Source: Candidatus Altimarinota bacterium
GTDB taxonomy: Bacteria; Patescibacteriota; Gracilibacteria; JBDHUY01
Direction: 5' to 3'
Assembly (NCBI GenBank): GCA_039809385.1
Contig: JBDHUY010000004.1
Location: forward strand, 71,298-135,297
DNA length: 64,000 nt
Positions 1-64,000 of this stretch are shown here, in pieces. The notes beneath the pieces were generated by a model. It did no database searches, was not told the origin of the DNA, and saw only the letters and a list, made by a program, of their open reading frames with translations. Each line of letters begins with the position of its first letter. Positions within the stretch are counted from its first letter, which is position 1. A program made the position numbers and the translations under genes.

Positions 1-431
1 AAACCGGCTTTTTGAGCAGTACTGTCGCGGTCGGCTCGTGCAATTTTGGCATTTTTGAAGGTATCTTCGGCAATCTCGGTAATCTTTTGGGTGCCTATCC
101 CGAAAAAACGGATATAGACCGATGTACAGTTGGGACAGATCGGAGGAACTTTTTCTCTTGACCCGCAATAATGGCACAGCATGAACAGGTCTTTGGGACC
201 GCCGCCTTTGTGATACGCCATCGAGATATCGCATGAACGGCACTTCATGGTAAAGCCGCACTCGCGGCAGGTCAGCGACGACGAAAATCCGCGTTTGTTC
301 AAAAAGAGAATGATCTGCTTTTTTTTGGCCAGGTTTTCTTCAATTTTTCGTTGTAAAAGCCGCGAGAAGATAGAGCGATTGCCGGCTGCAAATTCCTTTC
401 TGAGATCGACAATGTGGGTGGTAGTGGGCAT
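1..431 (-). CDS. priA: Primosomal protein N' (PriA), C-terminal half only; runs off the window edge
   Basis: Manual translation from ATG at 431: MPTTHIVDLRKEF...QIILFLNKRGFSSLTCRECGFTMKCRSC...LCHYCG...CPNC...GIGTQK...IARADRD, matching PriA helicase lobe 2 plus the 8-Cys zinc region. Confidence 0.85.
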   Translation of the reverse strand, partial: MPTTTHIVDLRKEFAAGNRSIFSRLLQRKIEENLAKKKQIILFLNKRGFSSSLTCRECGFTMKCRSCDISMAYHKGGGPKDLFMLCHYCGSREKVPPICPNCTSVYIRFFGIGTQKITEIAEDTFKNAKIARADRDSTAQKAG

Positions 432-648
432 AAATTTAGCAAATTCATTGTTATTCTCATAGTAAGGTGCGGGAGTTAAAAATGGAAGTGAAAGACAAAG
501 ATTTGTTATGTATGAATGATATCCGCCCGTCCCGGTACGGACGGGAATTATAAATGATACAAAGAGGACGGGAGTTTGTTTTTTGAGCAAAATTGACTTA
601 CAATGGAGTCGGTTTTCAGCATCGATACTTTCATTGTTTTGACATCCA

Positions 649-1794
649 ATGCTGCTGGCAAAAATCGTCGTTTCATCTTTTCTGCTCTTGCTTCTAGCCT
701 CGTGCACTCCGCTATCTGATCCTTCCGGTACTATTTCGCATATCTCCCATACCCCTGAACAAACCGCCCCTGTAAAACTCAAAATCGCCGACCTGCTCAC
801 CGGGCTCGATACTCCCTGGCAAATGGTCTTTGCTCCGGCCGGCCGGCTCTTTTTTACCGAACGACCCGGACAGGTTCGTACCTACCGGGATGGGCAGCTC
901 ACTACCTGGCTCAAGATCGACGGTGTGCTGGAACGGGGCGAAGCCGGTTTACTCGGCATTACTCTGGATCCGGCGTTTGAGCAGAACGGGTATGTCTATA
1001 TGGCCTATTCTTATGCGGGTAAAGGAGGTGCCGTTTTAAACCGTCTGGCTCGTTATAAAGAAGATCCGGCTACTCAAACGGGTATTTTCGACCGAGTTCT
1101 GATCGATGCAGTACCCGGTAACGATAACCATGACGGCGGTTTTGTCGCTTTCGGGCCGGATGGAAAGCTCTACTGGGCCGTCGGAGATCGTTTCCAGGAC
1201 GAAACGGCCCAAGATACATCTTCGTTGAACGGTAAAATCTTGCGGCTCAATGCCGACGGTTCTATTCCTGCCGATAACCCTTTTGCCGGCTCATACGTCT
1301 ATAGCTTCGGCCATCGTAACGTCCAGGGAATCGTCTGGGATCGGCTTTCCGGCTTTATGTATGCTACCGAACACGGTCCGTCGGGCGGACAGGGGTGCTG
1401 TAATGACGAAGTAAACCGTATCGAGAAAGGTAAAAATTACGGCTGGCCGACCATCCGCGGGTTGGAAGAGAAAGAAGGACTTTTGTCTCCTCTGGCGACC
1501 AGCGGAGATACGGTAACGTGGGCTCCGGCGGGAATTGTCTACTTGACCGAAGGTCCCTGGAAAAACTCGCTTCTGTTTACTGGACTACGTGGTGCAGGGT
1601 TGTATCGTGCGATGCTGGACGATACCAAAACCAAGGTGATCGGGGTTGAAAAATATCTTGATCAAAAATACGGCCGTCTGCGGGCCATTGCGCTTTCTCC
1701 AGAGGGAATATTGTATATAGGAACCAGCAACCGCGATGGCCGGGGGAATCCCAAAGAGGGTGATGACAGGATTCTGGTCGTGACGATGGAGTAA
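649..1794 (+). CDS. PQQ-dependent sugar dehydrogenase (glucose/sorbosone family), lipoprotein
   Basis: Lipobox LASC; motifs GLLGITLDP, HDGG, GKILRLN.DG, GHRNVQG, EHGP, NYGWP. Confidence 0.9.
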   Translation: MLLAKIVVSSFLLLLLASCTPLSDPSGTISHISHTPEQTAPVKLKIADLLTGLDTPWQMVFAPAGRLFFTERPGQVRTYRDGQLTTWLKIDGVLERGEAGLLGITLDPAFEQNGYVYMAYSYAGKGGAVLNRLARYKEDPATQTGIFDRVLIDAVPGNDNHDGGFVAFGPDGKLYWAVGDRFQDETAQDTSSLNGKILRLNADGSIPADNPFAGSYVYSFGHRNVQGIVWDRLSGFMYATEHGPSGGQGCCNDEVNRIEKGKNYGWPTIRGLEEKEGLLSPLATSGDTVTWAPAGIVYLTEGPWKNSLLFTGLRGAGLYRAMLDDTKTKVIGVEKYLDQKYGRLRAIALSPEGILYIGTSNRDGRGNPKEGDDRILVVTME

Positions 1795-2154
1795 GAGTTC
1801 AAAGCTCAAATCTCAAAAGTCAAAAGCTTGTACTCTCGCGAAGCGAAAGCATCAAAGTTCAAATCAATACTCCTTAGTGCTCTTCCTCTCTCTCATACTC
1901 CTTCGCTTTCTATTTATTTCACCGCGGCGAATTATACTACGAAGCATTCAATAGTAACTACTCTATCTATAGAAAGCTCTTCTCAAAGCTTCGGAGTAGT
2001 ATGTGGTGGTATCGTTTTGATGGCGAAGTACTATCAGATTGACAAATCCTCACTCGTCATTCACTAATCCTCATCAATGCTTCTCCTTTTTTGATAGTTT
2101 TCCCGTAATACCGTATACTGAAGAGGCTCGTTTTTTATTTCCTTAGCAATTCGT

Positions 2155-2802
2155 ATGAAATTCGGCATTATCGGATCGGGTGACGTTGCACAGGCTATCG
2201 GTCACGGACTAATTCAGACGGGTCATGAAGTTCTGCTGGGGTCTCGCCAGACGGGAAGTGAGAAACTGAAAGATTGGCAGGTCAAAAATGGCGAGCGGGC
2301 TCGGACCGGATCCTTTAAAGAAGCGGCCGATTTCGGAGAGGTCGTCTTTTTGGCTACCTTGTGGTCCGGAACAGAGAATGCGCTTTCCATGAGCGAAATA
2401 CATAGTTTTTCCGGAAAAATTCTGGTCGATGTGACGAATCCGCTCGACTTTTCGGCTGGCATTCCTCCAAAACTCTCTCTTGGCTTCTCAGACTCTGCCG
2501 GTGAAACGGTTCAGCGCCTTCTTCCCGATATCCGTGTAGTCAAAGCTCTTAATATAGTCGGTAACGGTCATATGTACAAACCGTCGTTTCCCGAAGGAGT
2601 TCCGACAATGTTTATTTGTGGCAATGACGATGAAGCCAAACAGACGGTGCGCGAAATTCTTACCGCTTTCGGTTGGGACGATATCGTAGATATGGGTAGA
2701 ATCGAAAAAGCTCGTTTGCTCGAACCGCTGGCTATGCTCTGGATTGAGTATGGTTTCCTGACCAATACCTGGGGGCATGCTTTCAAGCTTTTGCGTAAAT
2801 AA
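2155..2802 (+). CDS. NADPH-dependent F420 reductase-like dinucleotide-binding oxidoreductase
   Basis: GIIGSG Rossmann motif; VDVTNP, VVKALN and LEPLAMLW motifs. Confidence 0.85.
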   Translation: MKFGIIGSGDVAQAIGHGLIQTGHEVLLGSRQTGSEKLKDWQVKNGERARTGSFKEAADFGEVVFLATLWSGTENALSMSEIHSFSGKILVDVTNPLDFSAGIPPKLSLGFSDSAGETVQRLLPDIRVVKALNIVGNGHMYKPSFPEGVPTMFICGNDDEAKQTVREILTAFGWDDIVDMGRIEKARLLEPLAMLWIEYGFLTNTWGHAFKLLRK

Positions 2803-2950
2803 TTATATCCGCGGAATGTTTTTGTTTCGGTTTGATGCACATATACATTCTTTAGGAATAAAGCTTGCATAAGATATTAAAACATAATACCTTTTTAAAT
2901 CAGAAGTGTAAATATTGTCGGTGAAAGAATTTAAAAAAACTACTCTTGTC

Positions 2951-3607
2951 ATGCTTCCAAATCGTGTCGAAGCCGGTCGCCTGCTTGCAAAAAAACTCCT
3001 CTCTCTGCCTCAACCCGCCGGATCGTGCGTCATTAGCCTGCCCCGCGGCGGGGTAGTGGTGGGCGATCAGATTGCCCGTGAGCTGGGACTACCAATGGAT
3101 ATTCTCGTGGTGCGTAAAATAGGTATGGCAGGCCATTCAGAATATGCCATCGGTGCCATTTCGGAGCATGGCGAAACATTTTTGGATAATGAAACTATCA
3201 AAGAATACCGTGTATCCTGGGACTATATCGAGCGCGAAATCCATCATCAGAAAGAACATCTGGAGGAGTATAAACAGTCGTTCTCGCTGGACCGTAAAAG
3301 ACTCGATCTTGCCGCCCAGAATGTCATTATCGCGGACGACGGTCTGGCTACCGGCCATACGATGCGTGTGGCCATTCAGGATATCAGGAAACAAAGGGCT
3401 AAATCGATTACGGTTGCCATCCCGGTCGGTCCCAAGGAAACGGTACTGGCGTTAAAGGCTCTGGTAGATCGGGTGGTCGTTTTGAATATGCCGCGTTTTT
3501 TTTTCGCGGTAGGGCATCATTATACCCATTTCCCCCAGGTGGAGACCGCCGAAGTTGTCGAGTTGCTTCGAAATGCCGACAAATCTTTACGTTCTGAACA
3601 CTCCTGA
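2951..3607 (+). CDS. Phosphoribosyltransferase family protein
   Basis: LPRGGV, VRKIG and PRPP-binding IIADDGLATG. Confidence 0.85.
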   Translation: MLPNRVEAGRLLAKKLLSLPQPAGSCVISLPRGGVVVGDQIARELGLPMDILVVRKIGMAGHSEYAIGAISEHGETFLDNETIKEYRVSWDYIEREIHHQKEHLEEYKQSFSLDRKRLDLAAQNVIIADDGLATGHTMRVAIQDIRKQRAKSITVAIPVGPKETVLALKALVDRVVVLNMPRFFFAVGHHYTHFPQVETAEVVELLRNADKSLRSEHS

Positions 3608-3640
3608 GTCGCGCTTTTAATAATTGTAACTATCCCTATA

Positions 3641-4453
3641 ATGCTTTGCTTTGCCGCTATCGTTCCGCATCCTCCGATCATTATCCCCGAAATCGGACAA
3701 AACGATCTATGCGGGGCCGAAAAAACAATAAATGCTCTTCTGCGTCTGAGCCTTCTGTTTTCGGCTGCCCGGATCGATACAGTGATTCTGCTATCCCCGC
3801 ATGCGGTCATCCTGCACGACCGGATCGCTTTGGGGCATGCTTCGAGGGGCGAGGGAAGTTTTGACTTTCTAGGTTTTCCCGGGGTGGCTCAGCAGTATTC
3901 TAATGATACCAGCCTCATTCTCGACATCCGTTCATATGCGGCCGCATCGAAAGTTGCCACTGAATTGTACCGTTCTCCCGAGCTGGAAGACGCGGTGAAG
4001 CTCGATCACGGCATATTGGTACCCCTGTATTATTTCCAAAAAGCTGTTCAAAGATCCTTTCAAATAGCCGTTTGCAGTATTTCCGATTTTACTGTCAACA
4101 AGCACTTTTCTTTCGGAAAAGCACTCCGCTCGGCAATCGATGCGTATCCGGATAAACGGATTGCCGTTGTTGCCTCGGCCGATCTCTCGCACCGTCTGAA
4201 CGATCAAACACCCTACGGCTTTCATGCTGACGGCAAAGTCTTTGACGAAATGCTGCGTCATTTACTACTCGAAAAAAATCTCGAAAAAATCGTCCAGATC
4301 GATCGGGATCTGGTGGAAAATGCGGCTGCCTGCGGCTACCTGCCGATCGTCACATTGCTGGGATGTCTCTCTTTTTCCGACTTTTCTCCCGAACTGCTCT
4401 CTTACGAAGCACCGTGGGGAATCGGTTATGCTGTGATGAATATGGGACTGTAA
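3641..4453 (+). CDS. Class III extradiol dioxygenase subunit B / MEMO1-like (AmmeMemoRadiSam B-type) protein
   Basis: PHPP, SPH, LDHG, SADLSHRL, ACG and YEAPWGIGY motifs. Confidence 0.8.
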   Translation: MLCFAAIVPHPPIIIPEIGQNDLCGAEKTINALLRLSLLFSAARIDTVILLSPHAVILHDRIALGHASRGEGSFDFLGFPGVAQQYSNDTSLILDIRSYAAASKVATELYRSPELEDAVKLDHGILVPLYYFQKAVQRSFQIAVCSISDFTVNKHFSFGKALRSAIDAYPDKRIAVVASADLSHRLNDQTPYGFHADGKVFDEMLRHLLLEKNLEKIVQIDRDLVENAAACGYLPIVTLLGCLSFSDFSPELLSYEAPWGIGYAVMNMGL

Positions 4454-4687
4454 GCCTCATACTCCTTTGCTTTCAAGCCGATACATTATCCGCCTGGGTG
4501 AACCACATGGCAAAAGAAACCAAATGCTCAAAAACCAAATATCAAATCAATCTCTAATGACAAAACTCAAATTATTGACAATCCAGTCAGGTGATATTTG
4601 GTTTTTTACATTCTTTTGAACTTTAGCATTTGAACTTTTTGCCCCACGCCACGGGTTTCTCGATCATGTAAATTTGGAACAGGACTA

Positions 4688-6289
4688 TCACTCTTCTACT
4701 TCTATTTTGATATTTTCTGGGATGGTCGGGAGTGTCGGTGTCCAGATCGGCCAAAGCGAAATGCGGGCTTCGTTGATTTCTTTGAGGTTGTCGATGTAGC
4801 GCTGGGCCTCGTCTTTGGTTTTTCCGATAATGTTATCGCGGATCTGTTTAACCAGCTCCAGTTTCGTATTTAAAAAATCGTAGGCCACAATCCCCTCGAG
4901 CGATGTGTTCACTTTGACGCGGGGAATCTCGGGAGCTGTTTCGAGGATTTCATTAATCTGGAGCGAATTGTCCTGGACTTTTATAATCTTTTCCGTCGGT
5001 GAAACATGCTTCAGAGTCAGATTGGTCAGCAGAATCCGTTCCAGATCGACTTCATTGTAATAAAAACCGTTGGCGCGCATCCGTCCGGTACTGTCGAATT
5101 CCTGCCGTCGCTCGTTCTCTTTGGCTTTGACTTCAGAGTTCAGCAAATTTTTTCCGATGAGTTTGTCGCTCCGTTCGAATAATTTGAGCGAAGATCCGTC
5201 GTTGGTCTGTTTTTTCGATATCTCTTTTTTCAGCTCGGCAATACTGCTGCTTTCCAGTTCCGCAGTAACTTTTTGGCGGCCGATATCCAGATCTTTTTTT
5301 GTGACGAAGTACTCGTAGTCGTCGGTTCCGCCTTTGAAGGCGTCCTGGCTTGTGGCGAAAATCAGCTGCTGGTTGGAGCGTGACAGTCCGGGGAAGAAAA
5401 AACGGCTGGGGCCAATATTCCCGCGCGCTCCGATATAGGCATCAGCGGCGTCTTTTTCGCGTGCGGTAACTTCCACTCCGATTTGGCCGGGACGCGCGGC
5501 CGACCCGCCGGGAATCGTGACAAAATTACGCGTGAGAAATACCAATCCGTCGGAAGTCTGCAAACGGCTGTTGGCGACGATCGGACGGGGTTCCGAAGTA
5601 GTGTTGAGCAATGTTACCGTCCCGGTGCTGCGCTGACCTTTAAAAATGCGTCCTGTGGGGGTTAATTTGATGGTGCGTTCATACTCGATATTGACCGGAT
5701 ACAAAGGGATTACTTTGTCTTCGGCGCTAGTGATTTTCCCTATCCGGCTGGCTTCGACCAGTTCTACGTTGAGGCTGCTTTTTTGCAATTTGAGACTGGG
5801 TTTCAGATACACTGTAGCCGAGGGTAGCGCTATATAGAGTACCAGAAAAAACAGTACCGTACTAAACAGGATAAACAGAAACAGTGGTCCGCGGCTTGGT
5901 TTGTTAAAAATGTACGGTTTGCGGTTGTCGTCGTTTTTCGATCCGAAAAATTTTCTCCAGCGTTCTCCCAGTCCCGACTTTTTTGCCGTCTCTGTGCCGT
6001 CGGTCGGGTCTTTTTTTTGTGCGGGATCAAAGCTCTTGTCTTCGATAACCGGGAAACCGGACTGCTCGATCCGGGCAATATTGCGTTTTTCGCGCGTGAT
6101 CATCGTAATCGTTTTTTTCATCTCTTCGCTTTTTCGTTTGAGGATCTTCAGATTCATCAAACTACTGAGCAAAATCGCCTGTTTGGGAACAAACAGGTGG
6201 ATCTCTTTGGCCCGGCTGCTTTTGAGTTTTTCGTAAATATCCGGTAATTCGTCGTCGACTTCTACGATGATGATATGTTTCTGATTCAT
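4688..6289 (-). CDS. Single-pass membrane protein with baseplate-J-like beta domain
   Basis: N-terminal cytoplasmic domain (NLKILKR), one TM helix, GTVTLLN...GARGNIGP...FKGG pattern; start moved to ATG 6289. Confidence 0.6.
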   Translation of the reverse strand: MNQKHIIIVEVDDELPDIYEKLKSSRAKEIHLFVPKQAILLSSLMNLKILKRKSEEMKKTITMITREKRNIARIEQSGFPVIEDKSFDPAQKKDPTDGTETAKKSGLGERWRKFFGSKNDDNRKPYIFNKPSRGPLFLFILFSTVLFFLVLYIALPSATVYLKPSLKLQKSSLNVELVEASRIGKITSAEDKVIPLYPVNIEYERTIKLTPTGRIFKGQRSTGTVTLLNTTSEPRPIVANSRLQTSDGLVFLTRNFVTIPGGSAARPGQIGVEVTAREKDAADAYIGARGNIGPSRFFFPGLSRSNQQLIFATSQDAFKGGTDDYEYFVTKKDLDIGRQKVTAELESSSIAELKKEISKKQTNDGSSLKLFERSDKLIGKNLLNSEVKAKENERRQEFDSTGRMRANGFYYNEVDLERILLTNLTLKHVSPTEKIIKVQDNSLQINEILETAPEIPRVKVNTSLEGIVAYDFLNTKLELVKQIRDNIIGKTKDEAQRYIDNLKEINEARISLWPIWTPTLPTIPENIKIEVEE

Positions 6290-6365
6290 AGGAAAAACGG
6301 TTTTTTTATACGTTGAAAATGTATATGAGAAAAGGCGGATGCGCAAGTATGCTCTCCATATACTC

Positions 6366-6776
6366 TTACGTATCGAAAAAATAGTGGTACCATTTTTCGG
6401 GATTCGACTTGTCTTTGTAGAGTTCGGCTTGCTCTTCACGCGGATTGGACGTACTTGGCGGGGGAGTAAACAGCTCCTTGTTCCGGTCGTCGTTGTGGAG
6501 CACGATGACCTGTTCTCCCGGGTTTATTTGATTCATTGTTTCTTTTTTTTCTTTTTCCAGGACCAGGCGCAATCCGGTCCGCAAATACTCGTACAGTTTT
6601 AGTTTGTTTTGCTGTTCCAGTCGTTTATTTTCGACTTCGAACTGTTTGATCTTCTGGTCGTACTGATAGTTAGAATAGATCGTGTTGGCAAGTGAGAAAA
6701 GTACGGCAAAAAATACGATAAAAAGCGTGACGATGGCAACCTGCGAACTGGTCGGAATTACCTGATTTTTTATCAT
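6366..6776 (-). CDS. Septum formation initiator (FtsB/DivIC-like)
   Basis: TM helix, coiled coil, then NPGEQVI and C-terminal NPEKWYHYFF. Confidence 0.7.
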   Translation of the reverse strand: MIKNQVIPTSSQVAIVTLFIVFFAVLFSLANTIYSNYQYDQKIKQFEVENKRLEQQNKLKLYEYLRTGLRLVLEKEKKETMNQINPGEQVIVLHNDDRNKELFTPPPSTSNPREEQAELYKDKSNPEKWYHYFFDT

Positions 6777-6785
6777 GGAGGCCTG

Positions 6786-7070
6786 TTATATGTTCAAAAT
6801 CCGTCCGAGTACTTGTCTTTTTTTGATAACTCCCAGTTCTGCCGATCCTTCTCCCCACGATAGCGTGCTTTCCACTCTGAATCCTGCCGGGAGTACCTCC
6901 CGTATACGTTTGACATAGATCCGCTGTCCAGAGTCCTGCCGGAATACGATGAAATCGCCGGCACGCTTCCTCGCGACCGAAGTGGCGAAGTATTTTTTCC
7001 CCGGAATAAGATGCGGCCAGCAGCTTTCACCGCTGACCTTCACGCGAAATAATAGATTGGGAAGTCGCAT
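6786..7070 (-). CDS. sodX: Nickel-SOD maturation protease (S24/S26 peptidase)
   Basis: V.GES..P.L.PG (catalytic Ser), YVKRI (Lys), GS...G, VLGR; directly downstream of sodN. Confidence 0.8.
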   Translation of the reverse strand: MRLPNLLFRVKVSGESCWPHLIPGKKYFATSVARKRAGDFIVFRQDSGQRIYVKRIREVLPAGFRVESTLSWGEGSAELGVIKKRQVLGRILNI

Positions 7071-7076
7071 GTTTTT

Positions 7077-7577
7077 TTAAAACAATTTGTCGGTAATCTG
7101 TTTGTACGCTTCAAACCGTTCGGGGGCTTTTTTGACCGTATAAAATATCTCGGCGATCCGGTCGACCAGTTCGCATAATTTTTCGGCCGCCTCCTGGTCG
7201 GCTTCCTGTTTATTCTTAGAACACAGTTTGAGACTTTTCCAGAAAAGGTCGTGAATTTCGGGATATTGTTCCAGGTGTTCGGGTTTGAAAAAGTCCGACC
7301 AGAGAATGGAGAGTTCCTGTTTGCAGAGACGTGCTTGTTCTTCTTTGATCCAGATCCGGCGCACCAGCATATTATGATAATGGGTCATGGCAGCTGGATC
7401 GCTACTGTCTGTGTCTTTGGGTGGCGCGATCTCTTTGAGTTGCATGACCATTCGCAGTACGGTTTTGGCGGCGACTTTAGCAGCCGTGGGATCGTAAATG
7501 CCGCATGGAACGTCGCAGTGGGCTTCGGCGGTTATTGTGGAAAACATATCGAAAAATGAAGAAGTAGGTAAAATCAT
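7077..7577 (-). CDS. sodN: Nickel-containing superoxide dismutase precursor
   Basis: Nickel-hook HCDVPCGIYDP after a short propeptide ending AEA; KEEQA, LWSDFFK and KQ motifs. Confidence 0.95.
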   Translation of the reverse strand: MILPTSSFFDMFSTITAEAHCDVPCGIYDPTAAKVAAKTVLRMVMQLKEIAPPKDTDSSDPAAMTHYHNMLVRRIWIKEEQARLCKQELSILWSDFFKPEHLEQYPEIHDLFWKSLKLCSKNKQEADQEAAEKLCELVDRIAEIFYTVKKAPERFEAYKQITDKLF

Positions 7578-7873
7578 CTTCTTTATTGTAGATTTTTCTG
7601 TACTAATGTCAAAAGCCGAGAATTGCACCCGGTGTTCTGGGTGCGGGGTTTTTCCGGCATCGATATTGATAGAGATATAGTACTGCGATTCGTTACAATA
7701 CTGTTTGTAGCCGTTTTAAATCAACTTGAAAAATCCGAATATGCGTGTGACAAGAACGTGGTCGGGAGCAATGCAATCGGGAAGGGAACCATCTGTTAGA
7801 TCGATGAGTTGTTTGTTACTGATACTTCTGTTACTATTCTGGTTGTTCTTTTTATCTTCCTATATGTATTACG

Positions 7874-8260
7874 ATGAAAAAAATTCCTAAAATCCTCGGT
7901 GGTATCGTCGTCGTCGTGGCGGTCATTGTCGGTATTGCGTTTACGCTGACCGCGGATCTGCCCAAATCGGCAGATGCCTTTTTTGCTTTGGTCAAGGACG
8001 GCAAGACGGAAGACGCTTACCAGTCGACCGCCAAAGCTTTTCAGGATGCTACGAGTATGGACCAGTTCACCACGTTTCTCGAACAGACCGGCTTGAACCA
8101 GTACGCGTCGGCTTCGTATAACAGTCGCTCGTTTGAGAACGATCAGGGGCGTCTGGAAGGGACCGTGACGCTGAGTGACGGTACGAGTAAACCGATTCAG
8201 GTCGATCTGACGAAAGAAAATGGAACGTGGAAAGTGTTAGGGGTCAATACGAAGTATTAA
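7874..8260 (+). CDS. Hypothetical membrane-anchored protein (NTF2-like fold possible)
   Basis: N-terminal TM helix; C-terminal KENGTWKV typical of small NTF2-like domains. Confidence 0.6.
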   Translation: MKKIPKILGGIVVVVAVIVGIAFTLTADLPKSADAFFALVKDGKTEDAYQSTAKAFQDATSMDQFTTFLEQTGLNQYASASYNSRSFENDQGRLEGTVTLSDGTSKPIQVDLTKENGTWKVLGVNTKY

Positions 8261-8374
8261 TGAGTTTTGGATCTGCTATTTTTCGGGACGAGGAAGTGGT
8301 GATGTTCGGTGTAACGGAAATTGATCTGACTGCCGTGTATAAAGCAAAATGTATCTCTTTTTTTAAAAACGCTC

Positions 8375-8743
8375 ATGAGGAGCCGCGTATTGTTGCGGGA
8401 AGATCTACTATGGGGGGTGCTGTTCTGGTTTGGATCTATTCTGTGGCTTGCGCTTTTTTTTGTGGTACCTGCTTTCCGAATCGGTTGGTATATTATGCCC
8501 GTGGGTGTGCTTGTGTCGCTCCTGGTTCTCGTGAAGAACATAAAAAGTACCGAGCTACCCTATTACCTGTGGCTCGGGATCATCTGGATGCGTATCGTGC
8601 TTGGGATGGATTATCTGCTGATCTTCCCATTGCCGCCCCCCTCCGGCGGCTATTATAAACTGGATGGTTATCTTTATTATGTACGTACACTCCTGCTGCC
8701 TTGGCTGGCGGGCTGGTGGAAAAAAACGGCATCATTTGGATAA
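8375..8743 (+). CDS. Hypothetical integral membrane protein
   Basis: About four hydrophobic segments; GGYYKLDGYLYY motif. Confidence 0.55.
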   Translation: MRSRVLLREDLLWGVLFWFGSILWLALFFVVPAFRIGWYIMPVGVLVSLLVLVKNIKSTELPYYLWLGIIWMRIVLGMDYLLIFPLPPPSGGYYKLDGYLYYVRTLLLPWLAGWWKKTASFG

Positions 8744-8779
8744 AGTGGTGTTTTTTTATTTGTATTATATTCTTTTTTT

Positions 8780-9253
8780 ATGCCTATTACCGAGATGACT
8801 TTTGCTGCGCGTACCTATCTGGTTTGGCGTAGCGAGATTGCGATCGGCGATCTTACGAATCGCTCCATGTGGGATGCGGCTTTTGCGGCAGTGTTGCAGT
8901 ATATCCGTGAGCATAATCTGATTGCTACCGGGCCGGGGGCTGCGCTCTATTTCCGATGGGACGATGCGTTGGGGCGTACCGAGATCGGTATTGGTTTGCC
9001 TGTCGAGGGGGAGGGGGTTGAAGCGATAGAAGATCCGGCATTGTCTCTGGCGATAGTGCCGGCCTCAAAAGCGGCACATGTTCTGTTGCGGGGGGATTAT
9101 GCGGGGTTGAAGGAGGTGCACGAGGCGCTGGGAGATTATGTCCGGAAGCATGCGCTGCGCAATTCTGTGGTGGTCGAGGAATATGCGGTTAATCCGTCGC
9201 AAAAGGCTGATCCGGCAGAATGGGAAACGAATGTGTATTATGTATACCAGTAG
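8780..9253 (+). CDS. GyrI-like small-molecule-binding domain protein
   Basis: GPGAALY, G.Y.GL...H.AL, EEY...P and ETNVYY motifs. Confidence 0.8.
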   Translation: MPITEMTFAARTYLVWRSEIAIGDLTNRSMWDAAFAAVLQYIREHNLIATGPGAALYFRWDDALGRTEIGIGLPVEGEGVEAIEDPALSLAIVPASKAAHVLLRGDYAGLKEVHEALGDYVRKHALRNSVVVEEYAVNPSQKADPAEWETNVYYVYQ

Positions 9254-9435
9254 ATTACGGCGGTTCTCGGAGGGGGATACAGTGCTTCTGCCGTATGTGT
9301 ATTGGACAAAGTTATTGTTAATCAAGTAAACAAAAAAAGATCATTCGCTATGTCGAATTATTCCGCCAACGGTAGTTCGTTGCTAAAATTGAAAAATATC
9401 GCTACAATGAAGGAAATATATAGTTACTCCGCAAA

Positions 9436-10170
9436 ATGAAAAACAAGAAAACACTCCTTGTTTCACTTATTGTTCTCTCAGTCGCAGTCGTCGCAGGATA
9501 CTACTCCTATAACCAGCCGACAAAGGATCTCCAGGGAAAGATCATTCCGGTTCCGCCTATTTCGGTCGGGGATATAAACCCAAATCTGAATATCCGGTTT
9601 ACGGATAATAGCAATTATACTCCTCCTCTTTCGAACAACAACCGGAACGGGAATCCCAACAGCAACAACACGCTCGTGAACAACAACCGAAACGGGAATC
9701 CCAATGGCAACAATACGCTTGTGAACAGTAACCGGAACGGGAATCCCAACAGCAACAACACGCTCGTGAATAATAACCGGAACGGGAATCCCAACAGCAA
9801 CAACACGCTCGTGAACAATAACCGGAACGGTAATCCCAACGGGAACAACACACTCGTGAACAGTAACCGGAACGGGAATTCCAACAGCAACAACACGCTC
9901 GTGAACAACAACCGGAACGGGAATCCCAACAGCAACAACACGCTCGTGAACAACAACCGAAACGGGAATCCCAACAGCAACAATACGCTTGTGAACAGTA
10001 ACCGGAACGGGAATCCCAACAGCAACAACACGCTCGTGAACAACAACCGAAACGGGAATCCCAACAGCAACAATACGCTTGTGAACAGTAACCGGAACGG
10101 GAATCCCAACAGCAACAACACACTCGTAAACAACAACCGGAATGGGAACTTTCCCAAGCTTGTGCGTTAG
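9436..10170 (+). CDS. Membrane-anchored/secreted Asn-rich tandem-repeat protein
   Basis: N-terminal TM/signal helix followed by 11.5 copies of N[NS]NRNGN[PS]N[SG]NNTLV. Confidence 0.8.
   Translation: MKNKKTLLVSLIVLSVAVVAGYYSYNQPTKDLQGKIIPVPPISVGDINPNLNIRFTDNSNYTPPLSNNNRNGNPNSNNTLVNNNRNGNPNGNNTLVNSNRNGNPNSNNTLVNNNRNGNPNSNNTLVNNNRNGNPNGNNTLVNSNRNGNSNSNNTLVNNNRNGNPNSNNTLVNNNRNGNPNSNNTLVNSNRNGNPNSNNTLVNNNRNGNPNSNNTLVNSNRNGNPNSNNTLVNNNRNGNFPKLVR
9634..10149 (+). repeat. 45-bp coding tandem repeat, 11 full copies plus a partial
   Basis: Consensus AACAACAACCGGAACGGGAATCCCAACAGCAACAACACGCTCGTG read directly. Confidence 0.97.
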
Positions 10171-10320
10171 TTGATTCGCAGATTGCGAGCCAGTTTGAAA
10201 CCTGCTGCACACGGTCAGAACAGAGCATGAGGCGGTTATGAACGGTAGTCACCTTATTCCTCTCGTTCCATGTTGTATCCGCCACAGTAAAACTTCATTG
10301 TTCGGTACTTGCCCTCTAGT

Positions 10321-10680
10321 ATGCCCACCTCCGAAAAAAACTTCGCCACCATCGACGCATACATCGCGACCTTTTCCGCTCCCGTTCAATTGATCCTCGA
10401 AAAGATCCGTAGCATTATCAAACAGGTCGCGCCGCATGCTCGGGAAACTATCAGCTACCAGATTGCCGCTTTTACGCTCGATGATCGCTATCTAGTCTAT
10501 CTTGCTGCCTGGAAAAACCATATCTCGCTCTATCCCATTCCGGTTGGCAACAGCGCTTTCCAAAAAGAGATTGCACCCTACCTTCACGGCAAAGGCACGG
10601 TGCGCTTTTCCTTTGACCAGGCGATACCATACGACCTCATCAAAAAAATCGTGCAGTATCTTCTCGACGGCCACCAGTAA
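10321..10680 (+). CDS. DUF1801 (YdhG-like) domain protein
   Basis: IDAYIA, ETISYQIAAF, HISLYP and KGTVRF motifs. Confidence 0.85.
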   Translation: MPTSEKNFATIDAYIATFSAPVQLILEKIRSIIKQVAPHARETISYQIAAFTLDDRYLVYLAAWKNHISLYPIPVGNSAFQKEIAPYLHGKGTVRFSFDQAIPYDLIKKIVQYLLDGHQ

Positions 10681-10719
10681 AGGGCAAAAAAGTATCAAAA
10701 AGCTTCCTAATGCTTTCTC

Positions 10720-10782
10720 GTCATTGAGGGGGAAGCAACTACGTATCTTGAAAGTAACAAGCTTGCTGGACGAAGCGATCCC
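10720..10782 (+). repeat. Degenerate half-copy of the GTCATTGCGAGG REP/MITE-like element
   Basis: gtcattgagggggaagc...cttgaaagtaac...gacgaagcgatccc aligns with 28083-28144 and with the reverse complement of 61100-61161. Confidence 0.7.
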
Positions 10783-11171
10783 TTACTTATTTGCTACATC
10801 AGTTAGAAATTGTTTTATCCTCAGCTCTTTTATTGCATTCCTCTTCGTCTCCCATAGAAAACTTTCCCGAACAAAGTCCCGATATTCAGGATTTTACCAC
10901 CACTCTCAATGACATTCTGCTCTTTGCCGATTTTGGCCAGTTGATGGATGAAGAGGCGGTTACTTTGATCGAAAAGACATTGTTTGAATTCTCCCAGCAT
11001 CGGCATTTCGCGCTTCTGTTTGACCGACTTGATCCCGAGAGCTATCATTCCACGACCAACTGCTTTCACCCCGAGCCAAGACACGCTTGAGAGGTGCCCT
11101 CGATAGATTAACAAACCGATTGCAGTCGACTGACTAGCTTTTCCCAAATTTATCCGGTAATTCTTCTTTCT

Positions 11172-11747
11172 ATGGGCAAAATATCCGTATTCAACCACGT
11201 CTCTGTCGACGGTTTCTTTGCCGGTACCAACGGCGAGATCGACTGGTTCAAAGCCATCACTCCCGACGACGAATGGTACCAGTATACCCACACGCAGGCC
11301 GATACCGATTCGACTCTCCTCTTTGGCCGTACTACCTATGAAATGATGAAGAGCTTCTGGCCTACCCAGGCAGCACGCGACATGGACCCCGGCATGGCCC
11401 ATTCGGTCAATCACAGCCCCAAAATCGTTTTTTCCACCACGCTTACTGAGGTCGAGGAAAGTGACAACTGGCAAAATATCCGTCATTTTCAAGCAATCGA
11501 TCCCGTACAACTACGACAACTCAAGCAAACCGAAGAGATCACCATCCTGGGCAGCGGCTCGATCATCCGGCAGCTGGCGACGCTCGGTCTCATCGACCAC
11601 TACACGCTGGTCGTAGTACCGGTGGTACTGGGCAAAGGCAAATCGTTGTTCGAGGATCTTCCCCTTACCCATCTTTCTTTGGCCGAAGCGCGTACGTTTA
11701 AAAACGGCCTTACGCTGCTTGAGTATGATCCCGTGAAGGATTCATAG
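11172..11747 (+). CDS. Dihydrofolate reductase family (RibD C-terminal domain) protein
   Basis: SVDGF, LFGRTTY, GSGS, LIDHY and PVVLGKGK motifs. Confidence 0.9.
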   Translation: MGKISVFNHVSVDGFFAGTNGEIDWFKAITPDDEWYQYTHTQADTDSTLLFGRTTYEMMKSFWPTQAARDMDPGMAHSVNHSPKIVFSTTLTEVEESDNWQNIRHFQAIDPVQLRQLKQTEEITILGSGSIIRQLATLGLIDHYTLVVVPVVLGKGKSLFEDLPLTHLSLAEARTFKNGLTLLEYDPVKDS

Positions 11748-11797
11748 ATGTCTCGAACTTCACTCGAAGACTATCATCCCTTTTGACACTTGCATAT

Positions 11798-12517
11798 ATG
11801 TCGAAACTCTATAACGATCTGGCCGCAGAGTGGTATCCGCTGCTGACGCCGCTGTCAGAATATCGCGAAGAAGCCGACTTATATCACCGTATTTTCAACG
11901 ATACGGCTGTCCCGATTCAGACCATGCTCGAACTGGGCAGTGGAGCCGGACACAATGCTTATTACCTCAAACAGTGGTATACGATGACCCTGACCGATCT
12001 TTCTGACCAGATGCTTTCGATCAGTCGAAAACTCAATCCCGCTTGTGTTCATCACCAAGGAGACATGCGCTCGCTCCGACTTGCCCACACGTTTGACGCG
12101 GTCTTTATCCACGATGCCATTATGTATATGACCTCTCTGGAAGATCTACAAAAAGTCTTGGAGACCGCTTTTGTCCACCTGAAACCCGGTGGCGTGGTTC
12201 TGGTTACTCCGGATTTTGTAAGAGAAACCTTTCGGGAAAACACCGACCAGGGGGGCGAAGATGGCGAAACCCGCTCGCTGCGGTATCTCGAATGGATGAG
12301 CGATCCCGATCCAACGGACAATACAGTGACGGTCGATTATATCTATGCGCTCAAAGTTCCCGACGGACATATCACGACCGAGCAGGATCGTTTCCTGGAA
12401 GGCTTGTTTAGCACTAGCCAGTGGCTCGAATTGCTGCGCTTGGTCGGCTTTACCCCTCAGGCTTTGGAAGATCCTCAATTTGACCGGATCAACTTTGTCG
12501 GCAAAAAGCCAGCGTGA
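11798..12517 (+). CDS. Class I SAM-dependent methyltransferase
   Basis: LELGSGAG, DLS, GDMR and HLKPGG motifs. Confidence 0.9.
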   Translation: MSKLYNDLAAEWYPLLTPLSEYREEADLYHRIFNDTAVPIQTMLELGSGAGHNAYYLKQWYTMTLTDLSDQMLSISRKLNPACVHHQGDMRSLRLAHTFDAVFIHDAIMYMTSLEDLQKVLETAFVHLKPGGVVLVTPDFVRETFRENTDQGGEDGETRSLRYLEWMSDPDPTDNTVTVDYIYALKVPDGHITTEQDRFLEGLFSTSQWLELLRLVGFTPQALEDPQFDRINFVGKKPA

Positions 12518-12548
12518 TCGAGGCTTGTTGAAAGAAGAACCAAGCTTT

Positions 12549-12707
12549 TGCTGGAGCAATCGTGTCGATTGCTTCTGTTGTTTCTCGTAGCGCTTATAGG
12601 TATTTTTGAACGTACCGGAAACAATGTTTCGTAATCTTTTGGATGTATTTTCTGATCAAAGAGGTTCTGAGAAATGTTAAGGAGCAGACTGAAAGACTCC
12701 TCCAGCA
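12549..12707. mobile_element. About 160-bp MITE-like element with terminal inverted repeats (TGCTGGAG...CTCCAGCA)
   Basis: Same left end (gctggagcaatcg-N2-cgattgcttc) and related right end at 27473-27633; partial copies at 28973-29000 and from 61191. Confidence 0.65.
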
Positions 12708-12874
12708 TTCAGGTATTTCAGAATTCGGAATCTAATGAAAAAGGCCGGTTGACCTTTTCAAAAAATGTAAACGATAGTATACTTTGACGCGATCAAACCT
12801 GCAGATAGTAGTTTAAGGCTTTGTCTTAATAATAAAAAAACTTGATTTGTGAAGAATTGTTCTATGATTTTGTA

Positions 12875-12913
12875 TCGCTAATCGCTAATCGCTTATCGCT
12901 GACCGCTAATCGC
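12875..12913 (+). repeat. Short heptamer run (TCGCTAA-like, about 5 units)
   Basis: tcgctaa tcgctaa tcgctta tcgctga ccgctaa tcgc. Confidence 0.8.
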
Positions 12914-12963
12914 CTCTTTGTTTTACAAAATACATCTTTTTCAGCCTTATAGTGTTTCCCATT

Positions 12964-14424
12964 ATGTCATCTTCTCACAAAATCTTTGAGGTCGCGATCA
13001 TTGGTACTGGTTTCGGCGGTTTGTGCATGGCCATTCAGCTCAAAAAAACCGGTCAAAACGATTTTATCGTCTTTGAAAAAGGTACGACGGTCGGCGGTAC
13101 CTGGCGCGACAATACCTATCCCGGCGCGGCCTGCGACGTGAAGTCGCATCTCTACTCTTTTTCGTTCGAACCTAAGGCCGACTGGTCGCATAAATATGCC
13201 CGCCAGCCCGAAATCCTGGACTATTTGGAGCACTGTGCCCGTAAGTATGAGTTGAATACTCATATTCGATTCAACACCGAGATTGCGCGGGCGGTGTTTG
13301 ACGAAGCGGCCGGATCCTGGAATTTGCATACCGCTGCCGGAGAAATAGTTACCGCGCGGATGGTGGTATTTGCTTGCGGACAGCTGAACCGCCCGCTTAT
13401 TCCTCAAATACCGGGGCTGGATCTCTATAAGGGAACGCGCTTTCATTCGGCGCGCTGGGATCACTCGTTCGACTACGCGCATAAAAAGATCGCCGTGATC
13501 GGGACCGGCGCCAGCGCGATCCAGTTCGTGCCGGAATTGGTCAAAAAAGCGGCGCAAGTCTTCCTGTTTCAGCGCTCGGCGGCCTGGGTCATCCCTAAAA
13601 ACGATCGCCCCTATACCCCGTTTGAAAAAAAGCTCTTTGCCCATTTCGGCTGGATCCGCAAACTCTATCGCAGTTGGATTTACTGGAGTAGCGAGATCCG
13701 GTTTCTGGCGCTGAACCCCAACAGCCCGATTCATCGGGGGTTAACTCGCTTGGGGTTAAAGCATATTCGTGAGCATGTGTCCGATCCGGTCTTGCGGCAA
13801 AAGCTTACGCCCGATTATCCGGCCGGGTGTAAACGGATTCTTATTTCGAACAATTACTATCAGGCGCTGGCCCAGCCGCATGTTCAGCTACTTACCGGCC
13901 AGATCGATTCGGTGACCGAACGCGGGGTGGTAATGGGAGGACGTGAGTATGAAGCCGATGCCATTATCTACGGTACGGGATTTCAGAGTACCGGTTTTCT
14001 GTCGCCTATCCGGATTACCGGCCGCCAAGGAGTGGATTTGAACGAAGCGTGGACTCAGGGAGCCGAGGCGTATCTGGGTATCACGCTGGCCGGTTTCCCG
14101 AACTTTTTCATGCTCTACGGTCCCAATACGAATCTGTCGCACAATTCGATCGTTTTTATGATCGAAGCCCAGGTGCGCCATATTCTCCGCTGTATGAGTG
14201 CCGTGAAAGAGCGCCAAAAACAGACTATTGAGCCAAAGCGTGAGGTTCAGGCAAGTTATAATCGAATACTCCAGGATTCCCTCAAAAACGCGATCTGGTC
14301 GGTCGGCTGCCGCAACTGGTATATCGATAAGGGCGGGAAAAATACGAACAACTGGTCGGGTTTCAGTTTTTCGTATCGGAGAATGACGAGAAAAACAGGT
14401 ATCGAGAAGTATGTCCTGGCCTAG
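12964..14424 (+). CDS. Flavin-containing monooxygenase (Baeyer-Villiger type)
   Basis: GTGFGG, GGTWRDNTYPG, BVMO fingerprint GTRFHSARWD, GTGASAIQ. Confidence 0.93.
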   Translation: MSSSHKIFEVAIIGTGFGGLCMAIQLKKTGQNDFIVFEKGTTVGGTWRDNTYPGAACDVKSHLYSFSFEPKADWSHKYARQPEILDYLEHCARKYELNTHIRFNTEIARAVFDEAAGSWNLHTAAGEIVTARMVVFACGQLNRPLIPQIPGLDLYKGTRFHSARWDHSFDYAHKKIAVIGTGASAIQFVPELVKKAAQVFLFQRSAAWVIPKNDRPYTPFEKKLFAHFGWIRKLYRSWIYWSSEIRFLALNPNSPIHRGLTRLGLKHIREHVSDPVLRQKLTPDYPAGCKRILISNNYYQALAQPHVQLLTGQIDSVTERGVVMGGREYEADAIIYGTGFQSTGFLSPIRITGRQGVDLNEAWTQGAEAYLGITLAGFPNFFMLYGPNTNLSHNSIVFMIEAQVRHILRCMSAVKERQKQTIEPKREVQASYNRILQDSLKNAIWSVGCRNWYIDKGGKNTNNWSGFSFSYRRMTRKTGIEKYVLA

Positions 14425-14683
14425 ATTGCTCAGACTGCTACTGGCTCTACACAGATTATTGTTTGTGACAGAAAGTACTGTCATTGTTGAAGCTAATACA
14501 GAAGCTGCCTTTTTGTTAAATAAATTTTGATAGCTAAATAAATTTGACAGTACTCTGTAAAGTCGTATAGTAGGATCTTCGGTTTCTGCCAGTTTATTAA
14601 TTTCGTAACGCCAATTATTCTTTTTCCGCCACCGCATTCTATCGGAGGGCGGAAAAAATGAATCGGTATCAAAAACGTATAGT

Positions 14684-15268
14684 ATGCAAAATACACCTTC
14701 GTCCGATTATTCCGAGACTCTGGAACGATTACCCGAAAATTTCCAGGCTGACTGGGAAAGTCTGATTCGAGCTTCCGAACAGGCGCGTGAACGAAAAGTC
14801 AAACAGCTTCCTTCTATACAAACCGGCAGCGGAGAAGTATTTGAGCAATCCTTATTTGCCGAAGCAACCCCCGAATTTCGAACGATACGGGTGGGGGCAA
14901 TACTCGAGGCTCCTGATTACACAGTCGCTTACTATTGCCGCTGTTTCAGCGGCTATCCCGCGGCTTATGGCGACATCATAGTAGCCGAACCGCATGTTGA
15001 TATAAAAGGAAAAGGAAGAAATATATCTCTCCCTGCCGATAAAAGCGGCCCCTTGGCTATGGAATTGAGTTCGAAATACGACACATATATTGTCCAAGCT
15101 GTTGCGAATGTGCTAGGTCAAAAAGTACTGCACACGATCGAAGTGGGGTATGAAGATAGTCCGCGCAAAAAGTCGTATCTCGAGCACGGATATGCTGTGA
15201 GAAGCGGATATCCGCAGGTGGTTGACAGAATATTTGAGCCGGTAAATAAAAATGGGACTCAAGTATAA
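14684..15268 (+). CDS. Hypothetical protein
   Basis: 194-aa ORF filling the gap; no recognised motif. Confidence 0.6.
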   Translation: MQNTPSSDYSETLERLPENFQADWESLIRASEQARERKVKQLPSIQTGSGEVFEQSLFAEATPEFRTIRVGAILEAPDYTVAYYCRCFSGYPAAYGDIIVAEPHVDIKGKGRNISLPADKSGPLAMELSSKYDTYIVQAVANVLGQKVLHTIEVGYEDSPRKKSYLEHGYAVRSGYPQVVDRIFEPVNKNGTQV

Positions 15269-15301
15269 AAAAAGATCAGACTCTCTGTTCATCCTAAGGG
15301 T

Positions 15302-15631
15302 TTATTTTTTCTTCTTCCCGGATTTTTGGGGCGGTGCAGCTTGTGTTTCCAATACCACTTCCAGCGCGCCCTCTCCGCCGCGATCCCTTCTGGCATCCAC
15401 GAAACTTCGTACTTCTTCCATCTTTGATAACATCGTTTCGATAAGCGGTTTTAGTACCGCTTTTTTGTCAGCCGAATGAATGCCTTTGCCCGTAATGATG
15501 AGGACTCTCTGCAAACCCTTCCGTATCGCCTCCTGAATAAAGTTTCGGCATGCTGTCACAGCTTCTTCCTTGCTATGTTCGTGCAGGTCCAGTTCGGCTT
15601 GGGGGGCGGCAAGCGCGGCGTATTTATTCAT
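15302..15631 (-). CDS. Stand-alone Smr/MutS2 domain protein
   Basis: LDLH, IITGKG.HS and GGEGA motifs. Confidence 0.92.
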   Translation of the reverse strand: MNKYAALAAPQAELDLHEHSKEEAVTACRNFIQEAIRKGLQRVLIITGKGIHSADKKAVLKPLIETMLSKMEEVRSFVDARRDRGGEGALEVVLETQAAPPQKSGKKKK

Positions 15632-15647
15632 GACATCAAGATAGCGG

Positions 15648-18600
15648 CTATATCGTTAACTTTATACTTTTGATATGGGTGCCATTCAAAAAAAGAAGTC
15701 GCTGTTCAACCGAGTCAATCATTTGAAGAAGTTTTGAAAATTGCTGAATGATTTTTCTGACAGACGCGTCGATCCGAGGACTGCTGTTATTTTTATAGGA
15801 TTGCAATTTTCCAAGGTGTTCGAGATAGGTCGTTATCTCCCGTTCCAGATCAATTTTCATACGCCGAGCTTCATCATCTTTTCCTACAGAGATAAGTTCC
15901 GATATCTGCATATGAATAATTTCTACCACACTCCGGGGACCTTTGACAATCTCCTGATCATTTATGCCGGTTTTTGCTCGCAGGATCCTCCGGCTACGAT
16001 CTTCATAGGTTATCAGTTTCTGTTGTAATTGATCCACATCATGAATATCCAAAATGAGATGGTCCCCTTTGGTAAGAGTATACCCTACCTGGAAACCCCG
16101 TCGTAGAACAAAATCAAATTGTTGGCTGATTTTTTCAAAAGAATCGCGAGAATCAGTATAATTCTTTGCGGTCTGTATAAATAAATCGGTAAATTTCCTT
16201 TTGAGGAGATCTGCTGTATGGGTATTGCTCCAGTCTACCAGAGTGTAATCATCCCGGCGGTTTACCGAGCGTACTTCCACATCTTCAATCTGGAACTTAA
16301 CAACAGCCCATTGGTTGTTCGCTGCAAAACCCTTTTTCAGTGTTTCCTCAGCTCGGCGGCTGGATGAATAGATACGTGTTCCGATGCCGCCCCTGCCCAG
16401 TCCGAAAAATTTTTTACTATCGTCTCGAAATTCTAGGATGCGACGACGAATATCGGCGTCTTCTCCCACGGTACAGCGGGCATCAAATCCGCCCATACCG
16501 GCATAGCTGGAAGCGCGCATGGCGCCGTTGGCTCCGGGAAAACCGCAACGACCGTGTATCGCCTCATATAAACAAAAAAGCAGCCATATCTTGGTTGACA
16601 GCAGCAACCAGGGATTACGGATAAATGATTCCACATCATAATCCAGATAGCCTTCAAAGGCATCGGTATTGGGGTGTTCTTGAAATTTTTTCAGGAATGT
16701 GGTGATATAGTGCCGGTCTACTCCATGATTGTCGGCATCGTTGTTGATCAGGATAAGATCACTTGCCTGTTTGCCCCGTTGATGGTGGCGGTAGAGTACG
16801 GTATCGTGTAGTAGTTTGCGAATCCAGCCGATGCTTAGGTGCTCGCGGGGGAATGTTGCATAGATATACCGGAAATTTATTTCAGGGTGGTCCTTCTGAA
16901 ATTTTTCGAATGCCAGGATACTCTCGTGATCCAGACCGGTAGACTGACCGTCTTTGTTATGTGTCGGATGGTTGAGAAAGGCGACTATTTCAAATGTACT
17001 AGCCTTAGCTGTTTGCGCGGTATAATGGTAGAGAGAATTGTCTAGATCGGGTTCTTGGAAGCCGGCTACCGGGATACAGATGGAAGCCTGGATAGACTCC
17101 TCCATCGGTTCAATCTGACTGGCAAGTTCGACAATCATCTGTTGATACTCCTTGGTATGTTGTTTGAAGTATTCTTGCACTGTATTATAGGAATCGAACT
17201 TCGTATCGGGATCGTGTGATTCTTTGATAGCGTCAATTATATTTCCTTTGGTAAAAATCTCTTCTCTCCAGTCGAGATCGATGCGTGTGCATGGTTGATT
17301 CTCAACATCAGCTTTCTCCACAGGGGTAAACAGAGGGGCAAAGGCATACCCATTTTCTTCCAACTGTTTACGCTGGAGTCCATTAAAGATGGCTTTTTGC
17401 AGACCTGAAATGACGACTTCTTTGTAGTTTTTTGATAGACTTCCAAGAACTCCCCTGGTCTGTTCTCGCACATTCCGGACCAGTTCTTCGCTCACATTAT
17501 TTTTCCAGGTCTGGCCGGTTTTTTTCTCGTACATATTAAGCGCTTTTCGAGGATACTCGATGAGTTTTCGGATCAGACGGGTATAGTCGAGGATATAAAT
17601 GAAAGGAACTTTCCTTCCTGTGTGATTGATTCTAAAATCCTCGATATAATCAATATGTAAGCGTGACAGAACCCTTTGTATGATTTTTCTACTTTGAGCA
17701 TCTCCTTGTAGAAGATCATAAAAACATAGTGTTTCATTGATGATACTTTCCAGTTCGTTTTTGAAACGCAGTCTGTCTTTTTTGCTCGAAAAGTCATACT
17801 GACAATGGTTAGTATTGTGGGGGTAGGAACGGATGAATTTACTGTCATAACTGATCGCTTTGTCATCGATAAACTGCATTACCGGAGCTAGTAACTGGTT
17901 CTCCAATGTATCGGCACCATGCCGGTTGGAGGTAAAGAGTTTGCTTTTTCCCCCCATATGTCTAATCGGAACAAGGGTAGGGGAGTCATTGCAGTATGTT
18001 CTTATTCGATCTGAAAGGATCGAATCTTCAAGCCTGGTGGCTTTTTCGTCATACCCGCCAACTTTCCAGTAAGCTTCCAGCCGATAGGCACAGTTCGCAC
18101 CTGAAAGCCCCAGTTTGCTTTTTTGCCCTTGTAAGTGTTCCAGATCGATATACTGAAACATCCTCGTCCCCACATGCAGCAGAGGATTTCTGATGTTTGA
18201 TTCGATATCAAAATCGATCTTTCCGCCAATCGCCTGAATTTCGGGGTGCTTTGTAAAGGTTTCTACATAATTTTGCAAAAGCTGATTCGACATACCGTGG
18301 TTGTCCGCGTCGGCCATGATAATGGAAAAATTGGGATCGTTGATGCCACGCCGCAAATAGCGTACCAGTGTAATATCTGCCAAAATTTTTCGAATGGCGC
18401 CCATTCGCAGCTTGTCAGGCGGCAAATATCCCATGATATGCTGAATGTTGATGTCCGGATAGGCGTATTGCAAGTGAGCCTTATCAAGGATATCTCCAAA
18501 ACAGTCGTTATCCCAATCCGGGTTAAATATGTCCACTTCATCGGGCGTCATCAGGTCCTGTGGATACTGTTTTAGATTAGAAAATAGGAGTATTTCCCAC

Positions 18601-18986
18601 TCTGCTGTTGGCAGGTTTTGAAATGAATAATTCTCAAGTGATGTATAAAGATAATTTTCCTGCTCCGCAGCGACCGGTATACAGATTACAGTTTTTATAC
18701 CGTCTTTCATCTCAGTAACGTGGTTGTCAGCATATGTTGTATCTAACAGGCCATTAAGGTATTCCAAATAGGCTCTACTATGAAGCTTTAGATAAGCTTC
18801 CGCACTCCTGGGGGCACGCGTTTTTTGCTCTTTGCGTAAAAGTTTATCCACAGGATTCTGTTTCTTTTTCTGCTGAAATGATTGGTTTTTCCACAACCAC
18901 GGTTGTTTGGACCAGCTTATCCCGGCGCCATAGTCAAACTCTGGATCTTCTGTGTGATACAAGGGACTTTTTGATGGGGCTTTCAT
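15648..18986 (-). CDS. Large protein with two tandem GT-A/GT2-like glycosyltransferase domains
   Basis: Internal duplication: ICIPVAAEQE/ICIPVAGFQE, DADNHG x2, GANCAYR..GGYD/GANGAMR..GGFD, ED x2, TSNRH/SSSRR. Confidence 0.7.
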   Translation of the reverse strand: MKAPSKSPLYHTEDPEFDYGAGISWSKQPWLWKNQSFQQKKKQNPVDKLLRKEQKTRAPRSAEAYLKLHSRAYLEYLNGLLDTTYADNHVTEMKDGIKTVICIPVAAEQENYLYTSLENYSFQNLPTAEWEILLFSNLKQYPQDLMTPDEVDIFNPDWDNDCFGDILDKAHLQYAYPDINIQHIMGYLPPDKLRMGAIRKILADITLVRYLRRGINDPNFSIIMADADNHGMSNQLLQNYVETFTKHPEIQAIGGKIDFDIESNIRNPLLHVGTRMFQYIDLEHLQGQKSKLGLSGANCAYRLEAYWKVGGYDEKATRLEDSILSDRIRTYCNDSPTLVPIRHMGGKSKLFTSNRHGADTLENQLLAPVMQFIDDKAISYDSKFIRSYPHNTNHCQYDFSSKKDRLRFKNELESIINETLCFYDLLQGDAQSRKIIQRVLSRLHIDYIEDFRINHTGRKVPFIYILDYTRLIRKLIEYPRKALNMYEKKTGQTWKNNVSEELVRNVREQTRGVLGSLSKNYKEVVISGLQKAIFNGLQRKQLEENGYAFAPLFTPVEKADVENQPCTRIDLDWREEIFTKGNIIDAIKESHDPDTKFDSYNTVQEYFKQHTKEYQQMIVELASQIEPMEESIQASICIPVAGFQEPDLDNSLYHYTAQTAKASTFEIVAFLNHPTHNKDGQSTGLDHESILAFEKFQKDHPEINFRYIYATFPREHLSIGWIRKLLHDTVLYRHHQRGKQASDLILINNDADNHGVDRHYITTFLKKFQEHPNTDAFEGYLDYDVESFIRNPWLLLSTKIWLLFCLYEAIHGRCGFPGANGAMRASSYAGMGGFDARCTVGEDADIRRRILEFRDDSKKFFGLGRGGIGTRIYSSSRRAEETLKKGFAANNQWAVVKFQIEDVEVRSVNRRDDYTLVDWSNTHTADLLKRKFTDLFIQTAKNYTDSRDSFEKISQQFDFVLRRGFQVGYTLTKGDHLILDIHDVDQLQQKLITYEDRSRRILRAKTGINDQEIVKGPRSVVEIIHMQISELISVGKDDEARRMKIDLEREITTYLEHLGKLQSYKNNSSPRIDASVRKIIQQFSKLLQMIDSVEQRLLFLNGTHIKSIKLTI

Positions 18987-19189
18987 AAATATGTCGGGCC
19001 GGACTGGGAAATAGAATGAAGAACAAATAATAATCAACAAAAAATGGTTGTCAATGTCCGAAAAAATGACATAAGGAAATTTTCGTCCATCATAATTGAG
19101 CCAGGTGTATAGGGCGTATTAGATTGTTGTCGGTGCCAAATCCTGATATGATGTTTTTCAGTTTCTTTACCCTTTCACCGCATTTTCCT

Positions 19190-19669
19190 ATGCAGCAAAA
19201 GATAACGCCTTTTTTGTGGTTCGATATGCAGGCCGAGGAAGCCGTGAACTTTTATGTGTCGTTGTTTCAGGATTCGAAAATAGTCAGTATCAAACGTTAT
19301 GGCAACGAAGTTCCGGGCATGGAGGGAAAAGTTCTCACTGCGGTCTTTGAACTCAACGGTCAGCAGTTTATGGCGCTCGACGGCGGACCGATGTTCAAAT
19401 TTACCGAGGCATTCTCGATGTTCGTCGATTGCGAGGATCAGGCCGAGGTCGATCGCTTATGGGAAAAACTCACCGCCGACGGGGGAGAGGAGTCGCAGTG
19501 TGGCTGGCTCAAGGATAAATACGGCCTGTCCTGGCAGATCATTCCCCGCGAGCTGATGCAGCTCATGAGCGATCCCGACCCCGCCAAAGCGGGACGGGTC
19601 ATGCAGTGCATGCTGCAGATGAGAAAGATCGATGTGGCGAAGTTAAGAGAAGCGTATGAACAGGACTAA
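19190..19669 (+). CDS. VOC family protein (PhnB/3-demethylubiquinone methyltransferase-like)
   Basis: KITPFLWF, ALDGGP and CGWLKDKYGLSWQI motifs. Confidence 0.92.
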   Translation: MQQKITPFLWFDMQAEEAVNFYVSLFQDSKIVSIKRYGNEVPGMEGKVLTAVFELNGQQFMALDGGPMFKFTEAFSMFVDCEDQAEVDRLWEKLTADGGEESQCGWLKDKYGLSWQIIPRELMQLMSDPDPAKAGRVMQCMLQMRKIDVAKLREAYEQD

Positions 19670-19678
19670 TGATTTTTT

Positions 19679-20380
19679 ATGAATATCAGCATCCAACGCG
19701 TTTACGATACTTCTACAAAAAATGAAGGCGAGCGGTGGCTGGTCGACCGTCTCTGGCCGCGGGGTATTAGCAAGACTGACCTTCAGCTGGATGGCTGGCT
19801 TCGCGAGCTGACGCCATCTGACGAGTTGAGAAAATGGGCACATGCCGACAAGTCGGCCCGTCATGAGGAGTTTGTGCGCAAATATCGTCTGGAACTGGAA
19901 GCGAACAAAGAGCTTGCCCAGAAACTCTTGAAGGGAAAGAAGTCTCTCGTCCTTCTCACGGCGGTAAAAGATATCGAGCATTCGCATGTGCCGCTACTGG
20001 CCGATTTTTTGCAGAGACTATCGAACTTTCCGAAACCGCTATATCCGATTCAGTGCCATCTCTGGACAAACGAAGTGGTAACGGAAAATGATCTTTCTGC
20101 TCTTGCCGTATGTAAAGTCTTGACCGATGAATCTCATTTTATTGTAAGTATCAAGGCATGTCAGGTCTGTGGCCAACTGTACCTTTACGTATTTTACGAG
20201 GAGATCGATTGGGAAAAAGGCGAGGATCCGCAGTATCGAAGTTTATTTCCGGTGCAAACGATCGAGGAAGGCGAGATGCTGAGCCAAAAACATTATCTCG
20301 AACTCCTCTCCTATTCCCCGCGTCTCGAGTGGAATTTTACCGACATCAAAACAGCTCCGACCTGGATTGGGAGGCCTTAA
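19679..20380 (+). CDS. DUF488 domain fused to an unknown Cys/His-containing domain
   Basis: RVYD, LVDRLWPRG and PSDELRKW in the N-half; C-half has CHLW, ESHF, CQVCG and DPQY. Confidence 0.8.
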   Translation: MNISIQRVYDTSTKNEGERWLVDRLWPRGISKTDLQLDGWLRELTPSDELRKWAHADKSARHEEFVRKYRLELEANKELAQKLLKGKKSLVLLTAVKDIEHSHVPLLADFLQRLSNFPKPLYPIQCHLWTNEVVTENDLSALAVCKVLTDESHFIVSIKACQVCGQLYLYVFYEEIDWEKGEDPQYRSLFPVQTIEEGEMLSQKHYLELLSYSPRLEWNFTDIKTAPTWIGRP

Positions 20381-20685
20381 CTTCACAAAGCGTAATTCTT
20401 GCAGATCTGCGGTTTTTTTACGCAGCCTTTTTATCGGGCTTTTCCTGGTCATCGCTGCGAGCGACCAGGCCGTAGACGGCAAACATGGGTGCTGATTTCC
20501 CGTAAGGTATAGCTGTTTTGTACGCCTGGCCCTTGAGGTATCTGGTATATATTTCGTTATATTTTTAAAAAATATTGCTTTTTTTGGGCAAGTGATTATT
20601 CTCGTTTATCCTTTTTTTGGTGCTAATATTAAAAAAAGATAAATTTTTCTGACAAAAAATACTATCACTTCAAAATTCCTTCTCA

Positions 20686-22124
20686 ATGAACCAGCCGGCT
20701 ACGCAATCAGAACTGAGCCAATCAGAGCTGCATATCCTCGATTCGTTTCCAACATCGGCGGTTGTATTTGATGATTCTAACGGTGATATTCTCTATACTA
20801 ATACTTCTGCTCGTACCTTATTCGGTCTCGAGGCGATGTCGTAGTTGGAAACAATACTGCAGTGTTACCGTGATCAGATTTTTAAACTTACTTCAGGCCA
20901 ATCGATGGGGCCTTTTTCACAAACAGATCTCGTCCCACGTTCACCCGCATATCCGGAGGGCCTACGGTATCTAAACCATAGGTTTCATCGCTTGGAAAAA
21001 GATACGAATGGGTCGAGGGGTAATTTGGTGATTTTGTATACCGAGGATCTGACCCCGGCTAAAGTCGCTGCAAATGAGGCTGCTCTTGAGGCTCAATGGA
21101 CGATGTTCAGACGTTTGACGAAAATCTTTTCGCATAATATGAACAATATGTTGGGGGCGCTGGCAGGACGTCTCAAAAACGTTATGGAATTGCTGCCTGA
21201 CGAGCCAGGTTTACTACAATCAATCTCTTTACCTTTGAATGAATTGATTCAGTATATTCGTAAACTGAATCAAGTAGTATCTTTGGATAATCTTCCCCAG
21301 AGTCCTTCAAACCTGACAGGATTTCTCGATATGTTTCTTGCTCCTCCCCACTGATTCATTCCATAAGGAAAAACAACGTAGTAGAATTTTCTGTAGAGAA
21401 AAATCACCTTCCGTCCCTGATGCTTAGTCGAATAAATTGGTCTCAATTGGAGTATGTTTTGTCGGAATTGATCAAAAATGCATATGAATCTTTACAACAG
21501 CCATCTCTTACTTTTAAGCCCGATAAAAAAATTACTCTTAGGGTAGGTATATCCGAATCATCGGTCGAAATATCCGTGATTGACAATGGAATTCGATTAC
21601 CTCAGTCGGGTAACTACTTACAATTTTTCACCTCGGAAAAAGCTTCAGTCCGCGGTCATGGTCTGGGGCTTCCTATTGTACAACGGCTTGTTGCTCAAAT
21701 GGGTGGAACATTTGTTCTTGGCCAGTCCCCATCCGGCGAGAAAACAGCAACCGTCACGCTCCCCATTGATCGCATAGAGAATATTTCCATCGAACAGATG
21801 CGCAGATCTCTCACTGTTGAGACTTTTAGTTTTGATGGCAATTCTTCGGACGGTCTTATGGGACAAATCGAGCAATCCTCAAAAGATATCATAGTCATAA
21901 CATTCCCACCCGAAAAATATGTAAAGCGGCTGTTAGAACTGACGAAACCAAAAGTTGTTGTGACGAATCTTCTATTATTGCATTCGCATCCCGATTGCCT
22001 CGTTATTTCGAAAGACGATATTGTGTGGATATCTAAACTGAATTATGTAGTTGATGATAAGATCATTCAGCTATATTTAAATTCTTCTGCAGATACGAGT
22101 ACAGTAGCTAGAAAAATTGCGTAA
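20686..22124 (+). pseudogene. Disrupted PAS-domain sensor histidine kinase
   Basis: ATG 20686 opens a PAS-like segment; in-frame TAG at 20842-20844; H-box FSHNMNNML; frameshift near 21310-21350; HATPase boxes ELIKNA, DNG and GHGLGL in the next frame. Confidence 0.75.
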
Positions 22125-22282
22125 CAATGGCTGTTCGTAATGTAGCAATGTGCTGGTAGAAAGTTGTTAAGGTTCTTTTGGTTTTTCGAATATAAAATCC
22201 CACCAGATTGCCTTGTTTTCTCCCGCAGTGTTGTATAATAAACGCATTCGTGTTTTTATTTATTCTTCCTTTGTTAAATTGT

Positions 22283-23014
22283 ATGAAAAAGAACACTTTG
22301 CTGATTGCTCTGGGAATTTTGTTCCTCCTGACCTCCTGCCAAACGTCCCAGCCGAATAATCCTGCGCTCGTTCCGGCGACTCCCACGGGTACGAATAGAA
22401 ATGCTGTCTCCAATGCGAATAAGAATGTATTGTCACAGAATGCCAATCAAGTCGTTTCCAACCCGAATGTCAATATAGCTCCGGCTATCGCAGATTTGGA
22501 AAACCAGCCGACGCCCGAAGTGAAAAAAGTAGAGCGGGCGGAGGAAAAGGCCAAGCCTGCTACAACCACCACGAAGCTCTATTCCGGAGCCTGGTTTGAC
22601 ATCTCGTATCCGGACGATTTCGTAGCTCGCCCGACGACTCCCTTGCAAGACGGTACCGATACGGTTGATACCGATGAGGCTTTCTTTGCTTCTCCCGACG
22701 ACGCTGTGGAATTTTTTGTCTATTCGCCGCTGTGGGGCGGGGATCCGCAGAATTATCTGACGGCTCAACCGAATGAAAAAATAGTGAGCGAGAAAACGGA
22801 TGAAAAAGGGGAGGGAGAAGAAAAGGATGTGACGCGGTGGGTGACGTTCCAGGCGACCGACAGCTCGTATATGCGTTCCTACGTCTCGTCGAAGTATAAC
22901 AACGGCGAACTGCACCACGTATTTGGAATCAAGTACAAGGACGCGGCGGCCTATGAAAAATACAAAGCGGTCTATGCGGCTTTTAAAGGTTCTCTGACCC
23001 AGTATGCGGATTAG
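22283..23014 (+). CDS. Hypothetical lipoprotein
   Basis: MKK plus hydrophobic stretch and lipobox LTSC; Asn/Pro-rich linker; WFDISYP domain. Confidence 0.75.
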   Translation: MKKNTLLIALGILFLLTSCQTSQPNNPALVPATPTGTNRNAVSNANKNVLSQNANQVVSNPNVNIAPAIADLENQPTPEVKKVERAEEKAKPATTTTKLYSGAWFDISYPDDFVARPTTPLQDGTDTVDTDEAFFASPDDAVEFFVYSPLWGGDPQNYLTAQPNEKIVSEKTDEKGEGEEKDVTRWVTFQATDSSYMRSYVSSKYNNGELHHVFGIKYKDAAAYEKYKAVYAAFKGSLTQYAD

Positions 23015-23016
23015 TC

Positions 23017-23262
23017 CTACACACCGCCCCGGGCATCGATCTTGTATACCACGATGGTGTAGGCTTTTACGCTCAATGTTATGCGGTGTTCCCCAATGCG
23101 GAATCGGTGCGTTGCCGGAAGCATATTTGTTAATGTCTTGGCAAAAAGCAATGGCTTCTCTTGAAGTAAAAACCACATCAGTTTTTTGGTGACGCGCTCC
23201 ATATCTTTGCGGGGCAGCTTTTGTAATTCATGCTCAGCGTTCCGGGGCAGCTCAAGCTTCAT
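23017..23262 (-). CDS. RelE/ParE-family toxin, probably C-terminally truncated
   Basis: ELQKL, HRFRIGEHRI and KID.R motifs; ends GTG TAG GAC TAA where V-Y would be expected. Confidence 0.75.
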   Translation of the reverse strand: MKLELPRNAEHELQKLPRKDMERVTKKLMWFLLQEKPLLFAKTLTNMLPATHRFRIGEHRITLSVKAYTIVVYKIDARGGV

Positions 23263-23542
23263 GGATATTGGATGGTATATTTTTTCATAAAATTTGTCAA
23301 AGATACTTTTCGGCCCTTTTTGAATTGTTTGGCTGCTTCCTGAATGTCCGTGTGGTACTCATCGGTTAGATGTCGTGCGGATCCCCAGCCTCCAATACAA
23401 AGGGGATCTTCCGTTCCCGGGTGACGGTTTTGAGAAATATTTCGAATGCGGTAGTGACGTCGAGTCCGATATCTTCGAGGACTTCGCGGGCCCGGTCGCG
23501 ATAGGCGCGGCTAATGCGTGCTTGTACGAGTACTTTGGTCAT
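23259..23542 (-). pseudogene. RelB/DinJ-family antitoxin, frameshifted
   Basis: MTKVLVQARI...VLEDIGLDVTTAFEIFL...KIPF stops at TAA 23366; a shifted frame continues to a TGA at 23259 that overlaps the toxin ATG; total span 284 nt (one base short of a multiple of 3). Confidence 0.75.
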
Positions 23543-23674
23543 AATTTGTTATATAATATCCGGATCAAGTTATTCATTGTATTCTCAATAAAAATGTCAG
23601 TTGCTTTACAATAGTGAAGTTCTTGATACCATAAACGTAGAGTAGATTTTCCTAAGAGCAAGCACAATATACGT

Positions 23675-24139
23675 ATGCACAATAATGATTTTGATCAACG
23701 TTTACAAATCGCGCTCCAATCCGGGGATAATATCGGGGCATGTATCCGGGTAGGGTGGCAGAACCGCTTTTTGTTACTCAGGCGTTCGGTTTCCGATCAG
23801 GCTTCCGGGATCTATGAGCTTCCGGGCGGCGAGGTTGATCCGGGCGAGGGGGTGACTCAGGCGGCGGTACGTGAGTTATTTGAGGAGTCCGGAATTAGGG
23901 TGTTGCCGGAAAATCTTGAACCTCTGGGGATTTTTGATTTTCATAACGAAGAGACCGGCAAACATAAGACCAAGTTTGCTTTTTCTGTAACGTTCAACGA
24001 AAAGCCGGAGGTCCGGTTAAGTCCGGATCACGACGATTTTGTGTTTCTTACCCGCGAGGAAATTGAAGCGCTGCCGCGACAGGGGAAACAAGAGGGGTAT
24101 GTGTTGTGGGAGGATCATTATCGGATGCTGATGAGTTAG
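23675..24139 (+). CDS. NUDIX hydrolase
   Basis: Nudix box GGEVDPGE...AAVRELFEESGI. Confidence 0.93.
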   Translation: MHNNDFDQRLQIALQSGDNIGACIRVGWQNRFLLLRRSVSDQASGIYELPGGEVDPGEGVTQAAVRELFEESGIRVLPENLEPLGIFDFHNEETGKHKTKFAFSVTFNEKPEVRLSPDHDDFVFLTREEIEALPRQGKQEGYVLWEDHYRMLMS

Positions 24140-24157
24140 CGGTATTCTTCTTCCGGT

Positions 24158-24259
24158 AGGTGCCCTAATCTATCGGGTGAAAGCCCGATTCTTCTTGTAC
24201 GAGCAGTCAACGCAAAGCAACAGGATATGCTCCGGACAGCGAGATTCTGAAACGTACCT
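24158..24259 (+). ncRNA. Candidate structured RNA (possible group II intron domain I-like remnant)
   Basis: Closing stem AGGTGC/GTACCT; GAAA-capped hairpin ATCGGGT/GCCCGAT; long imperfect stem 24190-24205 with 24228-24244. Confidence 0.35.
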
Positions 24260-24350
24260 GAAATTATAGCATATACAAAAAAACAACTATCTCCTGTTGA
24301 CGTTTGTATGTTTTTGATTATAATCCGGTACTTACCATGTAATCTACCCT

Positions 24351-25040
24351 ATGGGATTCAACAACATCGGTCGCGTTCTCACTACCAATGCTGTAGAAAT
24401 CGATACCGAGAGAGTAACGAAAAAATTCAACGACTTTGCACTGTCGATGTTATGGGGTTTTCTGGAACGAAAACCGTATCTTTCGGCACGATTCAGATAC
24501 CAACGTGAGAAAAAGCTCGTAACAAAATTTCAGAATAAACCAGATCTGACAACACCGACGCTTTTGGAGGCGGACGACAACGAACTGATTTTGATCTTTC
24601 GGACACTCGGTCTGACAGATCTGGTTCGGGTATTCCAAGATCCGGACGTTCCTACGGATGATAAACTTCTATACTTGCAATTGGCACTGCAACAACTGCA
24701 TGCAATTCATAACCTGAATGAAACCCATGGGGATCCTTACTTAAAAAACTTTTTTCTTCTAGACGAGACCAAAGACATATATACCTGCGACTTTGAGTAT
24801 CAGCGTACCGGTCCGGATCCGGCGGTTACCGATGTTTTGATTCTGACGGCCAATGCTATTCACGCTCTTTGTCAAGAATTTCCGGGCATCTCGGGCGCGG
24901 TACTGGCTAGTGTCAACGAGATCTATGGGCACGAATTGTGGTTTCCGTTTGATATCCGGGACAGGATTTTCTTTTCGTTGCGGTTTGGTATGGGGAATGA
25001 GTTTTATACACATTTTGGCAAGAAGCGAACTTTCGGATAG
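24351..25040 (+). CDS. Protein kinase-like fold protein (Kdo/RIO/APH-like)
   Basis: LHAIH...HGDPYLKNF catalytic loop and CDFE metal-binding motif. Confidence 0.7.
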   Translation: MGFNNIGRVLTTNAVEIDTERVTKKFNDFALSMLWGFLERKPYLSARFRYQREKKLVTKFQNKPDLTTPTLLEADDNELILIFRTLGLTDLVRVFQDPDVPTDDKLLYLQLALQQLHAIHNLNETHGDPYLKNFFLLDETKDIYTCDFEYQRTGPDPAVTDVLILTANAIHALCQEFPGISGAVLASVNEIYGHELWFPFDIRDRIFFSLRFGMGNEFYTHFGKKRTFG

Positions 25041-25427
25041 TCGTGGAAATGGTTTTTTGTAAGGAGAATTGCATTATTCTAATCTTGATGGGGAGATATC
25101 CAGGCCTGCTCGACGGGGAGCGTGGTTATTGGTCTTTTGCTTGATCTGGGAGATTTTAGTTGTCTTGTAAGACATCCGGTGCTCGGTACATATTTGTTTA
25201 ACTGGATCCGGGAACAGGTCGGAAGAGTTTTTTTATGCTTAATCAAAACAGGAGGTTGAGGGGCGTGGTGGGGGATCGTAGTCATGTTGATGCTTTAAGT
25301 AGAAGTGGCTAAGTTTGTTTTGAAAATGTTCTTTTGATAGAATTCTTCTAAACAATCTTTCATTATTCTTGAAATTGTAAGTCGTAAAGAGTCATTAAAT
25401 TTCATTTATTTGATTGAATCAAAAAAT

Positions 25428-27461
25428 ATGCAAGCTCAATCCTTGCCAATGTACCAATTTTTAGAAGGCTCAGGAAAAAGTTTCATTATACCAGTGTATC
25501 AGAGAGATTACGCATGGACTCGAGTAAACTGCCAGAAACTCTGGGAAGACCTGGTTGATTTGAATAGCAATGCAAGAATCGATCATTTTCTAGGGACAAT
25601 CGTAACTATTGGTAGCGGTTTTCAGGAATATACCGTAATTGATGGACAACAGAGATTAACTACTGTGTCTCTACTTTTAATTGCACTGCATACGTATTTG
25701 AAGCATAGAAATAACGCAAACCACGACGAAAAACTTCTAGAAGATCAGCTTCTGGATTTTTTGATTAACAAGTATTCATCGGAAGAAGATCAAAAGATCA
25801 GATTAAAGCCAAACAAACAAGACAGAGAGCATTTCGAAAGCCTTTTTACTAATCGTGATCTAGGTCATGGTAGCTCGAATATTATCAGTAATTATAACTT
25901 TTTCTCTGACAAAGTATCTTCCGGACAACTCACTCCCAGAGAGATATTTGATGCCTTTCAACGGTTAAAAATTGTTTTAATAGATCTCGTCAGAGGACAA
26001 GATGATCCCCAATTGATTTTTGAAAGCTTAAACTCAACTGGAGTAGATCTTACAGCGGGAGATTTGATTCGCAATTATATTTTGATGGATTTGCCGCCCA
26101 ATGAACAAGAGAAATTGTACAGAACCTATTGGATCGATATAGAGGCATTGACAGGAAATGTGGCAGAGTTTGTCCGAAATTATTTGATTTTCAAACTTAA
26201 AATCTGGGTCAAAAAAGATAATGTCTATCCAGTCTTTAAGAACTTCTCACAGAATCAATTTCCAAATAAACAATCTATTCTAGATGAATTAGTATATTTT
26301 GCGAATATTTATAGCTGGCTCGTTCAGATTCAGGAGTATCCGGCTGTCTCCATTAATAAGCAACTCAATCGATTAAATAAGCTCGAATTTACTGTTTCCT
26401 ATCCATATTTAATGGATCTTTTTAATGATCTGAAATCGGGTGATTTGTCTGACGAAGCAGTTAAGGATACATTGACCCTCATTGAAAGTTATGCATTTAG
26501 AAAAATACTAGTAGATAATACGACGCAAGGATTAAATAAAATGTTTATAACGCTATCGAAAGAAATAAAAAAAGAGGAAGCATGGCGTGATCAGTACTTA
26601 GATGTTCTCAGTTTTATACTTCTCAATAAGATCGTTTCGCAAAGATTTCCAGATGACACGGAATTTGAGAATGCTTTGATTCATGAAGAAGTTTACAGAT
26701 TACAAGCCAAAAATAGAAACTTTCTGTTGGAATCATTGGAGAATTATCAATCAGCCTATCCTATAAATGTTGAAGAATTAACCGTAGAACATATTATGCC
26801 CCAGACTCTTACGAAAGAATGGAAAAACAAATTGGGAGAAAATTATCGTGAGATTCATAAAAAATACCTCCATACATTAGGCAACTTGAGTTTAACGGCA
26901 AAAAATCAAGAATTATCCAACAATTCTTTTGAAACAAAGCAAAAAATTGATTTTCAAACGAGTAGATTAATACTCAATTTAAAACTCGATGGATTGGATA
27001 CTTGGAGTGAAGAGAAGATCATTGAAAGAGCAAAAGATATGGCAAAAGATGCAAAAAGAATTTGGCCCTATCCGCATACTAAATATGAAAAAAAAATTGA
27101 TGAAGAGCACGTCTTTGATTTGACCAGTGAGGATAGTTTTAGTGGCAGTAAACCTTCATTTCTATTATTGGAAAGCGAAAGAATCGAATTGAAAAAATGG
27201 CGAGATTTATTGGCCTCTACCTGTAAGTTTTTATATAATTTTTCACCCACGCAATTTACTCAAATTCAACACAGCCCGGAATTTAAATGGCACTTTAACC
27301 TTGAAAAGCCACTAAAGAGCCCAATAGAATTTTTACCCGGGAAGTATGTGGAGGGGAATTTGAGTGCGAACGGCGTGATCTGGTTTCTCGCAGAGATTGC
27401 AGAAAGAATCAATTATCCTCCGGAGAATATTAGATTTTCGCTCCATATAAGGGAATTGTGA
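25428..27461 (+). CDS. GmrSD-like type IV restriction endonuclease (DUF262 + DUF1524 HNH)
   Basis: IPVYQRDYAW, IDGQQRLTT, IFESLNSTG, VEHIMPQ and LGNL...N motifs. Confidence 0.9.
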   Translation: MQAQSLPMYQFLEGSGKSFIIPVYQRDYAWTRVNCQKLWEDLVDLNSNARIDHFLGTIVTIGSGFQEYTVIDGQQRLTTVSLLLIALHTYLKHRNNANHDEKLLEDQLLDFLINKYSSEEDQKIRLKPNKQDREHFESLFTNRDLGHGSSNIISNYNFFSDKVSSGQLTPREIFDAFQRLKIVLIDLVRGQDDPQLIFESLNSTGVDLTAGDLIRNYILMDLPPNEQEKLYRTYWIDIEALTGNVAEFVRNYLIFKLKIWVKKDNVYPVFKNFSQNQFPNKQSILDELVYFANIYSWLVQIQEYPAVSINKQLNRLNKLEFTVSYPYLMDLFNDLKSGDLSDEAVKDTLTLIESYAFRKILVDNTTQGLNKMFITLSKEIKKEEAWRDQYLDVLSFILLNKIVSQRFPDDTEFENALIHEEVYRLQAKNRNFLLESLENYQSAYPINVEELTVEHIMPQTLTKEWKNKLGENYREIHKKYLHTLGNLSLTAKNQELSNNSFETKQKIDFQTSRLILNLKLDGLDTWSEEKIIERAKDMAKDAKRIWPYPHTKYEKKIDEEHVFDLTSEDSFSGSKPSFLLLESERIELKKWRDLLASTCKFLYNFSPTQFTQIQHSPEFKWHFNLEKPLKSPIEFLPGKYVEGNLSANGVIWFLAEIAERINYPPENIRFSLHIREL

Positions 27462-27472
27462 ATTGCTTATAT

Positions 27473-27633
27473 GCTGGAGCAATCGTTCCGATTGCTTCTC
27501 CCTTTTTTCGTAGTTTACTTTTAATCACATATAGGCAGGAAATTAACAAAAAGCACTGGTGCTCTTTGAATGTATGTTCTGAAAGAGGAAGTTATGAGAA
27601 ACGGGAAGAATCAGTCTACAAGACTGCTCCAGC
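27473..27633. mobile_element. MITE-like element, second copy (GCTGGAGCA...TGCTCCAGC)
   Basis: 9-bp perfect TIR; internal ttctcccttttttcgtag can pair with ttatgagaaacgggaagaa. Confidence 0.7.
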
Positions 27634-27686
27634 CACAATTTCCCAAGCTTACCGCCAGCCCTTCCACCAGCAAATATAAATTCCCT

Positions 27687-27732
27687 TTGACTTCCACTTC
27701 CTTATATTCTATCGTTCAACCGGTTAGTTGAA
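27687..27732 (+). promoter_or_regulatory. Sigma70-type promoter plus palindromic operator for the ArsR-family gene
   Basis: TTGACT-N17-TATCGT followed by TTCAAC-N6-GTTGAA (27715-27732). Confidence 0.6.
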
Positions 27733-27739
27733 TGAATTT

Positions 27740-28075
27740 ATGATTGAACACGCACTTCGCCTCGATTCCATCTTTGGCTGCCTGGCCGACGCTACCCGGC
27801 GGGATATATTGAAAAGAGTGGCGAATGAAGAATTGTCGGTTACCGAAGTCGCCAAACCGTACAAAAAACTCACCTTTGCCGCCATTTCCAAACATCTCAA
27901 AGTCCTGGAAAATGCCAAACTGGTCGTCAAACGCCGCCAGGGGAAACACCAGTTTGTGCGTCTGGCTCCGGCCAAACTCAAAGAGGCCAGCGAGTATCTG
28001 GAGTACTATAAAACCATGTGGGAAGACCGGCTGGATGCGCTGGAAGAATATTTGAAGTTGATAGCAAAAAAATAA
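27740..28075 (+). CDS. ArsR/SmtB family transcriptional regulator
   Basis: LADATRRDIL, ISKHLKVLE..LV, RQGK and W..RLD.L motifs. Confidence 0.92.
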   Translation: MIEHALRLDSIFGCLADATRRDILKRVANEELSVTEVAKPYKKLTFAAISKHLKVLENAKLVVKRRQGKHQFVRLAPAKLKEASEYLEYYKTMWEDRLDALEEYLKLIAKK

Positions 28076-28082
28076 TTAAACG

Positions 28083-28227
28083 GTCATTGCGAGGAAGCAC
28101 TTAGCCTCCTTGAAACCAAGAAAATCGCAAGACGAAGCAATCCCTGCCCCTCGTTGAGCCACGTACGAGATTGCTTCTCCTTCACCTCCGTACGCCGCGG
28201 CGGACTTCGGTTCAGGATCGCAATGAC
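28083..28227. mobile_element. REP/MITE-like element with GTCATTGCGA...TCGCAATGAC inverted ends
   Basis: 10-bp TIR plus internal inverted pair gaagcaatc/gattgcttc. Confidence 0.7.
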
Positions 28228-28279
28228 GAACTGATCATTAGACTTTAAGTTTTCTTCATTATTTCCTAACCCCTTTTCT

Positions 28280-28798
28280 ATGTCCGACAATGCAACCGCT
28301 ACCATGCCCGAGCTGGTGATCACCCGCACCTTTGACGCGCCGCGCGACCTGGTGTGGAAAGCGCTTTCTACCTCCGAGGCTTTGGGCCAGTGGTGGGGGC
28401 CGAAAGGTTTTGATATCAACGTGGCGAAATTCGAGTTTCGCCCCGACGGTGTGTTTCATTACAGTATGTTGCCTCCGGGTGGGGATGCCATCTGGGGTAA
28501 ATTTGTGTATAAAGAGATCGAGGAGCCGCACAAGATCGTCTTTGTCAACTCTTTTTCCGACGCGGAAGGCAATATTACGCCCAATCCCTGGCTGCCCAAG
28601 TGGCCGCTCGAAGTGCATAATACCCTGACCCTCGAAGAACAAGACGGAAAAACAGTGATAACCATCCGTGGCGGGCCGATCAATGCCACTCCTGAACAAC
28701 TGGAACTCTTTGCATCGATGCACCAATCAATGCAGGAAGGCTTCAAAGGCACGTGGGAGAAACTGGATACGTATCTGGCAAAGGAGCAAGGAAAATAG
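28280..28798 (+). CDS. SRPBCC/AHSA1 domain protein
   Basis: TRTFDAPRDLVW, WWGPKG and GTWEKL motifs; next to ArsR as is typical. Confidence 0.92.
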   Translation: MSDNATATMPELVITRTFDAPRDLVWKALSTSEALGQWWGPKGFDINVAKFEFRPDGVFHYSMLPPGGDAIWGKFVYKEIEEPHKIVFVNSFSDAEGNITPNPWLPKWPLEVHNTLTLEEQDGKTVITIRGGPINATPEQLELFASMHQSMQEGFKGTWEKLDTYLAKEQGK

Positions 28799-28823
28799 TA
28801 GCTATGAAGTTCTGTGATTCCTC

Positions 28824-29572
28824 GTTCCATGTTGTACATGGAACTCCCGTGTCTGGCACATAAACAAGGTCTTTGCCCGGAACATCGAGGTTCCAGATAC
28901 AATCTGGAACCAGAGAGTGGGAATAGAGAGAAGTCGGTAATTTTTCTGATATTGATTGTTACATGAAATACGAAGGAGCAGTCTGCAAGCCTGCCCCAGC
29001 CGTCGAGTGAAAATAAAATAGTTTTGACATTTGAGCTTTGAGTTTTGCATTTTAAACTGGCATAATACTCGTGTTTTGCACATTTTATTCTATTACCTCA
29101 TTCTTCCCATGGACTACAACCCCGTAGGCTGGTTTGAGATTCCCGCGCGGGATATTGAGCGAGCCCAAAAGTTTTATGAAAGTCTCTTTCATATCGAAAT
29201 GAAACGGCAGGATATTCCCGACTACGAGATGGTGTGGTTTCCCTACGATGAGAATGCCAAGGGAGCCAGCGGCGCCCTGATGAAGGGAATGGGATATGAA
29301 CCCTATCCGGGCGGGCCGGTGATCTATTTTACCTGCCCCGATATCGATGGTACGCTCGAACGTGTTCCGGGGTTGGGCGGAAAAGTCATGCTGCCCAAAA
29401 AAGATATCGGCGAGTACGGCTATATTGCCTGGCTGGAGGACAGCGAGGGCAATACGATCGCTTTGCATACGGCTAAAAAATAAAGAATATAATCTAGTTC
29501 CAGATTATATCTGGAACTTCGATGTTCTACTCGTTCGCGGTTGACAGATAGGTTCCAAGTGCAACTTGGAAC
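28824..29572. repeat. Four GTTCCA-N9-TGGAAC palindromes, two forming a 31-bp inverted repeat around a VOC gene
   Basis: Copies at 28824, 28890, 29497 and 29552; 28880-28910 vs reverse complement of 29497-29527 differ at 2 positions. Confidence 0.85.
29109..29483 (+). CDS. VOC/glyoxalase family protein
   Basis: WFEIP..D..RA..FY and DSEGN.IALH motifs. Confidence 0.9.
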   Translation: MDYNPVGWFEIPARDIERAQKFYESLFHIEMKRQDIPDYEMVWFPYDENAKGASGALMKGMGYEPYPGGPVIYFTCPDIDGTLERVPGLGGKVMLPKKDIGEYGYIAWLEDSEGNTIALHTAKK

Positions 29573-29673
29573 CAGGCAAGAGAATGACAATGGAAGGGCT
29601 TTCAGTGCTTTTTAGATTCTCTTCCTTCATTCGTTTCATTTCTTATTCCTTTTATTTTCTAACTTTTATTCCT

Positions 29674-30111
29674 ATGGCTCGCGTCAGCACCTACCTCAAT
29701 TTCATGGGGAAAACCGAAGAGGCTTTTAATTTCTACAAATCGGTCTTTGGCACCGAATTCATGGGTCCGATTCAGTATATGCGAGATGTCCCTCCCGCTC
29801 CGGATATGCCCAAGCTCAGCGAGGCCGAGATGAACATGGTCATGCATGTGGCGTTGCCGATCACCGGCGGACATGTGCTTATGGGCACCGATGCGCTCGA
29901 ATCGATGGGGCACAAGGTCAACTTTGGCAACAATATCAGCATCAATGTCGAGCCCGATACGCGTGCCGAGACCGATCGACTTTTTAAAGGGCTATCCGAA
30001 GGGGGCAACGTCAGTATGCAGCTCATGGAGATGTTTTGGGGCGGTTATTTCGGTTCGCTGACCGATAAGTTCGGAGTGCAGTGGATGTTTAATTGTGAGA
30101 GCAAGGTCTAG
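29674..30111 (+). CDS. VOC family protein (PhnB-like)
   Basis: YLNF, VMH and FWG.YFG.LTDKFGVQWM motifs. Confidence 0.9.
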   Translation: MARVSTYLNFMGKTEEAFNFYKSVFGTEFMGPIQYMRDVPPAPDMPKLSEAEMNMVMHVALPITGGHVLMGTDALESMGHKVNFGNNISINVEPDTRAETDRLFKGLSEGGNVSMQLMEMFWGGYFGSLTDKFGVQWMFNCESKV

Positions 30112-30162
30112 GGCGCAGGTTGCAGATTCCATTCAAAAGAATATTCTGTGTGTGGTTCAGAA

Positions 30163-30190
30163 GTAGGGGCACGGTGCACCGTGCCCCTAC
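30163..30190. repeat. GTAG-type REP palindrome
   Basis: GTAGGGGCACGGTGCACCGTGCCCCTAC is a perfect palindrome. Confidence 0.85.
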
Positions 30191-30218
30191 CAGCCGATTT
30201 TTGTGATCAATACTTTGT

Positions 30219-30746
30219 ATGAATAACAACCTGTCAATGCTTGCGACCGATGTCATCACTTTTTATGACAAGATGAAAGCGCATGGGATTCCCGTGTGGA
30301 TTGATGGCGGCTGGGGCGTCGATGCACTGCTGGGAAAACAAAGCCGTCCGCACGGAGATCTCGATATCGCGCTTGAACAAAAACATGAGCAAAAAGCTCG
30401 TGAGATACTGGCTCTTCAAGGGTATCGCGAAGTACGCAGGGATAATGATTGGAATTATGTCATGGGTGACGATAGCGGGCACGAGATCGATTTTCACGTT
30501 TTTGTTTTTGATGAAAAAAACCACGTAGTGGACGGAATACAATATCCGGATGGCGCCCTCGCCGGAACGGGAGTGATCGCCGGAGTAACCGTTCAGTGTA
30601 TTTCTCCCCAACACATGGTCAATTTTCACACCGGATATCAGCTCCGCGAAAGCGACATCCAGGATGTGACGGCGTTATGCGAAAAATTCTGTTTGGAATA
30701 TCCGACCGAATATATCTCTTTTAAAAAAGGACCTCAAGACGGATAA
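30219..30746 (+). CDS. Aminoglycoside/lincosamide nucleotidyltransferase-like protein (ANT(2'')/LnuA family)
   Basis: WIDGGWGVDALLG.Q.R.H.DLD, IDFH and FHTGY motifs. Confidence 0.85.
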   Translation: MNNNLSMLATDVITFYDKMKAHGIPVWIDGGWGVDALLGKQSRPHGDLDIALEQKHEQKAREILALQGYREVRRDNDWNYVMGDDSGHEIDFHVFVFDEKNHVVDGIQYPDGALAGTGVIAGVTVQCISPQHMVNFHTGYQLRESDIQDVTALCEKFCLEYPTEYISFKKGPQDG

Positions 30747-30805
30747 GGCGCGCCGTACCGCTACATATAGATATTTTATGATCAATTGTTTCTCCAGTAC
30801 GCTCC

Positions 30806-31459
30806 ATGAACAACACATCGTACTTTTCACTGCCATACCAGCTTGCGGATATCGATTGCGATGACGATACGCAGGTACGTTTTCCCCCTGCTTTTGCCGA
30901 AAGAATGATGCAAACGTATACTACTCCCGGAGAAAAGGTATTTGATCCCTTTGCCGGATTTGGCACCACGCTGATCGCGGCGCAGAATTTGGGACGTATC
31001 GGATATGGGATCGAGTATGAAGCAAAACGATACGCCTATATTCAAAAACAGCTGCAGCCGCCTTCTACCATTATGCACGGCAGCGCCCTGGAAATCGAAA
31101 CGTATGATCTACCGCTCTGCGACTTTTCTCTGACCTCGCCACCCTATATGCGGTCGTTCGATACCCAAAATCCGTTGTCCAATTATCATGCGGACGGCAG
31201 TTATGAACAATATCTTAAAGATATGGCGATCATCTATCGTCAGGTGCAAAAGATGATTAAACCGGGCGGCAGAATCGTTCTGGAAGTATCCAACACCTTT
31301 GGGGAGGGTCATCCTATGACACCCCTTGCTTGGGATATTGCCAAAGTGCTAAGTTCTTTTCTCTTTTTTGAACGCGAACTGATCTTCCTGCACGAATCCG
31401 GGAGCGAAACAAGTCCTGCGCAGCATAGTTACTGCTTGGTATTTCAAAATCGAGCATGA
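30806..31459 (+). CDS. Small N4/N6-type methyltransferase (DNA or RNA)
   Basis: DPFAGFGTT (motif I) followed by TSPPY (motif IV). Confidence 0.8.
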   Translation: MNNTSYFSLPYQLADIDCDDDTQVRFPPAFAERMMQTYTTPGEKVFDPFAGFGTTLIAAQNLGRIGYGIEYEAKRYAYIQKQLQPPSTIMHGSALEIETYDLPLCDFSLTSPPYMRSFDTQNPLSNYHADGSYEQYLKDMAIIYRQVQKMIKPGGRIVLEVSNTFGEGHPMTPLAWDIAKVLSSFLFFERELIFLHESGSETSPAQHSYCLVFQNRA

Positions 31460-31511
31460 TCCTATATCTTTCCCTTGATTCTCTATTCTAGCTTCCTGAT
31501 TCTTTTTCCCC

Positions 31512-31793
31512 ATGTGCCGCAATATCAAACCTCTGTTTAACTTTGCCCCGCCTGCCACCGAGGAGGAAATCCGGGCCGCCGCGTTGCAGTTTATCCGCAA
31601 GATCAGCGGTTTTCAAAAACCTTCTGAAGTCAATGCAGCAGCTTTTGATCAGGCAGTCGAGATGATTACTACCGTTTCGAGTCAGTTTCTTTCTACTCTC
31701 CGAACCAACGCTCCTTCCCGCAATCGCGAATACGAAGCGCTCAAGGCCAAGGAACGCTCGCTGAAACGGTTTGGGGTAGATAGATCTTACTGA
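31512..31793 (+). CDS. DUF2277 family protein
   Basis: MCRNIKPLFNFAPPATEEEI.AAALQF.RK.SG signature. Confidence 0.9.
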   Translation: MCRNIKPLFNFAPPATEEEIRAAALQFIRKISGFQKPSEVNAAAFDQAVEMITTVSSQFLSTLRTNAPSRNREYEALKAKERSLKRFGVDRSY

Positions 31794-31923
31794 TACGCTA
31801 TTTTTAACAAAAAGGGGGTTAAGTCTTTTTTGAGTGATATTTAATTAAATGATTTGTTTAAAATGTATAACAATGTTATCTTATCTTAGCTTTTTTAAAT
31901 AAACTAATATAATATCGCTATAT

Positions 31924-33114
31924 ATGAACCCAAGGACAAATCCATATGCACCGGGAGCAGGAAACCCGCCACCCGAACTTGTAGGTCGTGATCAAATCAT
32001 AGAAAAAGTACTTATCGAATTGGATCGCTGCCGCAATGGGCTAGCACACCGTAGCTTCCTAATGGTTGGTTTACGCGGAGTTGGAAAAACAGTTTTATTA
32101 AACCATCTTGCAAACGACACAGAAGCCAATGGTTTTGCTGTAGTATCAATTGAAACTCCGGAAAAACGCTCATTGCCTGCATTACTTGCACCAGCACTCA
32201 GATCTGCTTTATTAAGATTAGATAACTGGGCTGCAGCGGGTGATATGGCTAAAAAAGCATATAAAGTGTTAGGTAGCTTTGTGGCTGGAATGAAGGTGAA
32301 ATACCAGGATATTGAAGTTAGCTTAGATATGGGTAAGGAACATGGATTAGCTGACTCGGGTGATCTTGAAAATGATCTGACAGATCTTTTTATTCAAATG
32401 GGATTAGCAGCAAAAGAGCGAAAAACAGCTCTTCTGCTTTTTATTGATGAAATTCAATATATTAAAGAGAATGAATTTGCAGCTCTTATTATGGCTCTGC
32501 ATAAGTGTACTCAAAAACAGCTGCCTGTTACTATCATCGGTGCCGGTCTGCCACAATTGGTCGGGCAAGCTGGAAAAGCCAAATCTTACGCTGAGCGATT
32601 ATTTTTATACCCTGAAATTGGTCCTCTGGATAAAGAAGCGGCAACTAAAGCATTAACGGTGCCAGCAGCAAAACAGAATGTTGAATATTCCAAAGAAGCA
32701 TTACATGAAATTTTATTGCAGACAAAAGGATACCCATATTTTTTGCAAGAATGGGGAAAGCATAGCTGGCAATGTGCTGAAAATTCTCCTATTACTAAAG
32801 ATAACGCTCAACGGGCAACAATAACAGCAATAGCCGAATTGGATTCAAGTTTTTTTAGAGTACGTTTTGATCGACTGACACCGAGTGAAAAAAAATATCT
32901 TCGTGCTATGGCAGAACTCGGTCAGGGACCTCATAGATCCGGAGATATTGCCCATCTGTTAAAAAAGGAAGTTCAAGCAGTAGCACCAACTAGAGCAAAT
33001 TTAATAGGTAAGGGAATGATTTATAGTCCTGACCATGGCGATAATAGCTTTACTGTACCCTTATTTGACAGTTATATGAAACGTGTAATGCCTGCGTTAG
33101 ATTTAGAAAGCTAA
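31924..33114 (+). CDS. AAA+ ATPase with C-terminal winged helix
   Basis: NPYAPGAG, Walker A GLRGVGKT, Walker B IDEIQ, GYPYFLQ and FTVPLF. Confidence 0.88.
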   Translation: MNPRTNPYAPGAGNPPPELVGRDQIIEKVLIELDRCRNGLAHRSFLMVGLRGVGKTVLLNHLANDTEANGFAVVSIETPEKRSLPALLAPALRSALLRLDNWAAAGDMAKKAYKVLGSFVAGMKVKYQDIEVSLDMGKEHGLADSGDLENDLTDLFIQMGLAAKERKTALLLFIDEIQYIKENEFAALIMALHKCTQKQLPVTIIGAGLPQLVGQAGKAKSYAERLFLYPEIGPLDKEAATKALTVPAAKQNVEYSKEALHEILLQTKGYPYFLQEWGKHSWQCAENSPITKDNAQRATITAIAELDSSFFRVRFDRLTPSEKKYLRAMAELGQGPHRSGDIAHLLKKEVQAVAPTRANLIGKGMIYSPDHGDNSFTVPLFDSYMKRVMPALDLES

Positions 33115-33143
33115 TTTTTTTGTAAGCTCATTTTATTTATTCT

Positions 33144-34526
33144 ATGCATATCACTGCTAAAAACGTGTTTAGCATTCTCAAACAGTCCCTCAAAGGCGAG
33201 CAGCACGATTTTACCTCGGGCAGCATTTCCCGCGCGGTGTTTTTGCTGGCGGTTCCGATGATTCTGGAATTAAGCCTCGAAAGTATTTTTGCGGTAGTCG
33301 ATATCTTCTTTGTCAGTCAGCTGGGTGCTAACGCGATTGCCACGGTCGGTTTGACCGAGTCGGTCATCACGCTGATCTATTCAATCGCGATCGGTCTCAG
33401 TACTGCGGCCACGGCGATGGTTGCACGCCGGATTGGTGAAAAGAAGCCCGATCAGGCCGCGCATGCGGGGGCCCAGTCTATTCTCGTGGCGATACTTGTC
33501 GCGCTGGCGATCAGTATTTTGGGGGTCGTGTTTGCGGCCGATATTCTGGCGTTTATGGGGGCGAGTTCCGAGGTCGTGCGGGAAGGAGTACCGTTCACGC
33601 GTATCATGTTTGGCGGCAGTCTTTCCATTGTGTTGTTGTTTCTGATCAATGGAATTTTCCGCGGTGCCGGCGACGCAGCCATGGCGATGCGCAGTTTGTG
33701 GATCGCCAGCGGGATCAATATTGTCTTATGTCCGATCCTGATCCATTTTATCGGCTTACCGGGAGCCGCGATCGCCACGGTGATCGGACGCAGCTCGGGA
33801 GTAGTGTACCAGTGCTATCATTTGTTGAAGGGGAAGGGGATTATGAAATTTGTGCGGCGTCATTTTTCCTTTGATTCCACTGTCATTCGATCACTGGCCC
33901 GGATTGCCTGGCCGGCGACGTTCCAGTTTCTGATCGCGAGCGGCAGCTGGATCATTTTGACCCGGCTGGTCGCCGAAACCGGAGGTACCGACGCGTCGGC
34001 AGGCTATCAGATCGCTTTTCGTAATTTTGTGTTCTTTATCTTGCCAGCCTGGGGCTTGAGTAACGCGGCTGCGACGCTGGTCGGACAAAATCTGGGGGCC
34101 AAGCAGTTTGAACGGGCTGAAAAAAGTGTCTGGCTGACGGCTAAATATAATGCGATCTGTATGGCGTTTGTGATGCTGCTGTTTGTGCTGCTTCCCGAGC
34201 CGATCATTCGGTTCTTTACTCAGGATGAACTGATTGTACCCTACGGTGTCCAGGCGCTCAGGATCATTGGTTCGGGCTATATCTTTTATGCGATTGCCAT
34301 GGTGATTACCCAGGCGCTGAACGGCGCGGGGGATACTAAAACACCGACACTGATTAACTTTGTCTGTTTCTGGCTCTTTCAGATCCCGCTGGCATACTTT
34401 TTAGCATTAGGTCTTAATTTAAAATCCGGCGGTGCGGTGGCGGCGATTCCGCTGGCTCAGCTGTTGGTGGCGATTATTGCGTGGTGGTATTTTAAACGGG
34501 GGAAATGGAAGGAAGTGCAGGTGTAG
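33144..34526 (+). CDS. MATE family efflux transporter
   Basis: About 12 TM helices; LAVPM, RGAGD, LVGQNLGA and NGAGDT motifs. Confidence 0.93.
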   Translation: MHITAKNVFSILKQSLKGEQHDFTSGSISRAVFLLAVPMILELSLESIFAVVDIFFVSQLGANAIATVGLTESVITLIYSIAIGLSTAATAMVARRIGEKKPDQAAHAGAQSILVAILVALAISILGVVFAADILAFMGASSEVVREGVPFTRIMFGGSLSIVLLFLINGIFRGAGDAAMAMRSLWIASGINIVLCPILIHFIGLPGAAIATVIGRSSGVVYQCYHLLKGKGIMKFVRRHFSFDSTVIRSLARIAWPATFQFLIASGSWIILTRLVAETGGTDASAGYQIAFRNFVFFILPAWGLSNAAATLVGQNLGAKQFERAEKSVWLTAKYNAICMAFVMLLFVLLPEPIIRFFTQDELIVPYGVQALRIIGSGYIFYAIAMVITQALNGAGDTKTPTLINFVCFWLFQIPLAYFLALGLNLKSGGAVAAIPLAQLLVAIIAWWYFKRGKWKEVQV

Positions 34527-34593
34527 AGAGAGTAATCTATAGGAAAACGCGGGCTGTATAATCTGAAAAGGATAATAACTAACTATTCTGTAC

Positions 34594-35124
34594 ATGCTCC
34601 TTATGCAGAACATTCTTCACAATTGCGGATCGTATCTTACCAGTATCGGTTTCGTCCCGGTCATAAAAGGCGATTTGACCTGGTATGAACGTACCGGAAA
34701 AACGCTCGGAATTTTGCCTTATGGAGATTATCTGTTCTTTCATACCGACGTATCTTCCCCCGAGGCTATAACCGCGCGTCATGAGGTTGATCGTGTTGTG
34801 ATAAATGCCCGGTATCGCGTTCCCAAGGCTTTACGATTGGCTGTTCCCAACATTGTTTCAATCTTTTTTCTCGAAGAATCGCCGACTTCCCAGATGATCG
34901 AACTGGTTCACCGCGCGACCCGCAATGTCGTCGGCGGCGAGATCCATGCGATTGTGCTCGTCGATCTGGCTACTCGCCAGATTCATTTGCCGAGTAACAC
35001 GAGTTATGTGTTGAACGTCCAGGGGATCGAGATTGCCAATAAATTAGCCGACAAAGCCGATCCCACAAATCGCGCCAACAGTATTTTGCAAGCTATGTTC
35101 ATATATGGTTTTTCTGCAAAATAA
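34594..35124 (+). CDS. Hypothetical protein
   Basis: 176-aa ORF, co-oriented with neighbours. Confidence 0.55.
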   Translation: MLLMQNILHNCGSYLTSIGFVPVIKGDLTWYERTGKTLGILPYGDYLFFHTDVSSPEAITARHEVDRVVINARYRVPKALRLAVPNIVSIFFLEESPTSQMIELVHRATRNVVGGEIHAIVLVDLATRQIHLPSNTSYVLNVQGIEIANKLADKADPTNRANSILQAMFIYGFSAK

Positions 35125-35200
35125 TGTTGTCGCCCGGTTCCTGCTGGCCAAGGATCAAAGACGGGCGTATACTGGTCATCGTATTTTTACGTGTATTGTC

Positions 35201-35458
35201 ATGTATAAAAATTGCCAAAGCTGTATGATGCCGCTCGGAAAGGATCCTTCCGGCGGCGCGACCAATGCCGACGGATCCAAAAACGAGATGTACTGCGGTT
35301 TATGCTACAGTCAGGGATCATTTGTGCATCCGGAATGGACCGTTCGACAGATGCAGCGATTTGTGGTCGAAAAAATGAAAGAGATGGGCATCCCGCGGTT
35401 TCTGGGGCGGTTTTTTGTTATGGGCATGCCCAGGTTGGAGCGGTGGAAACAACATTAA
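35201..35458 (+). CDS. Zinc-ribbon domain protein
   Basis: CQSCMMPL...YCGLCY..G.F and P.L.RW motifs. Confidence 0.85.
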   Translation: MYKNCQSCMMPLGKDPSGGATNADGSKNEMYCGLCYSQGSFVHPEWTVRQMQRFVVEKMKEMGIPRFLGRFFVMGMPRLERWKQH

Positions 35459-35467
35459 TCCTTGTCT

Positions 35468-35944
35468 ATGTCGCTTACCGATAAAATTTCTCTGGCGATT
35501 CAGCTGCTAACCCTGATCGCGGCAACCTATATCGGCGTTATCCAGAACCAGATCAATATCCGCCAGGCCAAGCTGCAGGATTTCGTGGCGATCGCCGCTT
35601 CTCCGGATCAGAGCGGCACGAAGATCACGTTGCTTAATACCGGCAAAACCAATCTCTATATCAACAAGATCGAGATCGGGAGCGAAACGTTTTCATATAC
35701 CCGTCCGCGGCTGCTGGCAACCGGCACGCTCGAATCGTCGTACTACTGGATCAATCCTCCTGCTACCCTGCCGCTCGATACCGATTTTGACCTGCGAGTT
35801 TATGTGACGGACGAATTCGGCGACCGTTGGGTGAGCGAACACGGCGGCCAGGTACATGAGTATACCAATACGGTTGACGGTAAAACTGTAACGAACCGGT
35901 TACTCAATATGTGGTCCTATCGCACCGAACCGGCCGGAACATAA
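35468..35944 (+). CDS. Hypothetical membrane-anchored protein
   Basis: N-terminal TM helix followed by a beta-rich domain. Confidence 0.6.
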   Translation: MSLTDKISLAIQLLTLIAATYIGVIQNQINIRQAKLQDFVAIAASPDQSGTKITLLNTGKTNLYINKIEIGSETFSYTRPRLLATGTLESSYYWINPPATLPLDTDFDLRVYVTDEFGDRWVSEHGGQVHEYTNTVDGKTVTNRLLNMWSYRTEPAGT

Positions 35945-35962
35945 CCCTTTTTTCTATCCGAT

Positions 35963-36385
35963 ATGCCCAGATATTGGCTGGTCGTCGTTTCCAAAGATCA
36001 TCTCATGCGTGGCCAAGAGTGGGGCGTCGTGCAGGCTAATCATGGCAAGGCCGCTCCGCTGAAACGGATGAAACCGGGAGATCTGGTCGTCTTCTATTCG
36101 CCGAAAGTCGCGTTTGCCGGCAAGGAACCTTTGCAAAAGTTTACGGCAATAGCTCGCGTGCGGGAAGGTGGGGTGTATCAAGTGGATATGGGCGGCGGCT
36201 TTACACCCTACCGCAGGGATGTCGAGTTTTTACCGGGGAACGAAGTACCTATTCAGCCGCTGATTGAGTCTTTGAGCTTTATACGCAACAAACAGAGCTG
36301 GGGATTTGTATTCCGATTCGGTTTTTTTGAAATCCCGGAGCAGGATTTCGAGACGATTCGAAAAGCAATGAGTGCCATGCCGTGA
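35963..36385 (+). CDS. EVE domain protein
   Basis: YWLVV, HGK.APL.RMKPGD..VFYSP and GFFEI...DF motifs. Confidence 0.9.
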   Translation: MPRYWLVVVSKDHLMRGQEWGVVQANHGKAAPLKRMKPGDLVVFYSPKVAFAGKEPLQKFTAIARVREGGVYQVDMGGGFTPYRRDVEFLPGNEVPIQPLIESLSFIRNKQSWGFVFRFGFFEIPEQDFETIRKAMSAMP

Positions 36386-36545
36386 TTGTCCGTCTTCAAT
36401 CTTGCTGTATCTTCTAACGAATTGCATAGCTTGGTTTCTGATACATAAAATTCTTTTTAAACTTAGCCCGGGGCTGAGAAATATATGTTGTCCCTGGAAC
36501 GGTTGGGTGTAGTATTCTTCCATATAACTTTTTATTTTTATTTGT

Positions 36546-36899
36546 ATGAAATTTACTTCAAGCAATCTGCCGATCGAAACCACATATCCCAAGCTGATTC
36601 GCGATCGTATTCCCGATATTATTGAAGCCAAGGGGCAGAAAGCCCGCGTTGAAACGGCTAAAGACGACAGAGAATTTCTCGATTATCTCCTCAAAAAAGC
36701 GGTGGAAGAGGCGGTAGAGCTTCAACATTCTCACGAAAAGGACAATCTGGAAGAAGAGGTCTCCGATCTACTGGAAATTATCGAGACTATTCTGCGGCTT
36801 CAAAAGATCGATATGAATGACATTCGTGCCATTCAGCAGCAAAAACGCGAAAAGAATGGAGGTTTCGAGAAGCGCCTAATCCTGTGGGAAATTATGTGA
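36546..36899 (+). CDS. MazG-like / PRA-PH nucleoside triphosphate pyrophosphohydrolase
   Basis: KLIRDRIP, EE..E, EE..DLLE and KR...GGF motifs. Confidence 0.88.
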   Translation: MKFTSSNLPIETTYPKLIRDRIPDIIEAKGQKARVETAKDDREFLDYLLKKAVEEAVELQHSHEKDNLEEEVSDLLEIIETILRLQKIDMNDIRAIQQQKREKNGGFEKRLILWEIM

Positions 36900-36921
36900 T
36901 TTTCTTATTTTTAAGTTTCTT

Positions 36922-37161
36922 ATGTCGTCTTCGAAATCCGTATCAGTCTGTATCCGTCGTTATACTACAGAAACCGAAGCTCACATCGATCTGGGATATT
37001 TACGGGCGCAGGGCATAAAAGGGTATATTTCCGGAACCTCCTCAAGCGCCTTTCGTCCGCACCTGGCTTTTTCGGGTATGGATCTGATGTTGTTTGTCAA
37101 AGAGACTGACGCCGCCCGGGCACTGGAGTTGTTAGACCGACCGGAAAAAGATCAGAAATAA
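36922..37161 (+). CDS. DUF2007-like putative signal transducing protein
   Basis: EAHI..GYLRAQGI and L.V...D..RA.E pattern. Confidence 0.7.
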   Translation: MSSSKSVSVCIRRYTTETEAHIDLGYLRAQGIKGYISGTSSSAFRPHLAFSGMDLMLFVKETDAARALELLDRPEKDQK

Positions 37162-37175
37162 CGCAATGGTATTCG

Positions 37176-37409
37176 TCATGGCCAATATTTATTGATCTCT
37201 TGTTCACATGCGGCTACTAACGTTCTTGTTTGTGCGGCGATGGTTTCAAATGCTGTTTGAAAAAGTTCTTCACGGAAATCCTGATCCGTCTTGCGTTTAA
37301 GAGCATCCCGAAGCTCATTCTTGTCAACATAACCCTCCATCAAGAGCTGCAAAGCGATAGCTTTCTTGTAATAGGCCGTATATTCTGGTAACTCGTAATG
37401 AGATGGCAT
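37176..37409 (-). CDS. Hypothetical protein
   Basis: 77-aa ORF with natural helical composition. Confidence 0.5.
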   Translation of the reverse strand: MPSHYELPEYTAYYKKAIALQLLMEGYVDKNELRDALKRKTDQDFREELFQTAFETIAAQTRTLVAACEQEINKYWP

Positions 37410-37659
37410 TACATTTTCGAGCTAGCGCGCACAGGATTGAATCATTCCGGTAATATACTCCCGTATTTCGGTAATGCTACGTAAATCTTTGTCTGAATCT
37501 TCGATAAGTGAAAGTCGATGCATAGGGACATATATGGAATGGAGATGTTCGATAATAATGTTCGATTTCGAACTGTCAATATTTCGAACACCCCGACTGT
37601 TTTTATGTGACAAATAAACTTGACATGTGTAATATGTTTCCATATATGTAGATAATCTT

Positions 37660-38037
37660 ATGCAAAACTCCAAAGGTGCTAACGTAATAGCTGCTTCTGG
37701 GTTGCTTCTCCTGGCTGGTGTGCTTCATTTGGTCGCCTTGCCCGAACGTTATGCTGCTATGCCCGCTTTGGGAGTGTTGTTTTTTGTACTGGCTGCTTTG
37801 CAAATCGGGGCCGGTTCTCTCTTCTTGCTTGTAAAAAAACATTCTCGGACTGTCTCGACGTTTGTCATTTTTTTGAATGCTTTTTTGATTCTGTTATGGA
37901 TCATTACGCAGCTGCTGCAGCAGGGGAACGAACCCATTACGTTTTTGAATATGGTCCGCAAGATTTCGGAACTTATCGTTATTGCGCTCTTATGGGCCGA
38001 CCAGCGACACCCTAAAAAAGCCTCCTCGGATCTCTAA
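37660..38037 (+). CDS. Hypothetical four-TM membrane protein
   Basis: AGVLH, Q, N and K..E pattern across four hydrophobic segments. Confidence 0.65.
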   Translation: MQNSKGANVIAASGLLLLAGVLHLVALPERYAAMPALGVLFFVLAALQIGAGSLFLLVKKHSRTVSTFVIFLNAFLILLWIITQLLQQGNEPITFLNMVRKISELIVIALLWADQRHPKKASSDL

Positions 38038-38085
38038 CGGTTCGCTTTACCATTCGTAAGCTTCTGAAAATGACTAATTCGGCTC

Positions 38086-39042
38086 TTAGAATCTGCCTAG
38101 TTCCCTTCGCGTCCGTACCGCCTCCAAAAAAGCTTCCTGCGCACTGAATTGGCACTGGTAATTATAACGTTTCCAGAGTTTCGATCCGTCGGTTATGATC
38201 GAATAAGCCATCAGACGGACCATAGCTGGAGTGAATGCTCCCAACCGCAGGTTCCAGACTATCCATGCGATGAAACGCATAAGGCCCAATGGAAAAGGGA
38301 ATACCGGCTTGTTTTGAATCTTAGCCAATTCCCGCAGCGCTACGGCGTCGCTGCACAAATTAAAGATACCGGTGATCTGCCGGTCAAACACGACTTTTTC
38401 AGTAAGAGTACACACATCCTTCTCGTGGATAAACTGAATCCGAGTATTAATGCCATTGAGCAGCAGAGCTACAGGTGCTTTGGTAAAACTGCTTACCACT
38501 CCGCCTTTTTTGTAATAACTAGGCCCTACCGCCGTCACCATTCTCAAAATTACTAAATTCATATCTTTGCGCTTTGGATACGCATTACAGAAACGCTCCA
38601 CCTGTTCTTTTTGCACCGCATACGAAAAATCGTGAGGACGAAGCGGACTTTCTTCGGTAAGTTTTTCAGGATTATCGGGATGGGCGCCGTAGACGCTGAT
38701 TGAACTGAAAAGAACGAACTGACGTACACTGCGGGCAGTATCGGCGGCTCGCAGTACATTTTCTGAACCTCTCACATTGACGCTCTGTTCGTATCTCTTG
38801 TCATGCTGCGGATCCATCAGATAGGCCAGATGCAAGACATGCGTCGGTTGTTCCTGGGCAAATACTTCGGCCAGACGACGCGGATTTCGAATGTCGCATT
38901 GATAAAACGAAAAAGATGACGTATCTCTTTCGAAAGGACGAGGGTGCACATCCAGCCCTATCACCGGAATATGCTGATTGCAAAAATGCGTGGCGAGAAA
39001 ATGAGCTACATAGCCGGAGGATCCGGTGATCAGAATTTTCAT
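38086..39042 (-). CDS. NAD-dependent epimerase/dehydratase (extended SDR)
   Basis: ILITGSSG, HLA, SSISVYG and Y...K motifs. Confidence 0.88.
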   Translation of the reverse strand: MKILITGSSGYVAHFLATHFCNQHIPVIGLDVHPRPFERDTSSFSFYQCDIRNPRRLAEVFAQEQPTHVLHLAYLMDPQHDKRYEQSVNVRGSENVLRAADTARSVRQFVLFSSISVYGAHPDNPEKLTEESPLRPHDFSYAVQKEQVERFCNAYPKRKDMNLVILRMVTAVGPSYYKKGGVVSSFTKAPVALLLNGINTRIQFIHEKDVCTLTEKVVFDRQITGIFNLCSDAVALRELAKIQNKPVFPFPLGLMRFIAWIVWNLRLGAFTPAMVRLMAYSIITDGSKLWKRYNYQCQFSAQEAFLEAVRTRRELGRF

Positions 39043-39089
39043 GAATATCGGTAAACAAAATCTGGAAAGTTTTTTTCTCGTTGTCTCTC

Positions 39090-39500
39090 TTAGATGCCTA
39101 CCAGATACAGATGAATGTTTTCCAGCATGAAACCCAGCACGCACCACACCGGAAAATAGGGAAGGTAGATATACCCGCTGATGTTCCCTTTGCCCTTATA
39201 TTCCCACGGACAATGCCCTACAAACGCCGTTACTAGAACTCCCGCTACGTATTCCAGTAGAAAAATGCCAAAGGCATACATAGATAGTCTTAGCAGAATC
39301 GAGTAATCGAATAACCACCAATGCAATGGCTCGAAAATGAAAAGCCCGCCCAGCGAGTACAGCGGAATAACCCATAGTTGCGTAAATCCTTGCAAATCCC
39401 GCTTTCGTTCAAAAATAAGAGCTTTTATGGCTGTGAACGCTACTTCGCAGCTGATCCCGATGGTAGTGTAGGCTACTGCGCGTGTGAGAGGATCCAACAT
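39090..39500 (-). CDS. Putative membrane protein (TMEM229/'ABC transporter permease'-like)
   Basis: EV.FTA, G.T.LW..P.Y, EY..G and CPWEY motifs. Confidence 0.7.
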   Translation of the reverse strand: MLDPLTRAVAYTTIGISCEVAFTAIKALIFERKRDLQGFTQLWVIPLYSLGGLFIFEPLHWWLFDYSILLRLSMYAFGIFLLEYVAGVLVTAFVGHCPWEYKGKGNISGYIYLPYFPVWCVLGFMLENIHLYLVGI

Positions 39501-39828
39501 GGAAATACTGTCTTAATTTTAGATAGTGACAATATTTTACTGGCAAACTTTCGGGGTGTAAAGAACACTCTACAGAAACGTCTTTATTAAAGGCACGATA
39601 CAAATGAGCCTGATACTGTAAAAGAGTATGGAATATTAAATAATGACAATCGATATTGTCGATCTTCTGACTTGTATTTTAATGTCTTATGTCGCAGCGA
39701 GCAGCTCTATGTCGGAAAACTTTTAGCCTGCTCAAGCAACTTTCCAAATAAACGAAGGGCGATTCTGTAAAAAAATGTCCGAGGTCGGCTCTACCTTTGA
39801 CGTTTTTTTTAGTATGTTTTATCCGTTC

Positions 39829-40377
39829 TCAAGAATGCTTTTTCAGGCCGAAATAGCCGACTGTGGCAAAAAGTCCGAAAGGAAGTCGGATATGAATCTT
39901 TCCCAAATATTGATGCGGCTTGATTTCGACGATTTCGTCCACGATGATGCGGATGATCCAGGGATTTTGCGGATCGCTATAATCCAGGCGTATAACATCT
40001 ACTTCGGGATCGCGTACGCCTTTTGTTTTTGAAGTGTTGAAATAATAGGCATGCGTGTTGCCTTCATGGTTCTTACTGAAAAGTGTATAAAAAGGCGTGG
40101 CGATGGCGAGAATGGCTGCTCCGGTGGGGGTAAAAATATTAAACCCTTTTTGTTCTGAAGCCACAAATGATTTTCCCAGCCACGGAGTTTGCATGTCAAA
40201 CAGAACGTGGGCGCTGCCCGGATGAAAACCGTCTGGAGCGTGGGCCGGCAGTTTTCCCGAAATAAACGGCTTTTGATAGCGACCGTGTTCGCTGATCCAG
40301 GTCAGGACTGCCAATCCGGCAATCAATACAATCAAGATCGATACCAGGATGACAATGAGAGTTAGCAGAAGTTCCAT
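39829..40377 (-). CDS. Hypothetical membrane-anchored protein
   Basis: TM helix; W.GKSF and LDY....NP..IR.I.DEIVE.....YLGK motifs. Confidence 0.65.
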   Translation of the reverse strand: MELLLTLIVILVSILIVLIAGLAVLTWISEHGRYQKPFISGKLPAHAPDGFHPGSAHVLFDMQTPWLGKSFVASEQKGFNIFTPTGAAILAIATPFYTLFSKNHEGNTHAYYFNTSKTKGVRDPEVDVIRLDYSDPQNPWIIRIIVDEIVEIKPHQYLGKIHIRLPFGLFATVGYFGLKKHS

Positions 40378-40452
40378 GTAACAACAAACTTTAATGATAA
40401 GAAATAGCATCTTTTCAATTATATACGAATATTGTCGTCTTGTAAAACTAGC

Positions 40453-40480
40453 TTGACATCATTGGTAAGGCGCCTATACT
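40453..40480 (+). promoter_or_regulatory. Sigma70-type promoter of the desaturase gene
   Basis: TTGACA-N16-TATACT. Confidence 0.6.
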
Positions 40481-40518
40481 ATGCTCTCGTCTTTTTGTCA
40501 TTTTTCACGTTCATAACC

Positions 40519-41490
40519 ATGGAGATAGAAGATCTACTTTCCAAAAAAAACTTTCAACTTTTATCCAAAGAGATCCAGGAGGTGCTCAATAACCAGACCT
40601 GGTTCCAGTTACACGGTTTCGAGTGGCTATTTTTCTTGCTGCGCAGTATAGCATTTGCCGCAATATTCGTATGTTTTGCTCTGACAGACGGATGGCTGCG
40701 TCTCTTGACGTTGATCCCTCTGTCCTATCTTTATTACGGTATCGGTATTACCGGTACGCACGAGACGAGTCATCGGGCTTTTACCAAAAGTGTCCGCTGG
40801 AATAAAATTTGGAGCTATTTCTTCTCAGACTTCTGGGCTTCGCAAAGCAGCGCCTGGTGGTATAACCGGCATGTAAAAATTCATCATGCTTTTACCAATA
40901 TCCCTTCCAAAGAGGAGATGGATTTTCTGTATCCGTGGCTGAATAAATATATTTTCTTTTTTGTGGCGCCGTATTTGGTGCTAGGCTGGTTGATTGTCAA
41001 TAGTGTTCGTTTCTTGTGGGGCAAATGGGGCGAATTTATAAAATTTACAACTTGTATGCTATTAGGCATAGCTTTTCACCTGGGACTATTTCTATTATTT
41101 GTACCGCTTCCCGAAGCGTTGTTGTATTTTTTCATTATGCGGTCGTTGTTTTCTCCGGTATTTGTCCATATTGCTACGTTTAACCATATCGGTCTGGAAA
41201 ACCCGGATATCAAACCGCCGTGGCTTCCGCATCAGACCAGAACCACGCGTAATCTCAAACCTCACTGGTTTCTCACCGGCATGGGCGGCAATGCTTTTAT
41301 CGACTGTCATATCGAACATCATCTTTTTCCCAGCATCTCTAACCGGATGCTGGCCAAGATCAGACCGATCACGGTCAAGTTTTTGAAGCGCGAAGGGTAT
41401 AAATATGTCGAAGAAACGTATCGGAGCTGTCTGGCTTATTGTTTGAGAAATTATAAATATATTTTTCAGCAGGGTCCGGTCGCTCTTTAG
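40519..41490 (+). CDS. Membrane fatty acid desaturase
   Basis: Three His boxes HETSH, HVKIHH and HIEHHLFP, with TM helices. Confidence 0.92.
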   Translation: MEIEDLLSKKNFQLLSKEIQEVLNNQTWFQLHGFEWLFFLLRSIAFAAIFVCFALTDGWLRLLTLIPLSYLYYGIGITGTHETSHRAFTKSVRWNKIWSYFFSDFWASQSSAWWYNRHVKIHHAFTNIPSKEEMDFLYPWLNKYIFFFVAPYLVLGWLIVNSVRFLWGKWGEFIKFTTCMLLGIAFHLGLFLLFVPLPEALLYFFIMRSLFSPVFVHIATFNHIGLENPDIKPPWLPHQTRTTRNLKPHWFLTGMGGNAFIDCHIEHHLFPSISNRMLAKIRPITVKFLKREGYKYVEETYRSCLAYCLRNYKYIFQQGPVAL

Positions 41491-41511
41491 TTTTTTCAAT
41501 AGCCAGCTTTA

Positions 41512-41549
41512 AAAAAACACCCCTCCATGTTTCGGAAAGGGTGTTTTTT
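41512..41549. terminator. Bidirectional intrinsic terminator
   Basis: aaaaaacaccct...agggtgtttttt between convergent genes. Confidence 0.8.
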
Positions 41550-41571
41550 AACTGTGCGTATAGAAAAAGTG

Positions 41572-42063
41572 CTACGAGTGATGATTCGTATTATGGTTTT
41601 CGGTATGTTCTTCGTCGTCTTCGTCCTCTTCATGGTGACTATTGGTGTTCTCGTTCTCTTCTTCGTCCATATCCTCGTGGCCATTACGGTTTTTATTTTC
41701 GTTTTTGACACTACCGTTCCGGTTAGCGTTGTCCTGTTCGTGGCGGTTCATATTGCGGTTTCTATTCTCGTTCCCGACATTCGCGTTGATGTTTTCAATA
41801 CTTCCTCCGTGCATGATCTGGTGGTATCTTCCCAGGATCGTGATCAATTCGGCGCGGCTGACTGCGCTGTTAGGACGGAATGTGCCGTCATCGAACCCTT
41901 TGATGATGCCGTTCTCCTGAGCCCAGTTCAGATACGGGGCATAGTACGATCTTTCGTCGGCATCTTTAAAGAGCCTTGAGACTCCGATGGCGCTCACACC
42001 ACCGGCCAGAAATATTACCAGGCTAATCAAAGCCAGCGAGGTTACCCGAAGGGTCATTTTCAT
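41572..42063 (-). CDS. SLH (S-layer homology) domain protein with Asn/Glu/His-rich tail
   Basis: Signal peptide; FKD, GIIKGFDDGTFRPNSAVSRAE. Confidence 0.88.
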   Translation of the reverse strand: MKMTLRVTSLALISLVIFLAGGVSAIGVSRLFKDADERSYYAPYLNWAQENGIIKGFDDGTFRPNSAVSRAELITILGRYHQIMHGGSIENINANVGNENRNRNMNRHEQDNANRNGSVKNENKNRNGHEDMDEEENENTNSHHEEDEDDEEHTENHNTNHHS

Positions 42064-42225
42064 ACGGGACCGGGATTAAGAATAAGTTATACAAAAAAGA
42101 AAACGGTTCTTTGTATCTTCTGTTTCAGGTTTTTTATAAATATTTTTATTTTGACAACGTGTTTTAGTTGTGCTAAATGTAAATCTTCAGCGTCTAATTC
42201 TCTTCCTCACCGTAGTACGCAAAGT

Positions 42226-43221
42226 ATGTCACCTGTTGAATATCGTAATGTTAGCCCACGGCAGTTTTCCGACCCCTTTGTTATAAAAACAACCAACAAT
42301 ACAGGGTGTAGGATGCTGGTTCTTGGAGAATCTTTTGTCAAACATAATCCCGGTCCGGATATACGAGATTACTGTCCTCTCGTCAACCGCTTCATTAACC
42401 GTCTTGAAGACTGGGAGGAACGGTTCGCTCTGTTTGCCTATTTTGGTCTCAATGGACCCCGAATGACCTATCGCGATATTGGCGATATGTTGGGAATTAG
42501 TCAAAAGAGAGTCGCACAGATCGTAACGAGAGCACTCGGCAAATTTAGAGAGTTACAAAATAATCCCCAGAATAATGGTCCGGAAATCTCAAATAATCCT
42601 TTGCGTTTGCAAATGCCCCCATCTCTCTGGGCGCAGCCTGAACAGATGGCTCGTTTTTTTGCCGATGATTATCCAGATCTGGCAAGATTTCTACCGCTCT
42701 TCTTTTCTGAAAGTGTTCCGGATCACAATAAAAACAAAATCCTGCTTCGGTTCGCTTTGGGTTCTTTTTCACAAACACTTGGTATGGGAGAGCGGTATAT
42801 GCTGGCAGTTCTTTCCCTGATTCATTTGGAGCCGGAGCTATCCCTCTATCTGCTTGATAGCTCAAACCTTCGGAAGAAAGTAGATGAGGTGTTGGGGCAG
42901 CTTTCCCCGAAGATCTCTGCGAAGATTCGGCAACTATATAGTCTTTCCGAAGGGCTGGCAGCAAAACCAGAAGTGAACCTTACCAATGAAAGCAAAGCCC
43001 ATTTGCAAATCTTTCGTGATGCCTTACTTGATCCTACTGGCGCAAAGAGGCTGCGAAAAAGATTCAATATTCAGATCACTCGTTTTGGATCAGAAGTCGC
43101 ATCTTTATTGAAACAACTTGAAGCTGTGAAGGCGCGAATACAAGTCTCTGATCCGATGGATGAACCAAATATTGAGGTAATGCAAGCAACTCTTGAAAGA
43201 ATCAAACAAACGTTATCGTAA
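42226..43221 (+). CDS. Protein with a sigma-70 region 4-like HTH
   Basis: YFGL....MTYRDIGDMLGISQKRVAQI..RAL.K; no region 2 recognised. Confidence 0.65.
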   Translation: MSPVEYRNVSPRQFSDPFVIKTTNNTGCRMLVLGESFVKHNPGPDIRDYCPLVNRFINRLEDWEERFALFAYFGLNGPRMTYRDIGDMLGISQKRVAQIVTRALGKFRELQNNPQNNGPEISNNPLRLQMPPSLWAQPEQMARFFADDYPDLARFLPLFFSESVPDHNKNKILLRFALGSFSQTLGMGERYMLAVLSLIHLEPELSLYLLDSSNLRKKVDEVLGQLSPKISAKIRQLYSLSEGLAAKPEVNLTNESKAHLQIFRDALLDPTGAKRLRKRFNIQITRFGSEVASLLKQLEAVKARIQVSDPMDEPNIEVMQATLERIKQTLS

Positions 43222-43282
43222 TAAAACGTGTTGACTTTATCCTGACAGGTCTTCAATGTGTGTTCGATCCTAATTGGTTTAT

Positions 43283-43921
43283 ATGTTTACCGGAATTATT
43301 AATTTTCAGGGCTCCCTACGTCGTATCGATCTCAACGCCCCGTTACCTTTTCTGCTCGTTGAGGTTCCGTCGGCTTTGTTCAAGACTGCCAAGCTGGGCG
43401 ACAGCATTGCGGTAGGGGGAGTCTGCCTGACCGTTGCGAAAAAAGAACAGGGGGTCTTCCGCTTCGACGTCATGCCCGAAACGATCCGCAAAACCAATCT
43501 GCGTTTTTTAAAAAAAGCAGATATGGTTAACCTTGAACCCTCTCTGCGGGTAGGGGACTCTATTGGCGGACATTTTGTGCTGGGACACGTTGACGGGGTC
43601 GGAAAGCTTATGCGGATCAAACCGGAAGGGGAGAGCCGCGTTCTGTATTTTTCCTACCCTGCCGAACTCGCACCCTTTCTGTCCCAAAAAGGATCTGTGA
43701 CGCTCAACGGAACGAGTTTAACCCTCGTTGCGGTTACCCCCACTTCTTTCAGCGTTTCTCTGGTCGATTATACTCTCAACCATACTTCGTTCGGTCGAAT
43801 GAACAAAGGCGATTCGGTCAATATCGAGGTCGATGTTCTGGCTCGCTATTTACATACCTTATTTGTACATTCCAATGTCTCACAAACACTTCGAGGGAAA
43901 TCTGGACGGTCAAAATCTTAA
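43283..43921 (+). CDS. ribE: Riboflavin synthase
   Basis: MFTGII N-terminus; GVCLT, GGHFVLGHVD and VNIEVD motifs. Confidence 0.95.
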   Translation: MFTGIINFQGSLRRIDLNAPLPFLLVEVPSALFKTAKLGDSIAVGGVCLTVAKKEQGVFRFDVMPETIRKTNLRFLKKADMVNLEPSLRVGDSIGGHFVLGHVDGVGKLMRIKPEGESRVLYFSYPAELAPFLSQKGSVTLNGTSLTLVAVTPTSFSVSLVDYTLNHTSFGRMNKGDSVNIEVDVLARYLHTLFVHSNVSQTLRGKSGRSKS

Positions 43922-44336
43922 TATCGGCATCATCGTCGGCCAGTATAATCAGGATATCACTGACAATCTTTTACAAGGAGCTGTCGAACAATTAGAATCC
44001 TACGGAGCTTCACAAATTACGATCTATAAAGTTCCCGGTATTTTCGAGATTCCGCTGGTAGCGCAGAAACTGGCCCGTGAACACAAGCACGACGGTCTGA
44101 TCGCTCTGGGCTGTGTGATCAAGGGAAAAACAGATCATTATGAGATGATCAACGAGCATTTGATTTCCGGTCTAACCAAGATCATTTTGGATTTCAGTAT
44201 TCCGATCGCCTTCGAAGTCATAGCCGCACATTCCAGAGATGTGGCGCTGGAACGTTCCGATATGGATAAAATCAATATCGGACGCGAGGCCGCTACCGCA
44301 GTCGTCAAAACCGTACGTCTCCTTAAACAACTTTGA
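43875..44336 (+). CDS. ribH: 6,7-dimethyl-8-ribityllumazine synthase
   Basis: VPG.FEIP and LGCVIKGKT.H motifs; overlaps the 3' end of ribE. Confidence 0.92.
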   Translation: MSHKHFEGNLDGQNLNIGIIVGQYNQDITDNLLQGAVEQLESYGASQITIYKVPGIFEIPLVAQKLAREHKHDGLIALGCVIKGKTDHYEMINEHLISGLTKIILDFSIPIAFEVIAAHSRDVALERSDMDKINIGREAATAVVKTVRLLKQL

Positions 44337-44403
44337 TTTTCCTTGCATCGGGAAGGATCATCTTTTACAATTTTAAAACTGTTTATCTCTTTATTATTTT
44401 CCT

Positions 44404-44877
44404 ATGTCGCGCACAACTATCTTATGGAATACTAAAAAAATTGCTGCCATCGCTTTGGCTACCTCGGCCGTCGTACTCTCGTTAACCGGTTGTCAGCCTG
44501 GCACGTCTACTACCACCACTCCCACACCGCCCTCCTCGGGATCGAGTAGTTCCGGGAGTAGCTCTTCTTCTACCACCGGAACGTATAAGGACGGAACCTA
44601 TACGGTAGTGGGGGATTATATTTCTCCCGGTGGTGCTGAACAGATCGGTGTCACTGCCACTCTAAAAAACGGCATTCTGACCGATGTCGAAGCCGAACCA
44701 AAAGCTCAGCGTCCTACATCGGTAAAGTATCAGGGAATTTTTAAAGACAATTTCAAGCCGCTGGTAGTCGGCAAAAATATCGACGAAGTCCGCCTGGATA
44801 AGGTCTCCGGCTCTTCGCTGACTCCAAAAGGATTCAATGATGCCTTAGAGAAAATAAAGGCGCAGGCAAAAGCATAG
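44404..44877 (+). CDS. FMN-binding (flavinylated) lipoprotein
   Basis: Lipobox LTGC; Ser/Thr linker; YKDGTY; flavinylation-like motif DKVSGSSLT. Confidence 0.82.
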   Translation: MSRTTILWNTKKIAAIALATSAVVLSLTGCQPGTSTTTTPTPPSSGSSSSGSSSSSTTGTYKDGTYTVVGDYISPGGAEQIGVTATLKNGILTDVEAEPKAQRPTSVKYQGIFKDNFKPLVVGKNIDEVRLDKVSGSSLTPKGFNDALEKIKAQAKA

Positions 44878-44979
44878 AGGGGAAAATTATGAATGATGAA
44901 TTATAAATGACCGGGCAGAAGATCAAAAGCTGTGATGAAAGATTGGAGCCGACTCCGCTTACATTCTGCGACATATTCG

Positions 44980-45864
44980 ATGCAACATAGCTCCTTGCCC
45001 CGCTTCGAGGCGATCGGAACAAGCTGGCAGATCGATATCTACCAGCCTGTTTCAGGTAGTGTGCAAACTCATCTTTTGGAATCGATTCGCAGCCGGATCG
45101 CTGTTTTCGATAAAAATTATTCGCGGTTTCGGGACGATTCGCTCGTGACGCGTATGGCGCGCGAAGCTGGAAATTATGAATTGCCCGCAGATGCGTTGCC
45201 GATGTTCTCTTTATACCACGAGCTGTATAGCCTTACCGAAGGGCGCTTTACTCCTCTGATCGGATCAGTGATGGAATCTGCGGGATACGATGCATCTTAC
45301 TCGTTGCACGAAAAAGAAATTTCGCCGCCGCCACGATGGCAAGAATGTATCGTATACGAGCCTTCCGGGAATACGTTGCTTCTTAAGCAGCCTGTCTTGT
45401 TGGACTTGGGAGCTCTGGGCAAAGGGTATCTGATTGATATTGTAGCCGATATTTTGCTACAAAACGGGATAGTTTCTTTTTGCATCGACGCGGGAGGGGA
45501 CATGATCCATCGGCATGTTCAGAACGAAACCTTACGGATAGGCTTGGAACATCCTGAAAATACCGAGCAGGTGATCGGAGTGACGGCTATTTCCAATCAA
45601 AGCCTGTGCGGTTCTGCCGGAAATCGCCGGGCCTGGGGACGCTTCCATCACATTATCAATCCACATACACTGGCCTCTACCCGGGAAATATTGGCTACCT
45701 GGGCCATAGCCAAGACAACCCTGCTGGCCGATGCCATGGCAACCTGTCTCTTCTTGGTACCTCCCGAAGTTCTTACAAATCGGTATGAGTTTGAGTATGT
45801 GGTATTTTCTGCCGATCATTCTATTCGATCTTCGTCAAATTTCCCGGGAGAGCTTTTTGTATAA
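44980..45864 (+). CDS. apbE: FAD:protein FMN transferase
   Basis: AIGT, SRF, DLGALGKGY, DAGGD, HHIINP and ADAMAT motifs. Confidence 0.92.
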   Translation: MQHSSLPRFEAIGTSWQIDIYQPVSGSVQTHLLESIRSRIAVFDKNYSRFRDDSLVTRMAREAGNYELPADALPMFSLYHELYSLTEGRFTPLIGSVMESAGYDASYSLHEKEISPPPRWQECIVYEPSGNTLLLKQPVLLDLGALGKGYLIDIVADILLQNGIVSFCIDAGGDMIHRHVQNETLRIGLEHPENTEQVIGVTAISNQSLCGSAGNRRAWGRFHHIINPHTLASTREILATWAIAKTTLLADAMATCLFLVPPEVLTNRYEFEYVVFSADHSIRSSSNFPGELFV

Positions 45865-46011
45865 GATGTACAGAAAGATCAAAGCCGTTCTTTCTTCGAA
45901 TTTGTCGACCCGGTTTTTCTCTTGGCAGGTTGTGATTCCTTCAGCTTTTATTATAGTAAAGGCTGTGTTAGTATACGGGAATTCAGTTTTTACTTTCTCA
46001 ACATTTCCCTC

Positions 46012-47526
46012 ATGCTCAGCTTCGTAGATAATCTATTGAATCGTTTTACGATGTACCGGATAGTGCTGTACGGTCTCTCTATTCAGGTGCTCGCTGCGAT
46101 TATTGTAGGCTTTGTCGGATTGTTGCCCTATAACGGCTTACAGATGTTTGTCTCACTCCTGATTCTCGTCGCGCTCTGTTACGGCAGCAATCTGGCATTT
46201 TCAACCTTGTTTCGTGCTCCCCGCAATACCGAGTCTTTTTTGATAACCGCGTTGATTCTCTTTTTTGTGCTGGCTCCTCCCGGCACCTGGGTTGAGGCCA
46301 GCTATCTGGCGGCTGCGGCCATCGTGGCAATGTTTTCGAAATATATTCTGGTTTTTCGCAAAAAACATTTGTTTAACCCGGCCGCTTTGAGCGCTTTTGT
46401 CCTCGGTCTTTTTGGGAGCGGACTGGCTTTGTGGTGGGTGGCCACGCCTGTGTTATTGCCGTTTACGATTCTTATCGGACTGGCCATCGTACGAAAGATA
46501 CGCCGTTTCACGTTGCTGCTGGCTTTTCTGGTCACGGCTGTCGCTTCGATCTTTTTCACTTTCTGGTCTTTTACTCCAAATATCTCTGAGTTGCTCAGGA
46601 CGATTTTTGCTTCTTTCCCTCTCGTTTTTTTCGGAACTGTTATGCTAACCGAACCTCTCACCACGCCGCCGACTCGATGGGGCCAGATTGCGTATGGTGC
46701 TTTGGTCGGTATCCTATTCGGCCTGCAGTTTCATATCGGTCCGGTCTATTCCTCGCCTGAACTGGTATTGCTGCTCGGTAATATATTTTCGTTTTTGATT
46801 AGTCCCAAATATCGTCTCAAGCTTACGCTCAAAGAAACCAATCAACTGGCTCCGATGATTCGCGAATTCGTATTTCAGAATTCTAGCAAAATAAATTTTC
46901 GTCCTGGCCAATATCTGGAGTGGACCTTGCCTCATACGGGTGTAGACGATCGCGGAAACCGCCGTTACTTTACGATATCCTCTTCTCCTACCGAGCAGGA
47001 TATTCGTCTTACCATAAAAATTGCGCCGCGTTCCAGTACGTTTAAGCAAAAGCTGTTGGATATGACGCCTGGAAGTCTCCTCTATGCGTCCCAACTAAGT
47101 GGCGATTTTGTGTTACCTGCCGATCCGACTCAAAAACTGGTCTTCATCGCGGGCGGTATCGGTATTACGCCCTTTCGCAGTATGATCCGCTATCTGGTCG
47201 ACCGCCGAGAAAAACGCGATATCACCCTTTTTTATGCTGTTTCCAGTGCCGACGAGTATGTGTTTCAGGATCTGTGGCAAGCTGCCCGTCTGGTAGGCGT
47301 GAAAACGGTGCCGATTTTGACTCAGGCTAAGACGATTCCTTCTAAATGGGAGGGAGAGATTGGCTATATCAGTGCCGAAATTCTTGATGCCGAAGTTCCT
47401 GATTACCGGTCCCGGCTCTTTTTTCTGTCGGGTCCTAATGTCATGGTAAACGCGTATAAGAAACTACTTCTCTCCTTGGGCGTTTCGCGACGTCAAATCA
47501 AAACCGACTATTTTCCGGGATTCTAG
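46012..47526 (+). CDS. RnfD/NqrB-like membrane domain fused to an FAD/NAD-binding (FNR-type) oxidoreductase
   Basis: KHLFNPAA and MLTEPLT.P in the TM part; PGQY, RYFTISSSP, AGGIGITPF and SGP in the C-terminal part. Confidence 0.88.
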   Translation: MLSFVDNLLNRFTMYRIVLYGLSIQVLAAIIVGFVGLLPYNGLQMFVSLLILVALCYGSNLAFSTLFRAPRNTESFLITALILFFVLAPPGTWVEASYLAAAAIVAMFSKYILVFRKKHLFNPAALSAFVLGLFGSGLALWWVATPVLLPFTILIGLAIVRKIRRFTLLLAFLVTAVASIFFTFWSFTPNISELLRTIFASFPLVFFGTVMLTEPLTTPPTRWGQIAYGALVGILFGLQFHIGPVYSSPELVLLLGNIFSFLISPKYRLKLTLKETNQLAPMIREFVFQNSSKINFRPGQYLEWTLPHTGVDDRGNRRYFTISSSPTEQDIRLTIKIAPRSSTFKQKLLDMTPGSLLYASQLSGDFVLPADPTQKLVFIAGGIGITPFRSMIRYLVDRREKRDITLFYAVSSADEYVFQDLWQAARLVGVKTVPILTQAKTIPSKWEGEIGYISAEILDAEVPDYRSRLFFLSGPNVMVNAYKKLLLSLGVSRRQIKTDYFPGF

Positions 47527-47555
47527 CACCAAGCTTGCAGTCTATCGTTCAGTAG

Positions 47556-48176
47556 TTACTCTGAGCGTAGCGAAGAATCTCTCTTTCTGGCAGTCCATAC
47601 CGGCAATTCCTCAAATACTATACGGGGGGTGTTGTTATTCACCGTCTCTTCATCGACGTCATAGACTTCGCAGTATAAATGCGCTACTCCTTTAAACGTT
47701 TGTTTGAGTCCATCGACCGCTAGCTTTTTTGCTACTGCGTATACCGTTGCTTCATCGTGTGCTTCCACTTCGGTATAGGGAGGCAGTCCCGGCCAGGTAT
47801 CGATCGTAATCTCGGCGCCGTCCAGTTCCCACGTTTCCCGCAGCGTCTCCTGATATGCCTTTTGTTGTAGGTAAAGATTCTGCAAAAAATCGTTCGCTAT
47901 CTCAAAACTGTCTACGCGCAGGCAAATTTCCTTTTGAGCATCCATACTGCTGACATTAGTGCCTTCCGTCTTGATGCTCATGGTAATCGCGTTACCTTCG
48001 TCCCGCACGCGCGCATAGGAACCGTTGATCTGACTTTTGGAAGAGGAGGCATAGATGCTCCGTCGAAACAGCCGTTCTGGTTCTACTAACTGTGCCCTGA
48101 TTGTCTTTAACCTTTCCCGGTAGGGGGCTTTCTCGATAAAATAGAATTTGGCTTCGAATTCGGTATAGGTAGTCAT
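47556..48176 (-). CDS. CYTH domain protein
   Basis: EFEAKF (ExExK), RVRDEG, RETW, IDTWP and EVE motifs. Confidence 0.88.
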   Translation of the reverse strand: MTTYTEFEAKFYFIEKAPYRERLKTIRAQLVEPERLFRRSIYASSSKSQINGSYARVRDEGNAITMSIKTEGTNVSSMDAQKEICLRVDSFEIANDFLQNLYLQQKAYQETLRETWELDGAEITIDTWPGLPPYTEVEAHDEATVYAVAKKLAVDGLKQTFKGVAHLYCEVYDVDEETVNNNTPRIVFEELPVWTARKRDSSLRSE

Positions 48177-48322
48177 TGGTGTTGCAAGTTAACAAAACAA
48201 TCGAGAGATAAGATAAGTCGGAAACATTTATACCCAAAATTCATCTCCTTGTGAGGTGATTATAATGGGATACTGCCCGCCTTGAGGTATGTTCCCGGTT
48301 ATTCTATACCCGGAAAACCCGC

Positions 48323-48351
48323 TTGCCAAACGAAAATATTTTTGGTACAGT
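48323..48351 (+). promoter_or_regulatory. Putative promoter of tRNA-Val
   Basis: TTGCCA-N17-TACAGT. Confidence 0.5.
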
Positions 48352-48416
48352 TTGCCCGCTTTGGCAGGGAATCTCATTTCTCCCGACTCCCAACTCCGAT
48401 CTCCCCACTTTTCCAG

Positions 48417-48493
48417 GGACGCTTAGCTCAGTTGGCTAGAGCACCTCGTTTACACCGAGGGGGTCACAGGTTCGAGTCCTGTAGCGTCCACCA
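48417..48493 (+). tRNA. tRNA-Val(TAC)
   Basis: Acceptor stem GGACGCT/AGCGTCC, anticodon arm CCTCG-TTTACAC-CGAGG, GGTTCGAGTCC T-loop, encoded CCA. Confidence 0.97.
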
Positions 48494-48594
48494 TCTTTCA
48501 ATGTCGGCGTAATAATCTATTCTAAAAAGAGAACCTCTTTGCAAAAAGAGCCGGTTTGCCTATAGTAAAAACATGTATATGTCTTTTCTGTCTT

Positions 48595-49524
48595 ATGTTG
48601 CTCTCAGTCGTTATCCCTACCTATAATCGTAAAGAAATTCTCTTTAAAACACTCTCTGCCCTCAATGAACAGCAGGGTGTTGATGTGAAGCAAATGGAAG
48701 TGCTGGTTGTCGACGACGGCAGTACCGACGGCACGCGCGAATGGATGGATCGTCCGGAATCGGCTTCGCTCTTTGATTTTCAACTCAGATACTTTCAACA
48801 GGAACATGCCGGACAGGGGAATGCGCGTAATCTGGCTTTTGACCATGCCCGGGGAGATAGTATTCTCATCCTGGGAGACGACATGATTCCCGATCCTGAT
48901 TGTGTTGCTCAGCATCTGATCGTCCATCAGACCTATCCTGCAACTGAAGTTGCCTGTCTCGGCTTCACTACCTGGCATCCTGATATCCGGGTAACGCCGT
49001 TCATGTATTTTCTCGAACACGGCGGTCCGCAATTTAATTATCCGGCTCTGGAAAAAAAGCCTATTGTCGATCAACGACTCGGTCTTAAAGAAGCCTCGTT
49101 CTGGTTTTTTTATACCGGTAATATTTCTTTGAAAAAAAAGATCCTGGAAGGAAAGCGTTTTGAACCCCTTTATACGTCCTACGGTTGGGAAGATATCGAC
49201 TTTGGCTATACACTGTTTAAAGAACGCCGTCTCAAAATTTACTATAATGCCAAAGCCAGTACCCGGCACTGGCATGAAATATCCCCTGATTCCTTTGAAC
49301 AGCGGATGGTGAGTATCGGTAAAAATGCGCTCATTTTCGATCGACGCTATCCCGAGGTTGATGTTTTGCCTCACGGGGCCAAAAAAATTATATTTCACAT
49401 ACTTTCGTGGCGGGTTGTTATTCTTATCTTTTTGTTTTTGAGCAAAATAATTATTCAATGTAGCTGGTTCTATTACTATGCTCTCTCAAAAAGGTATTTC
49501 TTAAAAGGCATAAAAGGTGTATAA
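48595..49524 (+). CDS. Glycosyltransferase family 2
   Basis: SVVIPTYN, VDDGSTD, GDD and GWED motifs. Confidence 0.92.
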   Translation: MLLSVVIPTYNRKEILFKTLSALNEQQGVDVKQMEVLVVDDGSTDGTREWMDRPESASLFDFQLRYFQQEHAGQGNARNLAFDHARGDSILILGDDMIPDPDCVAQHLIVHQTYPATEVACLGFTTWHPDIRVTPFMYFLEHGGPQFNYPALEKKPIVDQRLGLKEASFWFFYTGNISLKKKILEGKRFEPLYTSYGWEDIDFGYTLFKERRLKIYYNAKASTRHWHEISPDSFEQRMVSIGKNALIFDRRYPEVDVLPHGAKKIIFHILSWRVVILIFLFLSKIIIQCSWFYYYALSKRYFLKGIKGV

Positions 49525-49800
49525 TAACGGGAATGCCGAATAACAATCCGCCTCGGCGGACAAATACTAAAAAAAACGAGCGGGTAGCGACCAGCGTTTA
49601 GCTAGAAGAGACAAGAATCAGCAATGTAGAAGTAGGAATCAAGGGAAAGCAGTTGACCTTTGTTCTGTATCAAATCCTAGATGTTACCTTCTATTCGTGA
49701 TTCTTCATTCGTACTTCGCATGAGATACGTTCGAGACCACGGCCAGATAGTCTGCTAGGTTGAAGAAGCATGCAGGTAATTCACTTAGAGCAAAATTCTT

Positions 49801-51306
49801 ATGGAAAATCGAAAATTTCTGGTTTTGGGGGGAGCTGCCGGGTTCATCCTGCTTTTATTCGTGCCCTTCTTGTTCAGCGCCGTTTTGCGTGCTTGTTCGG
49901 CTCCGGCTGCGCCTAAAAACACTAATGGAAATCAAACCGTCCAGGTCGTTCAGAAAAAATTGACCGTGTGGGGAGTCGAGGATCAACGTGAGTTGTACGA
50001 AGGAATTTTTCAGTCCTTTTCCCAGAATCATCCCGGTTTTTTGGTCGATTACCGCACATTCAGCGATCTGAAAGAATATCACGACCTGTTAATCGATGCG
50101 ATTGCCGAAGGACGCGGACCGGATATAGCAATGGTCGAAAATACCTGGGTATTGAAAGATAAAAACAAATTTTCGCCCTTCCCGGTAGGGTTGCGCGAGA
50201 TCGATGCAAAAAAATATCGTGAAACCTTTGTCGATGTGGCTGCCAAAGATCTGATCCTCAACGACGATGCGGGAGTACCTCAGATATGGGGATTCCCGGC
50301 CAGTGTCGATACGTTGGCCATTTACTACAATAAAAAACATTTCCGGGATTATGTTCTTTCCAGCGCGTTGCCGGCCGATTTGTGGAAAAGCGCCGGCGGA
50401 AACGACATTATCGGCCAGGTGATCAAAATGACGAAACCCGATCTCTCGTTCGAGCGTTTCCAACTATCGGGTATGGCAATGGGACGATCCGACAATATAA
50501 GCATGGGCATCGATATCCTGTCATTGCTGTTGCTCCAGTTTAATACCAAACTCTACGACGAAGCATTTACCAATACGATCTTGCCCAACAGCAGCGGAAT
50601 CGATCCTACTACCAACGAATCAGTCTTTCCGGCTCAAAACGCGCTTCAGCTCTACACCAGTTTTGGTTTGAACGAATTCAAACATTATTCCTGGAACGAA
50701 CTGATTACCAAGAAAGAAGAAGGTGATGACGAGATCGGCGTTTTTGCGGGCGGGAAAGTTGCCATGATTTTCGGATATTCTTCAACCTATGACAAAATTA
50801 TCGCCACGATCAAGCGTAAAAAAGAACGCGGGAAACCCACCATGTCCGAGGACGATATCGGGATCGAGCCGGTTCCGCGTATCAATGAGGGATTGGATCG
50901 TGTCACATATGCCAGCTATTTTCCTTTTGTCGTGACGAGTACCAGCGGGTATAAGCAAGAAGCCTGGGATCTGATACTCGATCTGGTCGATCGGTCGGCT
51001 CAGGAACTCTATTTTTCCAAAGCCCATAAACCCACCAGTCTGTATGATCTGGTAGATGCTCAGTCCATTGATCCGTTATACGGAGTGTTTGCTCTGCAAG
51101 TCAGCTCGGCGCAAAGTTTACCCCTGGTCGAGCCCTTTAAACAGCGCGAAATACTGGCGCAGATGGTCGACGATGTTATTAATGGGCGTAAAGATGCCCG
51201 CCAGGCTATTACCGAGGCGAATACTCGTATGAAATGTCTGCTCGATCAGTATAATCGCGTGCAGGATAAAGAGGGGATCAATTGTTTGAGGGTGCCTTTG
51301 CAGTAG
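49801..51306 (+). CDS. Extracellular solute-binding protein (sugar ABC-type)
   Basis: TM anchor; LTVWG, GRGPDI, DTLAIYYNK and FAGGKVAM motifs. Confidence 0.85.
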   Translation: MENRKFLVLGGAAGFILLLFVPFLFSAVLRACSAPAAPKNTNGNQTVQVVQKKLTVWGVEDQRELYEGIFQSFSQNHPGFLVDYRTFSDLKEYHDLLIDAIAEGRGPDIAMVENTWVLKDKNKFSPFPVGLREIDAKKYRETFVDVAAKDLILNDDAGVPQIWGFPASVDTLAIYYNKKHFRDYVLSSALPADLWKSAGGNDIIGQVIKMTKPDLSFERFQLSGMAMGRSDNISMGIDILSLLLLQFNTKLYDEAFTNTILPNSSGIDPTTNESVFPAQNALQLYTSFGLNEFKHYSWNELITKKEEGDDEIGVFAGGKVAMIFGYSSTYDKIIATIKRKKERGKPTMSEDDIGIEPVPRINEGLDRVTYASYFPFVVTSTSGYKQEAWDLILDLVDRSAQELYFSKAHKPTSLYDLVDAQSIDPLYGVFALQVSSAQSLPLVEPFKQREILAQMVDDVINGRKDARQAITEANTRMKCLLDQYNRVQDKEGINCLRVPLQ

Positions 51307-51451
51307 TTATATGTGAGAGACTTCTCCTAGATTGGAATATATTGTGCAGCCTACTACTGTAAAATATTGCAAAAGATATTACCCCATTTTTCGTAATCGG
51401 AAAGAAGAAAGTTATTAGTTCTTTTAGTGTTGAATGCAGGAATTTCTTCAA

Positions 51452-51694
51452 TTATATTAATCTTTTGTTTCTAAAAGCGATCCCCGATGCGGGTTTCAAA
51501 TATTTCTCAAAATCTAAAACTTTTTTCTTATCCTTAAACGCACAGTGATAAACCATCTTCCAGGGGCGAAATTTATTTGTATGAACAGATTTACCACTAT
51601 TATGTCCTTCCAAACGAAGATGAATATTCTCGGAAAACCCTGTATAGAATTGTTTTGAAAAATGAATGCTCTGTATAATGTAAACGTAGAACAT
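51452..51694 (-). CDS. Small GIY-YIG nuclease family protein
   Basis: FYVYII...YTG.....RL..HN.G...T....PW and FEKYLK motifs. Confidence 0.9.
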   Translation of the reverse strand: MFYVYIIQSIHFSKQFYTGFSENIHLRLEGHNSGKSVHTNKFRPWKMVYHCAFKDKKKVLDFEKYLKPASGIAFRNKRLI

Positions 51695-51806
51695 ATTAGG
51701 TAGTTTATGGCAGTGCCATTCGAAGCGTCTATGCAAATTACTTTCCTGAAAGCATGGGCCCTTCTTCGCTAGAGCTACGAAAGGCATTCTTCGCTGGCGC
51801 GAAGAA

Positions 51807-51892
51807 TGGTGGGAGGTGACGGATTCGAACCGCCGAAGGCGTATGCCAGTAGATTTACAGTCTACCCCATTTGGCCACTCTGGTAACCTCCC
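51807..51892 (-). tRNA. tRNA-Tyr(GTA)
   Basis: Reverse complement: GGGAGGT acceptor, GTAGA-CTGTAAA-TCTAC anticodon arm, long variable arm, CCA end. Confidence 0.96.
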
Positions 51893-51960
51893 GTGAATAA
51901 CATACAGGTTTTGATTTCAAAGTTCGACGAACTCTGAACGCGTGTCTCGAACTAATTTAC

Positions 51961-52035
51961 TGGAGCCACCTGTCGGATTTGAACCGACGACCCGCTGTTT
52001 ACAAAACAGCTGCTCTACCGCTGAGCTAAGGTGGC
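51961..52035 (-). tRNA. tRNA-Thr(TGT)
   Basis: Reverse complement: GCCACCT acceptor, GCTGT-TTTGTAA-ACAGC anticodon arm, CCA end. Confidence 0.96.
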
Positions 52036-52111
52036 CTGAAACAGATAACCAATAATCCTTGGCTGCGGATTGGCAATTTCGGGTAGGGTACTTCCCGCCA
52101 AGAGCAGTGCC

Positions 52112-52140
52112 ATATTATGGTAAAGCTAGAAGGGCGTCAA
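52112..52140 (-). promoter_or_regulatory. Putative promoter of the tRNA-Thr/Tyr operon
   Basis: TTGACG-N17-TAATAT on the minus strand. Confidence 0.55.
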
Positions 52141-52360
52141 GCCGGGTTTTTCAAAATCGGCGTATTGGCTTTTGCCAAGTTTTGTAATATTGGTTAGATT
52201 CTCGCATTTATCTTTTTAAGCAGCATGTGATTTTTCTATATTATTGGATTCTGGCAAATCTTTTTTAATTCCGCTGTCTTGTGAGAAAGGCCTTACATTG
52301 GTATACTTTACCAGAAATGCTTGATACGAATGTATTTTATTCATTAAACAAAAAGTATCT

Positions 52361-53152
52361 ATGCAACGCACACCCGACGATGTTTTTCATCAGTATCTCT
52401 CTTTGCTTCTGGCCGCAGTCGTAATCGGAGGATCTCTGATCTTGGGAGCCAATAATATTGCGGCGAATCTCAAACTGGTAGCCGACAGCAAACCTGCTAT
52501 GCAGGCTGCCGACAAACCCGGTACCGTAGCCGATAACAATACCCAGCCAACCCCAACCCCGACGCCAACTCCAACTCCGACTCCTCAGCCGACGGTCGCA
52601 GATCTTTCCGGTGTAACGTTCGACGACGCTGAAATTCTCGGCAAAAAAGATGCTCCTGTGACGATTATCGAATTCAGTGATTTTCAATGTCCGTTTTGTA
52701 AACGTTTGTTCGATACGGTCGAAGCACAATTGAAAAAAGAATATGTAGATACGGGCAAGGTGCGGTTCATTTATAAAAATTACGCTTTTCTCGGACCTGA
52801 CTCGGTGAGTGCAGCACAAGGTCTGTACTGTGCTAAAGACCAGGGTAAATATTGGCAGTATCATGAGTATCTGTTTACCAACCAGGGTGCGGAGCATGGA
52901 GGCTGGGCTTCCAAAGAAAATATTAAAAAGATTGCGGCGGAAAATCTGAAGCTGGATGCCAAAAAATTCAATGATTGTATGGACACTGAGAAATATAAAG
53001 ACAAAGTCAATCAAGATCTGCTTGAGGGACAAAAGATTGGTGTGAACGGTACTCCGGCCACATTTATCAACGGTGAGTCGATTCCCGGTGCTCAACCGTA
53101 TGCCGTGTTTAAGGCCGCTATCGATAAGCAGTTGCAAGCGAAGGGACTGTAA
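52361..53152 (+). CDS. DsbA family thiol-disulfide oxidoreductase with (PT)n linker
   Basis: FSDFQCPFC, GVNGTP and GAQPY motifs. Confidence 0.93.
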   Translation: MQRTPDDVFHQYLSLLLAAVVIGGSLILGANNIAANLKLVADSKPAMQAADKPGTVADNNTQPTPTPTPTPTPTPQPTVADLSGVTFDDAEILGKKDAPVTIIEFSDFQCPFCKRLFDTVEAQLKKEYVDTGKVRFIYKNYAFLGPDSVSAAQGLYCAKDQGKYWQYHEYLFTNQGAEHGGWASKENIKKIAAENLKLDAKKFNDCMDTEKYKDKVNQDLLEGQKIGVNGTPATFINGESIPGAQPYAVFKAAIDKQLQAKGL

Positions 53153-53185
53153 ACTCTGAAAAAATTGCTACGAGTATCTCTTCTA

Positions 53186-53219
53186 AAAGAGCTGGAACTT
53201 GTTTCCGGCTCTTTTTTAT
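53186..53219. terminator. Bidirectional intrinsic terminator
   Basis: aaaagagctggaa...ttccggctctttttt between convergent genes. Confidence 0.75.
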
Positions 53220-53220
53220 T

Positions 53221-54708
53221 TTATGTTTCGACTTTTCCCGTCGTGTATGGAAGGGTTACCAGGGGCGATTCCGTGGAATTTTCGAATTGACGGGCTGCCG
53301 ACAGATAAGCTCCCGTCAAGAGTGTCACACCTCCCGAATGTGTCTCGAGGGAAGAACGGGCCGTATTAATATCGAGGCAACTTTCCAAGAAGTTATATAA
53401 AAGATCTCTTCTGCTCGCATCTATTTTCCAGTTTTCATATTGCGGAAATAGCTTTAAAAGTTCTCCGACAATATTCATTCTTCCGCCTTTGATCATGGTT
53501 CTTATACCTTTTCTCGTTCTTGCTCCTTGTTTCTGTAATAGCGGATTGTAGGCTGAAGCGCTCCAGTCTTTGATCAAAGTACCGCTCATGTCGGAATCCA
53601 CCAGTGTATGAAAGGCATAGGGTCCCTGAAATATCTGCCATTCCTCGTGTTTGAATCGTCCGCTTCCTTGATACAGATCACTCTGATCGAGACTTCCTGT
53701 CCTGGCAGATAGCCCGTTATGGATCAAACTTGCTTCTGCCGTCGTGACGATCTTTCCTTGGGATAAAAATTTCATGAAGACATGAGCGTCAATCTCTCCT
53801 TTGGGAGTTTCGACTTTTGTTTTTTCCGGGCTTGCATCTCGCGGGGATAACTTGATGGGATGGGCAGATAAATCGTTAGCTCTCACAAAGGTTGAGAAAA
53901 ATTGAACGGAATCGATCTGGATCGGACTATTCGATGTCCGGATGATTTGATCTATCATGTCAAAAATATGGTAACCTGTGTGTCCCAAGACCCCATAGCC
54001 TCGATCAAATCCATGATATTGTATAGTGGCTAATTCTTCGGCTATTCTCCATTGTCCGTCAGATTTTACAACCCGAATATGGCTGGGAGCTTGGCCGGTT
54101 TGGGTTTGAACGTTTTCTATTTTCTGCAACAGTTCTGTATACTGCGGATCATAGCGTCTTTGCACGCTTATCTGGCAGGCCAGCTGTGGTTTCTCTTTTT
54201 TTGCTGTTTCATAGGCATCTGCCAGTCTTTTATAATCTTCCAGAATCTTGTAGGCTTGAGTCGGATTGATACCGGCATCCTTGCTTATAGTAATTGGCTT
54301 GTCGATCAGCGTATGTATCTTGTTTTCGATTAACCATAGGGCATAGTCGAGGTGCGATTCCGGTTCGGTGGAAACAATTCCTGCACTGATACCGTTTTGT
54401 GGAAAAATATCAGAAGGAATAATCTGTTTCTGATCGTTTGCATAACGCTCATGAAATTCGGCAGCAGTCAAAACGACTGTTTGATTATATCCCAATCGAG
54501 CCAGGTAATTTTTCGTATCTTCAATCTTGTCCTCTAGTTCCACAACGAAGCTGATGCGGGTACGCAGCACTTTGCTCAATGAGTAGATCAGCGGAAGATA
54601 AACGTCACGAGCATACGGCCCGCATCCGAATACCCCTAGGTTAAAATCTCCTTCTTGCGAGGTATCTGTATTTGGTTTCCAGCCATTGATTAGACGTGAT
54701 ACACCCAT
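53221..54708 (-). CDS. Gfo/Idh/MocA-family oxidoreductase-like protein
   Basis: GVFGCG, STEP..H, IDKPI, QRRY and HTGYH..D motifs. Confidence 0.72.
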   Translation of the reverse strand: MGVSRLINGWKPNTDTSQEGDFNLGVFGCGPYARDVYLPLIYSLSKVLRTRISFVVELEDKIEDTKNYLARLGYNQTVVLTAAEFHERYANDQKQIIPSDIFPQNGISAGIVSTEPESHLDYALWLIENKIHTLIDKPITISKDAGINPTQAYKILEDYKRLADAYETAKKEKPQLACQISVQRRYDPQYTELLQKIENVQTQTGQAPSHIRVVKSDGQWRIAEELATIQYHGFDRGYGVLGHTGYHIFDMIDQIIRTSNSPIQIDSVQFFSTFVRANDLSAHPIKLSPRDASPEKTKVETPKGEIDAHVFMKFLSQGKIVTTAEASLIHNGLSARTGSLDQSDLYQGSGRFKHEEWQIFQGPYAFHTLVDSDMSGTLIKDWSASAYNPLLQKQGARTRKGIRTMIKGGRMNIVGELLKLFPQYENWKIDASRRDLLYNFLESCLDINTARSSLETHSGGVTLLTGAYLSAARQFENSTESPLVTLPYTTGKVET

Positions 54709-54790
54709 GGCCTAATGAATATTGGAGGTTAAAGTTAATTCAAGTGTATACTTATACCACCCGTATATAAAAAATAAAGCTAAATATACA

Positions 54791-54821
54791 AAAAAAAGAC
54801 CTTTCACGGCGAAAGGTCTTT
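54791..54821 (-). terminator. Intrinsic terminator
   Basis: aaagacctttc/gaaaggtcttt stem with A-run on the + strand (U-run on the - strand). Confidence 0.8.
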
Positions 54822-54850
54822 AAATCAAGGTTTGTGGCAGAGAGAAAGAG

Positions 54851-55384
54851 CTATCCCTGGGGTTCGCCAGTGGTATTTTGTTTTTCGGAATCAGGGAGCT
54901 TCTGCTCAAAAAAATGCATCTTGCCGGCTCCTTTGAAAAAATGATTCTTGAGACGTTTCCCCGGATGGCCCGGCAGCTCGAGCCCCAGTTCTGTGCGAAT
55001 ATCGTTGGCTGCCTGCATCTTTTCGGCGGCTTCTTTCAGCAGTTTGTGCATCTCGGCGAAACGGGCGAAATTGTCCTGGGTAATCTTCTGATACAATGGC
55101 CCGGTTCGTCCGTATTGTTCCATCAGCGTCTTCCATTCGGCATAATCGCCTTCCTCGATTTCTTTCGCCAAAGCTTCATGTTGGGCTTTCATCTCGGCCA
55201 GTTTGGCGGGATCAAGCATTTTATGGAAAAATCCCTTTTGATTTTCCCCGGTAGATTCGGTCTGTTCGGCAACGGGATCTGGTGCCGTGTTCTGATTCTG
55301 GGCACCGACACTGCTGGCCGTAATACCGGATGTGACCAGTACCACCCCGGTCAGGGTCGTAGCAAGTAAAAGCTTCTTATTCAT
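54851..55384 (-). CDS. Hypothetical secreted helical protein
   Basis: Signal peptide; IEEGDYAEW and IT.DNF.RF.EMH motifs. Confidence 0.7.
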   Translation of the reverse strand: MNKKLLLATTLTGVVLVTSGITASSVGAQNQNTAPDPVAEQTESTGENQKGFFHKMLDPAKLAEMKAQHEALAKEIEEGDYAEWKTLMEQYGRTGPLYQKITQDNFARFAEMHKLLKEAAEKMQAANDIRTELGLELPGHPGKRLKNHFFKGAGKMHFFEQKLPDSEKQNTTGEPQG

Positions 55385-55448
55385 AGAAAATTAGGATAAA
55401 ACAGAAAGTAAAATAGGATAATACCGCGGTTGAGAGGTGATCAATCCC

Positions 55449-56243
55449 TCAGGGAGTAGTACGATCCGGTAAAAAATTTTCTTTCATTTTTTCTCTGAAT
55501 TGTTGCAGAGGCGGTTTCAGAAGGGGAAAAAATCGCGGTTTGGGCGGACGGATAAACCAGGGGAGGATCCGAAACGCCCTGAACCGGTCCGGCCCGGTCT
55601 GGTGTCCTTCCAGGCGGATCCGGATACCGTTTATCAGTGGCGGATGCGGCGGTTTTACTTCAGTGATGTTGATATACCACAGTTTGTTGTGCATGTCGCG
55701 TAAACGGAATCCGGCTTCCGCCTGACCTTGTACTTCTTCGATCATCCCGTTGAGCAAGCCTATTTCAGGTCTGAGCCAGCGGTTCTCTTTTGTGACCATG
55801 ACCTGCTCGTAAAACGGTACGTTTTGAACTGCCAGATCTTCCAGTGTTTCGGGCAAATCGGTAAAACTATATACAACAACCCCGCCGATAAAACTCAGCG
55901 CCAGACTTGCCATGATAGTCACGCTGAACCCCCAGCGGTAGCCTCGTTGGGTGTGCTTGAAGTGGTAATAAGCACTGCCGATAAACAGCAGTGTAAAAAT
56001 GATCCACAGATACGGAATATCCATTAGTAAAAAGATCCAGCGATTGGAAAAATCGTAGTATACTTCCCAATCGAAGTCATAGACATAAAACAAAAATACA
56101 GCACAGGCCAGACTCCCCAGCAGGATAGATAGGATTAACAAAACTCGAATAACCCACGCATTGAGCAGAAACTGCCAGCGCGGTTTCGGTTGGATGTGTT
56201 CCTTGTCTATTTGTTCGAGCACCTTTTGGCTAATATCGGGCAT
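55449..56243 (-). CDS. Membrane protein, candidate anti-sigma factor partner
   Basis: I.PKPRWQF; three TM helices plus an extracytoplasmic domain; downstream of the ECF sigma gene. Confidence 0.6.
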   Translation of the reverse strand: MPDISQKVLEQIDKEHIQPKPRWQFLLNAWVIRVLLILSILLGSLACAVFLFYVYDFDWEVYYDFSNRWIFLLMDIPYLWIIFTLLFIGSAYYHFKHTQRGYRWGFSVTIMASLALSFIGGVVVYSFTDLPETLEDLAVQNVPFYEQVMVTKENRWLRPEIGLLNGMIEEVQGQAEAGFRLRDMHNKLWYINITEVKPPHPPLINGIRIRLEGHQTGPDRFRAFRILPWFIRPPKPRFFPLLKPPLQQFREKMKENFLPDRTTP

Positions 56244-56255
56244 GGAAATGGGGGA

Positions 56256-56386
56256 GTGAAAAGTGAAAAGTGAAAAGTGAAAAGTCAAAAGTGAAAAGTG
56301 AAAAGTGAAAAGTGAAAAGTCAAAAGTGAAAAGTCAAAAGTCAAAAGTCAAAAGTCAAAAGTCAAAAGTCAAAAGTCAAAAGTCAA
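56256..56386. repeat. Heptamer tandem repeat GT(G/C)AAAA x18 plus a partial
   Basis: Counted 9 GTGAAAA and 9 GTCAAAA units. Confidence 0.97.
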
Positions 56387-56431
56387 TATCCTTATCCGTA
56401 TGTTCCATACATAATACATTATACCTAATAC

Positions 56432-57037
56432 CTAATACTTCCCCCTCATCATCGCCGCAAATTTATCTTTGGCTATTTTTTTAGCGCGGTTGATCAGCGT
56501 GGCGACGGTTCCCATCGGTTTTTGTAAAATATCGCTGATCTCCCGGTAATCTTTATCTTCGAAATACTGCAGTACCAGAACTTCGCGATAATCTTCGGGG
56601 AGGGTGTTTAGTACGTTTTTTACCTTTGCGCTTAAAAGTTTTTGATCCATTTCTTCGGGCAAGTCGGTAGTGTCTCTAAGAACATCCAGCAGTTTTCCGG
56701 CATCGGGATTGCTTTCGTCGTCGAGCGAAATATGGGACGCTTTGCTTTTCTTTTTTCGAACGTGATCGATCATTTCGTTATGAACGATCCGGTATATCCA
56801 GCTGCTGAATTTGAGTGAGCGATCGTAGCCCCGGATGTTCAGATAGGCTTTCAAAAATGCGTTTTGCAGGATATCTTCATAGTCCTCGCGACGTTCCAGT
56901 CGCGTAATACTCATCAGGAATCGTAAGAGCCTCTGCTCATATCGTTCCATCAGATAGAGATAGTTCTCCTTGTTCTCAAGAACCATGCCCACCAGTTCTT
57001 CGTCGGTTTTCTGTTCGATATCGATGATTTTTTGCAT
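56432..57037 (-). CDS. ECF RNA polymerase sigma factor
   Basis: EDILQNAFLKAY, FSSWIYRI.HN and region 4 YREIS.IL..P.GTV...INRA. Confidence 0.93.
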   Translation of the reverse strand: MQKIIDIEQKTDEELVGMVLENKENYLYLMERYEQRLLRFLMSITRLERREDYEDILQNAFLKAYLNIRGYDRSLKFSSWIYRIVHNEMIDHVRKKKSKASHISLDDESNPDAGKLLDVLRDTTDLPEEMDQKLLSAKVKNVLNTLPEDYREVLVLQYFEDKDYREISDILQKPMGTVATLINRAKKIAKDKFAAMMRGKY

Positions 57038-57155
57038 AGGACTGCCACTTCTTATACGTTTATAAATGTGTTTTTCTTTCACTCTCGGTCAAGGACGCGC
57101 ATTTCCTACTATAGCTTCTTTCACAAAGAAGTTCAATTTGTGTTCTAACGTGATC

Positions 57156-58322
57156 TCACCTCTCTCTGGCCTGAAATGTTTCAAGGGTTTCTGCCAAATC
57201 TTCAATGAGGTCTGAAGAGTCTTCTATCCCTACCGAAAAGCGTACCAACCCGTCGGGTAGCCCGGCTTTTTTGCGTTCCTCGGCAGGAATCGACGCATGG
57301 GTCATGCTGGCCGGGTGATCTACCAGCGATTCGACGCCGCCCAGACTTTCGGCGAGCGTGAAAAGTTCGAAAGAGGCGATAAACCGCTTCATTATTTCCA
57401 GCTCAAAATCGAATTCCGCCGACACGATCCCGCCGAAGCCCGACATCTGTGCTTGCGCCACTCCATGATTCGCGTGACTGGCTAACCCCGGATAGTAGAC
57501 CTTTTTTACTTTCGGATGTTGTTGTAGAAACTCGGCGATTGCCATAGCATTTTTCTGGTGTTGCTCCATACGCAATCCGAGCGTCTTGATCCCGCGCGAG
57601 GTCAGCCATGCGTCGAACGGACTGGGGTTGAGCCCCATGGCTTTTCGTAAAAAATCGGCTTGCTCTTTGATGCCGCCCTGATTCGTAATAAGAGTCCCGC
57701 CGATAATATCCGAATGGCCTCCTAAATATTTTGTGGTACTGTGAATGACGACGTCTGCTCCCAGAGCCAGCGGATTTTGGAAATACGGTGTGGCAAACGT
57801 ATTGTCGACCGCGACGATGGTATTGTATCGATGCGCCAGTCCGGCGACTTTTCTAATATCCGTAATCCGTAGTAGGGGATTGGTAGGGGATTCGATAAAA
57901 AGCAGGGCCGGTTGTTCCTCCAGGCTTTTTTGTACCGCTTCCAGATCGGAGGTATCTACCTGCAGGAGGCGGATGCCGAACTTCTCGAATACCTGCCGAA
58001 ACAGGCGGTATGTCCCGCCGTACATGTCGTACGATGCTACTACCGTATCGCCGCTTTTGAGCATGCTCACGAGTGCGGTAATTGCGCCTAATCCCGAAGA
58101 GAAAGCAGTTGCGAACTTGCCCTGTTCCAGGCTGGCCAGCGTTTCTTCCAGGTGGGTGAAATTGGGATTGCCGGCCCGGGTATAGTCGTATCCTTTGTGA
58201 GCCCCCGGAAACTCCTGGGCATAGGTCGAGGTCATATAGATCGGCGGAATGACCGAGCCGGTATGCGGATCCGGTTGTTGTCCGGTATGAATGGCGTGAG
58301 TGAGAAAAGAACGTGGTTTCAT
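57156..58322 (-). CDS. Cystathionine gamma-lyase/synthase (Cys/Met metabolism PLP enzyme)
   Basis: YTRAGNP, FSSG, ESPTNP, VDNTF, HSTTKYLGGHSD (PLP Lys) and SLGGVESL motifs. Confidence 0.95.
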   Translation of the reverse strand: MKPRSFLTHAIHTGQQPDPHTGSVIPPIYMTSTYAQEFPGAHKGYDYTRAGNPNFTHLEETLASLEQGKFATAFSSGLGAITALVSMLKSGDTVVASYDMYGGTYRLFRQVFEKFGIRLLQVDTSDLEAVQKSLEEQPALLFIESPTNPLLRITDIRKVAGLAHRYNTIVAVDNTFATPYFQNPLALGADVVIHSTTKYLGGHSDIIGGTLITNQGGIKEQADFLRKAMGLNPSPFDAWLTSRGIKTLGLRMEQHQKNAMAIAEFLQQHPKVKKVYYPGLASHANHGVAQAQMSGFGGIVSAEFDFELEIMKRFIASFELFTLAESLGGVESLVDHPASMTHASIPAEERKKAGLPDGLVRFSVGIEDSSDLIEDLAETLETFQARER

Positions 58323-58358
58323 GATTGATAATGAGAAGTTAGGATAAAAATAAAACAC

Positions 58359-58390
58359 AAAAAAACTCCCGGACAGAGGCGAGAGTTTTT
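58359..58390 (-). terminator. Attenuator terminator in the leader of the Cys/Met enzyme
   Basis: mRNA AAAAACTCTCG-loop-CGGGAGTTTTTTT, 36 nt before the ATG. Confidence 0.8.
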
Positions 58391-58415
58391 ACATTGTGTC
58401 GGCGGTATGGAAATT

Positions 58416-58505
58416 TTATGCACGACAACAGCAAAAAGCGCCTCTGGAACAGCGGTTGAATCGACAACAAGTCTGAGAAGAAAATTGCGAGACGACTGCG
58501 TGCAT
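58416..58505 (-). CDS. Cys-rich leader peptide (29 aa)
   Basis: MHAVVSQFSSQTCCRFNRCSRGAFCCCRA*; 6 Cys; contains CAGAGGCG, complementary to the terminator. Confidence 0.8.
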   Translation of the reverse strand: MHAVVSQFSSQTCCRFNRCSRGAFCCCRA

Positions 58506-58597
58506 GTAAATTTTTTTAATATCTTGTAGTCTTATAATACCTTTTCTGTTTCCAAACAACAACTATAATCTTTTTAGTCCTCTGAAATGATCGGTTA

Positions 58598-58625
58598 TTG
58601 ACGATCTCCTTTTTTCTCCTAAACT
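58598..58625 (+). promoter_or_regulatory. Sigma70-type promoter upstream of the tandem Arg leaders
   Basis: TTGACG-N16-TAAACT. Confidence 0.6.
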
Positions 58626-58648
58626 TAGAGTAAATTTCTCCACAGACT

Positions 58649-58735
58649 ATGCAACTGCTTTGTATCAACCGGCGACGACGAGTTTCTCAAAAATCTTTCC
58701 TGTCGAAAGTCGGTTTAACGTTGCTTCCTCTCTAG
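58649..58735 (+). CDS. Arg-run leader peptide 1 (28 aa)
   Basis: MQLLCINRRRRVSQKSFLSKVGLTLLPL*; codons CGG CGA CGA CGA. Confidence 0.7.
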   Translation: MQLLCINRRRRVSQKSFLSKVGLTLLPL

Positions 58736-58758
58736 TTTTTCTCTTTTGCAACGACCAT

Positions 58759-58790
58759 AGAGCTTTCCCGACGGGAAGGCTCTTTTTTTT
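58759..58790 (+). terminator. Attenuator terminator 1
   Basis: AGAGCTTTCCC-GAC-GGGAAGGCTCT followed by T7. Confidence 0.82.
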
Positions 58791-58817
58791 GCGTATTCTC
58801 TTCTTATTTTTTCTATC

Positions 58818-58895
58818 ATGAATTTCTCGTTTTATTCTTTCTCTCTTATCTCCTCTCTGCGACGACGCTTTTTCCATTGCGGAAAAGGGCCCTAG
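58818..58895 (+). CDS. Arg-run leader peptide 2 (25 aa)
   Basis: MNFSFYSFSLISSLRRRFFHCGKGP*; codons CGA CGA CGC. Confidence 0.72.
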   Translation: MNFSFYSFSLISSLRRRFFHCGKGP

Positions 58896-58920
58896 TTTAT
58901 GATGATTAGCGTTTTCTCTC

Positions 58921-58965
58921 AAAGCCTTTTTCCAAGCTGATCCAATCTGGAAAAAGGCTTTTTTT
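58921..58965 (+). terminator. Attenuator terminator 2
   Basis: 14-bp stem AAAGCCTTTTTCCA/TGGAAAAAGGCTTT plus T-run, 23 nt before ATG 58989. Confidence 0.85.
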
Positions 58966-58988
58966 ATTTCTTTTTATCGTTTTGTTTC

Positions 58989-60464
58989 ATGAATGACTCT
59001 GTATCTTCTGTTCCGGTTCTTGAGCCAGAGATTGATTCTCCCTCTATCTCTATCGAGAAACCGCCTAATATTTCTCACTCCGTTTCGGCATCGACCCGTA
59101 CGGCCTTAGCAAGTTTGGGCATACCGCAAAACCAAATCGCTCTGCTCGAGCAACATTTGGATACGGCCGGGCAGTTTGTGCATGCGGTCGATGCCGGTTT
59201 TTCCGAAAGTTTCGAATGGCTGAAAACTTCGTTATTCCAGACAATCGGAAATTCCGATCAGGTCGCAGCGCTCTTGTCGATCGTGCGGAATAATTTTCGC
59301 GGACAACCGGTTACGTATGGCGAAAACGGCTACGACTCCTACCAATCGCGCCGCTGTTTTTCCAAAGTTGTCAGCGAGGCCTTGCTAGTAGGGGGAGTCT
59401 TGTTGGAAAGTTCTCTGTTAGGGCTAAAGCTAAATCTGAGCGAAGTACAACAGATGATCGGTTCATCGCTCGCCATTGAGGAAGCTCACCAGGCTATTCT
59501 GATGCAACTGGCTCAAACCTATGGTGGCAGGCAGGATTTTTTGTTTCCCGGCGTCATCCCGTCATCTCCCGATACTCCCGGACTGGATGGTTTAGCGTAT
59601 CAGGCTCTCAAAGGAACCCCGCTCAAGACCGTCAGGTCTCTGACGGGGATTGGCGGCTTTCGTGCCGATAACGACCGGAGCTATGCGGTCGATTTGTCCA
59701 GTTTTGCTCATATGAAGGTGCAGGAGGATCGCCGCTATTATCCGGGTGTCGGCATATTCTACCTTTTGCAGAATATGCCCTTTGAGCAGATCCCTTTAAG
59801 TATAAAGAAGGATGAACGGTATGAAAAGGTACAGGAAAGATTAAAGAGATTCGTCACTGCGCTCAAAGCCGCGCCGACCGAGAAGTTTTCGGGTGTGTCG
59901 GTACTTTGTTCCGCCTATATTCCTCCATGGCACGAGTTAAAAACGTTCCAGGGCTTTATGACCAAACAGTCGCTGCCGTTGGCAGAATCGTTTCATTCGG
60001 CTTCCTACGAATTCATGGTTTTGAAAAAAATCTGCCAGGCTATAGGGAGCGAAAAAGAAGTAACGCCGGCTCTGTTAAATGAACTGGACGGACTTGAGAA
60101 AAAACTGGGCTATTGCTGGAGCTTTAATTCCACGGTCCATCTTTCCTGGACGAATGATCTCTCCTATCTGGCGCACGATCTTTTCGGTAAAATGACCAAT
60201 CAGCTAGGGGATACCTGCAGCAGATTCGGTTTAAGTTACAAGGGCAAAAGCCTGGAGGTCCGCGAATACGTTTTCGGTGTTGACAGGAACTTTCCCGCCG
60301 GCGTCGCCGGGGGCAAAGCGTATGCGGTGCGTTTCTATGCCAAAAGCGAGCAATTTGAGGGAAAGTATGAAACTTCGGTGCTCTTGCCGCATGATCCGTT
60401 TTGGCAAAAGATAGAAAAGCAGGGATTTCTGAAAGCAACTTTATCTCTCTTAGCTTCCAAATAA
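58989..60464 (+). CDS. Hypothetical protein (491 aa)
   Basis: Long ORF, no recognised family motif. Confidence 0.75.
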   Translation: MNDSVSSVPVLEPEIDSPSISIEKPPNISHSVSASTRTALASLGIPQNQIALLEQHLDTAGQFVHAVDAGFSESFEWLKTSLFQTIGNSDQVAALLSIVRNNFRGQPVTYGENGYDSYQSRRCFSKVVSEALLVGGVLLESSLLGLKLNLSEVQQMIGSSLAIEEAHQAILMQLAQTYGGRQDFLFPGVIPSSPDTPGLDGLAYQALKGTPLKTVRSLTGIGGFRADNDRSYAVDLSSFAHMKVQEDRRYYPGVGIFYLLQNMPFEQIPLSIKKDERYEKVQERLKRFVTALKAAPTEKFSGVSVLCSAYIPPWHELKTFQGFMTKQSLPLAESFHSASYEFMVLKKICQAIGSEKEVTPALLNELDGLEKKLGYCWSFNSTVHLSWTNDLSYLAHDLFGKMTNQLGDTCSRFGLSYKGKSLEVREYVFGVDRNFPAGVAGGKAYAVRFYAKSEQFEGKYETSVLLPHDPFWQKIEKQGFLKATLSLLASK

Positions 60465-60468
60465 CTAT

Positions 60469-60972
60469 ATGAAACTCTTTTTATTCGACTGCGACGAGAC
60501 GTTGTGGACGTCTCCAAAAAAAGATTATATCAGCCGCGTTCCTTCTCCCTTTAAGAAGGTAGGATCTTCCGAGATTCTCCGCGAAGCCGACCAGTATGCT
60601 TTTCGTTTACAACCTTCCGTCCAGGAAACGTTTGCCTACCTTGCAGGCCGTAACGATACTGCTGTTGGTATTGTAAGCGATAATCTCTTCGAGCCCGTTC
60701 AGCAGGCACTTATGTTCTTTGATTTATGGTCTTTTATAGACTCGAATGCGGTAAATGTGCGCCTGTGGCAGGGGTACTGTCCAAAACACGAGATGATTCT
60801 CGAAATACTGAATCGGCCTGTGTTTCTACCTACGGTATTGCTTCAGGATACCTATTGGTTCGATGATAAGGATTATCAAAAAGAAGCGGACGGGATTGGT
60901 GTACATTTTATACAAGTCTCTTTAGAAACGAATCTCCTAACTTGCGTCAAAAAGATTATGAAAGATCTATAA
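60469..60972 (+). CDS. HAD superfamily phosphatase (magnesium-dependent phosphatase-1-like)
   Basis: FDCDETLW (DxDxT), IVS, K and FDD motifs. Confidence 0.82.
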   Translation: MKLFLFDCDETLWTSPKKDYISRVPSPFKKVGSSEILREADQYAFRLQPSVQETFAYLAGRNDTAVGIVSDNLFEPVQQALMFFDLWSFIDSNAVNVRLWQGYCPKHEMILEILNRPVFLPTVLLQDTYWFDDKDYQKEADGIGVHFIQVSLETNLLTCVKKIMKDL

Positions 60973-61099
60973 TTTGAACTATTTCCGTCCGTTACGAGGA
61001 ACTTCGTAGTCTGCAGGTTCTTTGTTTATCTTAGTAGACGAAGCCCCAACGGGGCCCTTTAAGGGCAATCTTTGGGTGCTTATTAACGGCAGGTAACAA

Positions 61100-61161
61100 G
61101 AGATTGCTTCGTCTAAAAGTTTCGTTACTTTCAAGGGATATACTTGCTTCCTCGCAATGAC
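61100..61161 (-). repeat. Half-copy of the GTCATTGCGAGG element
   Basis: Reverse complement gtcattgcgaggaagc...cttgaaagtaac...gacgaagcaatctc. Confidence 0.75.
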
Positions 61162-61190
61162 GATGAAAAAGTCCACTATTACAATACATT

Positions 61191-61316
61191 GCTGGAGCAA
61201 TCGTCCCGATTGCTTCTCCCGTTTCTCGTAACATGTCTTACAAGCAGATATCCCTAGATTCGCTGAAAATAATCATACGTTTCCGGTTCTTGTTTACTTT
61301 TCCAAGCTACGAAAAA
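61191..61316. repeat. Third, incomplete copy of the GCTGGAGCAATCG element
   Basis: gctggagcaatcgtcccgattgcttctcccgtttctcgtaac. Confidence 0.65.
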
Positions 61317-61487
61317 CATTAAGTAACAGGCAAAAAGTGAGTGAGAGTACTTGTTTCCCATGCTTCCTACTTCATGATTCACATCCCTACCAACCAAAAA
61401 GGGCCGCCCGTTTCCGAGCAGCCCCTTTGCTTTATGGACTTTATAACTTTATTGATTTTAAAGACCCTTACAGGGCCCCTTTGGGGT

Positions 61488-63182
<1,695 letters not shown>

Positions 63183-63403
63183 TTAAAAATGAAAAGTCGT
63201 TCAGATTGAACCTATCCGAAAGAAGTATCGAAGTTCAAAATCCAAAGTTCTCAATTCGCCGTGGCGAAACCAAAATACGTTCAAATCTCAAATGATCAAA
63301 ATCTTAGTTTCTTTCTGATCTATGAATTTTCTGAGACTGGTACTTTGGATTTTATCTGGGACTTGGATTTTGAAATTGGGATTTCTTTAGATAGAAAGAG
63401 CAA

Positions 63404-63715
63404 TTATTCTTTAATTGCCAAAATGCTGTCCTGGTGAACCACCCGGTATTCGATACCGTCTCTTTTAAACTCGTCTCCGGCATAGCGGCTGCAGATAACT
63501 GTATCGCCGACCGCGATTTCCATCGCAATGCGTTTGCCGTGGTCGTCCATTTTTCCCGGACCGACCGCCACGACCTCAAACATGGAAGGTTTTTCCTTGG
63601 CCGAATCGGGAATGATAATACCGGAAGCCGTTTGCGTTTCGGCTTCGACCGGCATCAAAATGACATTATCCCACAAGGGACGAAAGCCGATCGCTTTTTT
63701 CTTTTGGTCTGCCAT
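63404..63715 (-). CDS. groS: Co-chaperonin GroES
   Basis: RPLWD, TASGIIIPDSAKEKP and VVAVGPG motifs. Confidence 0.97.
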   Translation of the reverse strand: MADQKKKAIGFRPLWDNVILMPVEAETQTASGIIIPDSAKEKPSMFEVVAVGPGKMDDHGKRIAMEIAVGDTVICSRYAGDEFKRDGIEYRVVHQDSILAIKE

Positions 63716-63754
63716 AGTGTTGTAGCAGGTTAAAGAAGTAAGATAAAAATTGCG

Positions 63755-63781
63755 TTAGCACTGTTAATTATATAGTGCTAA
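63755..63781. promoter_or_regulatory. CIRCE element (HrcA operator) overlapping the groESL promoter
   Basis: TTAGCACTG-N9-TAGTGCTAA vs consensus TTAGCACTC-N9-GAGTGCTAA; minus-strand TTGCAC-N16-TATAAT overlaps it. Confidence 0.9.
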
Positions 63782-64000
63782 AATAAGGGTGCAAGAGAAT
63801 TTGGTTTTTAGGGTACGATTCGATCGATTCAAAAAAGTTTGTAGAAAACGTAACCTTTTTACTGCTCGCCCGTTATATATATAACTTGAATTACGAAATA
63901 GCTTTGGAGAAGAAATAGCCGAAGAGGACATGAATATAATGGGCTAAATAGCCGTTGACACTTCGAGCGAGGGTGGATACGAGCCCGAGACGTTCTTTGA

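Follow-up and report, generated by a model that had tools for sequence, protein, structure and literature searches.

A predicted Cys-codon transcription attenuator upstream of a cystathionine gamma-lyase-type gene in a candidate-phyla bacterium

Candidate-phyla bacteria have few recognisable regulators and can mostly not be grown, and their nutrient sensing is largely obscure. On the minus strand of the stretch of DNA analysed here (64,000 nucleotides, called the window in the following), a gene for an enzyme of cysteine and methionine metabolism is preceded by a short open reading frame rich in Cys codons, which raises the question of whether the expression of this gene is set by a ribosome translating the leader. 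As judged from the sequence and from computed RNA folding, the element is very probably a ribosome-mediated transcription attenuator of the leader-peptide type, which senses charged tRNA-Cys.

The leader ORF consists of 29 codons and a TAA stop codon and extends from 58505 to 58416 on the minus strand (ATG at 58505-58503, TAA at 58418-58416), coding for the peptide MHAVVSQFSSQTCCRFNRCSRGAFCCCRA*. Its six Cys codons are clustered into the groups CC, C and CCC, namely Cys13-Cys14 (TGT TGT, 58464-58469), which we propose as the sensing site, the lone Cys19 (TGT, 58449-58451), and a second run at Cys25-27 (TGC TGT TGT, 58425-58433). An initial annotation of the locus had already described this six-Cys leader, and its position proved correct to the base. 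Such Cys contents are rare in the genome of the organism (G000; 26 contigs, 95% complete, 1.87 Mb): in all six frames of the entire sequence, at least six Cys codons occur in just 12 of 16,377 ATG-initiated short ORFs of 8-45 codons, and the ten other short ORFs with a CCC run which were checked are all located inside long ORFs. The Cys-rich leader together with its downstream elements is no chance pattern. The candidate-phyla class to which G000 belongs also includes Candidatus Peribacteria, giving indirect support to the CPR setting assumed in the initial annotation. Among the sequencing runs listed for the organism, there are 16 DNA entries, mostly of activated sludge and wastewater, and no RNA run.

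Neither the leader ORF nor the gene for the enzyme is preceded by a Shine-Dalgarno sequence. This is normal in this organism, because an SD-like 4-mer was found ahead of only 12 of 688 long-ORF starts genome-wide, fewer than the 8% expected at random. The machinery for sensing via Cys-tRNA is present in the genome, which contains one gene for tRNA-Cys (GCA) and also encodes a cysteinyl-tRNA synthetase. While a consensus promoter scan of the minus strand listed no promoter between 58506 and 58893, a weak candidate can be read by eye at 58534-58562, consisting of TTGTTG (58562-58557; three of six bases matching the -35 box), a 17-nt spacer and TATTAT (58539-58534). The best -10-like box is located 28 nt upstream of the leader ATG, and transcripts started at the candidate promoter would have a 5' UTR of roughly 25 nt.

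Downstream of the leader, a hairpin scan yielded an intrinsic terminator at 58390-58359, composed of AAAAACUCUCG, the loop CCUCUGUC and CGGGAGUUUUU, with a U-tract reaching to 58359. Its 5' arm (58390-58380) and 3' arm (58371-58361) form 11 pairs, four of them G-C, around an 8-nt loop (58379-58372), and a run of seven T occupies 58365-58359. The ATG of the enzyme gene at 58322 is located 36 nt past this T-run, exactly as described in the initial annotation. The same holds for an 8-nt complementarity noted there between leader and terminator: the segment CAGAGGCG (58446-58439) pairs perfectly with CGCCTCTG (58381-58374) in the arm and loop of the terminator, and the minimum-free-energy fold indeed uses this pairing, lengthened to about 25 pairs. 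The 5' strand of the resulting antiterminator starts with CAGAGGCG and covers 58446-58420; it was recovered in the minimum-free-energy and centroid folds, in folds with a masked ribosome, and in the comparison of the duplex with shuffled sequences. The 3' strand (CGACACAAUGUAAAAAC..CGCCUCUG) covers 58401-58374 in the folds and occupies 8 of the 11 bases of the terminator 5' arm as well as part of the loop. We calculated a free energy of -18.5 kcal/mol for the leader/terminator duplex, compared to a mean of -8.0 (sd 2.2) for dinucleotide-shuffled leader segments (p = 0.001). Folded as a whole, the region of 217 nt is not unusually stable (z = -1.54), being matched by 14 of 200 shuffled sequences. 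No variants were observed over 58200-58700 in contigs from four sequencing runs, of which only X1 spans the whole stretch.

The effect of a translating ribosome on these alternative structures was simulated by making 28 nt around the A site (-15 to +12) unpairable. Based on the 11-pair stem, the probability of the terminator, P(terminator), was 0.00 for the free RNA and 0.02-0.06 with the ribosome at Cys13 or Cys14, compared to 0.69 at Cys19, 0.76 at Cys25-27 and 0.64 at the stop codon. The automated terminator rule is sensitive to the threshold set for the T-run, and requiring at least four T selects a longer 16-pair stem in the window, which shifts these probabilities to 0.04 for the free RNA, 0.21 at Cys13, 0.49 at Cys14 and 0.95 at the stop codon. 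With either stem, the antiterminator prevails when the ribosome is placed on the first Cys run and the terminator when it is placed at the stop codon, which supports the earlier proposal that stalling at Cys13-14 frees the antiterminator. The untranslated RNA of the window also folds as the antiterminator and is predicted to read through, because a trp-type 1:2 hairpin (anti-antiterminator or pause hairpin), which would shield region 2, is absent from the folds of the window. The footprint of a ribosome centred on Cys19 covers CAGAGGCG, and the second Cys run lies within the 5' strand of the antiterminator. The initial annotation had cautioned that the position of the CCC run might make the switch logic more complex, and this caveat was justified, as a stall at this run predicts termination. 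In the folds, the CCC run pairs with an ACA-rich tract immediately 5' of the terminator, and a similar inner pairing is present in the fold of a related locus (G021).

We propose the following mechanism for the window. Transcription would begin shortly upstream of 58505, and the 29-codon leader would be translated as it is made. If Cys-tRNA is scarce, the first ribosome should stall at Cys13-14 and leave everything from 58446 onward naked, allowing 58446-58420 to pair with 58401-58374; the terminator 5' arm would thus be sequestered and RNA polymerase would read into the lyase gene. If Cys-tRNA is plentiful, the ribosome would cover 58446-58420 on its way to the stop codon and block the antiterminator, and the hairpin at 58390-58361 with its U-tract would then form and stop transcription 36 nt before the gene. 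The enzyme induced under starvation would most likely free cysteine from cystathionine, which in turn is probably scavenged.

The initial annotation had suggested examining whether the Cys codons are conserved in orthologous leaders, and they are. A search of 401 genomes of the class for orthologues of the enzyme returned homologues (E <= 1e-60) in 10, seven of them with at least 58% identity, and six of these seven close orthologues carry a poly-Cys short ORF together with a hairpin and T-run. The leader is located immediately upstream of the lyase gene in G000 (the window), G021 (MNSFFTANACCILETSSRICCCC), G170 (MRISLSATVCCCCCLI) and G129 (MYRHTVTFSSPCCCFGP, which runs on under code 25), and upstream of a CBS-lyase operon in G086 (MIPTASCICCCTIEHCSRAT) and G344 (MIYSQLISNCCCLSKEAPLES), where it stands before the CBS-like gene preceding the lyase gene. 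TGA is read as a sense codon in some genomes of the class, as illustrated by 14 in-frame TGA codons in the G129 orthologue. In the seventh close orthologue (G069), the CBS-lyase pair is split over two contigs, and no leader was found upstream. Twelve more leaders were detected beyond the close orthologues, namely in the metagenome contig L176 (MKRTSITTIVCCCITLVSVPRAMR), in L030 (MKHSFYNDSCCCTLKSRLRACCCC), in G675 (MKIAFEVNCCAILP), and at nine of 27 CysK/CBS-like loci of the class, the other 18 of which showed no leader within 450 nt. This amounts to 18 distinct poly-Cys leaders with hairpin and T-run, which are situated upstream of orthologous cystathionine-gamma-lyase-type genes, CBS-lyase operons or CysK/CBS-like genes. 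Nearly all of them belong to one candidate-phyla class; the leader of G675 is from another class of the phylum, and five of six further loci from the phylum lack one. The peptides are 6 to 30 residues long and share no sequence except for the Cys runs.

The association of the leaders with their target genes was quantified at 31 loci of the class: a Cys run was present in 12 of 24 intergenic short ORFs within 250 nt upstream of a target gene, compared to 2 of 176 elsewhere (Fisher p 3.6e-11, a value which overstates the case because the related genomes are not independent). One of the two exceptions is the antisense of a leader, and the other is located 483 nt upstream of a target gene. The count omits the TGA-recoded loci L101 and L202 and misses L210. 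Such a leader is missing from about 150 homologous loci of other phyla, and the few exceptions look like kin of the class. Among 78 loci from genomes (other than those with a leader mostly from Bacteroidota, Chlamydiota and archaea), only L030 and L052 carry a leader, L052 representing the same place as G021, and among 74 loci from metagenomes only L176 and L177 do. The leader peptide of L177 equals that of G344, and the enzyme of L176 falls among the class sequences in an enzyme tree. In this tree, which was calculated by a quick method, the class sequences form an unresolved basal grade of a clade shared with Chlamydiota and Bacteroidota, and no direction of gene transfer can be claimed from it. 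The sister of L030 in the tree, L037, has a degenerate leader which contains no Cys codons and has lost the T-run. L030 itself is part of a 2.8-Mb bin labelled Bacteroidetes, and its sister enzyme comes from a 0.9-Mb bin labelled Falkowbacteria; the contig of L030 may be misbinned.

The regulated gene (57156-58322, minus strand) codes for a protein of 388 aa, which is identified by its match to PF01053 (E 1.6e-150) as a PLP enzyme of Cys/Met metabolism of the cystathionine gamma-lyase or gamma-synthase type. Among the NCBIfam models, the best hits were PRK07811, a cystathionine gamma-synthase, with 500.5 bits (cut-off 513) and the cystathionine gamma-lyase/homocysteine desulfhydrase of the MccB type with 475 bits (cut-off 594). 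Because no NCBIfam equivalog cut-off was reached, the family match does not settle which reaction is catalysed. The closest solved structures are those of the cystathionine gamma-lyases 7ba4 (the nearest) and 7d7o, and in six related loci (G086, G344, G069, L176, L030 and L037) the lyase gene directly follows a CBS-like gene. The best match of this upstream partner gene is cystathionine beta-synthase (TIGR01137), with 409.6 bits against a cut-off of 510, a shortfall due to the lack of a match to the C-terminal part of the profile. Moreover, a gene induced by Cys starvation should supply cysteine, which makes the enzyme a probable cysteine supplier. Considering the sequence comparisons, it most likely releases cysteine from cystathionine, as in reverse transsulfuration. 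The earlier suggestion that the enzyme makes cysteine thus gains from the nearest structures and from the CBS-like neighbours and still stands as a probable assignment. In searches including tblastn, we found no PALP-family gene (CysK or CBS) in the 95% complete genome G000, nor did it contain a gene for adenosylhomocysteinase, and a SAM synthetase gene is present. Because G000 has no CBS/CysK-type gene, the substrate cystathionine is probably scavenged by this organism.

The behaviour of the predicted switch was then compared among the relatives. A terminator was recognised by script in 14 of the 18 leaders; on visual inspection, each of the remaining four also shows a hairpin with a T-run, though a weaker one. 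As the expected change, we defined that a ribosome on the first Cys codon at least halves the terminator probability relative to one at the stop codon or, alternatively, that it at least doubles the sequestration of the terminator 5' arm in an RNA cut before the 3' arm. This change was observed in 9 of the 14 leaders (G000, G021, G086, G344, L176, G675, G075, G152 and G168), and it was absent or reversed in the other five (G170, G129, L030, G394 and G157). No convincing antiterminator for G170 and G129 was found by folding and duplex tests. The terminator of G157 begins 1 nt past the stop codon, and the footprint of a ribosome stalling at its C-terminal CCCC would extend over the terminator itself. 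Of 13 leaders, 7 had an antiterminator duplex stronger than those of shuffled sequences (p <= 0.05), and the combined Fisher p was 5e-10. In G021, L030, G086, L176 and G675, a hairpin follows right after the Cys run, and its 3' arm can alternatively pair with the terminator 5' arm, which represents the textbook 1:2, 2:3, 3:4 layout. An alignment of these five leaders, which can be trusted only between the Cys run and region 2, shows 82.9% of the cells of this hairpin as paired, compared to 31-54% with a slid partner column. Four of its nine pairs change on both sides, a number which is also reached by 25 of 500 shuffles. The leaders are too divergent for a covariance model.

These data also bear on the possibility that stalling does sense cysteine and acts on translation initiation, mRNA decay or Rho rather than on intrinsic termination. 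The failure of folding to reproduce the switch in five leaders would fit such a readout, as would the translational mode of action reported for Ms5788A of M. smegmatis, the sole Cys leader that has been studied by experiment (10.1101/834739). However, the hairpins are directly followed by T-runs in all of the leaders, be it by script or by eye, and the competing duplexes are stronger than shuffles. In addition, there are practically no SD sites to sequester at the starts of this genome, and the hairpin of the window ends well ahead of the start codon. We therefore regard a readout other than termination as unlikely.

Slightly less likely still is a reversed or biphasic logic, in which a stall at Cys19 or Cys25-27 masks the antiterminator and turns the gene off at low cysteine. 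Free or quickly translated RNA would then be read through, and the enzyme would handle an excess of sulfur amino acids, e.g., as a desulfhydrase. The free RNA of the window folding as the antiterminator (P(terminator) 0.00-0.04) is compatible with this idea, and four of the six Cys codons (Cys19 and Cys25-27) occupy positions where a stall predicts termination instead of read-through (P(terminator) 0.69-0.76). As evident from the names of the matched models and structures, enzymes of the same family can also act as desulfhydrases. Against it, the first codon at which a pioneer ribosome would run hungry is Cys13, and the first Cys run begins at codons 6-13 in 16 of the 18 leaders, whose free RNA mostly terminates and in which a stall at this run antiterminates. 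Furthermore, the leaders of the relatives stand before CBS-lyase pairs and cysteine-synthase-like genes, and these serve to make cysteine. We accordingly retain induction at low Cys-tRNA via the first run as the preferred reading. A layout with two runs occurs in 5 of the 18 leaders (G000, G021, L030, G056 and G106), the first starting at codons 10-13 and the second 10-12 codons later, just before the stop codon (two codons before it in the window). Because this layout recurs, the second run is probably functional. As a guess, it may contribute as RNA to the stability of the antiterminator, or it may park ribosomes which have passed the first run on region 2 and thereby sharpen the off state.

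Finally, it is very improbable that the short ORF codes for a functional Cys-rich micropeptide (a metal binder or precursor peptide) or is a chance ORF before an ordinary hairpin: small Cys-rich peptides do exist and the regional stability is unexceptional, but the 18 peptides have no sequence in common except for the Cys runs and range from 6 to 30 residues in length, they are tied to genes of cysteine metabolism with a terminator between each ORF and its gene, and ORFs with at least six Cys codons are rare in the genome.

Classical leader-peptide attenuators control trp, his, leu, thr, phe and ilv genes in Proteobacteria, trp and ilvB in Actinobacteria, and his in Bacilli. The element of the window resembles these in having a short ORF in which codons for the sensed amino acid stand in tandem (around codons 9-14) and an intrinsic terminator before the structural gene, together with a mutually exclusive antiterminator whose 5' strand lies in or just after the ORF. 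It differs from them by its Cys codons, by its occurrence in a candidate-phyla class with almost no Shine-Dalgarno sequences, and by the second Cys run shortly before the stop codon in the five leaders mentioned above. Unlike in the trp paradigm, the untranslated RNA of the window is predicted to read through instead of terminating, whereas the 1:2 hairpin is present in relatives. S-box/SAM riboswitches and Cys or Met T-boxes control the same kinds of genes and also choose between terminator and antiterminator, but they sense SAM or uncharged tRNA directly via large conserved RNA folds. An Rfam search of 57900-59300 (E <= 10) yielded nothing at the gathering score and only sub-threshold matches at chance level, among them Leu_leader over the element (20 bits, E 0.3, with the gathering score at 50) and, on the opposite strand, Phe_leader; for 11 related loci, only tRNAs were found at the gathering score.

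Poly-Cys leaders as such have been described in Actinobacteria, as the initial annotation had correctly stated. According to Seliverstov et al. 2005 (PMC1262725), actinobacterial leaders with Cys codons precede cysteine genes, including a cbs gene, and have their Cys runs near the stop codon; conserved hairpins capable of termination were not seen there and Rho-dependent termination was proposed. The leaders reported here likewise contain runs of Cys codons in an ORF before cysteine genes and differ from those by their intrinsic terminator. The mycobacterial polycysteine sORFs, as presented by Canestrari et al. 2020 (10.1101/834739), are located on leaderless mRNAs and, in the case studied, exert translational control via a duplex that hides the ribosome-binding site; Cys-tRNA is sensed at several cysteine-metabolism loci per genome, which were named a 'ribulon'. 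Compared to that account, our leaders share the consecutive Cys codons in a short first ORF, the genes of cysteine metabolism, and the presence at several loci. They differ in showing a hairpin and T-run in every case, and G000 lacks SD sites to hide, with the terminator of its leader ending 36 nt before the ATG. A 2026 paper (PMC13236596) still cites the mycobacterial mechanism as translation attenuation, and Naville and Gautheret 2010 (PMC2965389) note that, at the time, leader peptides were on record for Proteobacteria and Actinobacteria only, to which they added Bacilli. In a literature search that left subscription journals largely outside, we found no paper on leaders of Cys or Met codons that are joined to an intrinsic terminator, and none on attenuation in candidate-phyla bacteria. 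This agrees with the initial annotation, by which a classical Cys attenuator of the terminator type is not known from CPR. What would be new about the system is the coupling of Cys specificity to readout by a terminator, its occurrence in a new phylum, and its wide distribution within one class.

Met-rich leaders with terminators are also present in G000 and its relatives and may be the more novel lead. As a tentative extension, which we hold with much less confidence than the attenuator itself, the element of the window may be part of a lineage-wide regulon read by ribosomes. Such a regulon would comprise Cys-codon attenuators on cystathionine lyase, CBS-lyase and cysteine-synthase-like genes and parallel Met-codon attenuators on SAM-hydrolase-like and homocysteine-synthase-like genes, and the Cys leaders with two runs would encode a second checkpoint instead of a simple on/off switch. 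If true, the leaders with Met codons would represent the first description of leader-peptide attenuators that sense methionine.

For the biology of these bacteria, a conserved leader-peptide attenuator would represent a sensor which can be read straight from the sequence. With a length of about 190 nt, the element lends itself to tests in vitro or in a model host, making cultivation of the organism unnecessary. The leaders may also serve as an annotation aid, since a gene behind a Cys or Met leader would probably supply the respective amino acid. Terminator-based attenuation would gain cysteine as a sensed amino acid and would reach into a new phylum and into organisms which initiate translation without Shine-Dalgarno sites. 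The attenuator would further imply that the supply of cysteine limits these cells, and that they respond with enzymes of salvage or reverse transsulfuration without needing a protein regulator.

Met-rich short reading frames were found in front of two genes in genomes of this class. In the genome of the window (G000), such a frame (MMMAIMMMMRLLRRQMV, followed by a stop codon) lies outside the window on the minus strand of contig C1, at about 140249-140140 (about 3750-3640 of locus L189), and is followed by a hairpin with a T-run, whose terminator 5' arm could, as judged by eye, pair with a segment of the leader. The gene downstream codes for a protein of 396 aa, which gave borderline matches to models of SAM hydrolase families, PF01887 (26.0 bits at a cut-off of 26.3) and NF053629 (E = 5.9e-4). 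This gene was detected in only one of the 400 other genomes of the class, G127 (locus L197), where it is likewise preceded by a Met-rich sORF (MFMMMRPPGR, then stop) and a hairpin with a T-run.

Another element of this type, the sORF MMQMMMLLSRGLVFGR with its stop codon and a hairpin/T-run, is located at about 1330-1425 of locus L003 from G031, a genome of the same class as G000, upstream of a paralogue sharing 40% identity with the cystathionine gamma-lyase/gamma-synthase type enzyme of the window. The best match of this paralogue was O-succinylhomoserine sulfhydrylase with 487 bits, which does not reach the cut-off of 522. The element is a putative Met leader preceding a methionine-pathway gene. 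A literature search for Met-codon attenuators yielded no paper.

The divergent intergenic region of the window contains further elements on the plus strand, in the order of a promoter-like site (TTGACG, 16 nt, TAAACT; 58598-58625), a sORF with four consecutive Arg codons (MQLLCINRRRRVSQ...; 58649-58735) and a strong hairpin with 8 T (58759-58791). This arrangement could represent a small RNA, another leader or chance. Also on the plus strand, a 491-aa protein that starts at 58989 and has no Pfam match is directly preceded by another long hairpin with a T-run behind it (about 58920-58975). Elsewhere in the window, the plus-strand translation of 56305-56400 contains three tandem copies of KSKVKSQ, located in the spacer separating two minus-strand genes.

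Over the whole genome of G000, only 12 of 688 long ORFs have an SD-like motif ahead of the start, a lower frequency than in random 14-mers (8%), and the sequences upstream of the starts are T-rich and G-poor.

An additional poly-Cys sORF, MKTTNQIALACCCPCNHCRAY, was observed in G255 (locus L227) 483 nt upstream of a CysK-like gene; it is more distant from the gene than the other poly-Cys sORFs are from theirs, and may serve as leader to a longer operon. Finally, positions 1-400 of L037, from a bin labelled Candidatus Falkowbacteria, contain a terminator region alignable to that of the attenuator-carrying locus L030, with the T-run missing, and a sORF without Cys (MSLSATALLIFN, then stop). This element is an attenuator remnant, and the loss of the attenuator in this locus looks recent.

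Follow-up and report, generated by a model that had tools for sequence, protein, structure and literature searches.

In classical leader-peptide attenuation, the position of the ribosome on the leader picks between a terminator and an antiterminator, and the classical cases are the trp, his, leu, thr, phe and ilv systems of Proteobacteria. Arginine is, to our knowledge, not among the amino acids read in this way. Leader-peptide attenuators are also described for trp, ilvB and leuS in Actinobacteria, according to the available text of PMC1262725. In the leader of Salmonella speF, low arginine causes pausing at consecutive Arg codons of the short ORF orf34, which refolds the mRNA and raises expression, as the accessible part of PMC6386406 reports. 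Of the cases we found, speF orf34 comes nearest to an Arg-codon switch with an intrinsic terminator; a full-text literature search returned no bacterial leader peptide that combines an Arg run with such a terminator. Here we describe a candidate for this kind of switch in a 64,000-nucleotide stretch of DNA (the window) from an uncultured bacterium with a 1.87-Mb genome estimated to be 95% complete. We put at roughly 65% the probability that two transcription attenuators, both ribosome-mediated and keyed to Arg codons, lie in series in the 390-nt leader of an operon in this window. Judged from its sequence, the leader is a real Arg-sensing attenuator that is probably doubled: the case for unit 2 as an Arg attenuator is well supported, unit 1 is a probable one, and the gene is most likely switched on by a shortage of charged tRNA-Arg.

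Anatomy of the leader and its operon

The reading frames, terminators and pairings reported by a first-pass annotation of this DNA were all found again at the coordinates it had given. The leader opens with a candidate sigma-70-like promoter, TTGACG-16-TAAACT (58598-58625, + strand), located where that annotation had put a promoter, although the match is weak (9/12 positions). It is the sole + strand match within 58200-59200, and a scan of the region gave 2 sites against 1.2 expected from shuffles, which is not significant alone. Transcription from this site would start about 17 nt 5' of the first short reading frame, and a single transcript would presumably run through both units. The single metatranscriptome run with part of the stretch has its coverage confined to 59857-60007.

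Each unit consists of a short ORF followed by an intrinsic terminator, all on the + strand. The first, sORF1 (MQLLCINRRRRVSQKSFLSKVGLTLLPL; 28 codons, 58649-58735), starts with ATG and carries in frame the run of four Arg codons, CGG CGA CGA CGA at 58670-58681, that had been proposed as leader 1. Terminator 1 (58759-58790) has an 11-bp stem (58759-58769 with 58773-58783), a GAC loop and 7 T, with an energy of -16.7 kcal/mol; it lies 24 nt beyond the end of sORF1, compared with 17-28 nt in the other six candidate leaders. The second frame, sORF2 (MNFSFYSFSLISSLRRRFFHCGKGP; 25 codons, 58818-58895), also starts with ATG and carries the three Arg codons proposed for leader 2, CGA CGA CGC at 58860-58868, again in frame, before a stop codon at 58893-58895. 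Terminator 2 (58921-58965) has two arms of 14 nt (58921-58934 and 58948-58961) that are 100% complementary, a 13-nt loop and, like terminator 1, 7 T; the controlled gene starts at the ATG at 58989. As background for these Arg runs, arginine takes up 4.8% of the codons in long ORFs. The units were said to differ apart from one motif, and the sole sequence they share is indeed a 14-nt GCGACGACG-type repeat, present as the direct repeat GCGACGACGAGTTT / GCGACGACGCTTTT with one copy in each unit. A minus-strand ORF at 58665-58922 (85 aa), with a TTG start and a low-complexity K/R/E-rich product, was taken as spurious. Shine-Dalgarno sites precede 23 of 650 long ORF starts here, and the figure for a control window is 62 of 650; since the start codons of this host generally go without such sites, their absence before the short ORFs is normal.

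The first gene (58989-60464, + strand) encodes P0001, a 491-aa member of a small protein family. Searches of P0001 against Pfam and NCBIfam gave no family above cut-off, a sequence profile search of the PDB gave no match, and the ESM Atlas gave no usable match; by fold, the best Foldseek hit in the PDB has E=0.036, and the best result of a wide VIA-align comparison is Z=4.5 across about 60 residues. Five members of the family are fused to an N-terminal PPDK_N domain, two of them also to a PEP-utilizers mobile domain; PPDK_N was not found in the host genome. The second gene (60469-60972, + strand) encodes a 167-aa MDP-1-like phosphatase of the HAD superfamily (TIGR01685, E=4.4e-10, below cut-off), and a HAD phosphatase gene lies directly 3' of the P0001 homologue in all 12 related loci that extend that far.

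Pairings and the proposed switch

The whole 366-nt leader folds with z=-2.9, and individual pairings were judged against dinucleotide shuffles. In unit 2, the strand 58880-58891 (region 2) and the 5' arm of terminator 2 form an antiterminator (2:3) duplex of -16.0 to -16.2 kcal/mol, where shuffles average about -8 kcal/mol (p=0.002-0.004). The candidate antiterminator strand of unit 1 (58694-58706) forms a duplex of -17.3 kcal/mol with 58769-58783, the loop and 3' arm of terminator 1 (2:4, p=0.03), and a 2:3 pairing with the 5' arm of terminator 1 is not significant against shuffles (p=0.3-0.43). Kinetics disfavour a unit 1 antiterminator, since it would have to outcompete a local hairpin of 11 bp whose loop has only 3 nt. 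Of the alternative pairings with the terminators drawn by the first-pass annotation, the one in unit 2 is better than chance and the one in unit 1 is marginal, and since the unit 1 pairing only reaches p=0.03, the notion of a double switch leans mainly on unit 2.

A further element of that proposal, a protector segment masked by a stalled ribosome, fared less well. The 1:2 pairings exist: the unit 1 hairpin (58667-58715, -14.8 kcal/mol) sets the Arg codons at 58667-58680 against 58701-58715, in the MFE fold as 58667-58673 with 58709-58715 and 58676-58680 with 58701-58705, and the MFE fold of unit 2 pairs 58867-58874 with 58880-58887. The latter lies one base 5' of the register described earlier (58868-58875 with 58881-58888), which is itself valid by eye with 8 bp including one G-U. 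But these hairpins are at chance level in the window (p=0.15 in unit 1 and 0.36 in unit 2), and across all units, relatives included, none beats its shuffles (p=0.15-0.96).

Unit 2 works on paper even without a 1:2 hairpin, because a ribosome at the stop codon would itself cover the antiterminator strand. This strand begins 12 nt past the last Arg codon of sORF2 and ends 2 nt before the stop codon. With assumed values for the ribosome footprint, plentiful Arg-tRNA would let the ribosome reach the stop codon at 58893 and, as the stop lies only 2 nt beyond the strand, cover 58880-58891; terminator 2 would then form and transcription would end near 58965. Under a shortage of charged tRNA-Arg, the ribosome would stall on CGA CGA CGC (58860-58868) with a footprint that stops just short of 58880, so that the strand is left free, the antiterminator forms and RNA polymerase continues into the gene. 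Folding the two states envisaged by the first-pass annotation switches the unit 2 antiterminator on and off: if the Arg codons are masked, the nascent RNA forms the helix between 58880-58891 and the terminator's 5' arm, and this helix is absent if the stop codon is masked. Unit 1 probably follows the trp pattern, in which the Arg codons pair with 58701-58715 and a stalled ribosome would free 58694-58706 as a competitor for the 3' arm of terminator 1. With the units in series, read-through probabilities would multiply, so that leak would be low and expression would respond more steeply to arginine starvation; the "AND-type or sharpened sensor" that had been suggested is a reasonable, putative reading of the leader.

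Orthologous loci, a related strain and the host

For comparison we used 14 distinct related loci that carry the orthologous P0001 operon together with upstream sequence. In 12 of them the operon is preceded by a T-box-type leader with an ultrashort Stem I. The Rfam model RF00230 gives 35.9-45.1 bits for 6 loci and 23.8 bits for a seventh, every match falling under the gathering score of 93; a profile built from the T-boxes of those 6 loci detects the other 6 at E=1e-21 to 2e-5. The Stem I hairpin covaries in 12/12 T-box loci, and its apical loop is Y-CGC-R throughout. In T-boxes with a short Stem I, the specifier lies in the apical loop, has C in third position and is followed by a purine, as stated in PMC7583486. 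Since the Y-CGC-R loops fit these rules, we read CGC as a probable Arg specifier codon; the alternative register GCG/GCA (Ala) would violate the rule of a third-position C, and in 3 loci the next base is U. The T-boxes end in intrinsic terminators and thus look transcriptional.

The two loci without a T-box (L012 and L015) have a short ORF with RRSRR or RRSR and then a terminator, and in L006 a T-box and its terminator are followed by a short ORF (…YRVRISGGCS) and a second terminator. The 2:3 duplexes of these three loci reach p=0.003 each, with helix sequences that all differ. Leaders with Arg-codon clusters do occur on the orthologous operons, and in a small sample of relatives (3 loci, 1 strain) the Arg-codon cluster and structure are kept without conservation of the peptide. 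Across the five short ORFs of the window and its relatives, Arg codons are CGN in 16 of 16 cases and never AGR, where the host genome as a whole uses AGR for 17.6% of its Arg codons and CGA for 12%; CGA makes up 5 of the 7 Arg codons in the window's runs. The in-frame codons of the relatives are spelled differently (CGT CGC AGC CGC CGT; CGC GTC CGT). A loose common pattern can be made out in L012, L015 and sORF2: an Arg cluster, then an aromatic residue, then Gly/Cys. Attenuation tuned to arginine, as first proposed for the window, is thus backed on the orthologous operon by CGC T-boxes, by Arg-cluster short ORFs with terminators, or by both in series. The link of the operon's products to arginine comes from this regulation, through the CGC T-box of the orthologues, and is accordingly a putative one.

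The window itself appears to lack a T-box: 58360-59000 gave no RF00230 match at E up to 10, and a lineage-specific nhmmer profile found no match in the window or the whole genome. Among 40 relatives of the same class, the leader DNA gave only 30-nt chance-like matches. A protein search of 300 further genomes from the class did not find P0001, which makes a close comparison of leaders within the class impossible.

One related strain, X7, is represented by single contigs at a depth of 3-5. Among the differences listed, 25 substitutions fall in 58794-58874, against at most 4 in the rest of the contig piece (58713-58991). In sORF2 two indels, +1 and -1, offset each other so that the frame is regained; the ORF keeps its ATG, its length of 25 codons, CGA CGA CGC and its C-terminus, and codons 3-14 are mostly changed. 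Arg-run conservation, which the first-pass annotation proposed as a test, is thus seen in a strain that retains the sORF2 frame and RRR despite a rewritten N-terminus, and the frame-restoring indels argue for translation of sORF2. In sORF1, 3 nt are deleted at 58670, with the frame undisturbed and RRR in place, but this could be simple slippage in the CGA repeat. Two changes weaken the 1:2 helix of unit 2, whose structure is otherwise kept.

The host genome gives this leader a setting. Searches of the genome, at its estimated 95% completeness, found neither an ArgR domain nor an argininosuccinate synthase. Its tRNA-Arg anticodons are GCG, UCG, CCG, CCU and UCU; since there is no tRNA-Arg(ACG), the suggestion that decoding of CGA depends on an inosine-modified tRNA does not apply. 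Near the 2203 terminator-like sites of the genome, intergenic short ORFs with at least 3 consecutive Arg codons just 5' of the terminator number 3 distinct cases, two of which are sORF1 and sORF2. The third, an RRRR short ORF on contig C8, was set aside as it has no gene downstream. A Cys-rich short ORF and terminator precede a gene of the cystathionine gamma-synthase/lyase family (2:3 p=0.0035), and a Met-rich short ORF and terminator precede a weakly SAM-hydrolase-like gene; argS of the host has no comparable leader or terminator. A common ribosome-based logic appears to govern Arg-, Cys- and Met-linked genes in this host. A Chlamydia-like host was considered and rejected, as FHIPEP was not found; a TLC search was uninformative on this point, since control genomes gave no match either.

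It is tempting to go further, and we do so tentatively, at rather less than even odds. The operon may be an undescribed arginine-starvation operon of small-genome bacteria that is always wired to a tRNA-Arg sensor, the sensor being of either of two unrelated types, a transcriptional T-box with ultrashort Stem I and CGC specifier or an Arg-codon leader peptide, which can be swapped or stacked. In this genome the operon looks acquired and refitted with two serial leader-peptide attenuators; these would belong to a larger repertoire in this host, covering Arg, Cys and Met and operating without Shine-Dalgarno sites or ArgR. If so, the operon would encode a new route of supplying or sparing arginine. 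Two unrelated tRNA-Arg sensors on one orthologous operon would tie the P0001 family and the phosphatase to arginine starvation and make their function directly testable. The host would be informative as well, given its apparent ribosome-based control without ArgR or Shine-Dalgarno sites.

Alternative readings and comparison with known systems

Several other readings of the leader deserve weighing. It is possible, though unlikely, that only unit 2 works, as a single switch behind a roadblock; unit 1 would then be a terminator that is constitutive or under some other control, a duplicate in decay or the source of a separate small transcript. The marginal pairings of unit 1 (no significant 2:3, and 2:4 at just p=0.03) would fit this, as would the fact that L012 and L015 get by on one unit and that the two units share nothing but the 14-nt repeat. 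But an unregulated strong terminator (-16.7 kcal/mol, 7 T) 3' of the sole promoter-like site would silence the operon, and sORF1 has its Arg run in frame, an ATG start and a terminator spacing like that of the other leaders; X7 retains RRR in this frame, and L006 shows that serial sensors occur on the orthologous operon. A much less probable reading is that the GCGACGACG repeat or the hairpins are bound by an attenuation protein or another trans factor, with the reading frames incidental. PyrR and TRAP are attenuation proteins that bind RNA, the repeat does occur once per unit, and the PyrR binding site RF00515 gives weak matches in both units, of 21.9 bits (E=1.3) and 17.9 bits (E=7.3). However, these matches lie far under the gathering score of 54 and mainly align the terminators, the motif is missing in the relatives' leaders, which share in-frame Arg codons in another spelling, and the frame-restoring indels of X7 favour translation.

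That the short ORFs encode functional small peptides, for instance substrates or partners of the 491-aa protein whose stoichiometry the terminators tune, is more improbable again. They adjoin an enzyme-like gene, and the loose pattern shared by L012, L015 and sORF2 might reflect a peptide function, but an Arg-cluster short ORF is missing in 11 of 12 T-box loci, so the 491-aa protein does not need such a peptide. The sequences are also unalignable beyond the Arg cluster, the residues they share overlap the RNA strand that pairs with the terminator, and the related strain has a rewritten N-terminal half in its sORF2. We see slightly less still in the idea that the Arg runs cause drug-dependent or nascent-chain arrest, so that antibiotics or free arginine would be sensed and not tRNA charging. 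Basic-x-basic motifs are macrolide arrest sites, and nascent-peptide sensors of amino acids exist as precedent; yet the downstream genes include no resistance family among their Pfam and NCBIfam matches, the sensor on the orthologous operon is a T-box, which reads a tRNA, and conservation of the peptide is limited to the Arg run. Nothing points to the macrolide sensing raised in the first-pass annotation. Least credible is chance, that is, two ordinary terminators in a long AT-rich spacer with fortuitous short ORFs. Neither the promoter match nor the 1:2 pairings rise above chance, random sequence should yield RRR short ORFs at a low rate, and such an ORF alone is not rare under random expectation. 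Disfavouring chance, two co-directional terminators here lie between a divergent gene pair with nothing to terminate, two of the genome's three terminator-near intergenic RRR short ORFs fall in this leader, the unit 2 antiterminator has p=0.002, and relatives have a like arrangement.

The reading we prefer, two Arg-keyed attenuators in series, resembles the classical attenuators in its run of codons for one amino acid, its intrinsic terminators, a mutually exclusive antiterminator and the logic of ribosome position. Unlike them, it would use arginine codons and two serial units, in a host without Shine-Dalgarno sites, and it precedes genes that are not a known biosynthetic operon. Rfam models reflect this distance: Phe_leader scores 22.4 bits on the window against a gathering score of 55, with only the terminator aligned, and Leu_leader scores 12.9 bits against 50, on the opposite strand; in 50000-64000 and 58360-59000, two tRNAs alone reach the gathering score. 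An Arg-codon switch with an intrinsic terminator, and a doubled one, would extend the repertoire of leader-peptide attenuation, and the doubling would give a natural test of how stacked identical sensors sharpen a response. In drug-inducible leaders of the erm type, arrest on the leader peptide exposes the ribosome-binding site of a downstream resistance gene, whereas the switch proposed here uses terminators. The two leader ORFs of Salmonella mgtCBR reportedly report different signals, ATP for one and proline or charged tRNA-Pro for the other, and we know of no canonical intrinsic terminators in its attenuators. Translation of each of those ORFs governs stem-loops and transcription of the coding region, according to the available text of PMC3641672; in the window, by contrast, both ORFs carry the identical Arg signal and each has its own terminator. 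With speF orf34 the locus shares an upstream short ORF with consecutive Arg codons, but orf34, according to PMC6386406, has two Arg codons, RNase G-sensitive structures, Rho-dependent termination and a conserved peptide core (DUF2618), whereas the window has three or four Arg codons, intrinsic terminators and a peptide that is not conserved. The relatives' T-boxes are like the actinobacterial ileS type in their short Stem I and apical-loop specifier; they look transcriptional, and ileS T-boxes are described as translational in the part of PMC7583486 that we cite. The leader of the window and a T-box would both read tRNA charging, although the window itself is without a T-box, and PMC2965389 documents that orthologous genes, such as hisS, can exchange one of these two types of control for the other.

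Layout of the leader and of the operon behind it

The spacer between the divergent gene pair (630 bp, 58359-58988) is bordered on the minus strand by a Cys/Met-metabolism PLP enzyme gene and on the plus strand by the gene for P0001, a 491-aa ORF (58989-60464, +). Along its plus strand we find, in the order proposed by the first-pass annotation, a promoter-like TTGACG-16-TAAACT (58598-58625), the short ORF sORF1 (MQLLCINRRRRVSQKSFLSKVGLTLLPL; 58649-58735), the strong terminator 1 followed by 7 T (58759-58783), sORF2 (MNFSFYSFSLISSLRRRFFHCGKGP; 58818-58895), terminator 2, whose 14-nt arms (58921-58934, 58948-58961) match perfectly, with 7 T after them, and finally the gene. The MFE fold of 58630-58995 (z=-2.9) also forms both terminators and the Arg-codon hairpins described in that annotation. 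Across this genome 2203 terminator-like sites are predicted, and three distinct intergenic short ORFs with at least 3 consecutive Arg codons lie at most 90 nt upstream of one; sORF1 and sORF2 are two of those three. Neither is unusual in lacking a Shine-Dalgarno site, since start codons in this genome generally go without one (23/650 long ORFs vs 62/650 in a control window). Regions upstream of start codons are G-poor and T-rich. Coverage in one RNA run takes in part of the coding region.

Searches of Pfam and NCBIfam place P0001 in no family. AlphaFold models it confidently (pLDDT 84.6), with an additional N-terminal extension of 33 residues that is disordered (residues 1-27 in the model), and comparison with solved folds gave no match (Foldseek against the PDB, best E 0.036; VIA-align, best Z 4.5 over ~60 residues). 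The family is small: of 1.84 billion cluster representatives, 43 belong to it. In five of these (P0014, P0019, P0028, P0030 and P0033) a PPDK_N ATP-binding domain is fused at the N-terminus, and two of the five have a PEP-utilizers mobile domain in addition; these fusions suggest that the family serves a dikinase-like enzyme as its acceptor-binding module. The product of the next gene (60469-60972, +) is a HAD phosphatase whose closest family is MDP-1 (TIGR01685, E=4.4e-10, below cut-off). A HAD phosphatase gene directly follows the P0001 homologue in 12/12 related loci that extend far enough, so that, judged by gene order, the controlled unit is a conserved two-gene operon. A search of 300 further genomes from the host's class found no P0001 homologue; its nearest relatives come from genomes of 0.6-0.8 Mb that are labelled Patescibacteria or Saccharimonadales. 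The operon thus looks acquired, its leader apparently rebuilt in the host's style. Elsewhere in the window a long plus-strand ORF (61341-63179) overlaps a long minus-strand one (61488-63158); the former has no Pfam or NCBIfam match.

Probable arginine sensors at related loci

We compared 18 loci with P0001 homologues (36-47% identity). Merging duplicates (L004=L009; L005 within L010) and dropping L018 and L021, whose 5' end is missing, left 14 distinct loci with upstream sequence, 12 of which carry a T-box-type leader. Rfam model RF00230 scores six of them at 35.9-45.1 bits and L006, a seventh, at 23.8 bits; with most of Stem I absent, none reaches the gathering score of 93. An nhmmer profile built from the six RF00230-matching loci other than L006 recovered each of the other six T-box loci, held out from the build, over its full length (L006 1e-21, L017 3e-16, L016 1e-11, L011 5e-9, L020 5e-7, L019 2e-5) and matched nothing in the window, in L012 or L015, or anywhere in the host genome. 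Stem I is a 4-7-bp hairpin in all 12 T-box loci; its stem covaries (at least 8 different stem sequences), and its apical loop is invariably pyrimidine-CGC-purine. According to the review PMC7583486, T-boxes with a short Stem I have their specifier in the apical loop, and its third base is overwhelmingly C, followed by a conserved purine. The register CGC (Arg) satisfies all three rules in 12/12 loci. Reading the specifier as GCG/GCA (Ala) violates the C rule and leaves U as the next base in three loci, and we infer that the specifier is CGC. In L019 the T-box terminator has a long insertion, and a 21-codon short ORF that has no Arg cluster (L019:1392-1477) lies between that terminator and the gene, whose start codon it overlaps.

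L012 and L015, the two loci that lack a T-box, have the order promoter, Arg-cluster short ORF (MMIMVTPLQFNVRRSRRMYGCYPFSV and MFMFNHAITFSSRRSRIYGGDACSVQK, respectively), terminator, gene. L006 has two sensors in series, as in the window: a T-box with its terminator, and downstream of these a Shine-Dalgarno site, the short ORF MSNPNCNSHHNNHYRVRISGGCS and another terminator. A search for homologous leaders with conserved Arg runs, as proposed earlier, yields an Arg-cluster short ORF with a terminator at these three loci, which together with one related strain make up the sample of leader-peptide relatives. In each, the strand immediately 3' of the Arg codons pairs with the terminator 5' arm (p=0.003 each), through antiterminator helices that all differ in sequence. 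With CGC T-box loops and Arg-cluster leader ORFs on one operon, both sensor types name the same amino acid, and they point to arginine as the signal that two unrelated tRNA-charging sensors would read on the orthologous operon.

A few further T-boxes occur in three of the 0.6-0.8-Mb relatives (G042, G044 and G045; L027, L028, L029, L032, L035, L036). One with a long Stem I and UAC lies upstream of a TyrRS-like operon, and ultrashort ones have the loop UUUCCCG, one of them before a small tRNA-binding-domain-like ORF (both genes named from translation alone). The host has weak T-box-like matches (24-26 bits) with GGTGG(T/A)ACC antiterminator motifs at L022 (C2:36229-36426), L023 (C14:552-730) and L024 (C5:19444-19616). 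From translations alone, we take the ORFs after them to be, respectively, a small membrane ORF plus an acylphosphatase-like one, Ham1/ITPase-like and CYTH-like.

Pairing, codons and strain variation in the two units

Measured against dinucleotide shuffles, which set the chance level for pairings, unit 2 (sORF2 with terminator 2) stands out: 58880-58891 pairs with the terminator 2 5' arm at about -16 kcal/mol, whereas shuffles average -8 (p=0.002-0.004). In constrained folds this pairing depends on ribosome position. Placing the ribosome on the Arg codons leaves 58880-58891 open, and it pairs with the terminator arm; moving the ribosome to the stop codon at 58893, 2 nt past the strand, covers the strand, and the terminator alone forms. 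Stalling on the Arg codons would expose this strand to the 5' arm, and a ribosome reaching the stop codon would hide it and let terminator 2 form. Since the latter ribosome would itself cover the strand, no protector hairpin is needed, in agreement with the statistics of the Arg-codon pairings that the annotation had cast as protectors: they appear as hairpins in the MFE fold, but in no unit do they exceed chance (p=0.15-0.96, shuffles). We put the probability that unit 2 is an Arg attenuator at about 0.8, taking translation, stalling and footprint sizes as presumed.

Unit 1 (sORF1 with terminator 1) has a trp-like layout, with the sORF1 stop codon far downstream at 58733. A ribosome completing sORF1 would allow the Arg-codon region to pair with 58701-58715, and a stalled one would release 58694-58706. 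The alternative pairing proposed for that strand does exist (58694-58706 with 58769-58783, -17.3 kcal/mol), but it is marginal (p=0.03) and engages the 3' arm, its sole good partner and a kinetically awkward one; pairing with the terminator 1 5' arm is at chance level (p=0.3-0.43, dinucleotide shuffles). Whether unit 1 is a working Arg attenuator is, on the same presumptions of translation, stalling and footprint, close to an even bet.

Arg is encoded by CGN at 16/16 positions across five short ORFs (sORF1, sORF2 and those of L006, L012 and L015), and CGA, the rarest CGN codon in the genome (12% of Arg codons), makes up 5/7 in the window. The suggestion that CGA decoding depends on inosine does not apply: the 47 tRNA genes include tRNA-Arg anticodons GCG, UCG, CCG, CCU and UCU and no ACG, so CGA is read by a dedicated UCG tRNA. 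The genome has a G34 tRNA for every four-codon box.

A related strain in an aquaculture metagenome (sequencing run X7) has contigs 90-95% identical that cover the leader; these are single contigs at depth 3-5, with 26 further differences outside the listed set. Its sORF1 has an in-frame deletion of one Arg codon. In the piece 58713-58991, 25/29 substitutions fall within 58794-58874 (spacer and sORF2 N-terminal codons), and a 1-nt insertion after 58844 is offset by a 1-nt deletion at 58853; either indel without its partner would lose the sORF2 Arg frame. With the listed changes applied, sORF2 retains its ATG, 25-codon length, CGA CGA CGC, C-terminal FHCGKGP and stop, while residues 3-14 are mostly altered. 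Such a pattern, seen here in one strain, is what a regulatory leader peptide would show and a functional peptide would not. Two of the listed changes weaken the unit 2 Arg-codon helix.

Other leaders in the host and comparison with known systems

The genome (estimated 95% complete) yielded no ArgR domain, argininosuccinate synthase or PPDK_N, and its one ArgRS gene has no Arg-attenuator-type leader. Leaders built on the same principle seem to recur in this host. The Arg leader shares its spacer with a Cys-rich short ORF on the minus strand, MHAVVSQFSSQTCCRFNRCSRGAFCCCRA (58505-58416; 6 Cys in 29 codons vs a genome frequency of 0.9%). A terminator (58398-58356, -) begins 17 nt after it, ahead of a cystathionine gamma-synthase/lyase-family gene (ATG 58322), and the antiterminator duplex reaches -15.2 kcal/mol (p=0.0035), making 58356-58505 (-) a candidate cysteine leader-peptide attenuator. 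A candidate methionine attenuator lies on contig C1 (L025:227-1616, -; C1:138926-140315), where the Met-rich short ORF MSRYSNIPSQEVSVNNICRTGYMMMAIMMMMRLLRRQMV (…MMMAIMMMM…) and a terminator precede a 396-aa gene with a weak PF01887 match (SAM hydroxide adenosyltransferase / SAM hydrolase; 26.0 bits vs a cut-off of 26.3); its antiterminator pairing has p=0.09.

The window leader matches none of the Rfam leader models, and a literature search found no paper on T-boxes in Patescibacteria. Among Arg-codon leader peptides, a full-text search found Salmonella speF orf34 alone, which has two Arg codons and acts via RNase G and Rho (PMC6386406). Other papers describe tandem short-ORF attenuators in mgtCBR (PMC3641672), swaps of T-box and leader-peptide control at orthologous genes (PMC2965389) and Cys-run leader peptides in Actinobacteria (PMC1262725). 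The window leader would work like the trp/his attenuators. Since attenuators of that type, tandem short-ORF attenuators and T-box/leader-peptide exchange all have precedents, the kind of attenuator is already known; what is new is its Arg specificity with intrinsic terminators, its doubling, and its pairing with the P0001-HAD phosphatase operon.
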